From a virus, in the IMG/VR virus record IMGVR_UViG_3300022748_000017, positions 11,988 to 75,987 of that record: 64,000 nucleotides of DNA. One strand, written 5' to 3'. Below are positions 1 through 64,000 of the stretch, in pieces. Within the stretch, counting starts at the first letter, position 1; each line of letters begins with the position of its first letter. A program made the translations under genes and the position numbers. Below the pieces are notes generated by a model that saw nothing but the letters and a program-made list of their open reading frames with translations, searched no databases and had not been told where the DNA came from.

Positions 1-1140
1 TTCATTCAAAGTATCAATCTGCTTTGTCAATGCAGCGATATTTTGCTCAATGGTCGGGCCAGAAAGAGCTTCTTTGGTAGAGTCCCACCAATCGCTAAAA
101 GTCTTTTGCAGGAAACGCCATTTTTCTTGAAGCATCCCAACGCCACGGGCTTGCTGCTCAAGTTTGGTTGTCAAGGCAATAGAAATCTCTTTTGCGGCCT
201 CTTGAGTCTTTCCAAGTTTCTCAAGCGATTCAATGTTCTTGTACTGCTCAAGAGTCAAGAAATTCATCTTGTCATTGAGTGACTTTGCCTCAGAAGCTGA
301 GCCACTAAGAGCACCAGACAATGCTTTTGCTGCATCAGCACCAGAGATTCCTGCAACCCGAGCATATGTAAGCACAGCACGTTCAGCCGCACCAATGGAC
401 TCTTCCGTGAACTTCCCAGACTCCATTAAGCCCATCAAAGCATCTTTTGCAGTGCTGATTGATGTTCCACTGGCCTGAGCCATTTCTTTGGAAAGGCTGC
501 GCCACTTCTCAAGAGTTACACCAGAATAGTTGCCAGTCAGCGCAATGGTTTTGTTGAAGTTATCAATCTCTTCATCAGCCTTGTATGCCGCATAAGCAAG
601 CGCAGCAAAGCTACCAATGATGCCTCCAAGAGCCAACTTAAATGGAGAGAACAAAGAAAGCACAGCGCGGAAAGCATTGCCAACACCGCCCATCGAATCT
701 TTCAACTGACCACCTTGCTGAATGAAGGCAATCATCGCGTTCTGACCGCTGGCAATCTGTGTAAAGAAGTCGGTAAGCTGATATGTCACTTGCAACTTTT
801 GCTGCTCAGACATTGCACCACTCATCTTCTTCATGGATGCCGCTTTTGCGTCATAGGCTTTTGCTTCAGCAAGCAACATGTCTTTTGTGTTCTGAGCCGC
901 ATACATAAAGCGGCCCTTGCTGATTTCACGCTCAATCTGCTCGACTTTTGTTAGAGTCTTGCCATAGTCTTCAGTAGCATCTTTGAGCGCAGAAACCTCA
1001 CGCAAAGCAGCCTTGGTATCTTTCTCAACTTGATTGGAAAATTCTTTGAATTGTTTTTTGGCAGCGTCAATCCCCGTAACAAGCTCACCGCTGTCAACGC
1101 CAAGAACAATGCCAAGTCTGGCTAGGTATTGAGAAGCCAT
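1..1140 (-). CDS. Tape measure protein, copy A (5' part; runs off the left edge)
   Basis: Manual translation from the ATG at 1140: MASQYLARLGIVLGVDSGEL...QLTDFFTQIASGQNAMIAFIQQGGQLKDS, a lambda gpH-like TMP motif. The N-terminus matches TMP B (ARLGVLLGIDS). It lies downstream of the tail chaperone genes. Confidence 0.85.
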   Translation of the reverse strand, partial: MASQYLARLGIVLGVDSGELVTGIDAAKKQFKEFSNQVEKDTKAALREVSALKDATEDYGKTLTKVEQIEREISKGRFMYAAQNTKDMLLAEAKAYDAKAASMKKMSGAMSEQQKLQVTYQLTDFFTQIASGQNAMIAFIQQGGQLKDSMGGVGNAFRAVLSLFSPFKLALGGIIGSFAALAYAAYKADEEIDNFNKTIALTGNYSGVTLEKWRSLSKEMAQASGTSISTAKDALMGLMESGKFTEESIGAAERAVLTYARVAGISGADAAKALSGALSGSASEAKSLNDKMNFLTLEQYKNIESLEKLGKTQEAAKEISIALTTKLEQQARGVGMLQEKWRFLQKTFSDWWDSTKEALSGPTIEQNIAALTKQIDTLNE

Positions 1141-1619
1141 TATTTCTTCCTCCGGGCTTGTTTAGCCGCCACTGTGTTGATGTATTCAACCAAGTTTTCT
1201 TTGAAAATGCTGACCACATTATCCCTGTGTTTGGATATGGCTGGACGCAAAAAAGACTGAGCAGGAATCTTCTTTGTCCCGAATTCTTGGGCCAAAGAGA
1301 CTGCTGATTTTTTGACTGAAACGACAGCAATAGCCACATCGGTCTGATTGACCATCAGGGACTTTCTATCTGTTTCGTTAGGAATTCGTGCCGTGACTTT
1401 GACCGTATCCCGCATGTGGATCGGATTCTTCTCGTCACGGGCTTTTGTGCCGACAGGAACCGTGGTCAGAACCTCGTTGTAGACAGGCTCCATCGCATCC
1501 TTGGCGGCTTTAACCAAGGTTTGACGGGCAACTGTATCTGCTCTTCCAAGAGCCATCAGATCGGAAAGTTTGGACTCAAGCTCTTCCAAACCTTCTATCC
1601 GAAAAATCTCAGTTGCCAT
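1140..1619 (-). CDS. HK97 gp10-like tail component, copy A
   Basis: IEGLEEL N-terminus and AQEFGTKKIPAQSFLRPA C-terminal motif; paralogue of 42441-42995. Confidence 0.8.
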   Translation of the reverse strand: MATEIFRIEGLEELESKLSDLMALGRADTVARQTLVKAAKDAMEPVYNEVLTTVPVGTKARDEKNPIHMRDTVKVTARIPNETDRKSLMVNQTDVAIAVVSVKKSAVSLAQEFGTKKIPAQSFLRPAISKHRDNVVSIFKENLVEYINTVAAKQARRKK

Positions 1620-1620
1620 G

Positions 1621-1964
1621 TCACGCCTTTATGTAAGCCTCCGACCCCGGTTTCATGGCAATGAAGGACAACAAGTTGGTGTTGGCCTGTTCTCGCTTCT
1701 GTTCCTCGGAAAGAGGTGGAACAATGTAATCGTGTGTTGACGGCAATACGTCCTGCATCTTGAAGGGCGTAGCTGTTTTCTGTATTTTCGCGTTCAGGTT
1801 GCCTGTGGTCAAACAACTCAAGGCCAGAAGCACCGCCTTGGGTCCAAGCATACCATCAGACAACATGATTTCAATGGATCGCATGTCATCCACTGGAATC
1901 TCGTCAGGACACCCGCCGTGAGCATAGACATAAGCCCTAGCTTGGCGACGAATGTCCTGTATTA
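1621..1964 (-). CDS. Tail assembly chaperone, -1 frameshift extension (gpT-like), copy A
   Basis: The frame is open from the slippery site (KLIQDIRRQARAY...) into ORF 1621-1893; homologous to 41585-41920. Confidence 0.7.
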
Positions 1965-2417
1965 GTTTTTTCGCTCGTCCTTGTATCCGGGCTGGATGGC
2001 ATCGCCAATCTTGCCCACGATTTCAATCTGGACGGACAAAGGCCACTCGGCTTCAATCTCTTCGTATGTCAGATCATCCAAGGTCCCCTCTTGTGGGACC
2101 AGCAACCGGATGAATTCGACCACACGGGCTTCAAATTGAAGGCCAATACGAACCACATCTTTTGTGGAGCGACCATCAACGATGACATCATCATCAGTGA
2201 AGACCACGCCTGCTGTCTCGATATTCTTATCGAACCCAGCGACCAATTTTTCATAGCGTTCATCAAACTTTGCCTGATCGACTTCTTTGACACGCTCTTC
2301 AATCGCTTCCATTTCCTTGGTCAAAGGAATACGGACGCGAAAGGTTTGACCTGCAATCTCAAACGTCTTGATCCGCAGGTCTTGTGAATTCTTAAATGCT
2401 GCTCCGAGCCTTGTCAT
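1962..2417 (-). CDS. Tail assembly chaperone (gpG-like), copy A
   Basis: Lies between tail tube and TMP, ends at a slippery heptamer, homologous to 41953-42444. Confidence 0.75.
   Translation of the reverse strand: MTRLGAAFKNSQDLRIKTFEIAGQTFRVRIPLTKEMEAIEERVKEVDQAKFDERYEKLVAGFDKNIETAGVVFTDDDVIVDGRSTKDVVRIGLQFEARVVEFIRLLVPQEGTLDDLTYEEIEAEWPLSVQIEIVGKIGDAIQPGYKDERKN
1965..1971 (-). other. -1 ribosomal frameshift slippery site A AAA AAC
   Basis: XXXYYYZ heptamer immediately before the TAA stop; the -1 frame continues into the downstream ORF. Confidence 0.75.
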
Positions 2418-2418
2418 G

Positions 2419-2649
2419 TCATTTCCTGTTGTTGATAATCTTGTTGTAAATCTCTTGATTCAGTTCGACAGCATAGTCCACCGCCTCTGTTGGAGTCAGT
2501 TTATCTGCATGTTTGGCTGCAATTTCATGAGATAGCGCAACCGCCGTAATTCTTTGAGTTGAAAAGCTAAACCAATCTTTTCTTTCACTTGATTGAAGAA
2601 GCAAAAAATGTAAGAGGTCTAAACTTGATTTTTTGTCGTCTTTTGTCAT
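2419..2649 (-). CDS. Small conserved tail-region hypothetical protein, copy A
   Basis: Homologous to 42996-43223 (KDWF..LSHEIA.KHADK.TP.E). Confidence 0.7.
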   Translation of the reverse strand: MTKDDKKSSLDLLHFLLLQSSERKDWFSFSTQRITAVALSHEIAAKHADKLTPTEAVDYAVELNQEIYNKIINNRK

Positions 2650-2651
2650 AT

Positions 2652-3200
2652 TTATTCTATTAAAAATTGATTGTGTTTTTTTCTGTTTTCTTGTTTTGTG
2701 ATAATCATAAGATTTTCTGGAACATGAAGCCCACAAACCTTATTATTTATCAAAGGAATGATGTGGTCAACTTCAACATCAAATCCATTCTTTCTCATTC
2801 TTGACGCCTTTGCATAAATTTCTTTAATTGCCTCAAGATTCGCCCAAGATGGAGTGCATGTTTTTTTGTGCGATCTTCTTTTGGCGCAATAAAAGTACGA
2901 CAACTCGGCATGTTTTTCTTTATTCAAAGATTCCCAGCTTCTTGCTCTTGATTTGTAGACATCACTATTTTTAGAATAATGATTCTTCTTTTGCTCAAGA
3001 ACTTTTTGCAAATTGTTTGCTTTCCATTGTTTGGCGTTTTGTTTTATTTTTTCTGCATTTTTCTGATAATACAACTTGTCACAAGATTTGCATCTGCTAG
3101 ACAAACCATATTTGCCTTGTGGATTTGCAGAAAAACACAAAATTTCTTTTGTCTCTTTGCATGTACCACATTGTTTTTTCAATACAATTGTTTCGCTCAT
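2652..3200 (-). mobile_element. HNH homing endonuclease, A only
   Basis: CxxC pairs and VDHIIPL...VCGLHVPENL...ENRKKHN; AT-rich; absent at the equivalent position in B. Confidence 0.8.
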
Positions 3201-3265
3201 TTCGTTCTCCATTAACGTCATGGGAAGTAAAGCCTCAGTGCGCCAACACTGGGGCTTTGCGCTTT

Positions 3266-3790
3266 TTAAGCGTTGTTCGACCAACCGTAGCTGTTGCCAC
3301 CAACCGGATGGATGGTGAATTCAAATTTACCTTCAGCAGTAGGAGACATGTCCCACTTCAGGCCACCAACGCGACCATTGAAGGCGTATGCCACAGTGTC
3401 AGTGCCGTCATACACAGCAACAACATAGGTACGGATGATCGTACCGCTTGTGCCGTCAGCACGCATCAGCAACTGAGCAGGATCAGCAGGGTTCCATGCG
3501 GCAGTGATGGTCAAAGAAGTCACTTGGTTTTGGGTAGTGATCTTTGCACCAGTACGAGCACCAGCAACCGAGTAAGCTGCAAAAGCGTCATCAGAACCGA
3601 AGGCGGGGACTGCTTCCACAGGAATCTGTTCGCCATCAGTGCCAGTGCCGCCAGCAGACGTACCGATAATGTCAGCAACTTGACCTGTCCAAGTACCCAG
3701 TTGGGTATCTGTCAGAGCAGTAGGGTTAGAGCCGGTTTGACACCACAGCGTAGCAACGTAACCGGGCAAGACTTTGTTAATCAGAGCCAT
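3266..3790 (-). CDS. Major tail (tube) protein, copy A
   Basis: 174 aa, Thr/Gly/Ala-rich, after the tail terminator and before the chaperones; highly similar to 43230-43754. Confidence 0.75.
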   Translation of the reverse strand: MALINKVLPGYVATLWCQTGSNPTALTDTQLGTWTGQVADIIGTSAGGTGTDGEQIPVEAVPAFGSDDAFAAYSVAGARTGAKITTQNQVTSLTITAAWNPADPAQLLMRADGTSGTIIRTYVVAVYDGTDTVAYAFNGRVGGLKWDMSPTAEGKFEFTIHPVGGNSYGWSNNA

Positions 3791-3828
3791 TTTGAGCTTC
3801 CTTTAAAGAGTTGAACAATTATCTTGTT

Positions 3829-4248
3829 TTAAGCTGGGATGTCAATGGTGCAATCCAAATAGATTTGCGCCATCTTCTCTTCGTTATTGTAGCTGTTATA
3901 TAGCCACAAAACATCAGCTTTTGCGATGAAGAAACCGTCAGAAGGCGAACCAAACTGACCGCTATATCCATGCAACTGCTGGAGAATTTGATTGGAAATT
4001 GTGAATCCATCTTCAATCTGCTGAGTGAAAATGGAAATCTGAAATGTCGGCCTGTCAATGCCCTTGTTGCCCTTTGTCTGGCCCGTATACACAGGCTGAT
4101 GGACATCACGCAGCATCCAAGTAATGAACTTGGGCTGATTGGCAAAGTTCCTGTTGAACGCCGCATACACGGGCACAGGATTGACGATTTGCGTCAGTTG
4201 GTACTGAATCGCTTTACCGTAATCAACGACATTGAGTTGCTGGACCAT
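3829..4248 (-). CDS. Tail terminator/completion protein (SPP1 gp17/DUF3168-like), copy A
   Basis: Size, gene order, FQISIF motif; homologue at 43797-44213. Confidence 0.65.
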   Translation of the reverse strand: MVQQLNVVDYGKAIQYQLTQIVNPVPVYAAFNRNFANQPKFITWMLRDVHQPVYTGQTKGNKGIDRPTFQISIFTQQIEDGFTISNQILQQLHGYSGQFGSPSDGFFIAKADVLWLYNSYNNEEKMAQIYLDCTIDIPA

Positions 4249-4593
4249 TTAGACCGCCGTAACTGGATCAGAACGATAGCACATCAACGTCACGCGCATA
4301 CGGTCATTCGATTCACGAACATCCGTGATGCGCCAATCGTTACCGCGCCAAGTGATTGAATACGACTGCTGGTTATCAACAATCGTCTTCATGTTCGGAG
4401 TGTAGTTCAACGTGAAATTGACCAAATCCTGATACAGACGATACCTGTCCGCAATCTTCACACTGTTTGCGACATCAGCAACCCTTGCGCGAGTACCAAA
4501 CCACACCGTTTGCGTGGTCGATTGCTCACCGAAATCCGACTTTCCAAAAGCCAGATTGTTGATCGTGATGTTCTCAAAACGAGCGATTGTCAT
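4249..4593 (-). CDS. Head closure/head-tail adaptor (SPP1 gp16-like), copy A
   Basis: 114 aa, ITWRGNDWRITDV motif, gene order. Confidence 0.75.
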   Translation of the reverse strand: MTIARFENITINNLAFGKSDFGEQSTTQTVWFGTRARVADVANSVKIADRYRLYQDLVNFTLNYTPNMKTIVDNQQSYSITWRGNDWRITDVRESNDRMRVTLMCYRSDPVTAV

Positions 4594-5264
4594 TACATCA
4601 CCAATGGCTTGTATGAACGGAGCAGCGTTGTCACACCAAACGGAATGTCCTTCAGTTTGGTTTCAGTAGCATTTGCACGATTGTTGTACAAGTGCGTGAA
4701 CAACAGCAGACCAGCTTGCTTAATCACAGGGTACGTCTGCAACGGGTTCGGAGCAGTGGTGTACTCAACAATGATTGGCGCAGTCATGCTGCTGTTGATG
4801 TTGGTCGGCAGACTCGACACGATGACCTTGTTGCCGCTTGCATCGTAGTAATACTCAGTGTCGCTGATGACAGTCAGGACAGGAGGCGTTGCATCGCTCC
4901 AGAATGCCACACGATTGATTTCCACACCAGACAAATCAGGATACTGATTCTGGCTGACTTCAGGAAGGTCAAGGCAAGTTGGAGAAGCCACAAGGCTTTC
5001 TGGTCCGTACCAAACTCGGTACGTCACAGGGAAAATCGACAGGCCAAGATAATCCTCAATTGCTTGGCGCGTAGCCAGTTCAAGGCTCTTGAGGTATGTA
5101 TCTTGGCTTTCGTCTTCAAACAGGTTGATATGCTGTGTAATCTCATCCAGCGTCAGCCAAGGCGTAACCACATCGCGGTCAATCTGCTCAACCTTTGTGT
5201 AGTTGAACGGATTGCGCGTTTGTGCGCCAAACGGCAGACCGGAAAGAGCGTTATCAGCAGCCAT
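4593..5264 (-). CDS. Head-tail connector (HK97 gp6-like), copy A
   Basis: LTLDEI...D.YL..L..A..AIEDY and IKQAGLLLFTHLYNNR...IPFGV..LLR.Y motifs. Confidence 0.85.
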   Translation of the reverse strand: MAADNALSGLPFGAQTRNPFNYTKVEQIDRDVVTPWLTLDEITQHINLFEDESQDTYLKSLELATRQAIEDYLGLSIFPVTYRVWYGPESLVASPTCLDLPEVSQNQYPDLSGVEINRVAFWSDATPPVLTVISDTEYYYDASGNKVIVSSLPTNINSSMTAPIIVEYTTAPNPLQTYPVIKQAGLLLFTHLYNNRANATETKLKDIPFGVTTLLRSYKPLVM

Positions 5265-5274
5265 ACTTCACCTC

Positions 5275-6291
5275 TTAAGCACTCATACGAGCGCCAGCAA
5301 ACGGATCACGGACAGTAGACACAACACGCTTTTCAGCATAGATGGTCATGAAGCCGGGAGTGGTCTGTTCAAACAATTGAATCGACATTTCCTCATTGTC
5401 GCCGATTGTCATGAAACGAGGCCAGTTTGCCAAATAAATTGGGAAGCTGGTAGACAAATATGGGTTCGGCACAACTTTGAAACCGAACATATAAGCTACA
5501 GCACCACCATCGTCATCACCAGTTTCCACGAACAGCGGCAAACCTTGACCGTCTTTCAGCTTACGCAGAGAGTCAATCATGGAAGGACGAATGTGCCATG
5601 CGTTGCCGGGAAGAGGCCAGTATTGGCTTGGGAAAGCGTTCACGATGTCAACAATGTTGTCATAGGTCACGCCACCGCTGGTTTGTGCAACTGTAGCCAG
5701 TGTGTGAATACCAGCAGTGATTGCAGTGCCAGAAGTGCCATAAGCAGCCTCTGAACCAGACGTATACATGTCCAGACCGCGAAGGCCAGATGTTGCGCCA
5801 GTGGAAGTGGTTGTAGAGCCAGCTTGGTCGTTGTTGATCGCCATCGAAGCACCTTCGATTTGCGAGAATTCCAACATCAGGTCTTCAACCAAAGTGTTTT
5901 GCAAGTTGTTCACATCCGACAGAACTGCTGTACGGACGGGAAGCTGTGCAGTCACAGCACGAACGGGCAATTGCCAGATCGAGGTGTTTGTGCCGGGAGT
6001 ACCAGTGTTATTCTGAACTGGATAGCCCCAAGGATTCGTTTGATAAGCAGCGTTACCAGTCTTGGCAACGAACTGTTCATCAGAACCGTCAGTTGTCACC
6101 ACGCGGGCAGCTTGACGGAAAGGGTTTGCATATCGCAGCGTTGCGAATGCGTCATCAAAGATAACACGACCACCAATACCCGAACCGGAACCAGTCAACG
6201 AGGACGCTTCCTTGAGGTCGATGGAGACTGTGCTGCCTTCTGTATAGGCTTGTTTGATTCCGCTAAGGATTTTCTCGGTGATAGTAGTCAT
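5275..6291 (-). CDS. Second HK97-fold capsid protein (putative minor/vertex capsid), copy A
   Basis: Colinear similarity to the upstream capsid protein (NTSIWQ, PVRTAVL.D, YAEKRVVSTVRDPFAG); short N-terminal leader. Confidence 0.85.
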   Translation of the reverse strand: MTTITEKILSGIKQAYTEGSTVSIDLKEASSLTGSGSGIGGRVIFDDAFATLRYANPFRQAARVVTTDGSDEQFVAKTGNAAYQTNPWGYPVQNNTGTPGTNTSIWQLPVRAVTAQLPVRTAVLSDVNNLQNTLVEDLMLEFSQIEGASMAINNDQAGSTTTSTGATSGLRGLDMYTSGSEAAYGTSGTAITAGIHTLATVAQTSGGVTYDNIVDIVNAFPSQYWPLPGNAWHIRPSMIDSLRKLKDGQGLPLFVETGDDDGGAVAYMFGFKVVPNPYLSTSFPIYLANWPRFMTIGDNEEMSIQLFEQTTPGFMTIYAEKRVVSTVRDPFAGARMSA

Positions 6292-6314
6292 GGCATTTCC
6301 TAAAAAAGCGAATT

Positions 6315-6342
6315 AAAAAGCGGGGGCCGTAGCCCCCACTTT
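6315..6342 (-). terminator. Intrinsic terminator between the capsid paralogues, copy A
   Basis: GGGGGC-TACG-GCCCCC hairpin followed by a T-tract on the minus strand. Confidence 0.75.
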
Positions 6343-6344
6343 CA

Positions 6345-7694
6345 TCAGGTTGCTGTACCTGTCGAACGATAGCGAACGCCAGCGAACGGATCGCGCACAG
6401 AAGTTGCCAGACGCTTTTCACCGTAGAAGGTGATGTAGCCGGGCAATGTCTGGTCATAGCGACGAACCAGCATGTTCAGACGGTCGATGATCGTGTGGAA
6501 ACGCGACCAGTCAGCGAAGTACGCAGGGTACAGGCTGGTAGTGCCAGCAGAGCCAGTAGTGGCTTGTGCAGGAGCGTCAACGTAGCTGTTAACAACCACA
6601 TCGAAGCCCAACAGTTGACCGACGATACCGTCAACCGACAAACCTTCGTTACGGTTGAAGATAGGAGCGCCGTTGTCATCAACCAGACCACGCACTTGCG
6701 ACAAGAACACGTTGTTCATCATGATCTTGGCATTGGGGGTCCAATACTGCTGTGGCAGAGCGTAGATGAAGTTAACGATGTCCTTGTAGGTCACGTTACC
6801 AGCGCCCACGGTGTTGGCGTTAGTGGTCAACTGGTCATAGGTGTTCAGGCTATGCAGACCAGTGTTGGAGCCAGTACCGGAAGTACCGAAAGCAGCAGTC
6901 GAGTGCGTACCACCAGTGTAGGTAGCGTTAGCACCGCCGTACTGATCCAGACCACGCAGACCATCAGCACCACCAGTAGCTACGGTAGTACCGTCACCAG
7001 ACTGGTCGTTGTTGGAGATCATGGACTGAGCTTCAGCTTGCGCGAATTCAGCCAGCATGTCATCAACCACGTTGGCTTCCAAGCCGTCGATGTCGTCCAG
7101 AGCCGCAGTACGGATCGGGAACTGCACGTTGATGTCCTTCAGAACGATTTGCCAGATACTGGTGTTTTCAGTAGTAGCCGAACCGTTGTTCTGGATTGCA
7201 TAGCCCCACTGAGCGCCAGCGTTGCCAGTCTTCACACGGAACTGATAGCTGGAACCATCGGTAGCAACGGTGCGAGACACGCCGCGCAGAGGGTTTTCCA
7301 GACGCAGAGCGCGGAACACGGGATCGTAAGCAGTACGACCACCTTTGCCATCACCGCCAGCGGTCAGAGCAGAGGCTTCAGTCATGTACGCAGCCAGTTG
7401 CGACTCGTCAGAGAAAATCTTCAGTTCTTTGTCCACATTGGACTTGCCAGAAGCCATCTCTTTGAGTTGTTCGCGCACCAGACGGTTAACGTCTTGACGA
7501 ACGCTCTTGGCCTTCTCTTTGTGGATAGCAGGAGCTTGCACAGAAGCAACTTTGGCTTCCAGAGCAGACACCATTTCGCTGAATTCAGCTTTGACAGCTT
7601 CAACAGCAGCGGGGATAGCAGCTTCAACTGCTTGGATTTTCTCGGCTTGCGAAGCCTCGATAGCATCCAGTTTTTCGATGATTTCTTTAGACAT
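6345..7694 (-). CDS. Major capsid protein, HK97 family, copy A
   Basis: Coiled-coil delta-like N-terminus, GQLLGFDVVVN, follows the protease. Confidence 0.92.
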   Translation of the reverse strand: MSKEIIEKLDAIEASQAEKIQAVEAAIPAAVEAVKAEFSEMVSALEAKVASVQAPAIHKEKAKSVRQDVNRLVREQLKEMASGKSNVDKELKIFSDESQLAAYMTEASALTAGGDGKGGRTAYDPVFRALRLENPLRGVSRTVATDGSSYQFRVKTGNAGAQWGYAIQNNGSATTENTSIWQIVLKDINVQFPIRTAALDDIDGLEANVVDDMLAEFAQAEAQSMISNNDQSGDGTTVATGGADGLRGLDQYGGANATYTGGTHSTAAFGTSGTGSNTGLHSLNTYDQLTTNANTVGAGNVTYKDIVNFIYALPQQYWTPNAKIMMNNVFLSQVRGLVDDNGAPIFNRNEGLSVDGIVGQLLGFDVVVNSYVDAPAQATTGSAGTTSLYPAYFADWSRFHTIIDRLNMLVRRYDQTLPGYITFYGEKRLATSVRDPFAGVRYRSTGTAT

Positions 7695-7696
7695 GA

Positions 7697-8494
7697 TTAG
7701 CCTTTCAAGCGTTTGTCTAGGAGTTTAAGAAGTTCACGCTGCTCAAGAGCCGCGAGAATTTCGGCGGTTGCCTCCACATCAGAATCACTCTGAATAGGCG
7801 CAGTTTCAGCAGATTCACCAACGGCATCACGCTGTTCGATCACCTGCTTGAATACAGATGCGGCGGCAACCGACATCTGTTTGGACAGACCTGCATCCCG
7901 CAGGGCTTCTTCCAATACCTTCAAATCAGCAGAGCCATCTGGACGGAAATACTCCAGCTTCTTCACTTCTGCTTTGGGGTTGTTTGGATGCATCACAACG
8001 CTGGTCTCGCGCAGACCACCTTTGGTGATTTGGAAGTAACCATCTTCGTAAACATTGTCCGAGCCAACAGTCATCGGTGTGCCATCTTCTTTGACCCACT
8101 GATATTCGTCAGCATAAGCACCAACAGAAACGCCACCAAACATGTTTGGCGATTCGCTCATGACTTGATAAAGGTCCGAACCACTTGTGGTGTTCAGGAA
8201 CAAACGACCACTGGCATTCATGCCATCATCGTCCATTTCAAGAGAGGTCCATTCACCAACAGGAATCTGGTCCGAGTTGTGATTAACGTACATTGGGAGA
8301 GGACGGCCCGATGCGGCAAATTCCTTTGCCCATTCCATAAATCCTTCTGGCTTGTAGAAGAACTTACGACCATCAGCGCCTTCGCGTGCGCCCCAAGTAG
8401 TGATACGAGCTTCAATCTTTCCTGTCGGTTCGCCGCTTGCGGCCTTTTCGGACAGGTTCAGTTTTGCTTCGCAGATGAGATTGATTTGCTTCAT
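7697..8494 (-). CDS. Prohead protease, HK97 family, copy A
   Basis: PMYVNH, PVGEW, GVSVG, LRETSVVMHPNN motifs. Confidence 0.9.
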   Translation of the reverse strand: MKQINLICEAKLNLSEKAASGEPTGKIEARITTWGAREGADGRKFFYKPEGFMEWAKEFAASGRPLPMYVNHNSDQIPVGEWTSLEMDDDGMNASGRLFLNTTSGSDLYQVMSESPNMFGGVSVGAYADEYQWVKEDGTPMTVGSDNVYEDGYFQITKGGLRETSVVMHPNNPKAEVKKLEYFRPDGSADLKVLEEALRDAGLSKQMSVAAASVFKQVIEQRDAVGESAETAPIQSDSDVEATAEILAALEQRELLKLLDKRLKG

Positions 8495-8627
8495 TGATTG
8501 CCCCTAAACCAATTGACTGGTTGTTGTCTTGTATTTTAGGGGGTTGCCCTTGTAATACAGGCAACGGTGTCTTAGGTCTAATGACCTGTTTTGCCAATGC
8601 TACCAGATATTTTGAATCAGTACGCAT
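8412..8627 (-). CDS. Small basic hypothetical protein between portal and protease, copy A
   Basis: Positional counterpart at 48373-48579 shares G.PPKI.D. Confidence 0.4.
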   Translation of the reverse strand: MRTDSKYLVALAKQVIRPKTPLPVLQGQPPKIQDNNQSIGLGAINEANQSHLRSKTEPVRKGRKRRTDRKD

Positions 8628-8633
8628 TTTTTA

Positions 8634-10031
8634 TCAAGTCTTCCCGATATTCATTTTCTTGGTCTGATTTCCACCACCACCGCCTGTATCCTGCTTACTG
8701 CTGCCGGGAGTTGGTTCGGCTGCTTTGGCATCTTTGACCAGTTCATCAGCACCTTCTTTGTTCGCCATGCCCATGTATTCACGGGCTTCGTTCGGTGTCA
8801 TGATGCCATTAGTCACGCCAGCGGTGACAAAGTTCATCTGATCCAAAGGCGCACCTTTCAGGAAGTCCTTGGTGTCAAATTCGATGCTCAGAGATGGATA
8901 GCCGGGGAACAAGTGATCGGCAAGTTTCTCTTGCGCGTTCACAATGACCGGATACATAGCCGATTTATAAAACTCGTCCATTGCAGTCTGGCTGTTATTG
9001 AATTTGCCGTCATGGATGCCAATCATGGAAGGTGGTACGCCAAACAGACCGCAGATTCGGCGCATTGTCTGGAGTTTCAGGGCAGCAGCATCAGCATCTT
9101 GGAGCGTCAGCATCTCCAACTTCTGGTACTTCATGCCTTGGTCCAGCAACATGCCTTGACCGGGCTTGGATGGATCAGATTGGCGAGAACCAACCATGTT
9201 GCTCCAAGCCTCTTTCAGACGAGCAGCAATCTCCTTGTACTTGCCATCAGGAATGACCGTATCTGTCACAAACATGCCAGAAGGTTTTGCACCATTTTGC
9301 ATGACGTAGTTGGCATACAGGTCGATGTCCTGATCCAAGCCACACAGTTCAGCCATCAACACGCCTTTGTTGAAGCCAGCCGAACCTTGCCATGCCATCT
9401 CTTTGCAGTGCATGACCTGATGCGCTTTCAGAGGCTGGTCTTTGCTGAAACCATAGGAAGGAGTCGAAAGACGATAGCTCGGATAGCGGGTAGGTGTAAT
9501 CGTGACTGCAATCAAAGTTGAGTCAAGAATGTACATCTCCAAAGGAGTCTGAGTCGAACTCTCTTGGTCTTTCCTCCACCACAGAGTAAAGGCTTCGCCA
9601 GACAGTTCGTACCACATCAGCCATTGATACCAGAACTCATAGCGAGACTGGAAATTGTTTGGCTTGTTCAGGAGCTTGGCAACTTGCTTGGCTTTCGTCT
9701 TGTCACGATCACCAACAATCTTGCTTTTGACAGCATCAACGTAATCGCCTTCCTCTGTCTCGTACATGACACGGATAGGCAACTGCGCCAAAGCCCGAGC
9801 TTTAATCGCCACACAGGACATGATCGTGCTGTTTCGAGCCAGCATCGACATATCCACAGGCCGACCAGCATTGGTCGTGCTTGCTGTGGTTACATACAGG
9901 ATTTGGGTATTAACTGTCGGGTTTTTGTTGTCGCCTTGATAAACAATGTTGTTACCAAGAGCCGTCTGACCGAACATTGAGTTCGATTCATCAACCTGTT
10001 TTTTACCCTTGAAAATGTCCAAAAGTCCCAT
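8634..10031 (-). CDS. Portal protein, HK97 family, copy A
   Basis: LLNKPNNFQS, NGAKPSG, ICGLFGVPPSMIG, GIMTPNEAR. Confidence 0.95.
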   Translation of the reverse strand: MGLLDIFKGKKQVDESNSMFGQTALGNNIVYQGDNKNPTVNTQILYVTTASTTNAGRPVDMSMLARNSTIMSCVAIKARALAQLPIRVMYETEEGDYVDAVKSKIVGDRDKTKAKQVAKLLNKPNNFQSRYEFWYQWLMWYELSGEAFTLWWRKDQESSTQTPLEMYILDSTLIAVTITPTRYPSYRLSTPSYGFSKDQPLKAHQVMHCKEMAWQGSAGFNKGVLMAELCGLDQDIDLYANYVMQNGAKPSGMFVTDTVIPDGKYKEIAARLKEAWSNMVGSRQSDPSKPGQGMLLDQGMKYQKLEMLTLQDADAAALKLQTMRRICGLFGVPPSMIGIHDGKFNNSQTAMDEFYKSAMYPVIVNAQEKLADHLFPGYPSLSIEFDTKDFLKGAPLDQMNFVTAGVTNGIMTPNEAREYMGMANKEGADELVKDAKAAEPTPGSSKQDTGGGGGNQTKKMNIGKT

Positions 10032-10055
10032 GATTAGCTCCTATTTGACGACATA

Positions 10056-11735
10056 TTACCATTCAAATGAACGGAATCCAAATGAATCGCTCACAAATAC
10101 GTTATCCAAATGGCAGTGCATCGCCATAATCATGGCAATAATACCGTCAACTTTGGCAGATGGGTCTGCTTCGTTCTTTCTGACCTTCACGTTTCCGTTG
10201 ACATCAATGTAAACCTCGCAATTTCCTAGCTGCCAACCAACAAAAGGATTGCCATCATGCTTAATGGCTTTCTTCAGAATCAATTGCTCGGTTGTTTTAG
10301 ACGGGTTTGATAGAACCGCCATACCCTGACCGACCTTTTTAACAGGTAAACCGTCAGCATAAAGATTGGCGACAAGAGCCGCAGCGTTATAGGGATCGTA
10401 TCCAATTTCTTTGACTTCATATTTCTCACACTGTTGCTTGATGAACGATTCAATCTCATTCAAGTCAGTCACGTTACCCGGTGTGAGCCTCAAAATGCCA
10501 CTTTTGTGAGCCTGTTGGTAGATAGACTTGTAATGGTTCGGCACAAAATCCAATGACTCCTCTGGCAAGAAGAATTGGAACTGCGAATAGAAATCTTCTT
10601 CGCCATATCGGTGCAAAGTAACGACAGCGTTTAAATCTCGCGTGTGCGCCAAGTCAAAACCGATAAATGTTGACTCAGGTTTATCCTGTGGTTTTTCAGC
10701 AACAGACTCATCCCAGAAGCGCCTGTCAACCCATGCGGCATTGGCAGACACATAGATGTTCAATTGTTTGCACAGGAACTCATTCAGGCTGGCTGGCTTG
10801 GCAGATGCCTCTTCAGCCATGTGCTTGATGTGTTCTTTGGTAACTGACACACCTAGCATAGGATTGGCTTTGCCCCAAACTTCAGGATTGCTCCATTCGT
10901 CACCGGGGTCGATGCTGTACAGCAGTCCAAACCACCTGAAATTGTCAGCAGCAGCACCACGCAAAACCGACCGGAAATGGTTCAAATCCTCGTAGAACTT
11001 TGTCTCTTTGGTAAAGCTGGCAGTGGTCAAATACATCCGCAATGGATTCTTACGAGCGCCCATACCAGAGTGCAACACTTCAATACTGGACCGCTCCACA
11101 ATCTGGGCAGCTTCGTCAATCATCGCGACACTAGGGTTTTTACCATCACCGGTTTTTCTGTTCTCACGGGACAGGGCGCGGTAAGTAGAAGTCGAGTCGC
11201 CAGCCTTCTTTAGCTCACTGCGGTAAACAATAAACTTAGCCGCCAGTTCTGCCTTCATGCCTTCGACAATAGCTTTAGACGAATCAAAGCAAATAGACGC
11301 TTGGTCACGGTTGGTAGCCAGAGTAAACACCTCCGCGCCAGCATCGCCAAATTGCAACTCATAAAGCGCAATAATGGACGCTATAGTGGTTTTCCCTGAT
11401 TTGCGTGGAACAAACAAAATGACATCGGTTGTCCACCGAGTGTTCACATCGTTCTTAGCGCGAAAGCCATATATGCCAGCCAGAAACATAATCTGGAACG
11501 GCTCAAGCTCAATTGCTTTGCCAGCATCTGGACCTTTGACATGTCGGCAGAACCTGACAAACTTCAAAATGTGTTCGGCTTTGTCAGCCACAAATTCGTA
11601 GGGCGCATCCTTGCGTTCAGCCATGTCAAGGAATCGCTGGCAAGCCAGTTTGACATCCTCACACGCTGCTATATCCCCACGAACTACACTAATGGCGTAT
11701 TGAAACGCTGATTCAAGCTGTGGCGAATAACTCAT
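10056..11735 (-). CDS. terL: Terminase large subunit, copy A
   Basis: Walker A PRKSGKT, Walker B MIDE, GFDLA, YDPYNA, KVDG. Confidence 0.95.
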   Translation of the reverse strand: MSYSPQLESAFQYAISVVRGDIAACEDVKLACQRFLDMAERKDAPYEFVADKAEHILKFVRFCRHVKGPDAGKAIELEPFQIMFLAGIYGFRAKNDVNTRWTTDVILFVPRKSGKTTIASIIALYELQFGDAGAEVFTLATNRDQASICFDSSKAIVEGMKAELAAKFIVYRSELKKAGDSTSTYRALSRENRKTGDGKNPSVAMIDEAAQIVERSSIEVLHSGMGARKNPLRMYLTTASFTKETKFYEDLNHFRSVLRGAAADNFRWFGLLYSIDPGDEWSNPEVWGKANPMLGVSVTKEHIKHMAEEASAKPASLNEFLCKQLNIYVSANAAWVDRRFWDESVAEKPQDKPESTFIGFDLAHTRDLNAVVTLHRYGEEDFYSQFQFFLPEESLDFVPNHYKSIYQQAHKSGILRLTPGNVTDLNEIESFIKQQCEKYEVKEIGYDPYNAAALVANLYADGLPVKKVGQGMAVLSNPSKTTEQLILKKAIKHDGNPFVGWQLGNCEVYIDVNGNVKVRKNEADPSAKVDGIIAMIMAMHCHLDNVFVSDSFGFRSFEW

Positions 11736-12084
11736 CTACATCACTTACTTTGGCTTTTAACTTTGGACGACCACGGGCAACCAGCCCAAGCTCCGCAAGA
11801 ATCTTCACAGCCTTGTCAGCCATCTCAGTCCGAATCTTGTACCACGGTCCTGTGGCTTCACCAGAGTTGTAATGGAATGTATGCCCTTGCTCACGGATGT
11901 TGATTTCGGCAGTCAGCAAGCTGTCCACAGTAATCACCAATGTGCCAATCAGCAGTTCATCGGATGCCGTGAGTGCGCCAGTCGAGCTTTCAACTTCTGC
12001 GCGAATAGCAGTCTCGAACGCTTCCCTGCTCCATGAGTTGGGGTCGTTCAAGTAGCCAAGAATGTGACGAGGTTTTTTTGCCAT
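11713..12084 (-). CDS. terS: Terminase small subunit (P27-like), copy A
   Basis: Directly upstream of terL; ELGL..RGR C-terminal motif. Confidence 0.7.
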   Translation of the reverse strand: MAKKPRHILGYLNDPNSWSREAFETAIRAEVESSTGALTASDELLIGTLVITVDSLLTAEINIREQGHTFHYNSGEATGPWYKIRTEMADKAVKILAELGLVARGRPKLKAKVSDVDELFATA

Positions 12085-12105
12085 AGGTTTTCTGTCTTAT
12101 AAAGT

Positions 12106-12849
12106 TTAACTTAATAATTTCCATGCTGTTGCAGCACAAAGTGGGACTTGTCCATTACCAATGGCTCTAAGTCTGTCCACCCCAGCGGCCACCCCATCAA
12201 CCATTCGACCCACACCGGGTTCAGCTTCCCACCATTGTTTTGCTCCATATCCCGAACTGCTTGATTGATGGTGTACTGAGCCGGATGTCCCGACTTTCTT
12301 TTGGGAGTCCAATTCGGTTGTGTTCCACGTTGACCGCAACTCGCATCTGGCGTTGGGAACTTTTGCAACAATCCAGATTCTGTCCCTCTGATGGTTTGCT
12401 CCAACGTCCGCTGCTCCCAGCACTCCCCATTTCGCATCAAACCCCATTGCGGCCAAGTCTCCGAGAACGGTTCCAAGTCCCCTAGAAGTGAGCATTGGTG
12501 AGTTCTCCACAAAGACGAATCTGGGTCCCACTTCGTGAATGACCCGTGCCATTTCTCGCCACATTCCGGAACGTTCTCCATCAATTCCTGCGCCTTTTCC
12601 TGACGCTGAAATATCTTGGCATGGAAAGCCTCCCGATACGACATCAACAATTCCTCGCCACGGTTTTCCGTCAAAGGTTTGTACGTCATCCCAGATTGGG
12701 AAAGGCGGGAGAAGTCCGTCATTTTGTCGGGCGCACAATACGCTTGCGGGATAGGGTTCCCATTCAACAGCGCAGACTGTTCGCCATCCAAGGAGTTTTC
12801 CCCCAAGTATTCCTCCACCAGCACCTGCGAAAAGAGCCAACTCATTCAT
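12106..12849 (-). CDS. C5 cytosine DNA methyltransferase, alpha frame (motifs I-VIII and X), copy A
   Basis: FAGAGG, GGFPCQD, FVENS, HQRDRIW, RLRAIGNGQVP. Confidence 0.92.
   Translation of the reverse strand: MNELALFAGAGGGILGGKLLGWRTVCAVEWEPYPASVLCARQNDGLLPPFPIWDDVQTFDGKPWRGIVDVVSGGFPCQDISASGKGAGIDGERSGMWREMARVIHEVGPRFVFVENSPMLTSRGLGTVLGDLAAMGFDAKWGVLGAADVGANHQRDRIWIVAKVPNARCELRSTWNTTELDSQKKVGTSGSVHHQSSSSGYGAKQWWEAEPGVGRMVDGVAAGVDRLRAIGNGQVPLCAATAWKLLS
12111..12845 (-). CDS. Overlapping +1 frame ORF, putative MTase beta subunit (motif IX/TRD-like), copy A
   Basis: 244 codons open in the alternative frame with its own ATG; GKLNPVWVEWLMGWPLGWTD resembles motif IX; conserved in copy B. Confidence 0.7.
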   Translation of the reverse strand: MSWLFSQVLVEEYLGENSLDGEQSALLNGNPIPQAYCAPDKMTDFSRLSQSGMTYKPLTENRGEELLMSYREAFHAKIFQRQEKAQELMENVPECGEKWHGSFTKWDPDSSLWRTHQCSLLGDLEPFSETWPQWGLMRNGECWEQRTLEQTIRGTESGLLQKFPTPDASCGQRGTQPNWTPKRKSGHPAQYTINQAVRDMEQNNGGKLNPVWVEWLMGWPLGWTDLEPLVMDKSHFVLQQHGNY

Positions 12850-12913
12850 ATCCTTCCTTGTCTTGTTTTTGGCAAGCGTAACACAACCGAACCGGTTCGT
12901 ACACCCCCTGCTG

Positions 12914-12934
12914 AATTACGGTTATCCCGTAATT
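12914..12934. other. Inverted repeat in the putative packaging (cos) region, copy A
   Basis: AATTACGG-N5-CCGTAATT in non-coding DNA between the terS/MTase genes and the HNH; analogous IR at 52196-52216. Confidence 0.4.
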
Positions 12935-13106
12935 GACCCCGCGCCTGCTCCTAGCCCAAATTGTGTACTTTAAGTTTCTTTTCCGTGGGTTTTGCATGGA
13001 TGGAGTCACGAATCGAGCCTATTGGCGCTCGATTCCATCATTTTTAGGTGCGAATCGAATAGAAATGAGAAACAAAAGGGCTACAGACTGACAAGATGCG
13101 CCGTTT

Positions 13107-13529
13107 TTACCGGGCCAACATGAGAAACGCATAGTCTTGCGCGGTGTATTCGTTCGCTTTGTCGGTGTAATGGATGAATACCCCGCGTTTTTCTAGCGCT
13201 GACTTGATCCCATGGCATTCAGCATCCAGACTCTGAAACAAATTGCGGGTGAAGGCGTGAACGCCAATTGTTTGCCACGGGAATACATGGTCTACATGGT
13301 TAGCCGCTGTGACTTGTCCCCGCAATAAGCATGATTGACAAAGAGGCTGAATGGATAACTGCCGCTGTCTTATGCTTTCCCATGCGGCAGTTTTATATCT
13401 AGCATTGAACGCTTTACGGTCTATCGTGGGCGCTTTGCTTTGCGTGTGTGCTTCACAGTAGCGAGACCCCTTCACGCTAGGGGCTTTGCATTGGTATTCG
13501 TCACACTGTGCGCGGGGGATTGTGGGCAT
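13107..13529 (-). CDS. Terminase-associated HNH endonuclease (HK97 gp74-like), copy A
   Basis: QPLCQSC...HVDHVFPW...NLFQSL...CH; sits upstream of terS. Confidence 0.85.
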   Translation of the reverse strand: MPTIPRAQCDEYQCKAPSVKGSRYCEAHTQSKAPTIDRKAFNARYKTAAWESIRQRQLSIQPLCQSCLLRGQVTAANHVDHVFPWQTIGVHAFTRNLFQSLDAECHGIKSALEKRGVFIHYTDKANEYTAQDYAFLMLAR

Positions 13530-13562
13530 TTTTTGAGCTACCAGGGGAAAGGGGTTTCAAAG

Positions 13563-13678
13563 TTACTCACAGCATAAATGAAACTATCCACAAAAAACCC
13601 AAAGTTATGCACAGTTTTTCAACTGCAATTTAAGGGTTTATCCTAATCACTTTTTTTTTAATCCACAACTTATCCACA
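13563..13678 (+). promoter_or_regulatory. Array of five DnaA-box-like 9-mers
   Basis: TTACTCACA 13563, CTATCCACA 13584, TTATGCACA 13605, TAATCCACA 13659, TTATCCACA 13670, all in the same orientation. Confidence 0.6.
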
Positions 13679-13735
13679 GAACATTCGACACAATAGAGGG
13701 CACGGCAAACCCGCCGGGATAAAGAAAGGAAAACC

Positions 13736-13882
13736 ATGCAAACACTTTTGGGCTTTTGGTGCTTTCAATGCCCCTCTGTTTACATTACGCGCACCGTAAT
13801 GGTCACTTATGCGGACGATGGTTACGGGGTGTTGATCCCGTCACCGTTTCCCGCCCATGCAATCAACACCGCAAACCAATAA
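13736..13882 (+). CDS. Small hypothetical protein (48 aa), A island
   Basis: AAGGA SD-like sequence then ATG; manual translation MQTLLGFWCFQC... Confidence 0.45.
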   Translation: MQTLLGFWCFQCPSVYITRTVMVTYADDGYGVLIPSPFPAHAINTANQ

Positions 13883-13892
13883 GAGATACACC

Positions 13893-14021
13893 ATGCACCA
13901 TCACACACAAACAATCGCAGACATTGAACGCGAGCAAGCCCCCGGCCTTTGGTCAATCCTTGGCGGGGCTTTCCTTTTCTTGGCCTTTGTCTTGGCAATG
14001 GCTTTTATTCTTTCAATCTAA
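13893..14021 (+). CDS. Small membrane protein (42 aa), A island
   Basis: Manual translation; C-terminal hydrophobic helix LWSILGGAFLFLAFVLAMAFILSI. Confidence 0.55.
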   Translation: MHHHTQTIADIEREQAPGLWSILGGAFLFLAFVLAMAFILSI

Positions 14022-14031
14022 GGGGCTAACC

Positions 14032-14547
14032 ATGAAACAAATACGCGATTTCTCAGACTGCATCGCAAAAATTGTGCTTAACAAAAAAGGCGAACACGTT
14101 GCCACGGTTCAATGGCGCTATGGCTCAGGCGGCGGGGTGCAATGTGACGTATGGTCACGCAAAGTCGGAGAATCTTGGCTTTCTCTTACTCACCAGAAAA
14201 AGGCCGGGGGCTATGGTTATGACAAAGCCGCCGCCGCCCTTGCCGGGGCTGAAATTGAGGGCTACCGCATGGCGGATCATTGCGGCTATGTTGAAGCCGC
14301 CGGGGAAAAGAAACGCGCCGCCCTTTTGAAAGCATACAAACGCCGCGCAAATTCCGGCTTGCCAATGTCCCGCGAGGATCATGCCGCATTTGAGAAAAAG
14401 GCCGAAAAAATTGGATGCCGCTTTGCTAATTGGGGGGCGGTCTGTCTTGCTGAAGGCGGCGAATCCAGTGCATGGCAAAGCCTTCACAATGAAAGCGGTT
14501 TAGGCCGCCTTGAAATGCTTGGTTTTCGCGTTATCAATGCAATTTAA
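14032..14547 (+). CDS. Hypothetical early-type phage protein, A island
   Basis: SD-like AGGGG then ATG at 14032; contains AGGYGYDK. Confidence 0.65.
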   Translation: MKQIRDFSDCIAKIVLNKKGEHVATVQWRYGSGGGVQCDVWSRKVGESWLSLTHQKKAGGYGYDKAAAALAGAEIEGYRMADHCGYVEAAGEKKRAALLKAYKRRANSGLPMSREDHAAFEKKAEKIGCRFANWGAVCLAEGGESSAWQSLHNESGLGRLEMLGFRVINAI

Positions 14548-14556
14548 GGGGAATTC

Positions 14557-14718
14557 ATGATCTACATTCAGCGCAAAGACTCGAACGGCCTAGAAACCGT
14601 TGACGAATTCAGCACGCGCAAAGAGGCCGTTGCAATGGTCAAAGAGTACCGATTGTCAGACCCTTACGCTCAATACTATTTATCAAGCCGCGCGTGCAAA
14701 GCATGGAGAAAAGCATGA
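14557..14718 (+). CDS. Small hypothetical protein (53 aa), A island
   Basis: Manual translation MIYIQRKDSNGLETVDEF...; ATGA overlap with the next gene. Confidence 0.6.
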   Translation: MIYIQRKDSNGLETVDEFSTRKEAVAMVKEYRLSDPYAQYYLSSRACKAWRKA

Positions 14719-14936
14719 AAGACAAATTTAAGAACAAAAGCGGGACACTTACCACTTACGCTTTTGCGTGCGGATACATTGAGACACGGCAAACAGGGGC
14801 AGTTGAAGTGCAACTATTCCGGGACGGGGCTGCGTGGCACGTTATAGCGCGTGACGATAATCGAGGCCGTTTTTTGTGGGAATGTTTTGACTTGCTTACG
14901 CCCGCCCGCGCTTTTTTCAGGAAGGTGAAAGCATGA
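14715..14936 (+). CDS. Hypothetical protein, A island
   Basis: Coupled by ATGA overlaps at both ends. Confidence 0.6.
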   Translation: MKDKFKNKSGTLTTYAFACGYIETRQTGAVEVQLFRDGAAWHVIARDDNRGRFLWECFDLLTPARAFFRKVKA

Positions 14937-15175
14937 AAATCGAGGCTCGATTAGAAAAAAGCGCCGGGGGTTTTTACCCTATAATTTTTTTCTTGGATGA
15001 TGTCTTACACGATAAGACAATTCAAGCCTACACGCCCACAGATGGTCATATGACCGCCTCCCGCGCTTATATGCGGCAGTGTAAAAAGCCAGAAAGCGCG
15101 GAAGAGTACACCGAAATTTTTGATTGTCTTGCCCAGTATTTCTGCCACGCTACACGATACGCTAAAAAGCGTTAA
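14933..15175 (+). CDS. Hypothetical protein, A island
   Basis: Last gene of the coupled operon, followed by terminators. Confidence 0.6.
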   Translation: MKIEARLEKSAGGFYPIIFFLDDVLHDKTIQAYTPTDGHMTASRAYMRQCKKPESAEEYTEIFDCLAQYFCHATRYAKKR

Positions 15176-15200
15176 CGGTTCCCACTGATCCTAAAGTGAG

Positions 15201-15343
15201 AAGCCCTAGGGGGTTTGCACGGTTCGCCGTGTAGATTCCCTAGGGCTTTTTTCTTTGCCCTATCGGTTCCCGCTTACCCGTCAAAAGCGACACGCCCTAG
15301 GGGGCGGCATGGTTGACGCTATGCCACGCCCTAGGGCTTTTTT
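15201..15343 (+). terminator. Two tandem intrinsic terminators
   Basis: Hairpins 15201-15252 and 15294-15343, each closed by GCCCTAGGG/CCCTAGGGC and followed by a T-tract. Confidence 0.7.
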
Positions 15344-15839
15344 CTTGTCTATAGACCGGGAAATCGCCCACGGTGGGACGGGCGGCAGCTTATGCGGTGG
15401 GCTTTATAAATCCCGCCTTAATGCGCTACAGGTTACGGCAGCGCGGCAGCTATACAGGCGGCAGCGGTTGACCAGTAGGCGGCTTTGAAGCGGTGAAAAC
15501 AGGCGGCAGGGCGGGGAAAGCGGCGGCGATATGGTGGGCGGCAAAGCATTGGCAAACAGGCGGCAGGTAGATGGCAGACAGCAGTGCGGCGCTACAGGAT
15601 CAGCGGAAAACGGGCGGGTTCTGTAGTACTTTCGGCAAACAGAACGCCGCCGTTTGTAGTGCCGCCGCCATGCGAACTAGGGTTTACCCCTAGGTTTTCT
15701 GTAAGTTATGTAACGGACGGGCCAGAAAAATGGGTCAGGCCACTACGCATTTTTAAAAAAAAAATTGAAAGGCAAAAAAAAGTCCAGACTGGCTGGACTT
15801 AAAGCCAATTTCTTGGCAGGGAGGAAAACCAACAAGCAA

Positions 15840-16043
15840 TCAATCAGGTTTCTTAAAAAATTCCTGCGGTGTTACGACAGTTTGCTCTTTGCCTATCGCA
15901 AAGTCAACACCAAATTCCAATTTGCTTTCGCCTTTGTAGCCATTGGCGTAAGCAGCCCTAGCTACTGCCAAGGCTTTTGCTTTGCTGTCGAATGGTCCTT
16001 TGCTACCCCAGAACCATCCTGACTGTTTCTTTACAAGTGGCAT
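15840..16043 (-). CDS. Small conserved hypothetical protein, copy A
   Basis: WGSKGPF.SKAKALAVARAAYANGY shared with the 59-aa ORF at 52630-52809. Confidence 0.65.
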   Translation of the reverse strand: MPLVKKQSGWFWGSKGPFDSKAKALAVARAAYANGYKGESKLEFGVDFAIGKEQTVVTPQEFFKKPD

Positions 16044-16441
16044 TACTTCAGACGCTTTAGCTTGAAGATGGTATGGCGGCACAGTTCTGCGATGCTGTCC
16101 ACAAGGTTCTGGACTTCGCTGTCCTGCGGGAAGCCGGGTTGTGTACGCAACGTCTTAACTTGCGTCTGAATGTGCTGCACCAATTCCAGAGGATTTTCCC
16201 CCAGAAAAAGTGCCTCTTTTTTCAAAATTATTTTTGACTCATCTTGGACGATGGCTTCGATCACGCTGTCTGTCAGTTCTGGAAGTTCAGAATAGAACGT
16301 ACCCATTGCTTCATGGGCAGCAAACGAGCCGGGTCCAAGGGTGTTCCAGTGCTGGATGTGTGCGGTAGCTGCGCCAAGCACCAGCATGGATGCAAACTGG
16401 CTGACCACATCGGTCTGTGCTTCTTTGATGGTGAATTTCAT
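16043..16441 (-). CDS. Ferritin/Dps-like four-helix protein (DUF5856-like), copy A
   Basis: AHIQHW...AHEAMG.FY.EL.E..DS.IE pattern; homologue at 52811-53206. Confidence 0.7.
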   Translation of the reverse strand: MKFTIKEAQTDVVSQFASMLVLGAATAHIQHWNTLGPGSFAAHEAMGTFYSELPELTDSVIEAIVQDESKIILKKEALFLGENPLELVQHIQTQVKTLRTQPGFPQDSEVQNLVDSIAELCRHTIFKLKRLK

Positions 16442-16470
16442 GGCGGTTCCTTTTGGCATATTCTACCTTT

Positions 16471-16932
16471 TTAGGATATTTCCAACACATCATGTCCACC
16501 ACTACGGATGTAATCGTGGGTTTTTTGTATATAACGCTCGAATTCTGACCGTGAAATGCTTGATTGCTGAAGGTCAGCATATTCCATGAGTTCGCGGATG
16601 GCTTGGATTCCTTTGCCATCCAGACCAATCTTTTGCGTCTTTTCATAGCGCAATGCGGCTTTATGCAAGGCATCATGGACTTCTTTGCATACGGGCAGTA
16701 CTTCCGGTCCAACACCCTGTTTTCCCATCATTTCAGCTACGTTAAGCAGGTCACATAGTATTTGCCAATCATTGACGTTGCCATGCCCTTTAGTCACAGC
16801 TTCTAATGCGGCAAGTTCACGGAATCGCAACCGATCAAGAACGTCACGGGTTGTGATAGCTGCCCCTGCTATGGCATGAGCAACTGGATTTGTCTGGGTT
16901 GACCAGATTTTTCTGCGGCATTGCTTTCTCAT
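16471..16932 (-). CDS. Conserved phage hypothetical protein, copy A
   Basis: Distant homologue of 53550-54026. Confidence 0.6.
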   Translation of the reverse strand: MRKQCRRKIWSTQTNPVAHAIAGAAITTRDVLDRLRFRELAALEAVTKGHGNVNDWQILCDLLNVAEMMGKQGVGPEVLPVCKEVHDALHKAALRYEKTQKIGLDGKGIQAIRELMEYADLQQSSISRSEFERYIQKTHDYIRSGGHDVLEIS

Positions 16933-17510
16933 GTGTTCTTTTCCTTGAGTTTGGCTTCAATGATTTCCGCCCACTGCTTTACGGTATCAAACACCCATGT
17001 CTGCTTGCACAGTGGTCGGATGTCATCCTCCGTCAGCCCAACCCATTGCCGCTGTGCTGCGGGTGGGGTGTTGAACGATGCGGCATCCTCAAACATGCAG
17101 CGCAGGTCTGTCGGTGTTCCTTGAATGTCGTGGCGCTCTGCCCACACCTCAATTTCAGCATCGCTTACAGGCTCCTGCACAGGTGCTGCGGGTGGGGTGA
17201 TGCGAGGACATTTCAAGCATTTGCCCCCGGGCCAACTGCCACAAATACAAGGGCCAACAACATCGCCTTCCGGGTACGCCACAGGCTCATCGGCTGGCTT
17301 CCGCTCAAGGGAAGCTATTAAACCAAGAGCGGCTCTTAATTGGTCTACCTCGTTACTCAATTTCAGTCGATCATCGTGATAGACAAGAATCTCGTTGTGC
17401 AATCGCCGTAATTCGGTGGCGGCGGCGCTACAAGTCAGATTGTCTAATGAATAACGAATAAGTGGATCGATTTCATCTGCCAGTCGCAAGGCTGTTGGTC
17501 TTGTGGTCAT
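16929..17510 (-). CDS. Modular accessory protein (Ea22/Eaa-like linkers)
   Basis: TPPAAPVQEPV and PAAQRQWVGL...IEAKLKEKNT modules. Confidence 0.6.
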   Translation of the reverse strand: MTTRPTALRLADEIDPLIRYSLDNLTCSAAATELRRLHNEILVYHDDRLKLSNEVDQLRAALGLIASLERKPADEPVAYPEGDVVGPCICGSWPGGKCLKCPRITPPAAPVQEPVSDAEIEVWAERHDIQGTPTDLRCMFEDAASFNTPPAAQRQWVGLTEDDIRPLCKQTWVFDTVKQWAEIIEAKLKEKNT

Positions 17511-18166
17511 CAGTGGTTCCTCATAAATTCACGCACGATGTTTCGCGCCGCTTCATCTCGTTCAAAAGAATCGTTTGGGTCAAACTTTTTAGGCTCCTGC
17601 ACAGGTGCTGCGGGTGGGGTGGTTTCTGCCTCTTGAATAATTCCGTAGTGGTCTTGGTCTTCAACCTGCATCACTTCCCAGTCCTCAAGTTTTCGTTCAC
17701 TTACCCAATGTCCGGCTGGATGTTTACGCATCAACCATTTGTAGTGCCGTGCATTGAAATCCATGCAAGCGGCATAAACAAGTTGTCCGTTTACTTGTTG
17801 AAGCGGAATAAAACCTTTCGGCAGGTCATCAGTTGCCACCGGCTCCTGCACAGGTGCTGCCAGTGGCTTAGCCACGTTGGGTGGGGTAATGTAGAGGGGA
17901 ATGCAGTGTTCGCACTCTTTGTATTTGCTGGTCTCCCACACAGTTTTGTCCAGTGAGTTACAAGCCCACATAAACGGCTCCTGCTTCTCTGCCTGCTCAA
18001 TGGCGGTGCGGAGGGTGTTAAAGGCCTTTTCATTCATAGCCAACACATCTTGGTAACGAGACATCTCGCGTTCATTGTTCGGTTCGCAGTCGTGCCAGTT
18101 GAATAGAAAGTCGCCACTGTTTGCGATAGCCTCCAGCGCCTGCTTCATTGCTTCGATGTAGTTCAT
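17510..18166 (-). CDS. Modular accessory protein (Ea22/Eaa-like linkers)
   Basis: MKQALEA..., EKQEP, AAPVQEP twice. Confidence 0.6.
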   Translation of the reverse strand: MNYIEAMKQALEAIANSGDFLFNWHDCEPNNEREMSRYQDVLAMNEKAFNTLRTAIEQAEKQEPFMWACNSLDKTVWETSKYKECEHCIPLYITPPNVAKPLAAPVQEPVATDDLPKGFIPLQQVNGQLVYAACMDFNARHYKWLMRKHPAGHWVSERKLEDWEVMQVEDQDHYGIIQEAETTPPAAPVQEPKKFDPNDSFERDEAARNIVREFMRNH

Positions 18167-18399
18167 GTATTTCTCCCAAAATTTTGTTGTGCAAACTCTC
18201 TTACGATGTCTCGAATGTCACACATGGCTTGCACTTGCATCCAGTTGGCTTCTTCTATTGTGCGAACATGGTTTTCGTAATTCTTTTGGCGAATCAACTC
18301 GGCCTCAATAGGGGCAACTTGAATCGCGCCCTTGGCTCTTACACGTTGCCGCATTACTTCCATGCGGTGCATTGCAATTGCTTTTTTGATATGTGTCAT
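18163..18399 (-). CDS. Hypothetical protein
   Basis: ATGA-coupled ORF starting MTHIKK. Confidence 0.45.
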   Translation of the reverse strand: MTHIKKAIAMHRMEVMRQRVRAKGAIQVAPIEAELIRQKNYENHVRTIEEANWMQVQAMCDIRDIVREFAQQNFGRNT

Positions 18400-18737
18400 G
18401 CTTGCCCCCTTGCTCGGATGGTTTTCTCGCATATGAGCGCGGCTTCCATTTCATCGCCGCAGTACATACTTTTAAATTCAAGAGCAATCTTGACGCACAC
18501 CTTTGCACACGCCTCACGCTCGGCCTCAACAGCCTCACGCATTGCCACACAAGCAGCCTTTGTGCAGGTCGGGCCACATGAGTGAACGTCCCATGTGTAT
18601 TTCGCGGCTTCATCAGCACGAACAAGGACAACAAGGCGTTCAAGTTCTTCCTGAGTTATCGTCCAAAAATCGTTTTGCCATGCGTCCACTTTGTCTTTGT
18701 CGCAAGCCTCAAGCATCATGTCTATGGTGTTTCTCAT
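18396..18737 (-). CDS. Hypothetical protein, MRNTIDM family, copy A
   Basis: N-terminus shared with 55646-55885; EREACAKVC motif. Confidence 0.6.
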   Translation of the reverse strand: MRNTIDMMLEACDKDKVDAWQNDFWTITQEELERLVVLVRADEAAKYTWDVHSCGPTCTKAACVAMREAVEAEREACAKVCVKIALEFKSMYCGDEMEAALICEKTIRARGQA

Positions 18738-19444
18738 ACTGTCTCCTTGATTGCGTAGTCATGGAATATCAAGCCCTTGGTTGCATCGCCAACCTTATGC
18801 GCCTTGACCCATACGTTTTTTCCTGTCTTCAGCCTTCTCAAATGGCCTCTGCGCTCATGAAGTCGTGGTGATGCGTGTGTACCACCTTTATCGTCTGATC
18901 GGGGCTTTGCTGGCTCAATCCACACTGTTGTCCAGTCGTATGTCGGCAACTTGCCTTGTTGAATTTTGCGCCGATTGGTAAACGTGTCACGCACAGATGG
19001 CACATATGCTTCAATGCGTCTGTCCATTGCCCCGTACCATGCTCCAAGTTGCGCCAACATCAGTTCGGCAAGTTCTTTTTCAACTGGCTCATCATCGTTG
19101 ACTGCGCCATATCGGATGTTGTCATCTTCAATGAAATAAAACATTGCAGGGATAGGGTAAAGCCTTGTTCCTGATGGCCCCTTCCACATACAAACCGTGA
19201 TGCCTTCTTCCGGGTCTATTCCAGCCACAAGCATCAACACCTCGTAACTTGGGTGATGGCGTGTTTTCCCTTGCCAAGTAACAAAGCATTTGTCAAAAGG
19301 CGGTCGGTGCGTCATTACCGGGTCAAGGTCGGCTTTTTGTGAATCGCTGAATGCCCCAGTCATGTCAAACCATTTGATGTCCACCAAATCAACGCCAGCA
19401 TCATCCATCAGTTTCATTGATGAGCGCACAAGTTGAGTGGTCAT
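18734..19444 (-). CDS. Hypothetical protein with a basic His-rich C-terminus, A only
   Basis: HASPRLHERRGHLRRL...VWVKAH; start placed at the ATGA overlap. Confidence 0.65.
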   Translation of the reverse strand: MTTQLVRSSMKLMDDAGVDLVDIKWFDMTGAFSDSQKADLDPVMTHRPPFDKCFVTWQGKTRHHPSYEVLMLVAGIDPEEGITVCMWKGPSGTRLYPIPAMFYFIEDDNIRYGAVNDDEPVEKELAELMLAQLGAWYGAMDRRIEAYVPSVRDTFTNRRKIQQGKLPTYDWTTVWIEPAKPRSDDKGGTHASPRLHERRGHLRRLKTGKNVWVKAHKVGDATKGLIFHDYAIKETV

Positions 19445-19778
19445 ACCAGCCAACTCCTCACTGCCATCATCGTGACGATGAAGCATACAAACGTCAAAAG
19501 AATCCACAACAAAACGTCTTCGTTCTTCATTTGTTCACCTCGCACATTTCCCAACCTGTCCAAAAGTAAATCCAGCGGGTTTGCAATGATGGAACAATGT
19601 ACCGACCACTTTTTGTCTCAAAGTTGTCATAGCCCTTGGTACGCATCAGAGCCTCAAATACTTTTCTAGCCTGTGTCATAGCAATGCTTCCTCTGCTTGT
19701 TGAAGTTGTTTACGCTTGTATGCGGCTTCTTGTTGTGGTGTCCAAGGGATTGGACCGGATGGTGGGGGGAAGGGCCAG

Positions 19779-20033
19779 TTATGTGCCATGAGTACCCCAA
19801 TCAGGCATGGATTCTTTTTTGGTCAAGCTATTGAGTTGCGGCAGCAATTCATCCAACTCAAATACGCCAAACTTGCTGCGGCAATAAGCGCCCCAGAACC
19901 ATGTTGCCTCTTCCCAATAGCATTGACGGAACAGGCGGTCACGCACAAATGCGCCGGGGCTGTTGGGCATATACAGAGGAAGCGGATTGTCCAGTTCTTC
20001 CTGCATTGCTGCTCGGATTGCTTCGTAGTTCAT
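19779..20033 (-). CDS. Conserved hypothetical protein, copy A
   Basis: YMPNSP.AFVRDRLF shared with 56465-56719. Confidence 0.7.
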   Translation of the reverse strand: MNYEAIRAAMQEELDNPLPLYMPNSPGAFVRDRLFRQCYWEEATWFWGAYCRSKFGVFELDELLPQLNSLTKKESMPDWGTHGT

Positions 20034-20302
20034 AACGTCACCTGCACCACACGAATTTCCCCGCTGCGTTCACGCAAACCTGCTCGTCCAGCATCTATTG
20101 CATCTTCTCTTGTTGGAAATAATGGATAAGGACACCGAAAGGAATTTCTTTGTGAATTGTCAAAATTTCCATATGCCTGATTGAAATATTCAGACGGCGC
20201 AAATCTGTACCAAGCCATCCATCCTTGGGGCCGCGCTTCTGTAATGATTACTTCAGCGGCTTTTGATGAGATGCCTTCGCTGACAACAATTTCATCTTTC
20301 AT
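20030..20302 (-). CDS. Hypothetical protein, A only
   Basis: Coupled ORF within the operon. Confidence 0.5.
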   Translation of the reverse strand: MKDEIVVSEGISSKAAEVIITEARPQGWMAWYRFAPSEYFNQAYGNFDNSQRNSFRCPYPLFPTREDAIDAGRAGLRERSGEIRVVQVTL

Positions 20303-20585
20303 TGTTTTTTCCTATCTTGTTTAGTGTCCACTCAAGCAGTTCTTGCTGAGTGATGTCATAGTACTTCACAAACCCCTTGGTTCCCAATCCGTGAATACCC
20401 TTATTGCCACGGTGATGTTCATAGCATAAACCCATCAAAGTTTTGTAATCCCCTTTGCCCCATCCCCCTGCTCTAAGATGATGCAACTCAACTGGAGCCG
20501 GGTCATGTGGCCCATAAAGATGATGGCAAAGGCAACAACCCAAAGCGGCAACTTTGGCTTTGTGTTCTTTTTCTTGTTTAGTCAT
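20292..20585 (-). CDS. Ref-like/HNH Zn nuclease, copy A
   Basis: C..C...ELHHLR...LC.EHHRG..GIHG. Confidence 0.7.
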   Translation of the reverse strand: MTKQEKEHKAKVAALGCCLCHHLYGPHDPAPVELHHLRAGGWGKGDYKTLMGLCYEHHRGNKGIHGLGTKGFVKYYDITQQELLEWTLNKIGKNNER

Positions 20586-20889
20586 CTTTTATGGTTACAC
20601 CGTTTGTAGCCGCCCAATAGAGCAACCATTCGGTAAAGCTGATTGCTTGTTCTTTTGTGAATCGTCTGCTTTGCAATCCAAGCTGGACAACTCTTAAGCC
20701 ATCAATACTTGGCACAACTTTACTTACGCTGTCGGTTTCGCCATTCTCATGCGCCCATTGGTCAATCAAGAATCGCTTAAAACTTTCAGCAGACCAACGT
20801 GATCCATGAATTCTTGCTTGTGCGGCAATTTGAGCAATGATGGAGTGCATCAACTTGTTCTGTTGATTTGTTCTCATATCTGGTTTCAC
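20578..20889 (-). CDS. NinB-like recombination protein, copy A
   Basis: RT.QQN.LMH...IA.Q...HG..W...VPSIDG..VV.LG.QS. Confidence 0.7.
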   Translation of the reverse strand: MKPDMRTNQQNKLMHSIIAQIAAQARIHGSRWSAESFKRFLIDQWAHENGETDSVSKVVPSIDGLRVVQLGLQSRRFTKEQAISFTEWLLYWAATNGVTIKDD

Positions 20890-21152
20890 TTAGCCACCCC
20901 AATCATGCGTAAAGCCCCTTCAACGTCATTTATGCGGCACAACGTACCTCCGGTCCAATTTCCGAAAAAGTCTTGCTGTAGGCGCGTTAAAGGCTTTTTA
21001 GGGCCATTTTTTATCTCAACCAAAAATGTGTGGTTGTTGTAGCCGACCAAAAGGTCAACAGGTAGGCCAATAACCCATACATAAGCGCCAGCAGCCCGGA
21101 GTGCGCTGACGATCTGTTCTTGATTGGCATCCACCTTTGCGGCATATCTCAT
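20886..21152 (-). CDS. PD-(D/E)XK nuclease / Holliday junction resolvase-like (VRR-NUC-like), copy A
   Basis: VDANQ..IV.ALR...PVDLLVGY...LVEIK. Confidence 0.75.
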   Translation of the reverse strand: MRYAAKVDANQEQIVSALRAAGAYVWVIGLPVDLLVGYNNHTFLVEIKNGPKKPLTRLQQDFFGNWTGGTLCRINDVEGALRMIGVAK

Positions 21153-21361
21153 AGCAGTTCGCCTTTCCTCATCATGTCCATGTAGTTTCGTATCCGTTGC
21201 ACACAGCCGCTTCCATATCGCTTTTCTAAGTATTCAATCCGTTCTCGGGTAAGCACTCGCTGTTGAGTTGTCTCCCAAGTACGAAAAAGAATCCGAGCCT
21301 CACCTTGCTCAAGGATTACTCGGTCACTTTCGTTCGATATGGTCTTGCGGCTGTATGTCAT
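21149..21361 (-). CDS. Hypothetical protein
   Basis: ATGA-coupled ORF. Confidence 0.5.
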   Translation of the reverse strand: MTYSRKTISNESDRVILEQGEARILFRTWETTQQRVLTRERIEYLEKRYGSGCVQRIRNYMDMMRKGELL

Positions 21362-21525
21362 GGAAGCGCCCATGCTTTCCTGTTTTCCACAATCTTGCCT
21401 TCCCGTGAGCAGTAAGCAAGGGTGTAGTGGATTTCACGGTCAGTCCAACCTGTAATTTCCCGCAGTTCTTGGCGAGTTAGGGGGCCATGTTCCAGCAACT
21501 TCTGGAGTGCGTATGTTTTGGTCAT
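21358..21525 (-). CDS. Small winged-HTH-like protein (55 aa)
   Basis: Manual translation LLEHGPLTRQELREITGW; coupled at both ends. Confidence 0.5.
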   Translation of the reverse strand: MTKTYALQKLLEHGPLTRQELREITGWTDREIHYTLAYCSREGKIVENRKAWALP

Positions 21526-22337
21526 GCTGTCTTCCTCAAAACTTGGTTAATCTGCTGACGAATGTGGTCAGGCATTGGAGCCGCTTTTTGCAAATCTGCC
21601 TTAATTTTGAGCAATGCAGGGTCAGGGCCAGTATTTGTCGGTGGAACTGTTGTCCGGGCAACGTCAGCAGCTATTTGGGCAAATGACTTGTTTTCCTTTA
21701 ACTCAAATACATCTTGCCATCCACTTGTAATTGATTTCTCCAATATAGCGACCACATCTTGTCCTTGAGTTTTAAATTTTTGCAATTTTCCAACTATTAG
21801 CTTTTTAGCAAAGTCGGTTGCAGGTTTTTTAATTCGCTTTCGCATTTCTATGAAAGCATCCCAAGTCTCTGTAGGAATCCAATCTGGCAAAACAAAGGCA
21901 ACATCAGTTGCCGCGCTCTCAGGCGCTTTCCTTTCCAGTTCCTTTCCTTTCCTTTCCTTTCCAGTAGGTAGTGGTTCAGTAGGACTACGGTAGTCATACT
22001 GTAAATTGCATAAGTCCTTGATTTTGCTAGCAGTTTTCTTGTTTATAACTTGATGTTTTTCAAAGTTGACAATCTTGCCATAAGTCTTTCCATCAAAGCC
22101 TGAATATACCTCTATGTAACCTATCTCTGATAGCTCCCGTAGAAGTACGGTAGTAGTAAATGACAATGTTCTTAATGGAAAAATATCAGATTCAACCAAC
22201 TTTGGATTGGCATTGAAATATCCTTCATCATCGCAATGATTGAGAAGACCAATAGCCAATAAAGCCGCTTCAGGTGAAATTCCAGCAAGCAATTCGTCAC
22301 GCCAAAATTCAGGCTTAATTGTTCTGATTCGTGCCAT
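21522..22337 (-). CDS. Replication initiator / replisome organizer, copy A
   Basis: MARIRTIKPEFW N-terminus; LPDWIP...W..F..MRK C-terminal domain. Confidence 0.8.
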   Translation of the reverse strand: MARIRTIKPEFWRDELLAGISPEAALLAIGLLNHCDDEGYFNANPKLVESDIFPLRTLSFTTTVLLRELSEIGYIEVYSGFDGKTYGKIVNFEKHQVINKKTASKIKDLCNLQYDYRSPTEPLPTGKERKGKELERKAPESAATDVAFVLPDWIPTETWDAFIEMRKRIKKPATDFAKKLIVGKLQKFKTQGQDVVAILEKSITSGWQDVFELKENKSFAQIAADVARTTVPPTNTGPDPALLKIKADLQKAAPMPDHIRQQINQVLRKTA

Positions 22338-22704
22338 GAATTTTCTCCAAAAACATTTTTGTCAAATCATCTTTTGTTAAGACAGATAAAACATCAACAA
22401 GACAATCCATTTCATATGAACCCCAATATCCCATCTTGACAAGTTCTAATACAACATTTGCTTTAGACGCATCAAGGGCTGTATGTTCATCAGAATGGCA
22501 ATCAGCACAAAGAGTAATTATTGAGTCTTGATCGTAATCCCAAGGGCCTTCTGCAAAAGGATGATATTGAGGATGATGTGCATGAAGTGTTTTGTCTTTT
22601 GAACCACAATTCCTGCAAGTAAAGTTATCTCGTTCATAAACGCGCAAACGCATTTGTTGCCAACGAGGATCAAGCAATTTTTCAGAGTATGACTTTTTTG
22701 CCAT
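22315..22704 (-). CDS. HNH endonuclease, A only
   Basis: RDNFTCRNCG...LHAHH...ITLCADCH. Confidence 0.8.
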   Translation of the reverse strand: MAKKSYSEKLLDPRWQQMRLRVYERDNFTCRNCGSKDKTLHAHHPQYHPFAEGPWDYDQDSIITLCADCHSDEHTALDASKANVVLELVKMGYWGSYEMDCLVDVLSVLTKDDLTKMFLEKIHGTNQNN

Positions 22705-22722
22705 AAAAATCTCCAATAAAAA

Positions 22723-22820
22723 ACCCCTGAAAGCTGGTGGGACTAGCACCAAACCTTCAGGGGTCAGCCTGTGAAGGCTTAGATGTATTTGCGTCTAGTC
22801 CACGAAACATCTAAGCCTTC
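22723..22820 (-). ncRNA. Two-hairpin kissing-loop leader RNA/attenuator, copy A
   Basis: Two long hairpins with complementary 7-nt loops (GGACTAG/CTAGTCC); covaries with the copy at 59973-60068. Confidence 0.7.
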
Positions 22821-22827
22821 TAGGAAA

Positions 22828-22856
22828 AGTATATCACTTCCTTGGCGGTTTGCCAA
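22828..22856 (-). promoter_or_regulatory. Sigma70 promoter with extended -10, copy A
   Basis: TTGGCA, 17-nt spacer ending in TGA, TATACT; same geometry in B. Confidence 0.7.
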
Positions 22857-23046
22857 AGTAAATCTTGGTCTTGTTATCGTCCATCAACTTGAACGTGATG
22901 GTCCAGCCAGCTTCTTTCAGGTCACTGATCCTGCGGTGAGGGGTGACACTTGGAAGGTGTTTCACAATCTCCACACTGGTCACACCCTGCTTGCGTTGCA
23001 TCAGCAGCTTGAGTTTGTCCAACTGCGTCATCTTCTTGGCTAACAT
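22834..23046 (-). CDS. Small HTH DNA-binding protein, copy A
   Basis: GVTSVEI...RRISDLKEAGWTI; homologue at 60084-60302. Confidence 0.7.
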   Translation of the reverse strand: MLAKKMTQLDKLKLLMQRKQGVTSVEIVKHLPSVTPHRRISDLKEAGWTITFKLMDDNKTKIYFGKPPRK

Positions 23047-23141
23047 CTTTCTTTCCTTTCTTGCCGAAAATCCGGTCAAAGTTTGATGAGAAAACTTCAC
23101 TGTTTACGCTAAACGGCCTTGGAGCCGACCCTTTTCCACCA

Positions 23142-23606
23142 TCAGACACTTGGTTTTGCCCTGCTGTAAGTGTGGACGGAATCACCCGTAAATGCCGGGT
23201 TAGCTTTAATCTTGGTCTGCATCACAGCAAGTTCAGATTTGCTGAACAGCCCTTTGGCGGTGTTGCGCCAATCAAAAGCATTGCCATGCGACTTTTTCCA
23301 GCCTTCAGGCCAGTGCGATTCAATGACGATAGACTTTGTTTCCACAGGCTTAATGTCTTGGACATACTTAACCTTTGACTGATCTACCAGTTCGACAATA
23401 AAAATGTTGCGTAGGCGTTTGTTGTCATAGCCGCCCACACGCAATTCAATTACGCCATCAGCAATCAGCTTATTGCGGATAGCAGCAGCCGATACGTTGA
23501 ATTTTTGATTGACCATGTTTTGAATTCTCTTGTCGTTCTCGGGTCCGTTTTTCAGACGGTCCAAGTAATATGCAATTGCACGATTGTCTTCACTGATAAA
23601 AGTCAT
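23142..23606 (-). CDS. Conserved hypothetical protein, copy A
   Basis: Homologue at 60395-60859 (HWPEGW.KSHGNAFDWR). Confidence 0.7.
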   Translation of the reverse strand: MTFISEDNRAIAYYLDRLKNGPENDKRIQNMVNQKFNVSAAAIRNKLIADGVIELRVGGYDNKRLRNIFIVELVDQSKVKYVQDIKPVETKSIVIESHWPEGWKKSHGNAFDWRNTAKGLFSKSELAVMQTKIKANPAFTGDSVHTYSRAKPSV

Positions 23607-23772
23607 TGATGGATACCTCTCGGTTGATGATGCGCTCGATGGCGCGGGTTAGGAGTGCCAGCATAGCCGCTTCAACGTCTTGTGGATGGTCAACATAGTG
23701 CTTGACTAGCGTATACCCATAAGTCGTTAAAGCGTCTGCTGCATTGGCTTCGGCTTGGTCTGGAGTTGTCAT
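23590..23772 (-). CDS. Conserved hypothetical protein, copy A
   Basis: Homologue at 60843-61025. Confidence 0.7.
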   Translation of the reverse strand: MTTPDQAEANAADALTTYGYTLVKHYVDHPQDVEAAMLALLTRAIERIINREVSINDFYQ

Positions 23773-23879
23773 GCCGACAAGCGTATCATGTCTAGCTTGA
23801 CTTTTTTCTAGGTGTTTTCACCTATGCTTTTTTGTGGGAATCTGGTTTACAGTGGAGGCTCAACAAGACAGGAGTTCAC

Positions 23880-24032
23880 ATGAACACGACACTTTTACGC
23901 AAAGCGAGGACGCTGTTCCTCAACTACAATGCCACCCCCGATGTGATTCGGCAATATCAATTGAAGTGGGCACGTTCTGTCCATCAGCTTGGTGCTAATT
24001 ACCTGCTTGCTCAACCAGTGGGACGCAAATAA
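23880..24032 (+). CDS. Small hypothetical protein
   Basis: AGGAG SD then ATG; first gene of the rightward operon. Confidence 0.6.
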   Translation: MNTTLLRKARTLFLNYNATPDVIRQYQLKWARSVHQLGANYLLAQPVGRK

Positions 24033-24033
24033 C

Positions 24034-24183
24034 ATGGGCGCGATCATTGTGTTAGCTTGCTTTGCAGCTTGGTTTACCCACATCATTTATTGCTTCTCAC
24101 ACACGCTGTGGGGTTTTTTGATTGCTGGTGCTTTGTTTTTTCCAATCGGCATCTTTCATGGCGTTTGGGTTTGGTTCACATGA
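24034..24183 (+). CDS. Small membrane protein
   Basis: Two hydrophobic segments; ATGA-coupled to the next gene. Confidence 0.6.
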   Translation: MGAIIVLACFAAWFTHIIYCFSHTLWGFLIAGALFFPIGIFHGVWVWFT

Positions 24184-24695
24184 CAGAAAAAACACATTAC
24201 AGAAAAGCCTTTGACTCTCCATATTTGTCAGCGGCTGACATTGTTGAGCCTACAACTTTGACAATCAAAGAAGTTAGGCTTCAACCCGACAAAACCAAAA
24301 AAACCAAAGACTTGTTTAACACAGCGTACTTTGCTGAACGCGAAATTCGTCAAGGCGAAAAACTCAAGCCAATGGTTTTGAATAGTACCAACAGCAAAAC
24401 ACTAAAACAATTAACAGGTTCAGCTTTTATTGATGATTGGGCAAATGTGTCCATCACAGTTTATGTTGATCCTGCGGTGCGTTTTGGCAAAGAAACTGTT
24501 GAAGGTTTACGCATCAGCCCAATTCCTCCAGACAAACGTAAGGTTGCCGTTAAGCAACAGATTACAGATGAACGTCTGGATGCTGCAATTGCAAAAATCA
24601 AAGCTGGTGAATACACCACACTTCAGCTTAATGAAAGATTCATTCTGTCTGAAGAACAAGAAAAAAAACTACAAGAGGCTTTAGCAAATGATTAA
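24180..24695 (+). CDS. Putative ssDNA-annealing/recombination protein, copy A
   Basis: Occupies the recombinase slot before the exonuclease and SSB; homologue at 61322-61831; family not identified. Confidence 0.55.
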   Translation: MTEKTHYRKAFDSPYLSAADIVEPTTLTIKEVRLQPDKTKKTKDLFNTAYFAEREIRQGEKLKPMVLNSTNSKTLKQLTGSAFIDDWANVSITVYVDPAVRFGKETVEGLRISPIPPDKRKVAVKQQITDERLDAAIAKIKAGEYTTLQLNERFILSEEQEKKLQEALAND

Positions 24696-25317
24696 GTTTC
24701 GAGCATCGTCACTTGCTGACATCATGACTGACCCAAAAAGCAAAGATGAAATTTTGTCTGCTGGGGCCAAAACCGCTATTACCAAAATGGCTAAAGAATT
24801 TGTCTATGGATTTGATGAACGCATCAGCAGCAAATACATGGACAAGGGCATTCAAGTCGAAGATCGTTCTATTGAACTTTTAAACTCTGTTCTTTTTACC
24901 AACTACAAAAAGAACACAGAGCGAAAAACTAACGAGTGGATCACAGGAGAATGTGACATTGTTGGTGATGGGAAAATTCACGACATCAAATCATCATGGT
25001 CATTAGCAACATTTCCTGTTCTGTCTAGCCAAGGCGAGGATAAAACCTACGAATGGCAGGGCAGAGCGTACATGATGCTTTGGGATATGGATGAGTTTGA
25101 AATTGACTATTGTTTGGTGAATACACCAGACTCATTGATTGGGTACGAGGATTACAATTTGCATTCTGTAGAACACATCGCTCCAGAATTGCGTGTAACC
25201 CGAGTCCAATACAAACGTGACTTAGCCTTGGAACAAAAGATCAAGGTCAAAGTTAATGCAGCCCGTGATTTCTATGAGCAAATCGTAAAAGAAATCGCTA
25301 AACAACACACTTTTTAA
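24688..25317 (+). CDS. YqaJ/lambda-exonuclease-like PD-(D/E)XK nuclease, copy A
   Basis: RASS, KG..VE, TGECD...DIKSSW, YEWQ...YM. Confidence 0.8.
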   Translation: MIKFRASSLADIMTDPKSKDEILSAGAKTAITKMAKEFVYGFDERISSKYMDKGIQVEDRSIELLNSVLFTNYKKNTERKTNEWITGECDIVGDGKIHDIKSSWSLATFPVLSSQGEDKTYEWQGRAYMMLWDMDEFEIDYCLVNTPDSLIGYEDYNLHSVEHIAPELRVTRVQYKRDLALEQKIKVKVNAARDFYEQIVKEIAKQHTF

Positions 25318-25326
25318 AAGGTACAA

Positions 25327-25716
25327 ATGCTCAATCAAGCACAAATCATTGGACATCTTGGCAAAGACCCAGAAATACGTTATTTGCCAAGTGGTGAAGC
25401 TGTTGCAAATTTCTCAATTGCTACAACTGAAAAATGGAAAGACAAACAATCTGGAGATTACAAAGAACATACTGAATGGCACAGCATCAGTACGTTTGGT
25501 CGTTTAGCAGAAATTGTTGGTGAATACTTGCACAAGGGTTCGCTTGTTTATGTATCTGGCAAAATCAAAACTCGCAAGTATCAAAAGGATGGGCAAGATC
25601 ACTATGCAACGTCAATTCAATGTCAAGAATTGAAAATGCTTGGTGGAACCCAATCCAATAAACAACGTCAAGAATCTGAGCAACAACCAGTGCCAGAGGA
25701 CGATATACCGTTTTAA
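25327..25716 (+). CDS. ssb: Single-stranded DNA-binding protein, copy A
   Basis: IGHLGKDPEIRY...TEWH, acidic DDIPF tail. Confidence 0.95.
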   Translation: MLNQAQIIGHLGKDPEIRYLPSGEAVANFSIATTEKWKDKQSGDYKEHTEWHSISTFGRLAEIVGEYLHKGSLVYVSGKIKTRKYQKDGQDHYATSIQCQELKMLGGTQSNKQRQESEQQPVPEDDIPF

Positions 25717-25721
25717 TTAAC

Positions 25722-25803
25722 GGGCCAAAAGCGGATGCTAACGAGTCGTTGTTCTAGGCGGCGCAGGATGATCTCTGGGAAGTTAGACGCAGCGAGTAGG
25801 CCC
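25722..25803 (+). ncRNA. Conserved structured RNA candidate downstream of ssb, copy A
   Basis: GGGCC-AAAA-GCGGATG-CTAAC...GTTAG-ACGCAGCGAGTA-GGCCC; covaries with 62831-62916. Confidence 0.6.
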
Positions 25804-25820
25804 ACCTTTTAAGGAAAAAA

Positions 25821-26132
25821 ATGAGTTTCCAATACATCGAAAACGAGATTGAAATTTGGGGCATCAACAAGGGCATCATTGGCCCCGGTGGTTTCGGCAC
25901 TGCTGCTTCTCAAGCCAAAAAAACGGTTGAAGAAGTGGAAGAACTTGTCAATGCTGTTTGCGCTGACAACAAAGCCGAAATTATTGATGCCATTGGCGAC
26001 ATTGGAGTGACACTGCTAATGCAATGCCATATCCAAGGCGTTACCTTTACCGAGTGCTTGGAAGCAGCTTACGCTGTTATCAGCAAACGCAAAGGCAAAA
26101 TGGTAGATGGTGTCTTTGTCAAAGATGCTTGA
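25821..26132 (+). CDS. MazG-like NTP pyrophosphohydrolase, copy A
   Basis: K..EEVEEL...DAIGD...RKG.M.DGVFVK. Confidence 0.85.
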   Translation: MSFQYIENEIEIWGINKGIIGPGGFGTAASQAKKTVEEVEELVNAVCADNKAEIIDAIGDIGVTLLMQCHIQGVTFTECLEAAYAVISKRKGKMVDGVFVKDA

Positions 26133-26340
26133 CCCTAATGTCGAAGCAGTCCGACAGAAGCTCAAACAACGGGCTGAAGTCGGGCTTGCCAAATACGGCA
26201 CTGATACGACTCGCCAAGACCTAACGCATCTTCAATGGCTGCAACACGCTCAAGAAGAAGCAATGGATTTGGCGGTCTATTTGGAACGGATCATTTCTGA
26301 TTTAAGCAAATGTCCGTTACATAAGATTGAAGAGCCTTGA
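26125..26340 (+). CDS. Conserved phage hypothetical protein, A only
   Basis: G..KYG....R.DL..LQWLQHAQEEAMD..VY. Confidence 0.65.
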   Translation: MLDPNVEAVRQKLKQRAEVGLAKYGTDTTRQDLTHLQWLQHAQEEAMDLAVYLERIISDLSKCPLHKIEEP

Positions 26341-26737
26341 GCTTCAATCCGTTTTCGTCAGCAACCCGCGCCAACGACTGAGTAGCTTCAGAACATTCTC
26401 GGATGATTGTGTCTCTGGGGTCTGCATCAGTTCTGGCGCAGGTTTTGGAATCTTGGCGTTCTCCATAGGAACGTAGCTGGTCGCGCAACCTGTCAAGCTC
26501 ATTACGACTAGAACGAATGACAGCATCAGAATTCTTTTTGCGCGTTGCATAATCTTCATCCAATCTTTGCTTTTGTTCATTCAGCGCCAATTCTTTGTTG
26601 CGGCGTTGCTCCTCAGTTTTGCGGACAGCAGCAATAAGTTCTGATCGTACAGACTCTTTTCCAGCAACATAGGCTTTCCAATGGGTTGCTGCCAACAAGA
26701 CAACAATCAAAACAGCAATTACGAGTCGGACATACAT
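26291..26737 (-). CDS. i-spanin (Rz-like)
   Basis: N-terminal TM helix, coiled coil, L.ALQ.YV...C end; downstream of the endolysin. Confidence 0.85.
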   Translation of the reverse strand: MYVRLVIAVLIVVLLAATHWKAYVAGKESVRSELIAAVRKTEEQRRNKELALNEQKQRLDEDYATRKKNSDAVIRSSRNELDRLRDQLRSYGERQDSKTCARTDADPRDTIIRECSEATQSLARVADENGLKLKALQSYVTDICLNQK

Positions 26738-26883
26738 TGCTCATGTTCCTTTTGTCGGCGATTCACAAGCCCTTGAACCTTGCTGCCTTTGACATAAACC
26801 CATTTGAGCATCTGATCGCAAGCCTCTTGATAGCGGCCTTCATTGAGCAATTTGGCTGCTGTGGACTTGCAAAAGGCTGTTGC
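26343..26883. repeat. Near-identical direct repeat of the lysis cassette (copy 1)
   Basis: Matches 63460-64000 at offset 37,117 with about 8 substitutions counted by eye. Confidence 0.95.
26344..26550 (-). CDS. o-spanin (Rz1-like lipoprotein), embedded in Rz
   Basis: Signal peptide with lipobox LTGC, Pro-rich; alternative frame inside Rz. Confidence 0.8.
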   Translation of the reverse strand: MQRAKRILMLSFVLVVMSLTGCATSYVPMENAKIPKPAPELMQTPETQSSENVLKLLSRWRGLLTKTD

Positions 26884-27180
26884 GCCAATGTTGTATGTGA
26901 ATTGTGCCCAAGCGTCATATTCGTTCTGACTTAGTGGGACTTTGACGCATTGTTTTAGTGCGCCTTCAAATTTTGTGATGTCACGAAAAGCCATCTTTAC
27001 AGATGTGATTGGATCGGTTTTATCACCCATCTTGACACCATCGGTTGTGCCAAATCCAATGGTAGGAACATCACCTTTGACTGGAATTACTGCCTTATCT
27101 GTCCAACCCTCAGAAACAATCAAACTGACAAATGCAGCCGCAGAAAGTGTAAGACTAGCGATGGCTTTACGATTATCCAC
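26719..27180 (-). CDS. Endolysin, GH24 lysozyme, probably SAR type
   Basis: Weakly hydrophobic N-terminus followed by E..D..T (SEG...GDVPTIGFGTT); GLVNRR. Confidence 0.9.
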   Translation of the reverse strand: MDNRKAIASLTLSAAAFVSLIVSEGWTDKAVIPVKGDVPTIGFGTTDGVKMGDKTDPITSVKMAFRDITKFEGALKQCVKVPLSQNEYDAWAQFTYNIGATAFCKSTAAKLLNEGRYQEACDQMLKWVYVKGSKVQGLVNRRQKEHEQCMSDS

Positions 27181-27364
27181 TTGTAACTTCTTTGTAGATT
27201 TGCCATGCCTTTTGACAAATCAACATGATGGTGTAAATCAATGTGGCCCAAAGGACCAATTCACTAACCTGATACCCAAGCAGTGTCGCAATAGAGACAG
27301 TTGCAGGAGGTGCTACCTTGGCAGTGATAGCAGCAGCAGTTTCAGTAGTCGTTGAATGGTCCAT
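27173..27364 (-). CDS. Holin-like membrane protein
   Basis: 63 aa, hydrophobic, immediately upstream of the endolysin. Confidence 0.7.
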   Translation of the reverse strand: MDHSTTTETAAAITAKVAPPATVSIATLLGYQVSELVLWATLIYTIMLICQKAWQIYKEVTSG

Positions 27365-27375
27365 TTTCTACACGC

Positions 27376-28455
27376 TCAAAGATTCGGGGTTTCACCAGTT
27401 GTCATGTAGTGTAGATTGGATTGGATGCGTTGATCCTGCGGGGCCAATTCTAACGCCTTATGACAAAGTTGAATAGCTTCGTCCTTGAGCCCAAGGTTCC
27501 AAGCTGCGATGCTGGCGTAATCCCAAGGCTTTTCACCCCAGACTTCCGGGTCCATCGTGTACACCAAGGCTTTGTCAGTAATCTGCAAGGCTGATTTGGC
27601 GGCTGCATAGCTTTCTGCCCACATGGACAAACGATAGCACTGTGCGCTTAATTCAACCCAAGGCTCACGGGTTCCCGGTGCTTCAGCAACTGCCAAACGG
27701 AACCATTTGAGGGCTTCATGTGGGTTGCCTTTTTCCGCATACGCTTTACCCAACAGACGCATTGCATAGCATCGTTCGTTGACCCAAGTCGCTTCAGGCA
27801 TAGCCAGATACTTGTTTAAGGCAGTAATGGCTTCATCCCACCGAGCATAGAACGTCAGTTCACGGGCATGGTAAAAAGCATTGCGGGGGCAATACGGGTC
27901 TTCCTTTACCGCCAATTCCAGCAAAGGCATATATTGCCCACGTGACTTTGTTGGGTCTGGATGATGGCTGACCAGCAGCATATCCGTATGGGCATAGACC
28001 TCTTTGATACGTCCATCAGGGCGAGGGTACTCATGAACTGGGTGGAAGAACCTATATCCATGACGAGCAAAAATCTTTTCGTAGAAAAAGCTAATTCCAC
28101 AGCCCCAATCGAACTTGTAGCGCAAACGAGTAGTGCCTTCAACCCAAACACGCTCGATTTCTTCACGCCATCCCGGCTCTAGCACTTCATCAAGGTCAAG
28201 GCTGATAACAATGTCAATGTCCCGAGGAAGTAAAGCAATTGCGGCATTACGGGCAAGATCAAAACGCCAAGGGCTGATGCAGATGTCATGCACGACAGCC
28301 CCGCATTCAATGGCTCTAGCAACTGTTGCGTCAGTAGAGCCAGTGTCTGCAATGCAAATCAGGTCTGCATCTCTGGCTGAGTCGCAGAACCTATGAACAA
28401 ACTGTTCTTCATTCTTGGAGATTGCCGAGACAGCAATCTTGAGTCGTTTTGTCAT
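27376..28455 (-). CDS. GT2 glycosyltransferase with C-terminal TPRs
   Basis: ISKNEE, DTGSTD, FDLARN, DLDE (DxD), VHE; TPR helices. Confidence 0.9.
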   Translation of the reverse strand: MTKRLKIAVSAISKNEEQFVHRFCDSARDADLICIADTGSTDATVARAIECGAVVHDICISPWRFDLARNAAIALLPRDIDIVISLDLDEVLEPGWREEIERVWVEGTTRLRYKFDWGCGISFFYEKIFARHGYRFFHPVHEYPRPDGRIKEVYAHTDMLLVSHHPDPTKSRGQYMPLLELAVKEDPYCPRNAFYHARELTFYARWDEAITALNKYLAMPEATWVNERCYAMRLLGKAYAEKGNPHEALKWFRLAVAEAPGTREPWVELSAQCYRLSMWAESYAAAKSALQITDKALVYTMDPEVWGEKPWDYASIAAWNLGLKDEAIQLCHKALELAPQDQRIQSNLHYMTTGETPNL

Positions 28456-28486
28456 TTCTTATCCTATGCAATTCAATGAATATATT

Positions 28487-29416
28487 TTACAGGTTACCTG
28501 TGTTTGTTGATGGGAAGGATCGTGTTGTACCGGGCCAAATGATGCGAACTGCGCCGCCACCGCTGGCATTACCGCCAGTCACGTTACCGCCACTACCGCC
28601 GCCATATGCGCCGCCTGCACCGCCAGCAGATGAGTTTGAATTCTGTCCAGCACTGCCACCAGAACCGCCACCGCCGCCAACGTTTGTAGTCCCACCAGCG
28701 CCAGATGAACCTTGACCCAAAATCCCAACACCCCCTCCTCCTGCGCTGTTATATGTTGGATTTGGAGAACCGCCACGACCACCACCGCCAGCACCACCAC
28801 CGCTACCAGGATTTCCTGTTGTGAAACCGCTATCTGCGCCAGCGCCTCCGTTTCCAGAATAACCTCCAGCGCCGCCGCCACCGCCGCCAGTTAGGCCAGA
28901 CGCTGAGCCACCTGCGCCACCGTTCCCGCCACCATTGCCAACAAATGAACCGCCTGCACCGCCAGATTGACTGCTTGTGCCACCGCCGCCACCGCCTTTT
29001 ACGGTAGAGCTATTTACAAAATAACTGTCGCCACCATTTGCGGCAAAACTTGCGCCAGCTCCAATTTGAACGGTGTAACTAGACCCCGGTGTAACAGAAT
29101 AATTGTTTTTATATCCAAGGCCACCGCCGCCACCGCCGCCACCAGTAAGTAATGTGCAGCCACAAAAATAAACGCTGTAACCACTACCGCCACCGCCAAC
29201 AGCTACAACGGATACAGAAGTCACGCCAGCAGGAGCAATCCATGTATAGGTTCCAGCGGTTGTGTATGCCTGCTGTCCCGGAGGAATTGGAATTGGCCAT
29301 GTACCGGCCTTAATGTTCTGCAAGGCTTGGTCAAGTGTCCAAATTCCGGGAGCCGCAGTCGATGTTGGCGCGACTGGAGACTTCGTGATGAACCCGCCGG
29401 GGAATCGTTCGCTCAT
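28487..29416 (-). CDS. Glycine-rich virion/tail fibre protein (paralogue 2)
   Basis: WIAPAGVTSVSVVAVGGGG...GAVRIIWPGTTRSFPSTNTGNL. Confidence 0.75.
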   Translation of the reverse strand: MSERFPGGFITKSPVAPTSTAAPGIWTLDQALQNIKAGTWPIPIPPGQQAYTTAGTYTWIAPAGVTSVSVVAVGGGGSGYSVYFCGCTLLTGGGGGGGGLGYKNNYSVTPGSSYTVQIGAGASFAANGGDSYFVNSSTVKGGGGGGTSSQSGGAGGSFVGNGGGNGGAGGSASGLTGGGGGGAGGYSGNGGAGADSGFTTGNPGSGGGAGGGGRGGSPNPTYNSAGGGGVGILGQGSSGAGGTTNVGGGGGSGGSAGQNSNSSAGGAGGAYGGGSGGNVTGGNASGGGAVRIIWPGTTRSFPSTNTGNL

Positions 29417-29724
29417 GTTTGCACCTGATAGTCGTTGCTTACACCGCCATATTTTTTGACGATATTGACAATTCGTGTGTTGTCTTCCAAAGCCATCAAC
29501 TCATGTGGTTCACCGGGACGAAAGTCAATGATCTGACCTGCATCCGCAACCTTCTCCCAATCATGGGAATAGGCTTTCAATTTGCCACGCGCCACAATGG
29601 TGATGTGAACTGAATTTTCATCGTGATTGTGCTTTGGAAGGATGTCGCCAGCCTTTTCAAAGTCGTAAATGGCTCCGCGAATGTCGCCAAGATTTTGAAG
29701 TGGTGTTGGTTTAGCCAATGACAT
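29413..29724 (-). CDS. Cupin-fold protein
   Basis: HNH....HIT.V.RG and PGEPHEL.ALED cupin motifs. Confidence 0.75.
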   Translation of the reverse strand: MSLAKPTPLQNLGDIRGAIYDFEKAGDILPKHNHDENSVHITIVARGKLKAYSHDWEKVADAGQIIDFRPGEPHELMALEDNTRIVNIVKKYGGVSNDYQVQT

Positions 29725-30208
29725 TTGGAGCACTCCCCGGCGCATTCACATCCATCACCGTTCCATCAGCATTGATGCGCGGAGGCTGCGGAATGTTCGG
29801 CTCTACAGGGTCAACCAATGTCCATGCGTTTAACGCAGCAAGATAATCTATCCAAGCCTGCTTTGCAGCATCACTTGGCGCATTGTCAATGTTTTGCTGT
29901 GTTATTTCCTTCAAAAATCCAACACTTGCATTGGCTGCTTGAGTCAGGTCTTGCAATTTTTGTGCGTGCTCAATTTCGGTCATTGGACGCACACTCCAAA
30001 CGTCTTTGACTATGCCGTCTATCCATTGGTAAGACAATTCTTCAACTTCAAACGTACCCGCAGTGTTGGGTTGAGGCACGCGCTCAAACCGCGCAAATTC
30101 AGGCGGCAGATTGTTCACATCAATATCGGGGAACGCCTGACGGAAGTTGTCGCCAAAGATCGGATGCTCGTGAGGTTGTCCGTCACGAATTTGAATGAAC
30201 AGTTCCAT
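29711..30208 (-). CDS. Hypothetical protein (possible tail-fibre assembly)
   Basis: Lies between fibre genes; W.DY...L C-terminus. Confidence 0.55.
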   Translation of the reverse strand: MELFIQIRDGQPHEHPIFGDNFRQAFPDIDVNNLPPEFARFERVPQPNTAGTFEVEELSYQWIDGIVKDVWSVRPMTEIEHAQKLQDLTQAANASVGFLKEITQQNIDNAPSDAAKQAWIDYLAALNAWTLVDPVEPNIPQPPRINADGTVMDVNAPGSAPNVIG

Positions 30209-31213
30209 TTACATATTTCCTGTGTTGGTTGATGGGAACGAACGGGTTGTCCCCGGCCAAATCAGTCGGACAGCCCCACCGCCGCCAGAGCCAGCATAAG
30301 CGCCATTGCCACCGGGGTTTCCGCCTCCACCTCCGCCTCCATAAGCACCGCCAGAGCCTCCACCAGCAGCGCCTCCATCATTATTTCCGCCGCTACCACC
30401 TGTAGCACCATTACTTCCACCAGCCCCACCTGTTGGAGAAACATGAACGCCAGTAGACCTTGTTCCGCCTGAGCCGTTTGTGCCTTGCCCTAACAAACCA
30501 ACACCTCCGCCGCCAGCCCCGCCAATATAGTTAAATATCGGGTTGCAGCAGCATCCGCCTACAAAGTAAGGGCCACTACCACCACCGCCACCACCACCGC
30601 CGCCTCCTGCTCCAGAAGCGCCATTAGTTGGGCCATTTACTGTGCCTTCACCGCCATTACCGCCAGATGCTGAATATCCAGCAGCCCCCCCACCTCCGCC
30701 TCCAATACGAAAGCCACGAGAACCGCCTTGTCTACCAACAGCCGTAGTAGAGCCTTGATAGTATCCAACACTGTCTGGAGTCCCGCCTGTTGCAATCACA
30801 AAACCACCAACCCCTTGAAAACTACTGCTTCCTCCAGCGCCACCATTAGGGCCATATCTTCCTCCAGAGCCTCCGACACCAACTTCAACGGTATACGAGT
30901 TCCCCGGAACAACAGTCAGATTGTTGTAGTAACCAAGACCTCCGCCACAACCTCCAGCGCCAGAGTAAATACCTTCTCCAGAGCCTCCACCACCAACGCA
31001 AACTACAGATACTGAAGTCACGCCAGCAGGTGCAACCCAAGAATACAAACCCGGAGTTGTATATGCGGCCTGTCCAATAGCAACAGGAACAGGCCAATTA
31101 CCAGCAGCATTTGCTTGCATTTGTTGCTCTAACGTCCAAACACCAGATGCAGAAGAACTGCTTGTAGTAGGTGGCGTTGCGGAAATGACTCCGCCTTTAT
31201 AGCGAAAACTCAT
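30209..31213 (-). CDS. Glycine-rich virion/tail fibre protein (paralogue 1)
   Basis: Same N- and C-terminal motifs as 28487-29416. Confidence 0.75.
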   Translation of the reverse strand: MSFRYKGGVISATPPTTSSSSASGVWTLEQQMQANAAGNWPVPVAIGQAAYTTPGLYSWVAPAGVTSVSVVCVGGGGSGEGIYSGAGGCGGGLGYYNNLTVVPGNSYTVEVGVGGSGGRYGPNGGAGGSSSFQGVGGFVIATGGTPDSVGYYQGSTTAVGRQGGSRGFRIGGGGGGAAGYSASGGNGGEGTVNGPTNGASGAGGGGGGGGGGSGPYFVGGCCCNPIFNYIGGAGGGGVGLLGQGTNGSGGTRSTGVHVSPTGGAGGSNGATGGSGGNNDGGAAGGGSGGAYGGGGGGGNPGGNGAYAGSGGGGAVRLIWPGTTRSFPSTNTGNM

Positions 31214-31224
31214 GCTTCACCTCA

Positions 31225-31617
31225 TCAAGAGATGTCTTCATAAGAAACACTGAATGTCAGCGAACTGCCTGTGCCTGATGTAATTGAAATAGATGTTCCT
31301 TCTTGTAAATAGATCGGAGTTGTTTTATCAACAGCAATCAAAGAAGCATTCCCGGGAACAGAAATCGTTGCTACAACTGGATAAGCCGTTCCACCAGAAG
31401 GCGCAGAGCCTTGAGCAACAGCGCCGTTTGTGTAGATTGAGACAGTTGCATTTGCTGCGCTTCCTGTCACGTTTGCCACAACAATTTGGTTGATCTTGTA
31501 GACCTTGCCGCTTGACGCAGCGTTAGCCAGCAACACCACAGCAGATGTACCGCTAGGCGTGTAGTAGGTGGTTACGCCATAAAGAGCAGATACGTTAACG
31601 ATGTTTGGGTTTGCCAT
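31225..31617 (-). CDS. Putative small virion/fibre-associated protein
   Basis: Ser/Thr/Ala-rich, beta-type, ends SYEDIS, inside the fibre cluster. Confidence 0.6.
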   Translation of the reverse strand: MANPNIVNVSALYGVTTYYTPSGTSAVVLLANAASSGKVYKINQIVVANVTGSAANATVSIYTNGAVAQGSAPSGGTAYPVVATISVPGNASLIAVDKTTPIYLQEGTSISITSGTGSSLTFSVSYEDIS

Positions 31618-31626
31618 GATTATTCC

Positions 31627-34191
31627 TCACAAGCCAAAGATGATGTTAAGAGCGATTGTTTTGCTATAACTGACGGGGCCAGTAGAGCCAGTTGGACCTG
31701 TCGGACCATTTGTGCCATTGGCTCCTGTTGGGCCTGTTGGGCCAGTTGGGCCAGTTAAACCAGTTGACCCAGTGCTACCTGTAGGTCCGGTTGGGCCAAC
31801 AGCACCAGTAGCGCCTGTAGAACCAGTCGGTCCTGTAGGACCTTGAGCGCCAGTTGCACCTGTCGCACCAGTGCTTCCTGTTGGGCCAGTCGGACCTGCA
31901 ATTCCTTGAATGCCTTGAGGCCCGGTAGGACCAGTAGGTCCAACCGCTTGTGTGTTAGTCCACTTTGTACCGTTCCAGACCAAAGCATCGCCAGTAGACA
32001 ATGTGGTCAGGCCAACGTCACCCTCATACTGACCAAGTACACCACCAAATGATGGACGCACAAACAAAGAGCCATTACTTGCGGATGAATATACACAAGC
32101 ACAAACTTGAACCTTTGGATTTGGCGCAGATGGAATAGTTGCAGTCAAGCCACCAGCAACAGAAGGGTCGAGATACAGAATTTGACCCGCCGTAAATGCC
32201 GATGTGTTCAGGTTGCGAACCAAACCAAATGATGTGATGTAGCCCCAGCCATTCAGTGCAATATCCTGAGTAGCAATGCCCATGACATACGATGCTTGCG
32301 AGGCTGTAAGGCCAGTTGCTGGTGCACCAGTCAATGCGCCAGAAGCGCCAACAGTACCCGTGAACATCACGACTTGACCGTTGGTAATTGCGCTCGATGC
32401 TTTGATTCGGAAATACTGTTCTTCACCAATCTGCTGTGTAGCAGTGCCATCAGCCATCACCAACGAAAGCGTTTGGTTGCCATCAGCAGAATCCCAATAC
32501 AACGTACCCGGAGTTGTCGGCGTTGTTGCTGGTGTGGTGTTAAACAGAATCCAATCAGGCGTGCTTAAACTGGTAACACCAGTCACAGCGCCAGTAGGCA
32601 TTGGGCCTGTGGGACCTGTTGGCCCAGTATTGCCTTGAATTCCTTGGATGCCTTGCACGCCTTGTGGGCCTGTCGGGCCAGTGTCACCTTGAACGCCCTG
32701 AAGACCCTGTGGGCCTGTAGGGCCAATCACACCTTGAATCCCTTGAGGGCCAGTAGGTCCAGTTGCGCCTACTTCACCTTGTGCGCCAGTCGGCCCCGTG
32801 GGACCCTGAATGCCTTGGATGCCTTGAGAGCCCGTTGGCCCCGTAGGACCCACCACACCCTGAATGCCTTGGGGGCCAGTAGGACCAACCTCACCTTGGA
32901 TGCCTTGCGCTCCAGTAGGACCCGTTGGACCAACATCGCCTTGTACCCCTTGAATGCCTTGAATACCTTGAGGTCCCGTAGGGCCAACATCGCCTTGCGC
33001 TCCAGTTGGGCCAGTAGGACCGACTTCACCTTGGATGCCCTGAGCGCCCGTTGGACCTGCGACCCCTTGTATGCCTTGAGCGCCTGTTGAACCAGTCGGG
33101 CCAACCTCACCCTGAATGCCTTGAGCGCCTGTGGGGCCAGTCGGGCCTTGTGCGCCAGTTGGGCCTTGAGGACCAACAATCTGACCAGCATCAAACCAAG
33201 ATGTGCCGTTCCATACATACAGATTACCTTCAGAAGTAACGATGTATGCGTCATTAGGAAGATTGCCCACCATTGGCAGGTCGCCCACAGTAGCAACTTC
33301 ACCTTTAAGGTTAATGGATGTGCCTTGTGCGCCTTGCGCCCCAGTAGGGCCAGTTGGGCCTGTTACGCCCTGAATGCCTTGAGGTCCAGTCGGGCCGACA
33401 TCGCCAGTAACGCCTGTTGGTCCAGTGGCTCCTTGAATACCCTGAATGCCCTGAGCGCCCGTTGGGCCAATAGGACCAGTATCCCCTTGAATACCTTGAG
33501 GACCAGTAGGACCAGCAACACCTTGAACGCCTTGGTCGCCCTGAATGCCCTGTGGGCCAGTTGGACCGACTTCACCTTGGATGCCTTGAGTGCCTTGAGC
33601 GCCTGTCGGCCCAGTAGGTCCAGCAACAGTTGAATCAGCACCTGTCGGACCAGTAGGGCCAACATTGCCTTGAATACCTTGTGCGCCTGTCGGGCCAGTC
33701 GGACCATCAATGCCCATGTAGCCAGTTGGACCTGTTGGGCCTGTGGCTCCATTTGCCCCATTAGCGCCAGTCGGCCCAGTGGGGCCAGCAATACCTTGAA
33801 TGCCCTGTTCGCCTTGCGGTCCTGTTGGGCCTTGAATGCCCTGAACCCCTTGAATACCTTGGACACCCTGCGGACCAGTCGGACCAACATCACCAGTAGT
33901 ACCAGCCTGTCCTGTTGGGCCAGTTGCCCCCGTTGAGCCAGTTGGACCCGTAGGACCAGCATTGCCCTGCGGACCAGTTGGACCTGTGCCTGTTGGCCCC
34001 ATAGCGCCCGTAGGACCAGTAGGTCCAGCATTTCCTTGTGGGCCTGTAGGACCACTACCAGTTGGCCCCATAGGGCCAGTTGGACCCGCTACACCACGAT
34101 CAATGCGTGCTTCAACGCGAGGCTGTGGAACAACCTCAAGACTGACGTTGTTGCCATCAAGAACCGTAACCTTCAAGTTGCTCATAGCCAA
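31627..34191 (-). CDS. Collagen-like tail fibre/whisker protein
   Basis: Long Gly-X-Y runs (GPT, GIQ, GAQ) interrupted by globular domains. Confidence 0.9.
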
Positions 34192-34194
34192 TCC

Positions 34195-34677
34195 TTACAG
34201 AACAATCACGCCGTCAGAACGGACGATGAACAACAGGAAAATAATCATGTCATCTGCCGGGACAGAGCCAACCGCAGGGAAAGACACTTTGACGCGACCA
34301 GAATAGCCAACAGGATTCTGTGCGTTGATTTCCAGTTCGGGGTCTGTAGACATCAAAGACCAAGCGCCAGCATCAATCACAAGGGTGCAAGTACCCAAAG
34401 CCGTATTGATATTGCTGACAGTCAGAGGAATTGCCGCAGGAGTGGGGTTGTAATCAGCAATGTCAAACGTCAACCCGTTGCGGGTATCCACAATGTTTGA
34501 CAGTTCACGGCGAACGATTTGGGCATCAATGGTCGCGCCAGTCAAATCGACTGGAAGGCCATTTGATGTAAAAGACAGATTCCAATAAGTCTGCTGGTCC
34601 CAGACAAGTTCGCCAGCAAGAATAGGATTGTCAAAGCCCGAAACTTGGGCCAAAGTATTGCGATTAAAGACCGCCAT
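34195..34677 (-). CDS. BppU-like baseplate/fibre attachment protein
   Basis: PVDLTGATIDAQIVR motif; between tail tip and fibre. Confidence 0.55.
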   Translation of the reverse strand: MAVFNRNTLAQVSGFDNPILAGELVWDQQTYWNLSFTSNGLPVDLTGATIDAQIVRRELSNIVDTRNGLTFDIADYNPTPAAIPLTVSNINTALGTCTLVIDAGAWSLMSTDPELEINAQNPVGYSGRVKVSFPAVGSVPADDMIIFLLFIVRSDGVIVL

Positions 34678-34746
34678 GTCAGTTCCCTGCACACAGTTAG
34701 AACACCCATGATTCCCACGGGACGATGCTGTCTTGTTTTGGTGATT

Positions 34747-37700
34747 TTATACCTTGTTTTCCAATGCAGCAATTCTTTCTTCAAGCTGCTGAATTGACTT
34801 CACCAAGGCCGCAATGATACCGTCATTGCTGAAAGATTTGTACCCTTCCAGCGGACCTTGCTCAATGGTTGTGACCATCGTGGTATCTGTCCCAACGATT
34901 TCCTCGACCTCGTTTGCCAAGAAACCATAGGCTTGTTTGTCACCATAGTGAGCAAACAATTCATGATTCCATTTGAATTGGACTGGACGAAGTTTCTTGA
35001 CGAAATCCAGACCATAAGACAAATCAACAATGTCTTTCTTGAGTCTTGAATCGGAAGTTACGTTGATGTTGATGGCAGCAGTGTTTGTGCCCATCGTCCA
35101 TGTAACCGTTCCAGCCGCGCCACCTGTCAATGTTCCACTGAACGTCACATCGGTGACACCACTGGTATTCCCAGAAGTTCCAATCAATCGTGCAGTAATG
35201 TTTGAACCGGAAAGGTTAACTGCCGACAATGGAATGCTTGCCGTGTTGAAAGAGCCGCCAAGAGTCAAACTTCCGCTGGTTGTGACTGTTCCACTCAGTG
35301 TCAAACCATAGACGTTTCCCGTACCGCTGACGCTGGTAACAGTTCCCCCACCACTTCCAGATGGAGTGGCCCATGTACCATCATTTCGCAAAAAAGTCGT
35401 TGTTGATCCAGTTGGGGAAGCAACGGTATAGCCACCCCAACTGAAAGTACCAGAATCAATCCTTAAAGCAAAACCGCCGCCAGTGTTATTACATTCAAGA
35501 GCCGAGCCTGTTGAACTTGTTGTGCTGAAATAACCACCAATTGAATCACCTTCTCCAACAATACCAATGCCGGGACAAGCGACTCCATTTCGACCAACGC
35601 CAAGTACACCCACGTTGTATGAACTTGTAAGCGATGCAGAATAACCTACAACCCCACCACGAACTTTTCCAGAAGCAGCGGAAATGCCATTAGAAAGAGA
35701 AGAATAATCAATGCTATATGAAGTGGAGCCAATCAAAACAGAGAATGATGCTGGATTGCGACCTTCAAAATAAGCATCGCCATCAGTGTTGATGTCGCCC
35801 ATAAATAATGCATTGCCAGCAGTGTCAATGGTGAATTTTGCAACTCCAGATTGAGCGCCAACAATGCCATTAGAAGTAATGGCAACACCAGAACCTCCGG
35901 TCAAAACACCAGAAGAATTCCATGTAATTGTTCCAGCCCTCATTCCACCAGAAGTTGTTGGGACAATCGTGCCAGTCAAAATACTTGTGGTTGTCTTACT
36001 TACCTTGTCAGCAACATCAATTGATAATCCATCAATCTCGCTTTGCAAATAGGCTACGTTTCCAGATTCACTATTTACTGGAGCCCATACAAACGCTGCG
36101 CTGCTTGAAGACCTTGTAGATTGACCGAGTTCGTTGCCGACCACATACGCAAAATAATATGTGCCGCCAGCCAATGTCAAGTTGGCAAAATCATATGTCG
36201 AGCCGTTGACAGCCGCAGTGCCTGCTGGCGCATTGGCAGTAGCCAAAACTTTCCAATCAAAATCAAGAGGTGAGGATGATGTGGTGTAGTACAACGTGCC
36301 ATAAGTCACACGGCCTGTTGTCGGCACAGTTACACGAACTGTGAATGTGGGGGGCGTGACGTTATAGTTGTTTGCAACAACTGTTGGAGCAGTCAATGCG
36401 CTGAAATAGATAGCACTTGGAATGTTGCTGTTGGCTACAGGTGCATATTGTGTGATGTCAAAATCATCATAGACAGCGGCACTGTATTCAGTCATTTCCA
36501 GTCGAGCGCCAAGCGTACCATCAGGCAAAGATGCCTCATTTACTTTGACTACACGGAACAGCTTATTTGTCCAACCATAATCAGCGTTGGTCACGCTAAC
36601 TACAGCGCCAGCGTCAACCTGAATGCCGTAATAGGTTGTGCTGAAATTGACAATCAAATCCTCGCGTGCTTGCTCAAGAATTCGATTGGCAAGATACTGG
36701 GCACGAACACTGTCATTCACCAAGTCATAACTGACGCTATATTTATTGACGGGTTCATTTGGATACAACAACGAAGAAGGAGTTGCCAAATTCACATAGT
36801 CGGGCTGATCCCTATTTTCGCTATTAGGGAACTTTGCTTCAACTTGGTTGATAGATTGCGTAATGTCTGTGGCGCTGACACGAATTTCACCAATGATGTT
36901 GTCATCATCAAAAGAATAAACAGGCGTTTCAGACTTGTTAATAACAGCAGACCATTGACCAGCCGAAGCGTTGTAGGTCATCCAGCTATCGCAACAAGTC
37001 ATGATTTTGTCTAGATTGCTCAAGACAGATTGACCAGCGTCCAAAACACCATTGATGCGATAACGAGCCTCAGTAGCAGAGCCACCACCGGCAGGTGTAT
37101 AAGTTATCAATCCATCGGAATAAGTATTCAATGCTGTGGCAGATGCCGAATCTACAAATGCCGAATCAACAGCGCCACCGTAATATGGGTTTGTGATGTA
37201 GTCATACCAAACATCACCAGGCTTTGCCACGCCAGTGCTATTCAATGTATGAGAAACATGGAAAGTTACTGGCGAAAGATTTGTTGTGCCAGCGTCAGTA
37301 CTGTAGTTCAAAACAACAATAGCGAAAGCCAATCCATTCATTTGGCGACCAGAAGAAGGCCACTCCAAACCAGATGGCACACCATTAGCCGTAGACATAA
37401 TGCCATCAGGCAACGTTCCACTGCTATTGATAGTCGTAATCATGCCAGATGCGCTGGATGTAAAAAGATAAATGAAAAGATTGCCAGCAATCTTTGTGTC
37501 TTCATTGCCAGCTTCATCTGTGAGTTTGCTAACCTTGCCAGGCTCGGATGGATCAAATGTAATCAGGCGATCACCGTAATACATATCCGTCTGGTCATAG
37601 CTGAATTGACCATTTGGGCTAATGCAAGAAACCGTAAGCACATAATACATACGCTTTTGGTTTGTGGTAAGAACAGCGTCAACAAATGTTCCACCAAGAT

Positions 37701-37905
37701 AGGCATCGCCATACACAATAGGAATTGCGTTTGTGTTTGCTGGCGGCACTTGTTGGCGAACGCCGTTATCTTGTTGGCCTTGCTGGTCTTGACCAAACAC
37801 ACGGGTCACAATTTGCGAAAGCGCAAAGTTAACAGCAAACACTGTTGCGGCATATGCGGCTGTGCCAATCTCAAAAAGTGCTGCCGCAATCATGGTGCTG
37901 ACCAT
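34747..37905 (-). CDS. Tail tip/central fibre protein (gpJ-like) with a C-terminal intramolecular chaperone (peptidase S74)
   Basis: IPIVYG, RINGVLD; TSDSRLKKDI...LRPVQFKW and a coiled-coil end. Confidence 0.85.
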   Translation of the reverse strand: MVSTMIAAALFEIGTAAYAATVFAVNFALSQIVTRVFGQDQQGQQDNGVRQQVPPANTNAIPIVYGDAYLGGTFVDAVLTTNQKRMYYVLTVSCISPNGQFSYDQTDMYYGDRLITFDPSEPGKVSKLTDEAGNEDTKIAGNLFIYLFTSSASGMITTINSSGTLPDGIMSTANGVPSGLEWPSSGRQMNGLAFAIVVLNYSTDAGTTNLSPVTFHVSHTLNSTGVAKPGDVWYDYITNPYYGGAVDSAFVDSASATALNTYSDGLITYTPAGGGSATEARYRINGVLDAGQSVLSNLDKIMTCCDSWMTYNASAGQWSAVINKSETPVYSFDDDNIIGEIRVSATDITQSINQVEAKFPNSENRDQPDYVNLATPSSLLYPNEPVNKYSVSYDLVNDSVRAQYLANRILEQAREDLIVNFSTTYYGIQVDAGAVVSVTNADYGWTNKLFRVVKVNEASLPDGTLGARLEMTEYSAAVYDDFDITQYAPVANSNIPSAIYFSALTAPTVVANNYNVTPPTFTVRVTVPTTGRVTYGTLYYTTSSSPLDFDWKVLATANAPAGTAAVNGSTYDFANLTLAGGTYYFAYVVGNELGQSTRSSSSAAFVWAPVNSESGNVAYLQSEIDGLSIDVADKVSKTTTSILTGTIVPTTSGGMRAGTITWNSSGVLTGGSGVAITSNGIVGAQSGVAKFTIDTAGNALFMGDINTDGDAYFEGRNPASFSVLIGSTSYSIDYSSLSNGISAASGKVRGGVVGYSASLTSSYNVGVLGVGRNGVACPGIGIVGEGDSIGGYFSTTSSTGSALECNNTGGGFALRIDSGTFSWGGYTVASPTGSTTTFLRNDGTWATPSGSGGGTVTSVSGTGNVYGLTLSGTVTTSGSLTLGGSFNTASIPLSAVNLSGSNITARLIGTSGNTSGVTDVTFSGTLTGGAAGTVTWTMGTNTAAININVTSDSRLKKDIVDLSYGLDFVKKLRPVQFKWNHELFAHYGDKQAYGFLANEVEEIVGTDTTMVTTIEQGPLEGYKSFSNDGIIAALVKSIQQLEERIAALENKV

Positions 37906-37907
37906 TT

Positions 37908-38354
37908 TTATTCCTTCACAAAACTTGCGCCAAATGGCTTGTAGCCACGTTTGCTGTAATCAATCAATGGGCCATGTGCTGAAATGCTTGTAATAACAAC
38001 ATCAATATCACCAACTTCAAGCATCTTTGAAGCCCGTTCATCAAATGCCTTCCAAAGCCTTCCACCAACAGTTCCATTCCTATGTTCAGGCTCAACCCAC
38101 CAAAGTAACTCATGCAATTCCTTGACCTTTGGCGACCATATGTTGCTTTGCTTAAGCGCAATGATGGCCCCACGCATATTGTTATCTATGTAGATAAATC
38201 CGCGACCAGCAATGATGCTGAAAAGCAATTCTTCTACATATTTTGGAAAATGATTGTGTGGCTGTGCAAGCGTTTGAATTGGGTTCTCAAAAGCATACGC
38301 TTCAACAATTTCCAACAATCTTGGAATGTCATATCTTGTCGCAAGTCTTATCAT
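37908..38354 (-). CDS. GNAT-fold acetyltransferase-like protein in the tail module
   Basis: IRLAT..DIP, WWVEPEHRNGTVGGRL (motif A-like), Y.KRGY. Confidence 0.7.
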   Translation of the reverse strand: MIRLATRYDIPRLLEIVEAYAFENPIQTLAQPHNHFPKYVEELLFSIIAGRGFIYIDNNMRGAIIALKQSNIWSPKVKELHELLWWVEPEHRNGTVGGRLWKAFDERASKMLEVGDIDVVITSISAHGPLIDYSKRGYKPFGASFVKE

Positions 38355-39017
38355 TTAATATCCAAATTGGCCCGGAGTAGGATCGGTTGAACTTGTTGTC
38401 GTAGATGTTGTATCTGTTGCTTGTGTGTCCGTTTGAGGCGGCTTGCCAAAGTCAAAGTAGGTATTGGCAATTGTAGAAACTCGATCCATGCTTGTATCGC
38501 CAGGATAGAAAAACTGCCAGCTACTTTGGTTTGTTTTTATGCCAGAAAGACGGTTTTCCAAAACTCGGCGCATTGACGAGCATGAAATTGAACAAGTCAC
38601 AATCCTTGTCCGAGCCTGAGTGTTGAAGTCTTCAGTGATTGAAACGCTGTTAACAATTCCTTGATAGCGTTTAAAAAACTGAGTTGTTGGGCTTGTGATG
38701 ATCTGATTGTTGTCATCAAAAAAGCCGCGCCAAATCTCAACAAAAGAACCCTTGATGTCGTTGCTCAAAATGATTGCAACACTATCTGGGTTCAAACCAG
38801 TCAGCGAAATAGTCATGTCATCGCTGGTGGCCCTCATGTCGCGCTGAACATCGCCAACAGACAAAAGCAATCCAAGGTTAGTGAATGAAACTCCATCAAC
38901 CGTGATTGGTGCTGCGGCATTGCAAAACGTATATACAGTAGCGGCTTTGCCAACCGTAAGACGCACAAATTCCGCTTGTCTAATTTGTGGCCCATTAAGG
39001 GCTGTCATTGCTGTCAT
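38355..39017 (-). CDS. Minor tail/baseplate hub protein
   Basis: Second gene after the TMP; ISLTGL...VEIWRGFFD. Confidence 0.65.
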   Translation of the reverse strand: MTAMTALNGPQIRQAEFVRLTVGKAATVYTFCNAAAPITVDGVSFTNLGLLLSVGDVQRDMRATSDDMTISLTGLNPDSVAIILSNDIKGSFVEIWRGFFDDNNQIITSPTTQFFKRYQGIVNSVSITEDFNTQARTRIVTCSISCSSMRRVLENRLSGIKTNQSSWQFFYPGDTSMDRVSTIANTYFDFGKPPQTDTQATDTTSTTTSSTDPTPGQFGY

Positions 39018-39610
39018 GTGATGTACTCCCGGAAAACAAATGCATCATCCCAATTCACAAATGCGCCATCTGCCATTGGTGTCAATGTGTATGTTGGACA
39101 CTTTTCAGCAACGACTGTAAATGTGCATTGCGTGCCCATGTAAACAGTTGTGCCTGAACTTGGTGTTCCAATTAGAGGGCGATGGATGGTGACAACAGAA
39201 CCAGATGAATCAGCGGTGATTTTATAGGTATAGCCGCCAATCATAATGAAGTCACCAGCCTTGAATGTGCCGTTTGAAGTCAGATTCAAAGTCTGTGTGT
39301 TGGCTGCTGGAGTGCCATTCAAAGTTGCAGCCGTAGCTGTACCTTGCATTTGCAAGAACCATGAAAGGTTATCGCTTGTAAAAGTAATTGTTTCAGGCAA
39401 TTGACGGTCTTTGTTGTCAATTGTCTGGATGATTGCTCTTGCTTGTGGATAGTACAGATAGTTGTGCGGAACAACCGTGAACACCCAAGGTACAGCAGTC
39501 AAGTATTGCGCCACAGTGATGTATCCAGACCGTGTAACTTGCTGCCCGACCATGCGGCGGTTATTAACAGTCATTGACTGTTGAATTTCAAACACAGCTT
39601 GGAAACTCAT
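39014..39610 (-). CDS. Distal tail protein (putative)
   Basis: First gene after the TMP. Confidence 0.6.
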   Translation of the reverse strand: MSFQAVFEIQQSMTVNNRRMVGQQVTRSGYITVAQYLTAVPWVFTVVPHNYLYYPQARAIIQTIDNKDRQLPETITFTSDNLSWFLQMQGTATAATLNGTPAANTQTLNLTSNGTFKAGDFIMIGGYTYKITADSSGSVVTIHRPLIGTPSSGTTVYMGTQCTFTVVAEKCPTYTLTPMADGAFVNWDDAFVFREYIT

Positions 39611-41592
39611 GCCCTTCTCCCATTGGATGCCAGTGATTTACCAGCATAAGCATTTGCAGCCCAAATTGTGTTGGAACTTTCCAGCAAACGCTGTTCAAAT
39701 GATTTCACATCAATTGCATTGATATTGTTATTGACGATGGTTGTAGAACCGCCCATCATGTCGCTCATTTTGTTGTTTGGAATGATCGTTCCAGAACCAG
39801 AAGGAACAAACAATTCTGGGCCACGTTCACCGACCAAATATGGTGTGTTGTTTGTGACAGCACCGCCAACCGCCCTTTGTGACTCCAAAGAGCCTAATGT
39901 GTTGTAGTCGCCCACCGATCCAGTTGCATACGGGAAAATAGACTTAAACATTGAAGAAAACAGATTTGTCATCTGGGCACGCATTTGGATTCGGATCAAA
40001 TCCTGAATGATGCTTCTAGCCAAATCTTTGAATGACAATTTGCCGTTGGTAACAAAACGGTCAAGTGCGCCTTCCATGCTGGACATAACAGATGTGAACA
40101 TTTCGCCACCAATCTCAACTTGCGTTTTCATGGTATTCATGTATTCAACCATCTTGTTTTCAACGCCAACGAGAATGTCGCCATCTTTAAATTCTTTGGT
40201 CAAGCGATTGCGCTCTTTAGCAAGTTCAATGGCCTTTTCTGTAAGTTCGTTTTCTTTCTGGATACGGTCAGCTTTGTCACCTTTTGTCAGGTTGATTTCT
40301 TGTTCCAGTTTGTAAATGTTCTCCGCGCCCTTAGCCCGAATTTCAATAATCTCGCGCTCAAGCGTCAAATCTTCTTTTTTGAAGAACCGTGAGTTCATTT
40401 CAAGTTTGAAAATCTCTTGCTCTTTATCAAGAGTCGTTTCAACAGCGTGTTGACGTTCTTCATATGCTTTATTGGTCTTCTGCATAGAAGCCAATTCACG
40501 CATCTTTTCGTCAAATGCTCGTTGATTTTCACGCCTTGCTCGTTCAGCATCTTTATCAATGCCAGGCGTAACAGGGCGACCAGCCGCAACTTCTTTGGCT
40601 TTATCAAGTCGGCGAGGATCATCAAATTTGCTTGTGCCGCCACCAAAGCCACCACCACCGCCCATAATGCGGCGCTGGAATTCGTCTAGCTTTTCTCGCT
40701 CACGGTCACGATAACTGTCGTATGCAGCATTTAACTTTTTGGCGGCTTCAATGCCTTGAGTTGTAAGAACTTTGGCATTTTCAATCGTATGCCCAATTTC
40801 GTCTGATACACCCTTAATCAAAAATGCAACGTCAGAAATAACAACCGCAAGTGTTTGATAAGTAACTTTCAATGACTCAGCAAAAACATTGCCTTGGCTG
40901 TTCATTGACTCAAAATACTCGGTTGTAGCCTTCAATGGTGGGCCAAGTTCAGTGGCAATCACAAGGGCTGTATCCCTTGCGTGCTTCTGCAACTTGTCGT
41001 ACATATCGGCGGCATCTTTTACCGCTTCGGCCTGACGCTCTGTGATTGCGTTGGTTTCTTTTAGGGTGTCATTGAATCCAACGAAATCCACGCCTTTAGC
41101 CGCTTTGCCAAAGACCTCAAGCGCCCTTGCATTACGCAGCACAGGATCTTCAATACCAGAAAGACCATCGGCAACTTTAGAAAACAGTTGGTCAATGGAC
41201 ATTCTGGAAATGTCCTGAAGACTGATCCCAAGCGTTTTAAAGGAGCGTTGCGCCTCAAAAGAACCGTCAGCAGCCTTGGTAACAAAGCTGTTAAAGCTAG
41301 ACATCAAGCGGCTGGCGTTTTCAGCCTCACCGCCATTCTGAGCCAGCGCTTCACGCAACTTCAGAATTGAATCAATCGTTACATCATTGGCTTTTGCAAC
41401 GTCTGCAATATCGTCAGCATATTTGAGCGCAGCAATAGAAGCCGCCACCAAACTGGTAGCAGCTACTTTGCCGTATTGTTCAGCCGCCTGCCCAAATTGC
41501 TCTAGCTTTTTGGTCGCTTCCTCAATGCCGCGCTTAAATTCGGCACTGTCAATTCCCAGCAAAACGCCCAAACGGGCAATCATGTTAGCCAT
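39607..41592 (-). CDS. Tape measure protein, copy B
   Basis: Helical, Ala/Glu-rich, GKLSFKDLARSII, YLVGERGPELFVP. Confidence 0.9.
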   Translation of the reverse strand: MANMIARLGVLLGIDSAEFKRGIEEATKKLEQFGQAAEQYGKVAATSLVAASIAALKYADDIADVAKANDVTIDSILKLREALAQNGGEAENASRLMSSFNSFVTKAADGSFEAQRSFKTLGISLQDISRMSIDQLFSKVADGLSGIEDPVLRNARALEVFGKAAKGVDFVGFNDTLKETNAITERQAEAVKDAADMYDKLQKHARDTALVIATELGPPLKATTEYFESMNSQGNVFAESLKVTYQTLAVVISDVAFLIKGVSDEIGHTIENAKVLTTQGIEAAKKLNAAYDSYRDREREKLDEFQRRIMGGGGGFGGGTSKFDDPRRLDKAKEVAAGRPVTPGIDKDAERARRENQRAFDEKMRELASMQKTNKAYEERQHAVETTLDKEQEIFKLEMNSRFFKKEDLTLEREIIEIRAKGAENIYKLEQEINLTKGDKADRIQKENELTEKAIELAKERNRLTKEFKDGDILVGVENKMVEYMNTMKTQVEIGGEMFTSVMSSMEGALDRFVTNGKLSFKDLARSIIQDLIRIQMRAQMTNLFSSMFKSIFPYATGSVGDYNTLGSLESQRAVGGAVTNNTPYLVGERGPELFVPSGSGTIIPNNKMSDMMGGSTTIVNNNINAIDVKSFEQRLLESSNTIWAANAYAGKSLASNGRRA

Positions 41593-41955
41593 CTTGTTTC
41601 ACCTTGAACTTGTCTTTTTTGAATCCCGGCGCTTGGCTCATGAATCCAAGTAAGTTATTGCTAACCTGCTGCTTCTGAATTTCCGGGGGCAATGGTGGAT
41701 AGATGTAATCGTAAGCGGAACCAATAATGTTGGCTAGTGTATATGGTGTTGATTTTGCTGGGTCGCGGATGTAATTGAACACGCCAGCAACAAGCGTGCC
41801 AAGCAACTCAATGACTTTTTGATTTCCGAGGATTCCGTCACCGTACATTGCCTGAATCTGCAACATGGTGACTTCATCCAAAGCCGCAATTGATTCTGTT
41901 GTATGCCCATTAAAGACCATTGCGGCCTCGACTTGCGTCTTTAACGAGCCAATCA
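41585..41955 (-). CDS. Tail assembly chaperone, -1 frameshift extension (gpT-like), copy B
   Basis: The -1 frame is open from the slippery site (LIGSLKTQVEAAMVFNG...). Confidence 0.7.
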
Positions 41956-42444
41956 GTTTCCCCGAACTTCCTTGTATGTGGGGCTGATTACTTCACCAAT
42001 CTTTTCGCACAAAGCCAATTGGACATTTAAAGGCCATTCAGTCTCAATGTCGGCATAAGTAATGTCTGCAAGGCTATTGTCTGGATTCTCAGGAACCAGC
42101 AAGCGGATGTATTCAACAATCCTTTGCTCGGTCATGGCTTTGTTTTTTGCGGCTTCCCGCATTGACTTGCCTTGGACAAGCACATCATCCTCAAGAAAAA
42201 CAAAGCCAGCCTCAACTGCGTCTTCGTCTTCTTTGTATTTCAACAGCGGCTCAGTCAACTCAGCATACGCTTCGTCAATTGATTTCTGATCTGGGTCTGT
42301 GATCCGCTTGTACAGTGCATCGGTTTCTGCAACCAATGGGATGCGGACTTTAAAAGTAAAGCCGCCAAGTTCAAATTTGCGGGTAAGAATTTCTCGGCGC
42401 ATCTGTTCATAGTTTGCGCCAAGTGCTGCACCAAGTCTTGTCAT
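41953..42444 (-). CDS. Tail assembly chaperone (gpG-like), copy B
   Basis: Homologue of 1962-2417. Confidence 0.75.
   Translation of the reverse strand: MTRLGAALGANYEQMRREILTRKFELGGFTFKVRIPLVAETDALYKRITDPDQKSIDEAYAELTEPLLKYKEDEDAVEAGFVFLEDDVLVQGKSMREAAKNKAMTEQRIVEYIRLLVPENPDNSLADITYADIETEWPLNVQLALCEKIGEVISPTYKEVRGN
41956..41962 (-). other. -1 frameshift slippery site G GGA AAC
   Basis: XXXYYYZ heptamer immediately before the TGA stop. Confidence 0.75.
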
Positions 42445-42995
42445 GTTTTAGCCTTGAATCGTTGAATGTATTTTTTAATTTCTTCTGCAAGCCTGTTTAC
42501 CGTTGATTGAGATTGACTTTCAAGGGCTGGCCTGAGATACGGTTGTGCAGGGTTTCTGGCTGACCCAAACTCTTGGGCAATCGCCCTAGCATCACTAGAA
42601 AAGCCTTTAAAAGCTGCCGCTTCCGTTTCAGAAGCGCCCATCTTTATAAGTTTTTTCCGTGTGCGTTGCAATCCTTTGCCTTCGCTCATAGCCTTCATTT
42701 TTTTGCCAGATGCGGTGGTAACGACTGCAATTACGGTGTCAGTTTCCGTAATGTACTTTGAGCGTTTATCTTTAGCTGTTGGCCTTCTGGCTTCGACCTG
42801 CAATAAAGCCCTAAGAGCACCCGTTTCAATTGGTGCTTTTTGCTGGGCCAATTCCAAGACTGGCTTGATAGCCGCCCTAGCAGCAGGGATTAGAACCTTG
42901 CTTCTGGCTTTTTTGTCGCCAATCTCATCAGCAAGTTCATCAAAGGCTTTCATTGCGTCACCGATGCCTTCTAGCTTGATGGTAACGCCACTCAT
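42441..42995 (-). CDS. HK97 gp10-like tail component, copy B
   Basis: APIETGAL, AQEFGS...AQPYLRPAL. Confidence 0.8.
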   Translation of the reverse strand: MSGVTIKLEGIGDAMKAFDELADEIGDKKARSKVLIPAARAAIKPVLELAQQKAPIETGALRALLQVEARRPTAKDKRSKYITETDTVIAVVTTASGKKMKAMSEGKGLQRTRKKLIKMGASETEAAAFKGFSSDARAIAQEFGSARNPAQPYLRPALESQSQSTVNRLAEEIKKYIQRFKAKT

Positions 42996-43223
42996 TTATG
43001 CCCCCGGCCTAATGATCTTTAGATATAGCTGGTTGTTCAGTTCGCTGACGTAATTGACCACTTCAGCAGGGGTCATTTTGTCAGCGTGTTTTGACGCAAT
43101 TTCATGCGCCAAGCTAATCGCTGTGAGTTTCTGTTGCCGAAACCCAAACCAGTCCTTTTGGGAACCAGCTTGGGAAATCAGGAAACTCAACAGGTCATTA
43201 TTGTCTTTTATTGTTGTGTTCAT
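42996..43223 (-). CDS. Small conserved tail-region protein, copy B
   Basis: Homologue of 2419-2649. Confidence 0.7.
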   Translation of the reverse strand: MNTTIKDNNDLLSFLISQAGSQKDWFGFRQQKLTAISLAHEIASKHADKMTPAEVVNYVSELNNQLYLKIIRPGA

Positions 43224-43229
43224 AGTGTA

Positions 43230-43754
43230 TTAAGCGTTGTTTGACCAGCCGTATTCATTGCCACCAACGGGGTGGATGGTGAATGTGAATTTGCCTTCGG
43301 CATTGGTGTTCAAGTCCCAAGACATACCACCAACGCGAGCGTTGAAAGCATAAGCCACAGTGTCAGTACCGTCATAAGCGGCAACGACATAAGTGCGGAT
43401 GATCGTGCCGTTGTAACCATCAGCGCGAATCAGCAACTGTGCTGTATCGGAGGGGTTCCAAGGGCAAGTGATCGTCATGGAAGTCACTTGATTTTGGGTG
43501 GTAATCTTTGCACCAGTGCGCTGACCAGCAATCGAGTAAGCGGCAAAAGCGTCATCAGAACCAAATGGAGGGATAACTTCCACAGGAACTTCAATGCCAT
43601 CCGTACCAGTACCGCCAGCAGATGTGCCAACAATGTCAGCAACCTGAGCAGTCCATGTGGAAAGCTGAGTGGTTGTCAAAGGGGTAGGCGTTGCGCCAGT
43701 TTGACACCAGAATGTCCCGACAAAACCGGGAAGAACTTTATCGATAAGAGCCAT
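43230..43754 (-). CDS. Major tail (tube) protein, copy B
   Basis: Homologue of 3266-3790. Confidence 0.75.
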   Translation of the reverse strand: MALIDKVLPGFVGTFWCQTGATPTPLTTTQLSTWTAQVADIVGTSAGGTGTDGIEVPVEVIPPFGSDDAFAAYSIAGQRTGAKITTQNQVTSMTITCPWNPSDTAQLLIRADGYNGTIIRTYVVAAYDGTDTVAYAFNARVGGMSWDLNTNAEGKFTFTIHPVGGNEYGWSNNA

Positions 43755-43796
43755 TTTGAATTTCCTTCAAAAACAGGTTGATGAATTATTATCTTA

Positions 43797-44213
43797 TCAA
43801 GTCTGTATGTACAACGTACAATCCAGAAAAATTTGAGCAAGTTTGTCCGTGTTGTCGTAGCTGTTGTACAGCCACATAATGTCGGTTTTGGCTACTTGCA
43901 AAGCATAGTCGCCCGTTCCATAGACACCACTGAATCCATGCATGGATTGTAATATCTGATTGGAAATTGTGAAACCGTCTTCAACAGTCTGACTGAAAAT
44001 GCTTACCTGGAAAACAGGAGTATCAATACCCTTGTTATTCTGGGTCTGACCAGTAAAAACTGGCTGATGTACGTTACGCAGATTCCATGTCACAAACTTT
44101 GGCTGAGTAGCAAAGTTGCGGTTAAAAGCCGCATAAACAGGCACAGGCGAAACCACAGAAGCAAGTTTGTCCTGAAACGCTTTGCCATATTGAATGACGT
44201 TATTCTGTGCCAT
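43797..44213 (-). CDS. Tail terminator protein, copy B
   Basis: Homologue of 3829-4248. Confidence 0.65.
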   Translation of the reverse strand: MAQNNVIQYGKAFQDKLASVVSPVPVYAAFNRNFATQPKFVTWNLRNVHQPVFTGQTQNNKGIDTPVFQVSIFSQTVEDGFTISNQILQSMHGFSGVYGTGDYALQVAKTDIMWLYNSYDNTDKLAQIFLDCTLYIQT

Positions 44214-44558
44214 TTATACCGCCGTTTCTGGGTCTGTTCTGTAGCAAAGAAACGTAACCTTCATCCTGTCGTTGCTTTCCCGAACATCCGTAATTCGCCA
44301 CTGAGCGTTACGCCAAGTGATTGAATACAAGTGCTGGCTGTCCACAATCGTGCGGGTATTGGGTGTGTAGTTCAAGGTGAAATTCACCAAATCCTGATAC
44401 ACCCGATACTTTTCCGAAATGCGGACACTGTTAGCAACGTCATGCGTCAGGGCGCGAGTCTTGAACCATTCGGTAATTGCCGTTGTTTGTTCGCCAAAAG
44501 TAGTCTTGGCAAAAGACAGGTTATTCACCGTAATTGATTCGTAACGAGCAATTCCCAT
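44214..44558 (-). CDS. Head closure protein, copy B
   Basis: Homologue of 4249-4593. Confidence 0.75.
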   Translation of the reverse strand: MGIARYESITVNNLSFAKTTFGEQTTAITEWFKTRALTHDVANSVRISEKYRVYQDLVNFTLNYTPNTRTIVDSQHLYSITWRNAQWRITDVRESNDRMKVTFLCYRTDPETAV

Positions 44559-45227
44559 TTACATCACCAATGGTTTGTATGGACGCAACAGCATATCAAA
44601 CCCGAAAGGAATGTTCTTCAGGTTCGCTTCTGTGGAATTGCTGCGGTTGTTGTACAGATGAGTGAACAATAGCAAAGCGGCTTGCTTGATTTGCGGATAA
44701 GTCTGTAGCGGATTAGCAACAGTTGTGTACTCCACAAACACAGGCGCAGTCATGGATGTATTGATATTGGTGGGCAGGTTTTGCACCAACAACTTATTTC
44801 CAGACGGGTCATATTGGTAAGCTGAACTTGCCAACAATGTTTGCTCGGCAGGAAAATTGTCGTTGTAGTACCCAACAGCATCAATTGTCACGCCTGGCAG
44901 ATTTGGGTATTGGTTTTGGCTGACTTCAGGCAAGTCAAGAGCAACAGGACTTGCCACAAGACTTTCCGAACCGTACCAAACTCGGTACGAAATCGGGAAA
45001 ATTGACATACCCAGATAGTCTTCAACCGCCCCACGGACAGCTAATTCCAAAGCCTTCAGATAATCGTCTTGAGATTCATCGCCCCAGTTGTTAATCTGGT
45101 TTGTGATTTCGTCAAGCGTAAGCCAGTTCGTTACTACGTCACGATCAATTTGCTCGACCTTGACGTAGTTGAACGGATTACGGGTAGTACCCGCAAACGG
45201 GTATCCTGTAGTAATTTCAGAAGGCAT
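44559..45227 (-). CDS. Head-tail connector (gp6-like), copy B
   Basis: Homologue of 4593-5264. Confidence 0.85.
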   Translation of the reverse strand: MPSEITTGYPFAGTTRNPFNYVKVEQIDRDVVTNWLTLDEITNQINNWGDESQDDYLKALELAVRGAVEDYLGMSIFPISYRVWYGSESLVASPVALDLPEVSQNQYPNLPGVTIDAVGYYNDNFPAEQTLLASSAYQYDPSGNKLLVQNLPTNINTSMTAPVFVEYTTVANPLQTYPQIKQAALLLFTHLYNNRSNSTEANLKNIPFGFDMLLRPYKPLVM

Positions 45228-45238
45228 TTCGGCTCCTA

Positions 45239-46255
45239 TTAGGCAGCAGAAGCACGGACACCAGCGAATGGGTTGCGAACGGAACTAACCATACGCTTTT
45301 CAGCAAACATGGTCACAAAACCGGGCGCTGTCTGTTCCATCATTTGAATGGTCATTTCTTCAATGTCCACAATTGACAGGAATTGCTCCCAATTTGCCAG
45401 ATAGATCGGGAAAGCATCGGACAAATAAGCGTTGGCAATTACAGGCCAGCCAAAGATGTTACCCACAGCAGAACCATCAGATTCGCCGATTTCAAGGAAC
45501 AATGGCAAACCTTGGCTGTCTTTCAACTGGCGCAAAGTTTGAATCATTGTAGGACTCATATGCCAAGCAGTACCAGGCAAAGACCAGTATTGCGGTGGCA
45601 ATGCGTTAGCAAGATTGGTGATCTTGTTGTACGTTGGTGTTGTGCCGCCAAACGACACGGTTGCAATATCATGGATGCCATCGGTAATAGCTGTACCGCT
45701 AGTACCATATGCGCTCACGCTTGCGCTACCGTAAGAATCAAGGCCACGCAAACCGTCAGTGCCGCCTGTGCTGGTGGTGGTAGAACCCGATTGGTCATCG
45801 TTGGTTGCCATAGAAGCAGCTTCCAAACTCATGAATTCCAAAAACAAGTCTTTGACCAGAGTTTCTTCCAAGCCGTTTACATCCGACAGAACCGCTGTAC
45901 GGATAGGCAATTGTGCGGTGATAACTCGCGTTGGCAATTGCCAAATGCTTGTATCAGTATCTGGTGAACCAGTGTTAGGGGTAAATGTGTAGCCCCAAGG
46001 ATTTGTGCTGTTGGCAGCGTTACCAGTCTTGGCAACAAATTGCACATCAGAACCAGATTCCATAATCTGTCGTGCGCCAAGACGGAAGGGGTTGCCCTTA
46101 CGCAATGCAGCAAATGAGTCATCAAAGAAGACTCGACCACCGACATCCGACCCAGAACCAGTCAGAGCAGAGGCTTCTGCCAAATTGATATTGACTTTGC
46201 CGCCCTCGGCAATGGCTTTTTTGATTCCGTCTAGGATTTTTTCGGTGAGTTTCAT
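45239..46255 (-). CDS. Second HK97-fold capsid protein, copy B
   Basis: 338 aa, orthologue of 5275-6291. Confidence 0.85.
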   Translation of the reverse strand: MKLTEKILDGIKKAIAEGGKVNINLAEASALTGSGSDVGGRVFFDDSFAALRKGNPFRLGARQIMESGSDVQFVAKTGNAANSTNPWGYTFTPNTGSPDTDTSIWQLPTRVITAQLPIRTAVLSDVNGLEETLVKDLFLEFMSLEAASMATNDDQSGSTTTSTGGTDGLRGLDSYGSASVSAYGTSGTAITDGIHDIATVSFGGTTPTYNKITNLANALPPQYWSLPGTAWHMSPTMIQTLRQLKDSQGLPLFLEIGESDGSAVGNIFGWPVIANAYLSDAFPIYLANWEQFLSIVDIEEMTIQMMEQTAPGFVTMFAEKRMVSSVRNPFAGVRASAA

Positions 46256-46274
46256 GGGTTTTCCTTATTGCTTG

Positions 46275-46302
46275 AAAAAAGGCAGGGGCCGTAGCCCCCG
46301 CC
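46275..46302 (-). terminator. Intrinsic terminator between the capsid paralogues, copy B
   Basis: GGCGGGGGC-TACG-GCCCCTGCC followed by T6. Confidence 0.75.
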
Positions 46303-46314
46303 AATGGCAACGCA

Positions 46315-47652
46315 TTAGGTCGCAGTGCCTGTGGAGCGATAACGCACCAAGCTGAAGGGATCGCGCACCGAGTTGCAAACACGCTTCTCGCCATAGAAAT
46401 TGATATATCCTGGCTGTGTTTGATCGTAGCGGCGCAGAACCATGTTCAGACGATCCACAATGGTGTGGGCCTTCTGCCAGTCACCAAAGTACATTGGGTA
46501 CAGGCTGTTAGTGCCAGCGGAACCTGTGGTGGCTTGGCTGGGGTTATCAAGGTACTTGTTAACCACAACGTCAAAGCCCAACAGGCGACCAACGATACCG
46601 TCAGTCTCACCGGGGTGCATACGCTCAAACACTGGAGTGCCGTTGTCGTCCTTGAGGCCACGAATCTGCGACAGCAGAACGGGGTTAATCATGAACTTAG
46701 CGCTAGTGGTCCAGTACTGTTGCGGCAGGGCGTAAACCATGTTCACAACATCTTGGTAAGTGATGTTTGCAGCGCCCACGGTGTTAGCGTTGGTGGTGAT
46801 CTGGTCATAAGTCGCCAGCGAATGCAGACCGCTTGTAGAGCCAGTACCAGAAGTGCCGTAAGCAGCAGTGGAGGTAGTGCCTCCAGTGTAGGTGGCATTA
46901 GCGCCAGCGTACTGATCCAGACCGCGCAGACCATCAGTGCCGCCGTAGCCGCCAGAAGTCTGGTCATCGTTTTGGATCATCGACTGGGCTTCCAGTTGGG
47001 CGAATTCCAACAGCATATCGGAAACCACGTTTGCTTCCAGACCATCAATGTCATCCAGAGCCGCAGTACGGATCGGGAATTGGCAGTTCATGTCCTTCAG
47101 AACGATTTGCCAGATGTTGGTGTTTTCAGTAGTAGCCGAACCGTTGTTCTGGATGGCATAACCGAAAGCAGCGCCAGCGTTGCCCGTTTTGGCACGCCAC
47201 TGATAGCTAGAGCCATCTGTAGCAACGATGCGGCTAATGTCGCGCAGGGGGTTAGCCAAACGCAGAGCCACAAACACGGGGTCATAAGCTGTACGACCAC
47301 CCTTACCATCACCGCCAGCAGTCAGAGCCGAGGCTTCTTTCAGGTATGCGGCATACTGGTCTTCGCTTTCAAACAGCTTGATCTCTTTTTCAATCGAGCG
47401 AGTTTGTTTAGCAAAGTCAGCCAGTTGCTCTTTAACCATACGGTTAACGTCTTGGGTGACAGACTTGGCAGTCTCACGGATCACAGCGGGGGCTTGCACA
47501 GCAGCCACTTTTGCTTCCAGAGCAGCAACCATTTCCGACATTTCAGCTTTCACAGCTTCCACAGCGGCGGGGATAGCGGCCTCAACCGCTTGGATTTTCT
47601 CAGCTTGGGTAGCTTCGATGGCATCCAGTTTTTCAATGATTTCTTTAGACAT
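46315..47652 (-). CDS. Major capsid protein, HK97 family, copy B
   Basis: Orthologue of 6345-7694. Confidence 0.92.
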   Translation of the reverse strand: MSKEIIEKLDAIEATQAEKIQAVEAAIPAAVEAVKAEMSEMVAALEAKVAAVQAPAVIRETAKSVTQDVNRMVKEQLADFAKQTRSIEKEIKLFESEDQYAAYLKEASALTAGGDGKGGRTAYDPVFVALRLANPLRDISRIVATDGSSYQWRAKTGNAGAAFGYAIQNNGSATTENTNIWQIVLKDMNCQFPIRTAALDDIDGLEANVVSDMLLEFAQLEAQSMIQNDDQTSGGYGGTDGLRGLDQYAGANATYTGGTTSTAAYGTSGTGSTSGLHSLATYDQITTNANTVGAANITYQDVVNMVYALPQQYWTTSAKFMINPVLLSQIRGLKDDNGTPVFERMHPGETDGIVGRLLGFDVVVNKYLDNPSQATTGSAGTNSLYPMYFGDWQKAHTIVDRLNMVLRRYDQTQPGYINFYGEKRVCNSVRDPFSLVRYRSTGTAT

Positions 47653-47654
47653 GA

Positions 47655-48449
47655 TTAGCCTTTCAAGCGTTTGTCTAGGAGTTTAAGAAGTTCACGTTGC
47701 TCAAGGGCAGCGAGAATTTCCGCTTCGGTTGCCTCCGCATCAGAATCACTCTGAATTGGCGCAGTTTCAGTCAGTTCTTTGGCAGCGTCACGCTGTTCAA
47801 TCACTGACTTGAACACGGATGCGGCGGCAACCGCTTCCGACTTGGACAACCCTGCATCCCGCAAAGCCGATTCCAAAACTTTCAAGTCCGCAGAACCATC
47901 AGGTCGGAAATACTCCAACTTGCTGACTTCTGCTTTTGTGTTGTTTGGATGGATAACCACGCTCACCTCAGACAAGCCGCCTTTGGTGATTTGGAAATAG
48001 CCTTCATCGTAGTAATCGGAAGAACCCGCTGGCATTTGCTCACCGTTTTCCTTGACCCACTGATATTCTTCAGCATAAGCGCCAACAGAAACACCACCAA
48101 ACATCATCGGCGATTCTTTCATTACGGCGTAAAGGTCTTTGCCTTGCTGGGTGTTCATGTAAATGCGTCCAGCGGCATTCATACCGCTTTCGGTCATTTC
48201 AAAATCAGTCCATTCGCCAACAGGAATGTTGTTGCTTTCATGGTTCACAAACATGGGAAGTGGGCGACCATTAGAAGCAAATTCCTTTGCCCAATCCATA
48301 AAGCCTTCTGGCTTATAGAAGAAACGGCGACCATCAGCGCCTTCCCGAGCGCCCCAAGTCGTTACCGTTGCCTCAATCATGCCGCATTCGTTTCCGGCCT
48401 TTTCGGTTACCAGTTTTGCTTCGCAAACCAGCGTCAAGTGTTTGGTCAT
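47655..48449 (-). CDS. Prohead protease, copy B
   Basis: Orthologue of 7697-8494. Confidence 0.9.
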   Translation of the reverse strand: MTKHLTLVCEAKLVTEKAGNECGMIEATVTTWGAREGADGRRFFYKPEGFMDWAKEFASNGRPLPMFVNHESNNIPVGEWTDFEMTESGMNAAGRIYMNTQQGKDLYAVMKESPMMFGGVSVGAYAEEYQWVKENGEQMPAGSSDYYDEGYFQITKGGLSEVSVVIHPNNTKAEVSKLEYFRPDGSADLKVLESALRDAGLSKSEAVAAASVFKSVIEQRDAAKELTETAPIQSDSDAEATEAEILAALEQRELLKLLDKRLKG

Positions 48450-48579
48450 GGATAACCTCTACAGTTTTAGTCAGGTCTATATCGTGTATTTTAGGTGGCC
48501 TGCCGCGCTTTTTAGGCGGCTCACCATTTGGCGTATATGTTGCCAAAGATGCTACCACTATTTTGAAAATCAGTGACAC
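48373..48579 (-). CDS. Small basic protein with an AT-hook-like KKRGRPPK, copy B
   Basis: Positional counterpart of 8412-8627. Confidence 0.4.
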   Translation of the reverse strand: MSLIFKIVVASLATYTPNGEPPKKRGRPPKIHDIDLTKTVEVIHDQTLDAGLRSKTGNRKGRKRMRHD

Positions 48580-48581
48580 TT

Positions 48582-49994
48582 TTATTTGCCAATGTTCATT
48601 TTGCTCTTTTGGTTGCCGCCTCCACCCCCAGTATCTTGGGGGCTAGAGCCTGGAATCGGCTCTTGTTTCTTGTCTTTTTGGGTCAATTCATCACCGCCTT
48701 CAATTTCTGGCAAACCCAGATATTGACGCGCTTCATTGGGGGTCATAATCCCCGCCGACACACCAGCACTGGAAAAGTTCATCTGATCCAATGGTGCGCC
48801 TTTTAGGAAATTGCGGGTATCAAACTCAACATACAAATTTGGATAACCAGCGAAAAGATGTTGCTTCAACTTCTGTTGGACGTTGACCAAAAGCGGGTAC
48901 ATGGTGGATTTGTAGAACTCATCCAACATGGTTTGGGTGTTGTTGTATTTCTGATCTGCCACACCAATCATTGCAGGTGGCACACCAAACACACCACACA
49001 AACGCTTCATGGTTTGTAGCTTCAAAGCTGCGGCATCGGCATCTTGCAGGTTCAGCATCTTGATTGGCTCATAAGTCATGCCGCTATCAAGCAACATACC
49101 TTGACCAGCTTTAGACGGGTCGCTGTCTTTGCTACCCGTCATTTGATTCCACGCTTCTTTCAGACGGGCAGCAATTTCCTTGTACTTGCCATCGGGAATG
49201 ATGGCTTCAGTACGGAAAAGGCCAGATGGTTTAGCGCCATTCTGCATGATGTAGTTGGCATACAGGTCAATATCTTGGTCAAGGCCAACCAATTCCGCCG
49301 CCAAAATACCTTTGTTGAAACCTGCCGAACCCTGCCAAGCCTGGTCAGTAACGTGCATGATTTGATAATAGGGAATCTGGTTCCCATCATTGAAACCATA
49401 GTAGTTTTGCGCTCCAACTGGCGTGCTAAGACGGTATGTTGGATAACGAGTAGGCGTAACCGTAGGCGCAATCAGCGTGCTATCCAACACATACATTTCT
49501 AGCGGTGTCTGTGTGCTGTTTTCCTTGTCTTTGCGCCACCACAACGTGAACGCCTCGCCCGACAGTTCGTGCCACATCAGCCATTGATACCAGAATTCGT
49601 ATTGGCTTTGAAAATTGTTTGGATTGCTCAACAAACTCAGCACAGACTTGGCTTTGGCTTTATCGCGGGGGCCAACTTTATCGGATCGCACAGCATCCAC
49701 AAATGTGCCGTTATCGTCTTGGTACATAACTCGGATTGGCAACTGGGCCAATGACCGAGCCTTAACTCCAACGCAAGCCATGACAGTGCTATTACGGGAA
49801 AGCACCGACATATCAACGGGCCGACCAGCATTAGTGGTACTTGCCGTGGTGACATAAAGGATTTGCTGGGCAACTTGTGGGCCTTTTTGACCTGCCGCCC
49901 AAAGGACGTTGTTACCAAGGGCAGTTTGACCAAAAAGCGTGTTGCTTTCGGACTTTTTTGGGTCTTTGCGCTTGAAAATGTCAAGAATTGCCAT
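48582..49994 (-). CDS. Portal protein, copy B
   Basis: Orthologue of 8634-10031. Confidence 0.95.
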   Translation of the reverse strand: MAILDIFKRKDPKKSESNTLFGQTALGNNVLWAAGQKGPQVAQQILYVTTASTTNAGRPVDMSVLSRNSTVMACVGVKARSLAQLPIRVMYQDDNGTFVDAVRSDKVGPRDKAKAKSVLSLLSNPNNFQSQYEFWYQWLMWHELSGEAFTLWWRKDKENSTQTPLEMYVLDSTLIAPTVTPTRYPTYRLSTPVGAQNYYGFNDGNQIPYYQIMHVTDQAWQGSAGFNKGILAAELVGLDQDIDLYANYIMQNGAKPSGLFRTEAIIPDGKYKEIAARLKEAWNQMTGSKDSDPSKAGQGMLLDSGMTYEPIKMLNLQDADAAALKLQTMKRLCGVFGVPPAMIGVADQKYNNTQTMLDEFYKSTMYPLLVNVQQKLKQHLFAGYPNLYVEFDTRNFLKGAPLDQMNFSSAGVSAGIMTPNEARQYLGLPEIEGGDELTQKDKKQEPIPGSSPQDTGGGGGNQKSKMNIGK

Positions 49995-50001
49995 GTTTGC
50001 C

Positions 50002-51666
50002 TCAGAAAGTGCGGAATCCAAAACCGCTTACAGCGGGATTATCCAAGGAACAGTGCATAGCAATAATCATTGCAATGATCCCGTCCACCTTGGCGCTTTT
50101 ATCGGCCTCATTCTTGCGAATCTTGATGTTTCCGTTCACATCCTCATAAACTTCGCAGTTTCCGAGTTGCCAACCCACAAAAGCGTTTCCATTATGCCTT
50201 ATTTGATAATTCATCAACAATTTTTCAACGTGCTTGCTGGGATTGGACAAAACCGCCATACCTTGGCCCACTTTTTTGACGGGCAAGCCGTTATCCACCA
50301 ATCGAGCAACTAGGCTGGCAGCGTTGTACGCATCAAATCCGATTTCTTTCACATCGTACTTTTGGCATTGCTGGACAATGTAATCGCTGATTTCTCGGTC
50401 ATCCATGACGTTGCCTTCGGTAACGTGAAGGATTCCAGATTGCCGCGCAACCCTAAATATGTCCCCGTAATGTTTAGGAATGAGATTAAAGCCATCCTCT
50501 GGCAAAAAGAACTTGAATTCGGCTTCGTAGTCATCTTCTGCATATCTTTTCAGCGTACAAACAGCGTTCAAATCTCGCGTTGCCGCCAAGTCAAACCCAA
50601 TAAATACCGCTTCTGGTTCACGTTGTTCCACCCTAATTAGGGTGCGAGGATCGTCCCAATATGCTCTATCAATCCAAGCACTATTGGCGCTGACATAGAT
50701 ATTTAGGGTTTTGCACAAGAATTCGTTTAGGGCCGCTGGTTTGTGTTTGGCTTCCTCTGCCCGTTGTGCAATAGCTTCTTCAAAAACGGTAATCCCGTGC
50801 ATCGGATTGGCTTTTGCCCATGTCTTAGGATCACGCCAATCATCCGCAGGGTCTAGGCTATACAGCAATCCAAACCACCTTGGGTTGTCCTCAGCCTCGC
50901 CAGAAAGCATAGCTTCCAGCATCATCATGTCTTCGTAGAACTTGGTTTCCTTGGTAAAGCTGGCAGTCGTAATGTAAATCCTTAGCGGATTCTTACGAGC
51001 AACCATACCCGAGTGCAAAACCTCAATACTGTTCCGGTCAACGATCTGGGCTGCTTCGTCAATGATGGCACAAGACGGGTTCAAACCGTCGCCAGTCTTT
51101 TTGGTGTCCCGGCTCAAAGCCTTGAACATACTTTGGCTGTCGCCAGTCTTGGTGATCTGCTTTTTAACTACGCTGTACATAGAAGCAACATCACCAGGCA
51201 TAGCTTCCACAAAACCAGTGGATGCCGTGAAAACAATGTTGGCTTGGTCGCGAGTGGTCGCCAGGCAATAGACTTCAGAGCCAGCCTCACCAAAAGCTAA
51301 CTCATAAAGGGCAATTGCCGCAGTCAGGGTAGATTTACCAGCTTTGCGAGGGATGTAAACAATCACATCCGTAACCATCCGTTGGCTCGTATCCTTTTTG
51401 GATCGGAACCCATAAATGGCGCAAATTAGGAAAATCTGGAAAGGCTGAAGGGTTAGTTGCTTTCCAGCGTCTGGGCCTTTGGTATTGTGAAGCGTTCCAA
51501 CAAAATCAAGGAAATGCTGCACATACCGGACATGGAATTCCCACGCCCATTCCCTATTTTCTAGTTGATTTAGGAAACGCTGACAGGCCAACCGAATGTT
51601 TCGGCAAACCTGAATCTCACCTCGGACAACCTGTACAGCATAAAGAATCCCGTCTTCGTATATCAT
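50002..51666 (-). CDS. terL: Terminase large subunit, copy B
   Basis: PRKAGKS, IIDE, GFDLA, KVDG. Confidence 0.95.
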   Translation of the reverse strand: MIYEDGILYAVQVVRGEIQVCRNIRLACQRFLNQLENREWAWEFHVRYVQHFLDFVGTLHNTKGPDAGKQLTLQPFQIFLICAIYGFRSKKDTSQRMVTDVIVYIPRKAGKSTLTAAIALYELAFGEAGSEVYCLATTRDQANIVFTASTGFVEAMPGDVASMYSVVKKQITKTGDSQSMFKALSRDTKKTGDGLNPSCAIIDEAAQIVDRNSIEVLHSGMVARKNPLRIYITTASFTKETKFYEDMMMLEAMLSGEAEDNPRWFGLLYSLDPADDWRDPKTWAKANPMHGITVFEEAIAQRAEEAKHKPAALNEFLCKTLNIYVSANSAWIDRAYWDDPRTLIRVEQREPEAVFIGFDLAATRDLNAVCTLKRYAEDDYEAEFKFFLPEDGFNLIPKHYGDIFRVARQSGILHVTEGNVMDDREISDYIVQQCQKYDVKEIGFDAYNAASLVARLVDNGLPVKKVGQGMAVLSNPSKHVEKLLMNYQIRHNGNAFVGWQLGNCEVYEDVNGNIKIRKNEADKSAKVDGIIAMIIAMHCSLDNPAVSGFGFRTF

Positions 51667-52121
51667 GGCCCACCAAGTAATTTGGCGTATTTACCCGCCT
51701 CTGTCTTATTTTGTGCAAGCCGACCTTTTGGAGTCAGCCCAAGTTCATTCATTAGGACAACCGCCCGTGTAAGCGCCCTATCCCCAGCAGTCAGGTATGG
51801 ATGTGGTCCAACCGTCTTGCCGCCGTTGAATTCGGTAATGATGCCTTCTTCCTGAACACCCTTCCAGCATCGGACGTAAATCTCAATCTGAGTCGCTAGT
51901 GCTGCAAGAACGTGCTTATCTTGGTCACTTCCAATGCTGTAGGTTTCCCATAGAAAATCAGAAGTTTCCTGAATGAATTTGGTTCTATCCCAAGATTCTG
52001 GGTTATCCAGCCATTCAGCTTTCGGAACCCGTGAGCGCACATTTTCTGGCAGTGGCTTGGCCTTATGTCCAGAGACGGTTCCGTGAACCAAGTGAAGTTC
52101 TGGTGGCAATCTGTTTGTCAT
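51663..52121 (-). CDS. terS: Terminase small subunit, P27 family, copy B
   Basis: PPELHLVHGT, HPYL, ELGLTPKGR. Confidence 0.85.
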   Translation of the reverse strand: MTNRLPPELHLVHGTVSGHKAKPLPENVRSRVPKAEWLDNPESWDRTKFIQETSDFLWETYSIGSDQDKHVLAALATQIEIYVRCWKGVQEEGIITEFNGGKTVGPHPYLTAGDRALTRAVVLMNELGLTPKGRLAQNKTEAGKYAKLLGGP

Positions 52122-52195
52122 GGCTTCCTTTCTGAGGAATTTCCCCTTTTTTTTGGGAATTCCCTTGGGGCGCTTTTGGGTCCCCCTTAGCTTAA

Positions 52196-52216
52196 CCCAA
52201 TTTGCGGGAAATTGGG
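52196..52216. other. Inverted repeat in the putative packaging (cos) region, copy B
   Basis: CCCAATTT-N5-AAATTGGG between terS and the HNH. Confidence 0.4.
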
Positions 52217-52262
52217 ATCGCGCTTGCGCTTTTGGATTCGGCAAATAAAAGAGTTCTTTCGT

Positions 52263-52691
52263 TTAATTTCCGTCCTCGGCGTTGCGTAGATACAACGCAT
52301 AGTCCTCAAGCATCAGCGTCAACTCACCTTCATGCGTCCAGTGAAGAATGATTCCATGCTTTTCTTTTCCTGTCTTGTAACTGTGATGTTCTTGGCATAG
52401 GCTTTGAAATATATTGTTTGTGAAGGCGTGCTGGCCTATCTGTCGCCACGGGAATACGTGGTCTACATGGTATGCGGCAGTGATGATGCCTTTAGACAAG
52501 CAGGCTTGACATAAAGGCTGAATGGATAGCTGGCGCTTGCGTGTAGTCTTCCATAACTTACTGTCATATGCGCCATCTTGCTTGATGGAGTATTCCTTGC
52601 CGCCGTGGTCTATGCAATAGCTGTTCAGCTTACTTTTTTGAGCCTTGCAGCCCAACATAGCGCACTTCGTGTTGTGTGGTGTGTATGGCAT
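52263..52691 (-). CDS. Terminase-associated HNH endonuclease, copy B
   Basis: Orthologue of 13107-13529. Confidence 0.85.
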   Translation of the reverse strand: MPYTPHNTKCAMLGCKAQKSKLNSYCIDHGGKEYSIKQDGAYDSKLWKTTRKRQLSIQPLCQACLSKGIITAAYHVDHVFPWRQIGQHAFTNNIFQSLCQEHHSYKTGKEKHGIILHWTHEGELTLMLEDYALYLRNAEDGN

Positions 52692-52809
52692 TGTCTTCTC
52701 GATAGCCGTTAGCGTATGCGGCTCGGGCCACAGCTAAGGCTTTGGCTTTAGTGGCAAATGGCCCATGCGACCCCCACCACCAACCTTTGTCTGTCTTGCG
52801 GATTGGCAT
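52630..52809 (-). CDS. Small conserved hypothetical protein, copy B
   Basis: Manual translation MPIRKTDKGWWWGSHGPFATKAKALAVARAAYANGY. Confidence 0.65.
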   Translation of the reverse strand: MPIRKTDKGWWWGSHGPFATKAKALAVARAAYANGYREDNAIHTTQHEVRYVGLQGSKK

Positions 52810-52810
52810 A

Positions 52811-53206
52811 TCAGTTCAGGAATCGCAGTTTGTATAGCGTTCCATTGATTAGGTTAGCTACGTTGTCCAATTCATTCTGGAGTTCGCTATCTTGGGGGAA
52901 TCCGGGTTGGCGGCGACCTTGCTCCAATTCAGCGCTCAATGCCTTCAAATAGGCGATTGGCTCATCCGCTGGTAGTTCGTATGTCTTGGGGTAGTTCTGA
53001 ATCAGGCCATACTTGCCTTGGTAGCTTTCCACAAAGCTATCCACAAGATCGCCGACTTCTTCGTAAAACTCGCCCAATGCCTTGTGTTCAGCATAAGATG
53101 GGGTTTGCAGGTGCATGATGTGCGCCGTGGTGACGCTATTGAGCAAACACATCACCAGATCGGCGATTCCGTTGTTTTGCTGGGCTTCTTTTACGCTAAA
53201 TTTCAT
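52811..53206 (-). CDS. Ferritin/Dps-like protein (DUF5856-like), copy B
   Basis: AHIMHLQT.SYAEHKALGEFY...DSFVESYQGKYG. Confidence 0.75.
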   Translation of the reverse strand: MKFSVKEAQQNNGIADLVMCLLNSVTTAHIMHLQTPSYAEHKALGEFYEEVGDLVDSFVESYQGKYGLIQNYPKTYELPADEPIAYLKALSAELEQGRRQPGFPQDSELQNELDNVANLINGTLYKLRFLN

Positions 53207-53217
53207 GGGATTCCCCT

Positions 53218-53553
53218 TTAATCTGATTTTCGCAGGTCAGGCACTGGAACGTCAACAGGCCATAAACCAAGTTTGGTTAACTTATCCACAGTCTTTTCAT
53301 GGGCGTTACACCAAATAGCTTGGCGTTGGCTTTTGTCCAATGTGCTTCCTTGGTCAATTTCTGAATGGCAACGATAGCATAGACTGGCAATTAGATTGTC
53401 ATCGGCCTTGATCCCGCGCCCTTTGCCACCTTGCCAGTTTGTATGTGCAGCAACAATTGTCCCATCGTCTGCACCGCAATGCTGGCAAGGTATTTCCCTC
53501 GCATTTGTTAGTAATTCCTTACTTCTGACGTATTGATGTTTGGGGAATTTCAT
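53218..53553 (-). CDS. YbcO/DUF1364-like Zn nuclease, B only
   Basis: PCQHCG...VAAH...KG.GIKADD...LC.RCH.EID. Confidence 0.7.
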   Translation of the reverse strand: MKFPKHQYVRSKELLTNAREIPCQHCGADDGTIVAAHTNWQGGKGRGIKADDNLIASLCYRCHSEIDQGSTLDKSQRQAIWCNAHEKTVDKLTKLGLWPVDVPVPDLRKSD

Positions 53554-54026
53554 GCGGCCTCCAATATCGGTCTAGCTTTCTTCAATCTGACAACTTCAGC
53601 CACCATGTACAAGGCTTGCTCCATTTCGCGGACATTGCACGCATCTAGCTGGGCATCATGGACTTCCATGCCGATACGCAGTGCTTCACGCTCCTCACCA
53701 GTGCAAGCAAAGGTTGGTCGATCAATACAGCGTTTGCCAAGCGTATGGATAGCGTCTTGAGCCTTCTTGATTTCATCTTTCCAGTCTGCTCCCAGCTCAG
53801 GATTGATGATATACAAAGCCTCAGCGATATTGAATGCGGCAATCAGCACATCAATATGGTCTCGATTTGCTTTGCCCATCAGCAGTTCGTCCAATGCTTC
53901 ATGGTTCTTGAGTTTGAGTGATACACCAGCTTCAGGCAATGAGCCAACCTTTTTCATTCCAGCCAAAATCCAATTAAGGTTATCTGTTCTGACATTTTTG
54001 GGTTTGTATTTAGATTTTTTTCTCAT
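53550..54026 (-). CDS. Conserved phage hypothetical protein, copy B
   Basis: Counterpart of 16471-16932. Confidence 0.6.
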   Translation of the reverse strand: MRKKSKYKPKNVRTDNLNWILAGMKKVGSLPEAGVSLKLKNHEALDELLMGKANRDHIDVLIAAFNIAEALYIINPELGADWKDEIKKAQDAIHTLGKRCIDRPTFACTGEEREALRIGMEVHDAQLDACNVREMEQALYMVAEVVRLKKARPILEAA

Positions 54027-54826
54027 TATGTGTTCTTCTCCTTGAGTTTGGCTTCAATGGCGCGGGCGAATGCAACTCTGTCACCTGTCCACGCAAATGC
54101 CCACAAGTTGCCAATTTCATGCGGAGCCAGCCCAACCCATTGCCGCTGTGCTGCGGGTCGTTCATAAAGTGCAATTGCACCTTCGTCAGTTTCGGCGCAA
54201 TCAGTCCACCCAAATGGCTCTACTCTGAAATAGCCAAACGGTTCAGCAACCATTTTCGTGGTGTCACGTAAATGGTCAGGCGCTGGCTGTGCTGAGGGTG
54301 GGGTGGTGTAGGCCGGGACGTTGTAGTCCTCAACCAAATCGGACTGACCCGCTTCAATCCATGCCGCTTTTTCATCAGAAACTATCGCCTTCATTCCATC
54401 ATCGCGAATCCACGCCACAGGCTCCTGCACAGGTGCTGCTGTATTGGCCCATGCGCCATGCTTGTATCCGTCTTTCCAGCCTTGGTCGTATGTGGGTGGG
54501 GTGGTGTAGAGGGGCATTGGGTTGTCAAGCCACTCAGGATCGTCGCTAAAACAATCCTCCCTTGACCAAACAATATCTCCGTTCTCATCGCCTTCTGCCC
54601 ACGCCACAGGCTCCTGCTCTGGCTGCTCCAGTCTTGCTCGAATGGCGGTGTCAAGTTTTTCGACAACTTCTTGCAAATAATTAGACAGCGAATCTTTGCC
54701 GCAATAACAGCGGTTGTATTCACCATCGTCATGCAAAAAGCAATTGTCTCCATGTGGTCGCAAATTGTCTTGTGCCACTTCCAACGCCTCCAGCGCCTGC
54801 TCCAGTAGTTGTTTGTCAGATGTCAT
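54026..54826 (-). CDS. Modular accessory protein (Ea22/Eaa-like linkers), copy B
   Basis: QALEAL, QEPVAW twice, LYTTPP, AAQRQWVGL, IEAKLKEKNT. Confidence 0.65.
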   Translation of the reverse strand: MTSDKQLLEQALEALEVAQDNLRPHGDNCFLHDDGEYNRCYCGKDSLSNYLQEVVEKLDTAIRARLEQPEQEPVAWAEGDENGDIVWSREDCFSDDPEWLDNPMPLYTTPPTYDQGWKDGYKHGAWANTAAPVQEPVAWIRDDGMKAIVSDEKAAWIEAGQSDLVEDYNVPAYTTPPSAQPAPDHLRDTTKMVAEPFGYFRVEPFGWTDCAETDEGAIALYERPAAQRQWVGLAPHEIGNLWAFAWTGDRVAFARAIEAKLKEKNT

Positions 54827-55062
54827 GGGCGGCCTCCAATCAAGAACCAAAGTTTGTGCGAGTCAGTGTTTTCAGCCTTGTCTCTCGATTGAAGAAACTC
54901 GTCTTGCCACAGCAAGAAATAAAACTGATAGACCATGCCCCAGTAATAATCACCTTGGGCATAGTAACGGATGCAATCGCGCATCATTCGGTGCATGGTT
55001 TCAGCATCCATTGATACTCTTGCAAGACCTGACTTGGCCTTTTGGAATTTGTTTTCAGTCAT
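54823..55062 (-). CDS. Hypothetical protein
   Basis: SD-like sequence and coupled ORF. Confidence 0.5.
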   Translation of the reverse strand: MTENKFQKAKSGLARVSMDAETMHRMMRDCIRYYAQGDYYWGMVYQFYFLLWQDEFLQSRDKAENTDSHKLWFLIGGRP

Positions 55063-55249
55063 GTGTTTCCCCTTGATTAGGTTCATCAAAATCAAACCAC
55101 TCATGTATTTCATTGAGTACTTCACGCACAATGGATTCATTGATGTCTGCTCTGCTTGGCGCATCGTTGTGTTTGTATGCTCTTGTATGCCCAAGCACCA
55201 CTCCGTCAGTAATGCACTCTTCAAGTAATCGAATAAATTTTGGTGTCAT
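55055..55249 (-). CDS. Hypothetical protein
   Basis: AGGAG SD; starts MTPKFIRLLEECITDG. Confidence 0.55.
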   Translation of the reverse strand: MTPKFIRLLEECITDGVVLGHTRAYKHNDAPSRADINESIVREVLNEIHEWFDFDEPNQGETHD

Positions 55250-55695
55250 GTGTTTCTCCTTGCTTTTGCGTTTTGCTTTCGGATGGCTTCGCACTTTTTG
55301 CATAAACGCCAACCACGTTTTGTCACCCATGTGTTTTCTTCGGTGAACTCATGGCCTCTCAAACAATGCGTAAAGTTTGATTTGCCAATCGTGCAGATGC
55401 GCTTTTTCTTTGCCGCATCCCTCATGTTGTCGGTTCTGTCGCCCAAAAACAAATGATCTGGGTTAACGCAAATTCTGTTGTCGCACTTGTGAAGTACCCA
55501 CAACCCATCAGGAATCAGCCCATTAGCAAGCATCCACGAATACCGATGCGCTCCATGACATTTGCGTCCTTCTTCAATCAGGTGGGTGAAAAAAGCGCCG
55601 TATCCATTACCGCGAATCGCACTTTTCCACTCCCAACATCCAGATTCAGTTTGCTTGTTTACCTTTTCCCAAAACCGCTGATCTATTGGCTTCAT
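55246..55695 (-). mobile_element. HNH homing endonuclease (HNH_3-like), B only
   Basis: RFWEKV..GCWEW..GYG..AHR.SW..VLHKCDNRICVNPDHL. Confidence 0.85.
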
Positions 55696-55885
55696 TGCTC
55701 GTTGACTTTTCACTTGAACACTCCTTAAATTGTTCGCACATTCTAGCACGCTCATCAGCACGAACAAGGGCAACAAACTGAGCCAACTGGTCAACAGTGA
55801 ATGTGTGAGTTGGTCGGTCGGGATAGTGCCTATTGACGTACCGTGTTGCTTCAGCCTCACGGGCCATGTCTATGGTGTTTCTCAT
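55646..55885 (-). CDS. Hypothetical protein, MRNTIDM family, copy B
   Basis: N-terminus and LVRADE shared with 18396-18737. Confidence 0.55.
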   Translation of the reverse strand: MRNTIDMAREAEATRYVNRHYPDRPTHTFTVDQLAQFVALVRADERARMCEQFKECSSEKSTSNEANRSAVLGKGKQAN

Positions 55886-56262
55886 TTCATTGCCTTTCCA
55901 ATTTCATTGCTTGCAGATGTAAGCTGAGCAGCAGCGCGGACGATTGCTCGGCGGGTGGCGGCGTAGGGGTCTGAATCCTTGTAAAGCTCTTTATGGTATT
56001 CATGCGCCTGATAGCTTGGCCTTCCATCGGTGCCGTATCCAAGCAAATGCTTAGTTTGGGCGTACACCTTTGCATCATGTTCGGTGTAAAAACTCAGGTC
56101 AATTTCCAACTTCACCGCCAGCCGTAGCGCATCGGCATCGTCTGTGAGGGGGTTCCAATAGCAATACACGCGGTCGGCATTTTCGCTTTGCCCAAAGGTG
56201 TCGTATTTCAATTCTTGACCAGCCGCCTTTGCGGCCAGTTCCAATAATTCTCTATCGTTCAT
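55882..56262 (-). CDS. Conserved phage hypothetical protein, B only
   Basis: DRELLELAAKAAG...WNPLTDDADALRLAVKL...ATRRAIVRAAA. Confidence 0.7.
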   Translation of the reverse strand: MNDRELLELAAKAAGQELKYDTFGQSENADRVYCYWNPLTDDADALRLAVKLEIDLSFYTEHDAKVYAQTKHLLGYGTDGRPSYQAHEYHKELYKDSDPYAATRRAIVRAAAQLTSASNEIGKAMK

Positions 56263-56464
56263 ACCAGCCAACTCCTTATTGCCATCATCCCAAGGATGAA
56301 ACATACAAATGCCAAGAGAATCCACAGCAGTTGTTCGTCTGCGGGTTTTGGATCGTCATCGTCAAAATGGGGCATCTTCAGCCTCCTGAATACGTTTACG
56401 TTGATAGGCTTTTTCTTGTGCAGGTGTCCAAGGGATTGGGCCTGCTGGTGTTGGGAAGGGCCAA

Positions 56465-56719
56465 TTAGGAGCCATAAGTCCCCCAAGCAGGCATGATTTC
56501 GTGTTTGCTCAGTTGCTCCAGCTTGTCGAAAGTCTCTTGGAGTTCTGGCGTTGGCATTTTGCGGCTGCAAGCGTGCTGCCAAAAATAAGCAGCTTCGGCC
56601 CAATGCATCCCAGTGAAAAGCCGATCACGGACAAATGCCGCAGGGCTGTTTGGCATATAGACGGGCTTTGGATCAGCGATTTCGTCCAACATCGCTTGTT
56701 TGATTGCTTCGTGGTTCAT
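56465..56719 (-). CDS. Conserved hypothetical protein, copy B
   Basis: Homologue of 19779-20033. Confidence 0.7.
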   Translation of the reverse strand: MNHEAIKQAMLDEIADPKPVYMPNSPAAFVRDRLFTGMHWAEAAYFWQHACSRKMPTPELQETFDKLEQLSKHEIMPAWGTYGS

Positions 56720-56785
56720 ACAGTTCCTTGGTTGTGAGGCTTTGATATTGCCACCGTTAATGGCAGATTTGTACTAGGGTTTTCC

Positions 56786-57073
56786 CTAGGTTTCGCAATT
56801 TATTTGGTCAAGCGTCCATTGCAGCAGGTCGTGCTGGTCAAATCCGTAGTGTTTTACAAACCCTTTGGTTCCAAGACCGTGGACACCTAAATTGCCTCGA
56901 TGATGCTCCGCGCACAACGGGATCAGCGTCTTGTAGTCGCCTTTTCCCCAGCCACCAGCTCTAAGGTGATGCAACTCCACAGGCGCAGGGTCGTGTGGCC
57001 CATAGAGTCGCCAACAAACAGCACAGCCAAGGCCAGCCACGGCGTTCTTGTGGGCTTTTTCGTCCTTAGTCAT
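56786..57073 (-). CDS. Ref-like/HNH Zn nuclease, copy B
   Basis: Homologue of 20292-20585. Confidence 0.7.
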   Translation of the reverse strand: MTKDEKAHKNAVAGLGCAVCWRLYGPHDPAPVELHHLRAGGWGKGDYKTLIPLCAEHHRGNLGVHGLGTKGFVKHYGFDQHDLLQWTLDQINCET

Positions 57074-57476
57074 CAAACGACCCAATGCTAGTTGGCGACC
57101 ATTTCACCTCACGTTCATCGCCAAACGCATGGCACAGTGTGATTAGGTCGGTCATTTCCTGTTTCGTCATCTTGCTGGTGGAGTCGCCGAGAACGACAAA
57201 CCCGCCATCAATCCCTTGGACAGCCCGTTGCTTTTTCAGGCCAGCGGTCAGCAAAACCTTGTAATCGTCTTTGGATAACCTTTGCCCATGCCATTCAACC
57301 TGATTAGCCAGGTCAGTTAGACAAGACCACATCAGCCTATTCTGTGCGCTTGAACGTGATTCGTCTTTGACCTCAATGGTCATCTTTTGCCCAGCTTGCA
57401 ACTTGGCCTTGACCATTTGCCAAATTTCACCAAAGACTTGATGCGCTTGCTGGGGTGCGTATAGTGTCGTTTTCAT
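57066..57476 (-). CDS. NinB-like protein, copy B
   Basis: RSSAQNRLMWSCLTDLA.QVEWHG...GIDGGFVVLG.STSKM. Confidence 0.8.
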   Translation of the reverse strand: MKTTLYAPQQAHQVFGEIWQMVKAKLQAGQKMTIEVKDESRSSAQNRLMWSCLTDLANQVEWHGQRLSKDDYKVLLTAGLKKQRAVQGIDGGFVVLGDSTSKMTKQEMTDLITLCHAFGDEREVKWSPTSIGSFDD

Positions 57477-57739
57477 TTGGCCACCTGAATTGCTCTAATT
57501 GCGGCTTCAACACCATCTATACGGCAGAGGGTACTACCAAGCCAATTCTGGAAAAAGTCCTCTTGTAGCTTGGTTAAACGCTTTTTAGGGCCATCCTTTA
57601 TTTCCATCAGGAAAGTTTGACCGTTGTACCCAACCAAAAGGTCAACAGGTAGGCCAATGATCCAGACATATGCGCCATGCACCCTTAGTGCGCTGACGAT
57701 TTGTTCTTGGTTTGCGTCTACTCTTGCTGCTCTACGCAT
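57473..57739 (-). CDS. PD-(D/E)XK nuclease/resolvase-like, copy B
   Basis: Homologue of 20886-21152. Confidence 0.75.
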   Translation of the reverse strand: MRRAARVDANQEQIVSALRVHGAYVWIIGLPVDLLVGYNGQTFLMEIKDGPKKRLTKLQEDFFQNWLGSTLCRIDGVEAAIRAIQVAK

Positions 57740-58553
57740 TTAGCAATCTCCAAGCTTCGGCTGCACAAAGTGGGACTTGTCCGTTTCCAATGGCTTTAAG
57801 TCGGTCCACCCTAGCGGCCACCCCATCAGCCACTCGACCCACGTTGGGTTCAGCTTCCCACCATTGCCTGCGCCCATTAACCTGGCCTCCTCGACTGTTG
57901 TGTTCTTGTTCAGCAAATCCCATGACCCACTGCCGCCACACATCCCCTTGGTTCTCGGCGTCGGCCAATGAACTTGTGTGCCTAGATTCGGTGACTTCCG
58001 GTTGCCTTGAGTCGCGCCGCTGTCTTTCCAATCCCTTGCGTTTGGACTTGCCCACAATCCACATCCTGTCTCGCTTGTGATTGGCTCCAACGTCTGCTGC
58101 TCCCATAACCGTCCATCGACAGTCATACCCCATTTGGGCAAGGTCTCCAACGACTCTGGTTCCTCCCCTAGTAGTGAGCATTGGGGAGTTTTCCACGAAT
58201 ACGTATTGGGGTCGTACTTCGCCAACCACCCTCGCCATGTGTCGCCACATTCCTGATCGTTCTCCGTCAAGTCCATCTCCTTTTCCTGCTGCTGAGATGT
58301 CTTGGCACGGAAACCCTCCAGATACCACGTCAACAATCCCTTGCCAAGGCTTTCCGTCAAAGGTTTGTACGTCATCCCAAATCGGGAAAGGCGGGAGAAG
58401 TCCGTCATTTTGTCGGGCGCACAGTACGCTTGCTGGATATGATTCCCATTCAACGGCGCAGACTGTTCTCCATCCAAGGAGTTTTCCCCCAAGAATTCCT
58501 CCACCTGCTCCGGCAAATAGAGCGAGTTCATTAAGGCTTTGCTGATTAGCCAT
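57732..58553 (-). CDS. C5 cytosine DNA methyltransferase, alpha frame, copy B
   Basis: FAGAGG, GGFPCQD, ENS, RDRMW, RLKAIGNGQVP. Confidence 0.92.
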   Translation of the reverse strand: MANQQSLNELALFAGAGGGILGGKLLGWRTVCAVEWESYPASVLCARQNDGLLPPFPIWDDVQTFDGKPWQGIVDVVSGGFPCQDISAAGKGDGLDGERSGMWRHMARVVGEVRPQYVFVENSPMLTTRGGTRVVGDLAQMGYDCRWTVMGAADVGANHKRDRMWIVGKSKRKGLERQRRDSRQPEVTESRHTSSLADAENQGDVWRQWVMGFAEQEHNSRGGQVNGRRQWWEAEPNVGRVADGVAARVDRLKAIGNGQVPLCAAEAWRLLNA

Positions 58554-58558
58554 GACAT
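57740..58558 (-). CDS. Overlapping +1 frame ORF, putative MTase beta subunit, copy B
   Basis: 272 codons open, MSWL start, WASPNA/WPTP repeats, GKLNPTWVEWLMGWPLGWTD. Confidence 0.7.
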   Translation of the reverse strand: MSWLISKALMNSLYLPEQVEEFLGENSLDGEQSAPLNGNHIQQAYCAPDKMTDFSRLSRFGMTYKPLTESLGKGLLTWYLEGFRAKTSQQQEKEMDLTENDQECGDTWRGWLAKYDPNTYSWKTPQCSLLGEEPESLETLPKWGMTVDGRLWEQQTLEPITSETGCGLWASPNARDWKDSGATQGNRKSPNLGTQVHWPTPRTKGMCGGSGSWDLLNKNTTVEEARLMGAGNGGKLNPTWVEWLMGWPLGWTDLKPLETDKSHFVQPKLGDC

Positions 58559-58752
58559 TAGATTGCCGCAGACTCAAAAGCGATTGCTTTGGCAATGAGT
58601 TGGTCATGCGTAAACCCATTGTATTTTTTTCCGATTGCTTTTTCAGCCATCTTTCGCAATTGCTTGGCGTTTTGCTTGAATTGCTGTTTGGCTTGATCCA
58701 CTGTGCAGCCAAAAATTGCTGCAATTTCTTGCGCTGTTTTCTGTGTTGTCAT
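58558..58752 (-). CDS. Small hypothetical protein, B only
   Basis: AGGA SD; its stop overlaps the beta-frame ATG. Confidence 0.55.
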   Translation of the reverse strand: MTTQKTAQEIAAIFGCTVDQAKQQFKQNAKQLRKMAEKAIGKKYNGFTHDQLIAKAIAFESAAI

Positions 58753-58855
58753 TACTGTTCCTAGTTGTTGATGTGTGAATTATTAAACTTTTCAAAGAAA
58801 AAAAACATATGTTTCCTCATAATTTTTCTAGGGGTTTACCCTAGGTTTGTTCAAT

Positions 58856-59065
58856 TTATTTGCTGCTCGTCTCATTTCTTATCCTGTTCATTCTGGCTTT
58901 AAGGTCATCAGCGGCAGATTGCCCACGAATCCGCACTATGTCGGATAACGTCTTTTGCCACCACAGTCGGGCTTCGTAGGCTCCCAAGTCGTTCACTTTG
59001 TTTTTGTAACGACTGATCCACTCCCTCGCTTCCGAATTCCTCAAATCCTCTTGATTCCAAGTCAC
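58856..59065 (-). CDS. Hypothetical protein
   Basis: EAREWI.RY...RG..AA..L; positional counterpart of 21149-21361. Confidence 0.5.
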   Translation of the reverse strand: MTWNQEDLRNSEAREWISRYKNKVNDLGAYEARLWWQKTLSDIVRIRGQSAADDLKARMNRIRNETSSK

Positions 59066-59155
59066 CTGTTAACTCCAATGCTGTATTGATCGTTTTCAAG
59101 GGATATTGTTGCCCATCTCTGATTCGATCAAGAATTTTCATGGCTTCGCAGTGGG

Positions 59156-59953
59156 TCATGCTTTCCTCAGTACGGAGTTAATCTGCTGTCGGATGTGATC
59201 AGGCATCGGCGCGGCTTTTGCCATGTCTTGCTCGATCTTTACCAAAGCTGGGTCTGGTGCGGTTGAACCAGGAACGGTGATTCGGGCAACGTCTGCGGCT
59301 TGTTGGGCAAATGTCTGCTTTGGTGCAACCCAGTCGGCTTTAAAACTTGCCCATGTCCGCAAGCAGCATTCTTTAATTGCATCGTCAACAGTCCATCCAG
59401 CTTTGTTCACTTGAGTAATGAACATATCCCATGCTGTTTGAGTAAGGGGAGCATCTTTCTTTTTTCTGATGATCAGCCAATCATTCCAAAGTTGTTCATC
59501 AATGGAATCAGGACGAGAAACAATAACTGCCTTTTCTTTCTTTGGTTTATGGTTATTGGTTAGTGGTTGTTGGTTAGTGGTTAGTTGAACATCTGTTGAT
59601 GTTTCGTTGAACACCTGTTGAACACCTGTTGAACGACTGTTCAACCTACGTTTAGCAGATGCTCTACCAGCGTTGGATTTCTTTTCTAAAAACGCACGGT
59701 AATCAGCAATTTCTTGATCACATCTTGATTGCCTCCACCCGCCTTCTGTCAGTATAAAAAAACTATCTAAGATCAATCGAACGTCTTTTTCTGGCGCTCC
59801 TATTTGAAAAGCCAGTATTTCTGAATCTGGTTTAAGAGGTTTTTCACTGTCGTAATACATCCATAAAAGCCTCAAATAAGCCATTGCTTGGCTATCTGAA
59901 AGCCTTGCCGTGGCTTTGATGAAGTCACCAATGTGGTGTTGGTAATAGTGCAT
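59156..59953 (-). CDS. Replication initiator with a DUF1376/YdaU N-terminus, copy B
   Basis: MHYYQHHIGDF...LS....AY.RLL..YY; C-terminus shared with 21522-22337. Confidence 0.85.
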   Translation of the reverse strand: MHYYQHHIGDFIKATARLSDSQAMAYLRLLWMYYDSEKPLKPDSEILAFQIGAPEKDVRLILDSFFILTEGGWRQSRCDQEIADYRAFLEKKSNAGRASAKRRLNSRSTGVQQVFNETSTDVQLTTNQQPLTNNHKPKKEKAVIVSRPDSIDEQLWNDWLIIRKKKDAPLTQTAWDMFITQVNKAGWTVDDAIKECCLRTWASFKADWVAPKQTFAQQAADVARITVPGSTAPDPALVKIEQDMAKAAPMPDHIRQQINSVLRKA

Positions 59954-59972
59954 TTGCACCCCTAAAAAGAAA

Positions 59973-60068
59973 ACCCCTGAAGGCCCGTGGTACCAGCACG
60001 AACATTCAGGGGTCAGCCTGTAAGGGCTTAAACATATCTGCGACTGGTACTCGCAATGTTTAAACCCT
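59973..60068 (-). ncRNA. Two-hairpin kissing-loop leader RNA/attenuator, copy B
   Basis: Loops GTACCAG/CTGGTAC are complementary. Confidence 0.7.
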
Positions 60069-60077
60069 CTTAGCAAA

Positions 60078-60106
60078 ACTATATCACTGTTTTGGAGGTT
60101 TGCCAA
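60078..60106 (-). promoter_or_regulatory. Sigma70 promoter with extended -10, copy B
   Basis: TTGGCA, 17-nt spacer ending in TGA, TATAGT. Confidence 0.7.
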
Positions 60107-60302
60107 AGTAAATCTTGCGCTGGCCGTCTTCCATGTATTTGAACGTGATTGTCCAGCCAGCATCACGCAAGTCACTCACCCGGCGGCTTGGTGTCACAGA
60201 AGGTAGGGCTTTCGCAATCTCTGCGCTGGTCACACCCTGTTTGCGCTGAATCAGCATCTTCAGCTTTTCCATTTGAGACAACTTCTTTACCTTGAAAAAC
60301 AT
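60084..60302 (-). CDS. Small HTH protein, copy B
   Basis: Homologue of 22834-23046. Confidence 0.7.
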   Translation of the reverse strand: MFFKVKKLSQMEKLKMLIQRKQGVTSAEIAKALPSVTPSRRVSDLRDAGWTITFKYMEDGQRKIYFGKPPKQ

Positions 60303-60394
60303 GATTACCTTTCTTGCCGAAAATTCGGTCAAAGTTTGAGGAAAAAACTTCACTACTTACGCTGAATGGTCTTGCAGCAGAACCTTTACCACCG

Positions 60395-60859
60395 TCAGAC
60401 ACTTGGAACCGCCCTGCTATATGTGTGGATTGAATCACCCGTGAAATGCGGGTTTGACTTGATGTTGGCTTGCATTGTTGCCAACTCCGCTTTGCTGAAC
60501 AATCCTTTTGCCGTGTTTCTCCAATCAAAGGCATTGCCGTGCGATTTTGGCCAGCCTTCGGGCCAGTGCGTTTCAATGACAACTGATTTGGTCGGCTCTG
60601 GCGCAACTTCTTTTGCAAATTGAACTTTGTTTGCGTCTACCAAGCCAACCATGTAAATGTTTCGCATACGCTTACTGTCGTATCCAGAAACATACATTTC
60701 GATCACGCCATCACGGATTAGCTTGTCACGAATGGCAGCACCTGAAACACGGAATTTTTGGTTGATCATGTTCTGAATCAACTTGTCGTTCACTGGGCCA
60801 GTTGCAAGCCGATCCAAGTAATACTGGATGGCCAAGTTGTGTTCATTGGTAAAAATCAT
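60395..60859 (-). CDS. Conserved hypothetical protein, copy B
   Basis: Homologue of 23142-23606. Confidence 0.7.
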   Translation of the reverse strand: MIFTNEHNLAIQYYLDRLATGPVNDKLIQNMINQKFRVSGAAIRDKLIRDGVIEMYVSGYDSKRMRNIYMVGLVDANKVQFAKEVAPEPTKSVVIETHWPEGWPKSHGNAFDWRNTAKGLFSKAELATMQANIKSNPHFTGDSIHTYSRAVPSV

Positions 60860-61025
60860 AGATAGAGACCTCTCTTTGGATGATGCGCTCAATTGCGCGG
60901 GTTAAAACAGCCAGCAACGCAGCTTCGACATCGCCTGGGCACTCCACATAGTGTTTAACCAGTGTGTACCCATACGTTACCAAAGCGTCACTTGCTTCTG
61001 ATTCTGATTGTTCAGGTGTTTGCAT
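60843..61025 (-). CDS. Conserved hypothetical protein, copy B
   Basis: Homologue of 23590-23772. Confidence 0.7.
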   Translation of the reverse strand: MQTPEQSESEASDALVTYGYTLVKHYVECPGDVEAALLAVLTRAIERIIQREVSIYDFYQ

Positions 61026-61142
61026 AGCGAAAGATTACCATGCTTTTTCAAGAATTTTTATAGGGAAAACCCTAATACAAATTTGTTGGAAAAGGCTTTA
61101 CAGTTCATTCATCGGGATTTTCCGATGCAACTAGGAATAGAC

Positions 61143-61325
61143 ATGAAACAGTCAAACATCACAACCCCTCGCACTCTTGCTGATTGCTCTTTTGTGTACG
61201 GATACACATCGATTCGCCCAATGGCATACCGTGAACCCAAATGGGAAAAAGTCGCTGGGTACTTGCTTGCCGTTGCCATTGGCGTTTCGCTGGCTGTCTT
61301 GCTGGTGATGGAGTTGTCCAAATGA
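61143..61325 (+). CDS. Small membrane protein
   Basis: AGGA SD; TPRTLADCSF followed by a C-terminal TM helix. Confidence 0.6.
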   Translation: MKQSNITTPRTLADCSFVYGYTSIRPMAYREPKWEKVAGYLLAVAIGVSLAVLLVMELSK

Positions 61326-61831
61326 ACGACAAGACACATTTCCGCAAAGCGTTTGATAGCCCTTACCTATCCAGCGCAGACATTGTGGAACCCACCACAC
61401 TGACAATCAAGCACGTTCGCCTTGAGCCTGACAAGACAAAGAAAACCCGCGACTTGTTCAACACAGCTTACTTTTCAGAACAGGAAATCCGCAAAGGCGA
61501 AAAGCTAAAGCCAATGATCTTGAACAGCACAAACAGCAAGGTCATCAAACAGCTTACCAATTCGCCATTTATTGAGGATTGGGCTGGAGTTGCGATTACT
61601 GTGTATGTTGATCCAAGCGTTAGGTTTGGCAAAGAAACAGTGGAAGGATTGCGGGTTAGCCCAGTGCCACCACAGAAGCGAAAGCAAGCCACAAAGCAAA
61701 CTATCACGGATGATCGCTTGCAAGCAGCCATCGCCAAAATCAAAGCTGGCGAATACACAGAAGAACGATTGCTTGAGCAATTTGTCCTTACTGAAGAACA
61801 AGACAAAATGCTTTTGGAAGGCTTGCAATGA
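61322..61831 (+). CDS. Putative ssDNA-annealing/recombination protein, copy B
   Basis: Homologue of 24180-24695. Confidence 0.55.
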   Translation: MNDKTHFRKAFDSPYLSSADIVEPTTLTIKHVRLEPDKTKKTRDLFNTAYFSEQEIRKGEKLKPMILNSTNSKVIKQLTNSPFIEDWAGVAITVYVDPSVRFGKETVEGLRVSPVPPQKRKQATKQTITDDRLQAAIAKIKAGEYTEERLLEQFVLTEEQDKMLLEGLQ

Positions 61832-62454
61832 TTAAATTCCGCGCATCATCTCTTGCCGACATAATGGCAGACGGTAAAGGCGAACATGGTCTGTCTGTTG
61901 GGGCCATCACAAAAATCACCACATTAGCCAAAGAATTTATTTACGGTTATGACACTGTTGTAACCAGCAAATATATGGACAAAGGCTTGATGGTGGAAGA
62001 CAAGTCTATTGAATTGCTTAACTCTGTGCTGTTTACAAACTATGTGAAAAACACTGAGCGCAAATCAAACGATTGGATCACAGGCGAATGCGATATTGTT
62101 GGCAAAGATCGAATCCACGACATTAAATCATCCTGGTCATTGTCAACTTTCCCTGTATTAGCCTCGCAGGGTGAAGACAAGACCTATGAATGGCAGGGAC
62201 GCGCCTACATGATGCTGTGGGATATGGACTTTTTTGAGATTGACTATTGTCTTGTCAATACGCCTGATTCGTTGATTGGTTACGAGCCATACAACATTCA
62301 CTTGGTAGAACACATCGCGCCAGAATTGCGTGTGACCCGAGTGATTTACGAAAGAGACAGAAAACTTGAAGACAAAATCAAGTCAAAAGTTGAAGCCGCT
62401 AATGTCTTTTACAATCAAATCGTGCGGGAAATTTCCACACAACACATTTTTTAA
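61828..62454 (+). CDS. YqaJ-like exonuclease, copy B
   Basis: Homologue of 24688-25317. Confidence 0.8.
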   Translation: MIKFRASSLADIMADGKGEHGLSVGAITKITTLAKEFIYGYDTVVTSKYMDKGLMVEDKSIELLNSVLFTNYVKNTERKSNDWITGECDIVGKDRIHDIKSSWSLSTFPVLASQGEDKTYEWQGRAYMMLWDMDFFEIDYCLVNTPDSLIGYEPYNIHLVEHIAPELRVTRVIYERDRKLEDKIKSKVEAANVFYNQIVREISTQHIF

Positions 62455-62463
62455 AGGAATCGT

Positions 62464-62823
62464 ATGAACATCATTTGTGTAGCTGGTGCTTTGGGGAAAG
62501 ATGCTGAATTGCGTTATTTGCCTAACGGTGATCCAGTTTCTAATTTCTCTGTTGCCGATAGCCAAGGCAAAGAAAAACCAACGATTTGGTGGAATTGCCA
62601 GTTGTTCGGAAAGCGTGCTGAATCGCTGTCACAGTATCTTGTCAAAGGCCAGCAAGTGACCGTTACAGGTCAAATCACCCAGCGCACCTACAAAGACAAA
62701 AACGGTCAAGACAAGATCAGCACAAACATTCGTGTCGGCGAGGTTGCGTTGCAAGGCGGAAGGCGAGAATCTGCGCCATCACAACAAGAAAACTTTGGCA
62801 GTGAGGACGATATTCCGTTTTGA
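62464..62823 (+). CDS. ssb: Single-stranded DNA-binding protein, copy B
   Basis: LGKDAELRY, KGQQVTVTG, DDIPF. Confidence 0.92.
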   Translation: MNIICVAGALGKDAELRYLPNGDPVSNFSVADSQGKEKPTIWWNCQLFGKRAESLSQYLVKGQQVTVTGQITQRTYKDKNGQDKISTNIRVGEVALQGGRRESAPSQQENFGSEDDIPF

Positions 62824-62830
62824 TCAACAT

Positions 62831-62916
62831 GGCCGAAAGCGGATGCTGATAGGGACTCGAATCCCAAACCTCTGTACTGGGAGATCGGTATGGATTTCAG
62901 ACGCAGCGAGTAGGCC
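62831..62916 (+). ncRNA. Conserved structured RNA candidate downstream of ssb, copy B
   Basis: GGCC-GAAA-GCGGATG-CTGA...TCAG-ACGCAGCGAGTA-GGCC. Confidence 0.6.
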
Positions 62917-63098
62917 TCACCTATTTGAATGCAAGGTCGCACCTTGCTTAATGTTGGAAGCTGTAACAGCAACGAGATAAACAACGTAACCAAAGACCTA
63001 ATGACTCGCCATTGTTCCCCGTACAAGTCTAGACTTGGTAGCGGATATGTCCAAGGCAGAATACTTGGGTAAATCTCGACCAAATTTAAAGGAATAAA

Positions 63099-63422
63099 AT
63101 GAAAGAAACTCAATCATTCAGCATGACAGAATTCCAAGTCATGCGCTGGTCAGAAGAACGTGGAATTCTGAAACATGGAACCGCCAAAGGTCAAGCGACC
63201 AAAACGCTAGAAGAATCGCAAGAGTTGCTTGATGCCATTGAAGCAAACGACAGGGCCGCTATTGCCGATGCTATCGGTGATGTGATGGTGACGTTGGTCA
63301 ATGTAGCAGCAATGGTAGATATGGATGTTCGCCAATGCTTCTACCAGGCGTATCTGGAAATCAAAGACCGTAAAGGCCACATGAACGAACAAGGCATCTT
63401 TGTCAAAGAATCAACGATTTAA
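63099..63422 (+). CDS. MazG-like NTP pyrophosphohydrolase, copy B
   Basis: KTLEESQEL...DAIGD...IKDRKG. Confidence 0.85.
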   Translation: MKETQSFSMTEFQVMRWSEERGILKHGTAKGQATKTLEESQELLDAIEANDRAAIADAIGDVMVTLVNVAAMVDMDVRQCFYQAYLEIKDRKGHMNEQGIFVKESTI

Positions 63423-63854
63423 ACAAACGTCTTTGACATAGGATTGAAGCGATTGCAATTTCAATCCATTTTCGTCAGCAACCCGCGCCAACGACTGAGT
63501 AGCTTCAGAACATTCTCGGATGATTGTGTCTCTGGGGTCTGCATCAGTTCTGGCGCAGGTTTTGGAATCTTGGCGCTCTCCATAGGAACGTAGCTGGTCG
63601 CGCAACCTGTCAAGCTCATTACGACTAGAACGAATGACAGCATCAGAATTCTTTTTGCGCGTTGCATATTCTTCATCCAATCTTTGCTTTTGTTCATTCA
63701 GCGCCAATTCTTTGTTGCGGCGTTGCTCCTCAGCTTTGCGTACAGCAGCAATGAGTTCTGATCGTACAGACTCTTTTCCAGCAACATAGGCTTTCCAATG
63801 GGTTGCTGCCAATAAGACAACAATCAAAACAGCAATTACGAGTCGGACATACAT
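63411..63854 (-). CDS. i-spanin (Rz-like), second copy
   Basis: Nearly identical to 26291-26737. Confidence 0.85.
   Translation of the reverse strand: MYVRLVIAVLIVVLLAATHWKAYVAGKESVRSELIAAVRKAEEQRRNKELALNEQKQRLDEEYATRKKNSDAVIRSSRNELDRLRDQLRSYGERQDSKTCARTDADPRDTIIRECSEATQSLARVADENGLKLQSLQSYVKDVCLNR
63461..63667 (-). CDS. o-spanin (Rz1-like), second copy
   Basis: Lipobox LTGC, embedded in Rz. Confidence 0.8.
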   Translation of the reverse strand: MQRAKRILMLSFVLVVMSLTGCATSYVPMESAKIPKPAPELMQTPETQSSENVLKLLSRWRGLLTKMD

Positions 63855-64000
63855 TGCTCATGTTCCTTTTGTCGGCGGTTCACAAGCCCTTGAACCTTGC
63901 TGCCTTTGACATAAACCCATTTGAGCATCTGATCGCAAGCCTCTTGATAGCGGCCTTCATTGAGCAATTTGGCTGCTGTGGACTTGCAAAAGGCTGTTGC
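63836..64000 (-). CDS. Endolysin, 3' end, second copy (partial)
   Basis: Near-identical to 26719-26883. Confidence 0.85.
   Translation of the reverse strand, partial: ATAFCKSTAAKLLNEGRYQEACDQMLKWVYVKGSKVQGLVNRRQKEHEQCMSDS

Follow-up and report, generated by a model that had tools for sequence, protein, structure and literature searches.

Multispecific C5-methyltransferases with tandem recognition domains, carried on a single chain and read in one frame, are encoded by the Bacillus phages SPR, phi3T and rho11s. A different architecture is represented by M.EcoHK31I (E. coli HK31, YGGCCR; Lee, Kam and Shaw 1995), a C5-methyltransferase which is reported to require both an alpha and a beta polypeptide, with beta encoded "entirely within" alpha in an alternative reading frame and supplying motif IX (PMC2836561, PMC3404938). 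Its alpha is described as carrying motifs I-VIII and X together with the predicted recognition domain (PMC3404938), and internal Met codons of its beta as capable of acting as starts (PMC2836561). M.AquI exemplifies a sequential two-chain split, where alpha contains motifs I-VIII and beta contains the distal variable region and motifs IX-X (PMC3404938). HNH endonucleases concealed in another frame of phage methylase genes were reported in 2025 for the ShiLan domain and for Pacc40 gp60 (PMC11855218). Our literature searches returned M.EcoHK31I as the only published precedent, and no description of a two-frame phage methyltransferase family.

Here, we analyzed two copies (A and B) of a methyltransferase gene that is open in two frames of the same strand over its full length. 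Both copies sit in one 75,987-nt IMG/VR virus record, 64,000 nucleotides of which constitute the analyzed stretch (the window; 48% GC; positions are counted from its first letter). The reading that we favor, with a probability of roughly 70%, is that the two polypeptides form one orphan C5-methyltransferase split by structural domain. The ORFs in question are:

12106..12849, minus strand: copy A alpha ORF, 247 aa, with C5-methyltransferase motifs I-VIII, an unconserved linker and motif X
12111..12845, minus strand, +1 frame: copy A beta ORF, 244 aa, with an N-terminal extension, one recognition unit and motif IX
57732..58553, minus strand: copy B alpha ORF (ATG at 58553), 273 aa
57740..58558, minus strand: copy B beta ORF, 272 aa

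An ORF scan found both frames uninterrupted over the full gene in both copies and reproduced the coordinates given in an earlier note made from the sequence alone, including the claimed pairing of starts (4-5 nt) and stops (5-8 nt). The alpha and beta starts of copy A (start region ATGAATGAGT, also given as ATGAATGAG) are 4 nt apart and its stops 5 nt apart; in copy B (start region ATGTCATGG), the beta ATG lies 5 nt upstream of the alpha ATG, the stops are 8 nt apart, and the alpha frame is also open from a longer TTG start at 58724. The two copies are 68% identical in alpha and 52% in beta, and the difference in their lengths is confined to the variable region, despite which, as the same note had pointed out, both frames stay open there. 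The scanned neighbours of copy A are terminase subunits and an HNH endonuclease, and those of copy B are NinB and a protein with a weak match to an endonuclease family. The scan of these neighbours revealed no recognisable restriction enzyme gene, which makes the "orphan" label a reasonable one.

A motif scan provided the following assignments:

12814..12831, minus strand: copy A alpha motif I (FAGAGG)
12613..12630, minus strand: copy A alpha motif IV (GFPCQD, with the catalytic Cys)
12499..12507, minus strand: copy A alpha motif VI (ENS)
12379..12393, minus strand: copy A alpha motif VIII (HQRDR)
12174..12227, minus strand: copy A beta motif IX (KLNPVWVEWLMGWPLGWT), overlapping alpha WWEAEPGVGRMVDGVAAGVD in the other frame
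12142..12162, minus strand: copy A alpha motif X (IGNGQVP), beginning 4 codons past beta motif IX, which is in the other frame
57803..57856, minus strand: copy B beta motif IX (KLNPTWVEWLMGWPLGWT)
57771..57791, minus strand: copy B alpha motif X (IGNGQVP)

The catalytic motifs I, IV, VI and VIII (the latter reading HQRDR/HKRDR across the two copies) are thus all located on one chain, alpha. The recognition modules and motif IX lie off this catalytic chain, in the +1 frame, a departure from the single-chain arrangement of Pfam PF00145, and motif IX is present at the locus, in beta. The scan agrees with the earlier description of a main frame having motifs I, IV, VI, VIII and X and no recognisable motif IX, as does the extent of the Pfam matches, which end at profile position 181-192 of 324 (in copy A, E 3.4e-29, residues 4-184 on profile positions 4-181; in copy B, E 2.7e-31). 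Copy A alpha also matches phrog_363 (E 3.6e-66). In the alpha consensus, motifs I, IV, VI and VIII are followed by a stretch with no conserved column and then by WWxxEPxVGRVxxGVxxRVDRLKAIGNGQVP, which contains motif X; this motif, with G231, N232 and V235 invariant in 55 alpha sequences, was assigned by pattern, beyond the Pfam alignment.

The beta consensus comprises an MSW start, GMTxKPLTE, TWPxWGxMxxG, a PTP anchor with hypervariable sequence, and G-x-LNPxWxEWLMGWPxGWT; AFHAKTS in beta is the +1 reading of alpha GFPCQDIS. The segment KLNPxWVEWLMGWPLGWT, present in beta of both copies and likened to motif IX in the earlier note, is aligned by hhalign (beta residues 205-227; 23 columns, probability 5%) to the canonical motif IX (VRRLTPLERERLQGFPDGWS) of the single-chain methyltransferase L210, and the PF00145 match on a single-frame relative (P0324, see below) ends at this same LNP...GWT motif. 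The shortness of the hhalign alignment was counted against the two-polypeptide reading, as were two further observations. Beta, which matches phrog_1008 "DNA methyltransferase" (E 8e-26 for copy A, 7e-22 for copy B), has no accepted match to a Pfam or NCBIfam family, and its comparison with PDB gave no match with a single sequence and two chance-level hits with a profile. The low-confidence AlphaFold2 model of beta alone (58-row alignment; mean pLDDT 52) is largely disordered, including residues 1-56. In terms of the textbook domain structure of M.HhaI, alpha would represent the whole large domain and beta the whole small domain.

The region between these motifs is occupied in the two copies as follows:

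12228..12356, minus strand: copy A variable region; in beta a recognition unit (PTPDASCGQRGTQPNWTPKRKSGHPAQYTINQAVRD..., types D-H), in alpha an open unconserved linker
57857..58051, minus strand: copy B variable region; in beta two recognition modules of types E-F, unlike copy A

The recognition unit of copy A is single (PTPDAS...WTPKRK...), and the modules of copy B (ASPNARDWKDS... and WPTPRTKGMCGG...) belong to two different types. Hence, of the PTP/SP TRD-like repeats ascribed earlier to the +1 frame, the modules are retained, and the term "repeats" is not. The number of modules per beta ranges from 1 to 5, and crude clustering separates ~57 types occurring in shuffled combinations. This module typing agrees with the proposal of a specificity module evolving in the hidden frame, in that the recognition modules shuffle within the beta frame; each PTP module would presumably set one target sequence.

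Relatives were gathered from IMG/VR plus annotated phages and plasmids, giving 166 distinct loci (with the loci of the database proteins P0129, P0145, P0157, P0314 and P0324 studied through IMG/VR relatives). As a null, synonymous codons were shuffled within each alpha gene, keeping the protein and the codon composition. The beta frame is stop-free in 152/166 loci vs. a shuffle expectation of 5.0 stops and a mean probability of zero beta stops of 0.003 (0.3% of trials); the third frame averages ~17 stops across loci. For the window copies, shuffles predict 4.5 (A) and 5.7 (B) beta-frame stops and are stop-free in 0/200 trials for either copy, with 12 and 15 stops, respectively, in the third frame. 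Openness of the beta frame is, therefore, not a matter of chance. In 130/130 loci, alpha is free of stops over the variable region (vs. 3.2 expected and 4.2 in the third frame) and stays open even where this region spans 120-171 codons. Internal beta stops occur in nine loci, and in seven of them only within ~45 codons after motif I; such early stops are seen, among others, in a Sulfitobacter phage and in plasmids of Nostoc, Bacteroides and archaea. Beta stops past codon ~45 are found in a single locus of the 166 (L069). Thus, the universal core of beta begins shortly before motif IV and continues to the C-terminus. Frequent stops upstream of LNPxWVEWLMG among homologues, with no alternative start, had been named in advance as evidence against dual coding, and they are almost never encountered.

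Frame-specific selection was assessed by Nei-Gojobori counts on 17 disjoint ungapped pairs, with the following dN/dS values:

N-terminal region (over motifs I-VIII): alpha 0.18, beta about 0.74-0.75, third frame 1.85
Variable region: alpha 1.84, beta 0.15, third frame 1.38
C-terminal region: alpha 0.26, beta 0.41, third frame 1.59

This check, which had also been proposed at the outset, reveals an alpha-dominant N-terminus, a beta-dominant variable region and constraint on both frames at the C-terminus. The regional values, together with the openness of alpha, identify the variable region as beta-coding, with alpha merely kept open, in keeping with the earlier impression of an unconserved main-frame variable region; the C-terminus, where both frames are constrained, is truly dual. 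When selection was simulated on alpha alone, with divergence matched, the beta dN/dS expected in the N-terminal region was 2.0 vs. the observed value of about 0.74-0.75. The simulated descendants acquire 2.8 new beta stops each, and only 8% acquire none, vs. no such stops observed. The N-terminal part of beta is, therefore, under weaker but real constraint. Overall, neither ORF is interrupted, and selection acts on each in its own frame.

Features potentially relevant to translation of the two frames are:

12851..12859, minus strand: copy A Shine-Dalgarno-like (SD-like) AAGGAAGGA, common to both starts, ending 1 nt upstream of the alpha ATG and 5 nt upstream of the beta ATG
58556..58560, minus strand: copy B TAATG junction, where the beta ATG shares nucleotides with the stop codon of a 64-aa ORF located upstream, with the alpha ATG 5 nt downstream
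57737..57742, minus strand: copy B TAAATG junction, where the beta stop directly adjoins the ATG of the next gene
57473-57739: gene following copy B beta, with a weak match to the PHROG endonuclease family phrog_93

The distance from the end of the SD-like core to the beta ATG is 5-9 nt across loci, a spacing that fits beta. This ATG lies at +4 relative to the nearest alpha start (ATG in 95, TTG in 50 and GTG in 19 loci) in 126 loci and at -5 in 30 loci, i.e., in 156/164 loci of the window clade. In the commonest arrangement, the SD is only 1-5 nt from the alpha start, and this was counted against the two-polypeptide reading. Approximately half of the +4 loci have an upstream ORF of at least 50 aa that terminates at the TGA of NTGAATG; thus, both starts sit at a classical coupling site, and they would probably share ribosomes. 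Copy B beta is bracketed by two coupling junctions, TAATG and TAAATG, and the copy B alpha stop falls inside the next gene. An NTGAATG placed behind one SD is proposed to set the ratio in which the two subunits are made.

A functional beta might instead start internally, ~45-70 codons in, and be of M.EcoHK31I size, its upstream part being dispensable or a translated leader; such an arrangement would be a variant of the main two-polypeptide model. It would suit the distant members, where beta stops are confined to the ~45 codons following motif I, with an ATG downstream of them, as well as the predicted disorder of beta residues 1-56 and the internal Met starts reported for M.EcoHK31I beta (PMC2836561). 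We consider it unlikely for the window clade, where the beta ATG is held at +4/-5 with an SD spaced for it, the first 45 codons contain no stops, though the simulation expects them, and the N-terminal region of beta has the dN/dS given above vs. the null value of 2.0.

Additional information is provided by relatives in which the same parts are differently distributed between frames. In four of them (P0314, P0324, P0330 and P0331), motifs I-VIII, PTP modules and motif IX are all in one frame, and in three of the four motif X is in that same frame too. P0324 matches PF00145 up to profile position 294, the match terminating precisely at LNPNWVEKLMGWPEDWT, and its residues 12-176 (the motif I-VIII part) align to M.HhaI residues 10-171; its AlphaFold2 model (composite alignment) is of low confidence, with a mean pLDDT of 59, with the recognition module below 50. 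By carrying motifs I-VIII, modules and motif IX together, these single-frame relatives tie beta to the enzyme. They were also counted against the two-polypeptide reading, as the enzyme can work, or at least exist, as one chain. In Arthrobacter phage Colucci, motifs I-VIII are found in gp82, and the gene after it in the +1 frame is gp83, annotated as hypothetical, where several PTP-type modules lead to RLNPAFVEWMMG...LKALGNGVCPQ, i.e., motifs IX and X in canonical order; a Pfam search of gp83 gave no match. Four other relatives (L091, L106, L116 and L124) have an HNH endonuclease gene in the third frame just after motif IX, with the alpha frame closed at the insert and the beta frame reading through into motif X. 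A further subfamily has a G-run of 10-15 nt, located ~18 nt after motif VIII, at the change of frame register. An intein-bearing relative was also sought; the sole locus examined (L210) turned out to be a different, canonical single-chain methyltransferase.

The existence of relatives with all parts in one frame could also be taken to favor a single polypeptide made by recoding, in which translation would proceed in the alpha frame, shift by +1 into beta (modules, motif IX) and return by -1 for motif X. This would restore the canonical order of motifs I-VIII, modules, IX and X, with X only 4 codons past IX in the other frame, and the G-run makes slippage plausible in some lineages. We judge this scenario, which the earlier note had offered as an alternative (a programmed double frameshift), to be highly unlikely and find it unsupported for copies A and B. 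Two shifts of opposite direction are required, and neither junction of the window copies has a homopolymer run of at least 6 nt or a shared slippery heptamer. Moreover, recoding leaves unexplained ~160 open and constrained beta codons upstream of the shift, the conserved beta ATG with its well-spaced SD, and the open alpha linker. Homopolymer slippage, in particular, is rejected for copies A and B in view of the absence of such runs at the junctions.

That beta is a non-functional by-product of alpha sequence or codon usage, the enzyme being alpha alone or alpha with an unlinked partner, is barely credible: the conservation of its N-terminus is in part forced by invariant alpha motifs (AFHAKTS/GFPCQDIS), it has no curated family, and long alternative ORFs are common in GC-rich DNA, but the GC content of the window is only 48%, shuffles are stop-free in 0.3% of trials vs. 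152/166 loci, purifying selection in the variable region acts on beta (0.15) with alpha behaving like an off-frame (1.84), and alpha, covering only positions 4-181 of 324 of PF00145, is without a recognition domain and motif IX. A chance ORF or codon-usage by-product is ruled out by the shuffles, the openness of alpha, the alpha-only simulation and the dN/dS of the variable region.

In the two-polypeptide reading, all sequence-level predictions of which hold and lend it support, one stretch of mRNA would be translated in two frames from adjacent starts behind one ribosome-binding site. Alpha would form the large catalytic domain, consisting of motifs I-VIII, a linker free of sequence constraint that needs only to remain open, and the motif X segment. 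Beta would form the small recognition domain, with one or more PTP-type target-recognition modules and motif IX, and its N-terminal stretch, forced to overlap the catalytic motifs, possibly serves as a docking arm. Assembled in the manner of M.EcoHK31I, the chains would methylate phage DNA at sites chosen by the beta modules, thereby protecting it from host restriction. Use of both starts, binding of the chains, activity of the complex and its anti-restriction role are all inferred in this reading.

The family extends far beyond the window. The copy A beta query retrieved 6,493 homologues, and at 50% identity gene-called beta-frame proteins form at least 13,837 clusters. Phages of Acinetobacter, Salmonella, Klebsiella, Ralstonia, Vibrio, Microcystis and Pseudomonas and a Leptospira plasmid have both frames open, and a shorter beta is open in Sulfitobacter phage phiGT1 and in Nostoc, Bacteroides and archaeal plasmids. 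The family thus reaches elements of Proteobacteria, Cyanobacteria, Spirochaetes and Bacteroidota and an archaeal plasmid. In databases, alpha appears as a seemingly complete "DNA cytosine methyltransferase" or beta as a "hypothetical protein", and almost never both. Only alpha is annotated in Salmonella S9-5 and Acinetobacter ABMM1, and only beta, as a "hypothetical protein", in Ralstonia phage Gerry and Pseudomonas phage phPA-G; for one homologue, Protein Atlas returned only "hypothetical protein" viral clusters. The contention of the earlier note that annotators discard the hidden frame, therefore, needs to be amended, as beta is often called instead of alpha (hence the 13,837 clusters), although it is right in that beta is usually labeled just "hypothetical protein". 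Because the two chains are almost never listed together, methylome-to-gene assignments and anti-restriction predictions would be systematically wrong for this family.

Same-strand dual coding over a full ~740-820 nt, in hosts ranging from ~35% to >60% GC, is rare, and the constraint on each frame can be measured here region by region. In a broader form, the two-polypeptide reading would describe a very large phage/plasmid methyltransferase family that is obligately two-frame, whose hidden frame determines specificity, whose module shuffling gives rise to multispecific anti-restriction enzymes, and in which the beta N-terminus, still under selection, acts as a docking arm; on the present sequence comparisons, we put this generalization at even odds. 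If true, it would make the gene the longest known case of same-strand dual coding in viruses of prokaryotes, and the most widespread one. If each PTP module does set the target, the family would amount to a natural kit of exchangeable specificity modules on a separate subunit.

A comparison with the known systems reveals both shared and distinct features. As in the ShiLan/Pacc40 gp60 case, the methyltransferase frame of the HNH-insert relatives (L091, L106, L116 and L124) reads through the HNH gene without stops; unlike that case, the window copies have no HNH insert, and in the relatives the insert moves motif X from alpha to beta. With the enzymes of SPR, phi3T and rho11s, the present family shares tandem modules between motifs VIII and IX, with content varying between related phages, but these modules are on a separate frame rather than in a single chain. 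An M.AquI-like layout is seen in Colucci gp82/gp83, with the same PTP modules and an LNPAFVEWMMG motif, and the HNH-insert relatives share with M.AquI the location of motif X in the beta chain. In contrast to M.AquI, where the genes follow in succession, the window copies overlap completely, and motif X stays with alpha. As in M.EcoHK31I, an alternative frame of alpha harbours a second ORF, which here is conserved among relatives, and the motifs are divided in the same way, with I-VIII and X in alpha and IX in beta. This analogy is incomplete, as the recognition domain of M.EcoHK31I is reported in alpha, whereas the window copies have their recognition modules in beta and a linker in alpha. 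Further, M.EcoHK31I beta lies inside alpha and belongs to a restriction-modification system, whereas the window ORFs are co-extensive (starts 4-5 nt and stops 5-8 nt apart) and are orphan phage genes. Thus, the features that set the window genes apart from M.EcoHK31I are the complete overlap of the two frames, the placement of the recognition modules in beta, and the occurrence of the pair as orphan phage genes.

Copies A and B of the methyltransferase gene, in each of which a C5-methyltransferase frame (alpha) is paired with a +1 frame (beta) carrying PTP-type recognition modules and motif IX, occupy differing genomic contexts within one virus record of 75,987 nt, which seems to contain two related phage units:

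Window 10056-13529, surroundings of copy A: small-terminase-like gene on one side, HNH endonuclease on the other; adjoins the large terminase.
Window 57066-58752, surroundings of copy B: NinB/endonuclease block, with translational coupling on both sides.

Several relatives (IMG/VR loci L091, L106, L116 and L124) contain a third-frame HNH endonuclease gene inserted directly 3' of motif IX, an arrangement represented among database proteins by P0129, P0134, P0135, P0142, P0145 and P0147; at least two distinct types of HNH insert occur. The alpha frame of these relatives is closed at the insert, and their beta frame is stop-free throughout it and ends with motif X, so that motif X switches chain. 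The insert itself may be dual-coding too, as suggested by an AlphaFold2 model of P0324, a relative with motifs I-VIII, PTP modules and motif IX in one frame. Residues ~310-400 of this protein, which correspond to the HNH insert read in the methyltransferase frame, were confidently modelled as a helical domain with a pLDDT of 82-91 from only ~5 aligned sequences. Scores in that model were low for the catalytic and recognition regions.

A different frame arrangement is observed in one sub-family of loci (L269, L292, L296, L297, L298, L301, L309, L312, L323 and L339), characterized by a run of 10-15 G located ~18 nt downstream of motif VIII. Motif IX shares the frame of motifs I-VIII in 9/10 assembled copies, with motif X lying in the +2 frame; L292 is the single copy (1/10) that keeps the standard two-frame register. 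This pattern could reflect a hypermutable switch, slippage during transcription or sequencing error in the homopolymer. Separately, in L104 (IMGVR_UViG_3300042371_000296) a short G-run downstream of motif IV contains a 1-nt indel that exchanges the alpha and beta frames, probably through misassembly or because the copy is dead.

The alpha relatives P0325, P0391 and others contain inteins, seen as Pfam matches to Hint and LAGLIDADG, whose insertion site coincides exactly with the catalytic Cys in PCQ. An intein is also present in the GC-rich locus L210 (IMGVR_UViG_3300036792_000096, ~580-3200), which encodes a canonical single-chain C5-methyltransferase. Its +1 frame is open for ~700 codons, reading ...ECSLSDILEAHPPSRFSLSPKACRGILRRAERRGRRLPERL... 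after motif VIII, and may be either an ORF kept open by chance through high GC content or a second family of dual-coding methyltransferases.

A related division between two annotated genes is found in Arthrobacter phage Colucci (L085, MF185718.1), where gp82, annotated as 'DNA methylase', stops after motif VIII, and the next gene, gp83 (+1 frame; annotated as 'hypothetical protein'; 35-nt overlap with gp82), carries several PTP-type modules along with motifs IX and X. As a pair, gp82 and gp83 look like one methyltransferase, either split or frameshift-joined.

What the first reader, a model, noticed from the sequence alone, without database searches (positions are those of the whole stretch)
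22723..22856. Covarying kissing-loop RNA between a promoter and the replication initiator (both copies)
Seen: on the minus strand a TTGGCA-17-TATACT promoter (extended -10) points straight into hairpin 1 (GAAGGCTTAGATGT...ACATCTAAGCCTTC, apical CGT/ACG stem, loop GGACTAG). An invariant 8-nt linker (ACAGGCTG) follows, then hairpin 2 (ACCCCTGAA...TTCAGGGGT, apical TGGTG/CACCA, loop CTAGTCC) ending in a U-tract just before the RBS. The two 7-nt loops are exact reverse complements. Copy B (59973-60106) has the same architecture with different stems and loops GTACCAG/CTGGTAC, so two compensatory changes keep the loop-loop pairing. In A an HNH gene sits between the element and the initiator. Inference: a loop-loop pseudoknot acting as an attenuator or translational switch, or a roughly 110-nt small RNA, controlling phage replication. 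This would be conceptually like the pseudoknot/antisense control of IncI-type plasmid rep genes. Phage-specific loop sequences could give an incompatibility or exclusion code. I do not recognise it as a named family.
Basis: partly seen in the sequence, partly recalled or inferred. Interest (0 to 1): 0.8.

Follow-up and report, generated by a model that had tools for sequence, protein, structure and literature searches.

The report
Kissing-loop leader before phage replication genes
Just upstream of the DNA-replication genes of a group of uncultured freshwater phages sits a self-contained ~105-base RNA unit (own promoter, two hairpins, stop signal, ribosome site) whose two hairpin tips always match each other letter for letter although the letters differ from phage to phage; this is a real, uncatalogued RNA element that most likely meters replication-gene expression.

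Summary
Each copy has a sigma-70-type promoter, hairpin 1, an 8-nt linker, then hairpin 2, which is a terminator. A Shine-Dalgarno word follows 8-10 nt later.

I collected 92 further copies (43 distinct) from viral and freshwater metagenome contigs. They carry nine loop "alleles". The two 7-nt loops pair in 287 of 287 cases, always Watson-Crick. The stems hold 99 G-U pairs against 8 A-C, so the sense RNA is the selected molecule.

Rfam 15 has no match. No copy turned up in the species genomes scanned, and the record shows no integrase or CI-type repressor.

In sister phages the same promoter slot instead holds an int-alpA-like RNA (Rfam RF02996), which also has a covarying loop-to-tail pairing.

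Best reading: a leader/attenuator cassette for replication genes. The loop-loop kiss sets read-through of its own terminator, and the terminated ~100-nt RNA may address same-allele leaders in trans, as in P4 immunity. The structure and its covariation are shown; the mechanism is inferred.

Earlier notes of this scan describe the same design on other DNA in many phages (for example e1-5347449).

The parts
22828..22856 (-). Copy A promoter: -35 TTGGCA (22856-22851), 17-nt spacer, TG-extended -10 TATACT (22833-22828). The predicted start is about 22821/22820, the first base of hairpin 1. The -35 lies in the last codons of the upstream gene.
   Evidence: scores it 10 of 12 with TG. All 52 distinct upstream contexts in the family keep a TAnnnT hexamer 7-9 nt before hairpin 1.
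22773..22820 (-). Copy A hairpin 1: 14-bp lower stem, 3-nt bulge on the 3' side, 5-bp apical stem, and the 7-nt loop L1 GGACTAG (22801-22795).
   Evidence: Six lower-stem pairs and four apical pairs change on both sides.
22765..22772 (-). Copy A linker ACAGGCTG. GGCUGA (running into hairpin 2) is conserved in the family, while the first bases vary.
22718..22764 (-). Copy A hairpin 2, an intrinsic terminator: G+C-rich 9-bp lower stem, small internal loop, 5-bp apical stem, 7-nt loop L2 CTAGTCC (22746-22740), then a T run (22723-22718).
   Evidence: L2 always begins CUNR.
22702..22714 (-). Copy A Shine-Dalgarno GGAG (22714-22711) and start codon (22704-22702) of the downstream gene. These belong to the cassette.
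   Evidence: An SD-like word lies 8-10 nt after hairpin 2 in 57 contexts, whatever the downstream gene.
22315..22704 (-). HNH endonuclease gene, inserted between the element and the initiator in copy A.
   Evidence: phrog_119, E 3.7e-15.
21522..22337 (-). Replication initiation protein of unit A.
   Evidence: phrog_1408, E 5e-38.
22834..23046 (-). Small winged-helix protein gene whose 3' end carries the -35. It is an optional neighbour: many relatives lack it.
   Evidence: (HTH_39, weak: 19.8 bits against a cut-off of 21.3).
23142..23606 (-). 154-aa protein ending in ...YSRA, the conserved upstream neighbour of the cassette slot. It has an N-terminal winged helix.
60078..60106 (-). Copy B promoter: TTGGCA, 17-nt spacer, TG-extended TATAGT.
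   Evidence: 10 of 12, with TG.
60022..60069 (-). Copy B hairpin 1, with loop L1 GTACCAG (60050-60044).
60014..60021 (-). Copy B linker ACAGGCTG.
59964..60013 (-). Copy B hairpin 2 / terminator, with loop L2 CTGGTAC (59996-59990) and a T-rich run.
59156..59963 (-). Copy B Shine-Dalgarno (AGGGG, 59963-59959), ATG (59953) and the replication protein gene of unit B (primosomal / O-like).
   Evidence: phrog_6451, E 4.5e-32; phrog_678.

Best explanation
The element is a portable expression cassette for phage replication genes. It consists of a host-type promoter, a ~105-nt leader with two hairpins, an intrinsic terminator (hairpin 2) and a ribosome-binding site.

The 7-nt loop of hairpin 1 pairs with the 7-nt loop of the terminator hairpin (a 'kiss'), and this contact sets how much transcription runs on into the replication gene.

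My preferred working model, all of it inferred, is this:
1. On a nascent transcript, the finished hairpin 1 catches loop 2 as soon as the tip of hairpin 2 has formed.
2. With only 8 nt between the two long hairpins, the stacked kiss and a fully zipped terminator stem strain each other, so the kiss favours read-through.
3. Transcripts that do terminate are released as a ~100-nt RNA with both loops free.
4. That RNA can occupy loop 1 of new transcripts of the same allele, in trans, and so push them to terminate.

This would make replication-gene expression fall as phage genome copies, and the small RNA, accumulate. The nine loop alleles would keep related co-infecting phages from cross-talking.

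Shown: the RNA, its strand, its parts and the selected loop-loop pairing. Inferred: the effect on termination, its sign, and any action in trans.
For: Structure:
- Both copies fold into the two hairpins at z -7.7 and -6.0.
- 42 of 43 variants fold with both 7-nt loops free.

Covariation in 41 distinct copies:
- 98.9% of cells are paired, against 34-43% when partners are slid by 1-3 columns.
- 19 pairs change on both sides.
- The loop-loop helix is paired in all 287 cells, with 4 of 7 pairs changed on both sides.

Alleles:
- Nine alleles in 92 loci are all 7 of 7 Watson-Crick; non-cognate combinations reach at most 6.
- On a loop-masked tree the alleles switch at least 16 times, where 8 is the minimum possible.
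- L034 and L075 have 92-98% identical flanks but different alleles.

Strand:
- The stems hold 99 G-U against 8 A-C pairs.
- The covariance model scores 125 and 114 bits on the minus strand against 25 and 18 on the plus strand.

Cassette:
- All 52 distinct upstream contexts keep a -10 hexamer 7-9 nt before hairpin 1, and 29 of them have the TG extension.
- score the window's two promoters at 10 of 12.
- A G+C-rich stem is followed by a T run.
- A Shine-Dalgarno word follows 8-10 nt later in 57 contexts, whichever gene is downstream.

Context:
- The downstream genes are replication initiators or an inserted HNH gene.
- The element is better conserved than its flanks.

No other partner: the allele-A 7-mers occur nowhere else in the 64 kb.

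Same slot in sister phages: it holds an int-alpA-like leader that also has a covarying loop-to-tail pairing.

Loop 2 always starts CUNR. From my own knowledge, not tested here, this is the YUNR U-turn motif of fast-pairing antisense loops.

Weak hints:
- Contigs of two RNA libraries bridge hairpin 2 into the downstream gene.
- Both break at the tip of hairpin 1 (22799-22817), where a DNA run goes on.
Against: - No experiment or read-level data shows a 5' end at hairpin 1, a 3' end at the T run, or any effect of the kiss.
- The RNA libraries were available only as contigs and may contain DNA.
- The simple terminator scan did not call hairpin 2, because its stem is interrupted.
- The sign of regulation is a steric argument, not a computation. 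Both hairpins have a bulge or internal loop 5-6 bp below the loop that could act as a hinge and let the kiss coexist with a complete terminator.
- The elements are closely related (83% mean column identity, effective sequence number 1.17), so cells are not independent events. Recombination of a loop 1-to-loop 2 tract could move allele pairs without new mutations.
- The record shows no lysogeny genes, so 'immunity' in the prophage sense has no support here.
Confidence: 0.5

Rival explanations
1. The element is a purely intramolecular fold. The kiss locks the two hairpins into a compact 'rectangular' domain, with each hairpin hinged at its bulge. This domain serves as a processing or stability signal in the early polycistronic mRNA (for example an RNase III or RNase E site, or a 5' protective structure for the rep message). 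There is no action in trans and no specificity code; the alleles arise by drift through compensatory change.
For: - The two hairpins are of similar height (19 bp against 15-17 bp).
- Both carry an irregularity 5-6 bp below the loop, and the linker length is fixed at 8 nt (7 in one copy).
- The element lies inside a co-directional operon in every context.
- Contigs of two RNA libraries end at the tip of hairpin 1 where a DNA contig continues (weak hint).
- The int-alpA-like leaders in the same slot have an intramolecular loop-tail pairing.
Against: - Drift should leave intermediates. The stems show 7% G-U cells, but the kiss shows 0 of 287.
- Loop letters differ between backbones that are otherwise nearly identical. 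This points to selection for change or exchange of the address rather than slow drift.
- A processing signal does not need its own conserved promoter.
Confidence: 0.2
2. The element is a stand-alone trans-acting small RNA gene. Its real targets are host or distant phage messages, and its position before the rep gene is incidental. The terminated transcript resembles StxS, which is made from the lambdoid PR'-tR' unit.
For: It has its own promoter and a strong terminator, is about 100 nt long, and ends in a terminator hairpin with a U tail as Hfq-type sRNAs do.
Against: - The only conserved complement of each loop is the other loop. In unit A neither 7-mer occurs elsewhere in 64 kb.
- The cassette always carries a Shine-Dalgarno word and a start codon 19-22 nt after the hairpin, which a free-standing sRNA gene would not need.
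- Nine alleles would require nine covarying external targets.
Confidence: 0.1
3. The element is a promoter-proximal terminator unit read through by a phage antiterminator, in the manner of lambda Q at PR'-tR'. The winged-helix protein encoded just upstream would load at the promoter that overlaps its own stop codon. The hairpins would matter only as a terminator, or as a by-product RNA.
For: - The conserved upstream neighbour has an N-terminal winged-helix DNA-binding fold.
- Its last codons carry the -35.
- The same promoter drives three different leader types that all end in a U-rich tract.
Against: - This leaves the strict loop-loop covariation unexplained.
- The protein resembles generic PadR/MarR-type winged helices only weakly (E about 3e-3). 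It has no Pfam or PHROG family and no likeness to Q.
- Many contexts have other upstream genes.
- This reading is not exclusive of the main explanation.
Confidence: 0.1
4. The element works at the DNA level, near the replication origin. When the region is unwound, the two inverted repeats extrude as hairpins. Because loop 1 and loop 2 are exact complements, the same 7-nt loop is displayed once on each strand. This would serve a sequence-specific initiator, primase or nickase.
For: - The loop complementarity is strictly Watson-Crick with no G-T, as identity across strands would demand.
- The element adjoins initiator genes.
Against: - The stems tolerate G-U on one strand only (99 against 8 A-C), so the other strand's hairpins would be weakened.
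- A conserved promoter, T run and ribosome site frame the element.
- The same allele occurs with unrelated initiator families, and different alleles occur with the same initiator. No protein therefore co-varies with the loops.
Confidence: 0.05

Closest known systems
Satellite phage P4 immunity: CI RNA (seqB) pairing with seqA and seqC in the leader of the replication operon. The related c4 RNAs of P1/P7 are Rfam C4.
   Same: - The RNA is encoded on the sense strand in the leader of the very operon it controls.
- Short complementary words within that leader co-vary between heteroimmune relatives.
- The outcome is premature termination upstream of the replication genes.
   Different: - P4 CI RNA is cut out by RNase P and has a different fold.
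- Its targets are linear stretches, not hairpin loops.
- It maintains lysogeny, whereas this record shows no lysogeny genes.
- No Rfam C4 hit appears even at E 10.
Rep leader pseudoknot and Inc antisense RNA of IncI-alpha / IncB / IncL-M plasmids (ColIb-P9 repZ, pMU720 repA). (Own knowledge.)
   Same: A hairpin loop in the rep leader pairs with a distant word in the same RNA, and a small RNA competes for that loop. Loop letters define incompatibility.
   Different: - In the plasmids the competitor is a true antisense transcript of the other strand. Here the opposite strand shows no promoter or terminator, and the stems are sense-specific.
- The plasmid pseudoknot lies beside the ribosome site and depends on a leader peptide. 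Here loop 2 sits in a terminator loop about 30 nt before the SD, and I did not look for a leader peptide.
int-alpA RNA motif (Rfam RF02996, from the 224 candidate RNAs of PMC5737381; function unknown)
   Same: - In sister phages it occupies exactly the same slot: the same promoter overlapping the ...YSRA stop, directly before rep genes.
- It also has a hairpin loop that co-varies with a downstream word. I saw seven alleles, always 4-6 nt after the UUUC tract.
   Different: - Sequence and fold are unrelated: int-alpA is a three-way junction with conserved CUAG and GAAAAG.
- Its partner word lies after the U tract and is often SD-like.
- The window's element gives no hit to this model.
Countertranscript-driven attenuation of rep genes in pT181 / pIP501 / pAMbeta1. 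(Own knowledge.)
   Same: Loop-loop kissing with a nascent rep leader decides whether a terminator just before the rep gene forms. YUNR-type loops are present.
   Different: Those systems use an antisense RNA and a pre-emptor/terminator alternative pairing. Here no antisense RNA and no conserved alternative pairing was found.
Lambdoid PR' - 6S RNA - tR' unit and its terminated product StxS.
   Same: A constitutive promoter is followed by a short terminated RNA in front of a gene block. The terminated leader can act as a small RNA.
   Different: That unit controls late genes through the protein Q and has no loop-loop pairing. No Q homologue was found here.
phi29 packaging RNA (pRNA). (Own knowledge.)
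   Same: It is a ~120-nt phage RNA with two loops that are complementary to each other and co-vary between phages.
   Different: pRNA is part of the packaging motor of protein-primed podoviruses. It has a different fold, only 4 pairing bases, and no terminator or leader role. The phages here have an ordinary lambdoid-type gene set.

Membership tests
Any Rfam 15 family | Match to a curated covariance model at its gathering score. | tested here: not met
   There are 0 matches in the whole window at gathering scores. At E up to 10 on 22500-23100 only noise appears (best 19.8 bits against a gathering score of 208).
int-alpA RNA (RF02996) | Three-way junction with conserved CUAG ... GAAAAG ... CCUG and a U-rich tail. 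| tested here: not met
   The window gives no hit. Sister loci L148, L200 and L134 do hit (37.0, 34.6 and 27.7 bits against a cut-off of 35.8). It is a positional alternative, not the same family.
P4 CI / P1 c4 type immunity RNA (Rfam C4) | Match to the C4 model, and processing by RNase P. | tested here: not met
   There is no C4 hit at E up to 10. RNase P processing cannot be tested with these tools.
P4 CI / P1 c4 type immunity RNA (Rfam C4) | Complementary words within the leader of the controlled operon that co-vary between relatives. | tested here: met
   Loop 1 and loop 2 form nine alleles, all 7 of 7 Watson-Crick.
P4 CI / P1 c4 type immunity RNA (Rfam C4) | Maintains a prophage or satellite in the repressed state. 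| tested here: inconclusive
   The 76-kb record has no integrase, S24 repressor, HTH_3, ParB or resolvase. No true copy was found in 185,579 species genomes. Undetected lysogeny functions cannot be excluded.
IncI-alpha/IncB rep control | Antisense (Inc) RNA transcribed from the opposite strand of the leader. | tested here: not met
   No promoter-like or terminator-like site for an antisense RNA lies within the element. The stems show 99 G-U against 8 A-C. The model scores 125 and 114 bits on the minus strand against 25 and 18 on the plus strand.
IncI-alpha/IncB rep control | Pseudoknot partner immediately beside the rep ribosome site, coupled to a leader peptide. | tested here: not met
   Loop 2 lies in the terminator loop, about 30 nt before the SD. 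I did not look for a leader peptide.
Intrinsic (factor-independent) terminator | G+C-rich hairpin directly followed by a U run. | tested here: met
   The lower stem ACCCCUGAA/UUCAGGGGU is followed by 5-6 U in all copies. The simple scan missed it because the stem is interrupted. Termination itself was not measured.
Sigma-70 promoter | -35 and -10 hexamers with 16-18 nt spacing at a fixed distance from the RNA start. | tested here: met
   Both window copies score 10 of 12 with the TG extension. In 52 of 52 contexts a TAnnnT hexamer ends 7-9 nt before hairpin 1, and 51 of 52 score 8-10 of 12. Promoter activity was not measured.
phi29-type pRNA | Encoded by phi29-like phages and bound to the portal of a protein-primed genome packaging motor. 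| not tested
   The gene set is lambdoid-like (NinB, exonuclease, O-like initiator). Only the idea of mutually complementary loops is shared.

The most novel reading that the evidence does not exclude
The element is a self-addressed sense-strand replication governor. The terminated leader acts as its own 'countertranscript', because it carries both a loop and that loop's complement. Its concentration therefore reports genome copy number back to the terminator of every same-allele genome in the cell. The nine (or more) loop alleles would be orthogonal address codes, kept diverse by selection, so that related phages co-infecting one cell do not throttle each other. Together with the int-alpA-like and other leaders in the same slot, this would define a widespread class of exchangeable RNA 'address cassettes' in front of phage replication genes.
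Probability: 0.3. Interest if true: 0.85.

Novelty: new variant of a known kind. Interest (0 to 1): 0.72.

Why it matters
Control of replication by loop-loop RNA contacts is textbook for plasmids and for satellite P4, but it is hardly known for ordinary tailed phages. This element offers a compact, well-delimited unit of about 140 bp with nine natural 'address' variants and built-in compensatory controls. It is therefore directly testable in vitro and in reporters.

If the terminated leader acts on its own kind, several things would follow:
- It would be a copy-number or timing device for lytic replication.
- It would be a possible basis of RNA-level interference between related phages.
- It would give a ready set of orthogonal kissing pairs for synthetic attenuators.

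It also gives the first functional context, a replication-gene leader slot, for the orphan int-alpA RNA motif.

Tried and rejected
- **Rfam.** No family matched at gathering scores on the whole window, and only noise appeared at E 10 around the element.
- **GenBank phages.** Only one record holds the element (MW202710.1, a spring-water phage).
- **Species genomes.** A 24-nt pattern found nothing. A looser hairpin-2 pattern gave 12 stretches that all score 14.5 bits or less with the model, so they are chance matches. No host was identified.
- **Third pairing site.** I looked for one at the start codon, as earlier notes found in other phages. There is none: the allele-A 7-mers are unique in 64 kb, and the allele-B words elsewhere are not at homologous places.
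- **Other kissing pairs.** A generic scan of 80 neighbour-defined loci for two closed 7-nt loops that are complements found only this family plus two likely chance pairs. Shuffled sequence gave one.
- **Allele linkage to proteins.** I found no link between allele and downstream initiator or upstream protein.
- **Alternative pairing.** A hand check for a conserved anti-terminator pairing between hairpin 1 and the 5' arm of hairpin 2 found a pairing in copy A only, so it is not conserved.
- **RNA libraries.** Only contigs were available, so no starts, ends or levels can be read. Depth differences between contigs cannot be used. The stretch 23761-23870 lacks cover in both RNA runs, which proves nothing. 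An sRNA peak could not be seen or excluded.
- **Upstream 154-aa protein.** Its fold gave only a generic winged helix.
- **Literature.** Searches for a phage RNA with mutually complementary loops before rep genes found no description. The supplement of PMC5737381 that describes int-alpA is not held.

Full report
**1. What is in the sequence**

Copy A reads as follows:
- -35 TTGGCA at 22856-22851, a 17-nt spacer, and a TG-extended -10 TATACT at 22833-22828.
- Seven bases later, hairpin 1 at 22820-22773. It has a 14-bp lower stem, a 3-nt bulge on the 3' side, a 5-bp apical stem, and the loop GGACTAG at 22801-22795.
- The linker ACAGGCTG.
- Hairpin 2 at 22764-22723, with loop CTAGTCC at 22746-22740.
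- A run of six T, GGAG at 22714-22711, and the ATG of an HNH gene at 22704.

Copy B (60106-59964) is the same, with loops GTACCAG and CTGGTAC.

Further checks:
- The promoter scan gives these two sites 10 of 12 with TG. Each is the only promoter-like site on that strand in 2.6-2.8 kb.
- Both RNAs fold as two hairpins at -54.1 and -52.0 kcal/mol (z -7.7 and -6.0).
- The window is part of a 75,987-bp IMG/VR virus record. It holds two diverged (70-95% identical) phage gene sets in tandem, with one element in each.

**2. More than chance: a family with nine loop alleles**

Three pattern scans recovered copies:
- The linker word in viral contigs.
- Hairpin 2 with a free interior in metagenome contigs.
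- Hairpin 1 alone in viral contigs.

Together with one GenBank phage (MW202710.1), these gave 92 loci and 43 distinct element sequences. Hairpin 1 was never found without hairpin 2.

The loop pairs are:
- GGACTAG/CTAGTCC
- GTACCAG/CTGGTAC
- GGTTCAG/CTGAACC
- GGTCGAG/CTCGACC
- GGACAAG/CTTGTCC
- GTACGAG/CTCGTAC
- GAACTAG/CTAGTTC
- GTACTAG/CTAGTAC
- GGTCAAG/CTTGACC

All nine are 7 of 7 Watson-Crick with their own partner and at most 6 of 7 with any other.

On an alignment of 41 distinct copies, the named structure has these properties:
- It pairs in 98.9% of cells, against 34-43% when partners are slid by 1-3 columns.
- 19 pairs change on both sides.
- The loop-loop helix is paired in every sequence, with four of its seven pairs changed on both sides. 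One position shows all four Watson-Crick pairs.

The copies are close relatives (83% column identity), so cells are not independent events. However, on a tree of the loop-masked backbone the alleles need at least 16 changes, where 8 is the minimum possible. Pairs such as L034/L075 have flanks 92-98% identical yet different alleles in both loops. The element is also better conserved than its flanks.

**3. It is an RNA of this strand, and a cassette**

- The stems contain 99 G-U cells but only 8 A-C cells.
- The covariance model scores 125 and 114 bits on the minus strand against 25 and 18 on the plus strand.
- In all 52 distinct upstream contexts, which encode several unrelated proteins, a TAnnnT hexamer ends 7-9 nt before the first pair of hairpin 1. 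29 have the TG extension, and 51 reach 8-10 of 12 together with a -35.
- Hairpin 2 has a G+C-rich base and a U run. An SD-like word (GGAG in 47) follows 8-10 nt later in 57 contexts, with the start codon 19-22 nt after the hairpin, whatever the gene.

The conserved module therefore runs from promoter to ribosome site. That fits a leader cassette better than a free-standing sRNA gene.

The genes served are replication initiators of several families. In some phages, including unit A, an HNH endonuclease gene is inserted first.

**4. What the loops can pair with**

In unit A each 7-mer occurs only once in the 64 kb, and that one occurrence is in the element. There is no third site at the start codon, unlike some leaders noted earlier in this scan. 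The partner of each loop is therefore the other loop, either in the same molecule or in another copy of the same RNA.

The kiss is exactly the seven loop bases; the flanking bases cannot extend it. Loop 2 always begins CUNR. From my own knowledge, this is the YUNR U-turn motif of fast-pairing antisense loops.

The kiss has no G-U in 287 cells, whereas the stems have 7%. Its predicted duplex energies are -6.9 to -10.7 kcal/mol.

**5. Context in related phages**

I fetched 80 loci by the conserved upstream protein (154 aa, ends ...YSRA). It has no Pfam or PHROG family, and its N-terminal 75 residues fold as a winged helix. In these loci:
- 13-14 have this element.
- 41 have, after the same promoter and before the same kinds of rep gene, a different leader that matches Rfam int-alpA (RF02996; 37.0, 34.6 and 27.7 bits against a cut-off of 35.8).
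- Some have a third type with a long terminator hairpin.

In the int-alpA-like leaders the loop of the last hairpin is complementary to a word 4-6 nt after the UUUC tract. I saw seven different word pairs. In one allele the loop also matches the SD of the rep gene.

The slot therefore takes exchangeable leaders that share one design: a hairpin loop with a co-varying partner further downstream.

Earlier AI notes of this scan report the same design before replication genes in at least 67 other genomes. These are leads, not evidence.

**6. Life style**

The record has no tyrosine integrase, S24 repressor, Cro/CI-type HTH, ParB or resolvase. No true copy exists in one genome each of 185,579 species. 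DNA holders are freshwater and aquatic metagenomes. A prophage-immunity role is thus unsupported; a role in lytic replication is more likely.

**7. RNA libraries**

Two metatranscriptome runs of two studies hold the region, but only as contigs, and they may contain DNA. In both, one contig bridges hairpin 2 into the downstream genes. In both, contigs end at the tip of hairpin 1 (X5 at 22800 and 22808, X6 at 22799 and 22817), while the DNA run continues.

**8. Mechanism**

Shown:
- The parts of the element.
- The strand.
- The selected kiss.

Inferred:
- The kiss modulates the terminator that gates the rep gene.

Here is my steric argument. A fully paired 7-bp kiss stacks coaxially on both stems. 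With 19 bp in hairpin 1 and 15-17 bp in hairpin 2, but only 8 nt between their bases, the kiss and a fully zipped hairpin 2 strain each other unless the bulges act as hinges. If loop 1 catches loop 2 before the lower stem closes, read-through would be favoured. Terminated RNAs would then carry free loops, could block loop 1 of new transcripts of the same allele, and so give copy-number-dependent shut-down.

The opposite sign, or a hinged intramolecular fold with no action in trans, cannot be excluded.

Rapid turnover of loop letters on constant backbones, strict Watson-Crick pairing, the U-turn motif, and different alleles in the two tandem units all fit a specificity code. None of these proves it.

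**9. Comparison and novelty**

In how it works, the element is closest to two systems:
- P4 immunity, where a sense-encoded leader RNA pairs with words in the same leader, co-varies between relatives, and stops transcription before the replication genes.
- The plasmid rep leaders controlled through loop contacts (IncI/IncB pseudoknot, pT181-type attenuation).

It is a member of none of them. There is no C4, int-alpA or other Rfam match, no antisense transcript, and I did not look for a leader peptide. Its architecture also differs.

I rate it a new variant of a known kind. It is a well-supported, uncatalogued RNA motif with an unusually clean natural set of compensatory alleles.

Noticed in passing
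L134:2915-3005, L148:2900-2990, L200:2933-3035 and 38 further loci: In sister phages the same promoter slot before the rep gene holds an int-alpA-like RNA (Rfam RF02996; 37.0, 34.6 and 27.7 bits). The loop of its last hairpin co-varies with a word 4-6 nt after the UUUC tract, in seven alleles (for example TCGTTAC/GTAACGA and AACCTCC/GGAGGTT). In the AACTCC allele the loop also matches the SD of the rep gene. This gives the orphan motif a context and a possible anti-SD role.
   Followed up: partly
L144:2914-3045 and L166: A third leader type occupies the same slot. It has a small hairpin followed by a long branched terminator hairpin with T9 (-52.8 kcal/mol, z -4.4). By eye, the word TTGGCGG of the first hairpin is complementary to an unpaired CCGCCAA inside the terminator.
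   Followed up: partly
window 1-64000 (record of 75,987 bp): The record holds two diverged phage gene sets in tandem, at offsets of about 37.1-40 kb and 70-95% identity. Their kissing-loop alleles differ. Another IMG/VR record (3300020047_001061, loci L149 and L172) also holds two units, again with different leader alleles. Whether these are co-integrates or assembly chimeras is open.
   Followed up: partly
window 23142-23606 (-) and 60395-60859 (-): A conserved 154-aa protein has no Pfam or PHROG family. Its N-terminal part folds as a winged helix (pLDDT 86-91 for residues 11-70), and its C-terminal part carries an invariant KSxGNAF motif and ends ...YSRA. Its last codons encode the -35 of the leader promoter. 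One search confirmed 144 relatives in IMG/VR and kept the best 80.
   Followed up: partly
window 22799-22817: Contigs of two metatranscriptome runs from two studies end at the tip of hairpin 1, while a DNA run's contig goes on. This could be a cleavage site, a reverse-transcription block or chance.
   Followed up: no
window 23874: In RNA run X5 a contig begins here, preceded by sequencing-adapter letters, at the head of the plus-strand (exonuclease/ssb) gene block. It may mark an RNA 5' end, but this rests on a single contig.
   Followed up: no
window 31677-33888: Long arrays of 9-bp-period repeats encode collagen-like Gly-X-Y stretches in the tail region.
   Followed up: no
whole record G000: No integrase, S24 repressor, Cro/CI-type HTH, ParB or resolvase was detected, although the early region is lambdoid-like (NinB, RecA-dependent nuclease, exonuclease, SSB).
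   Followed up: yes
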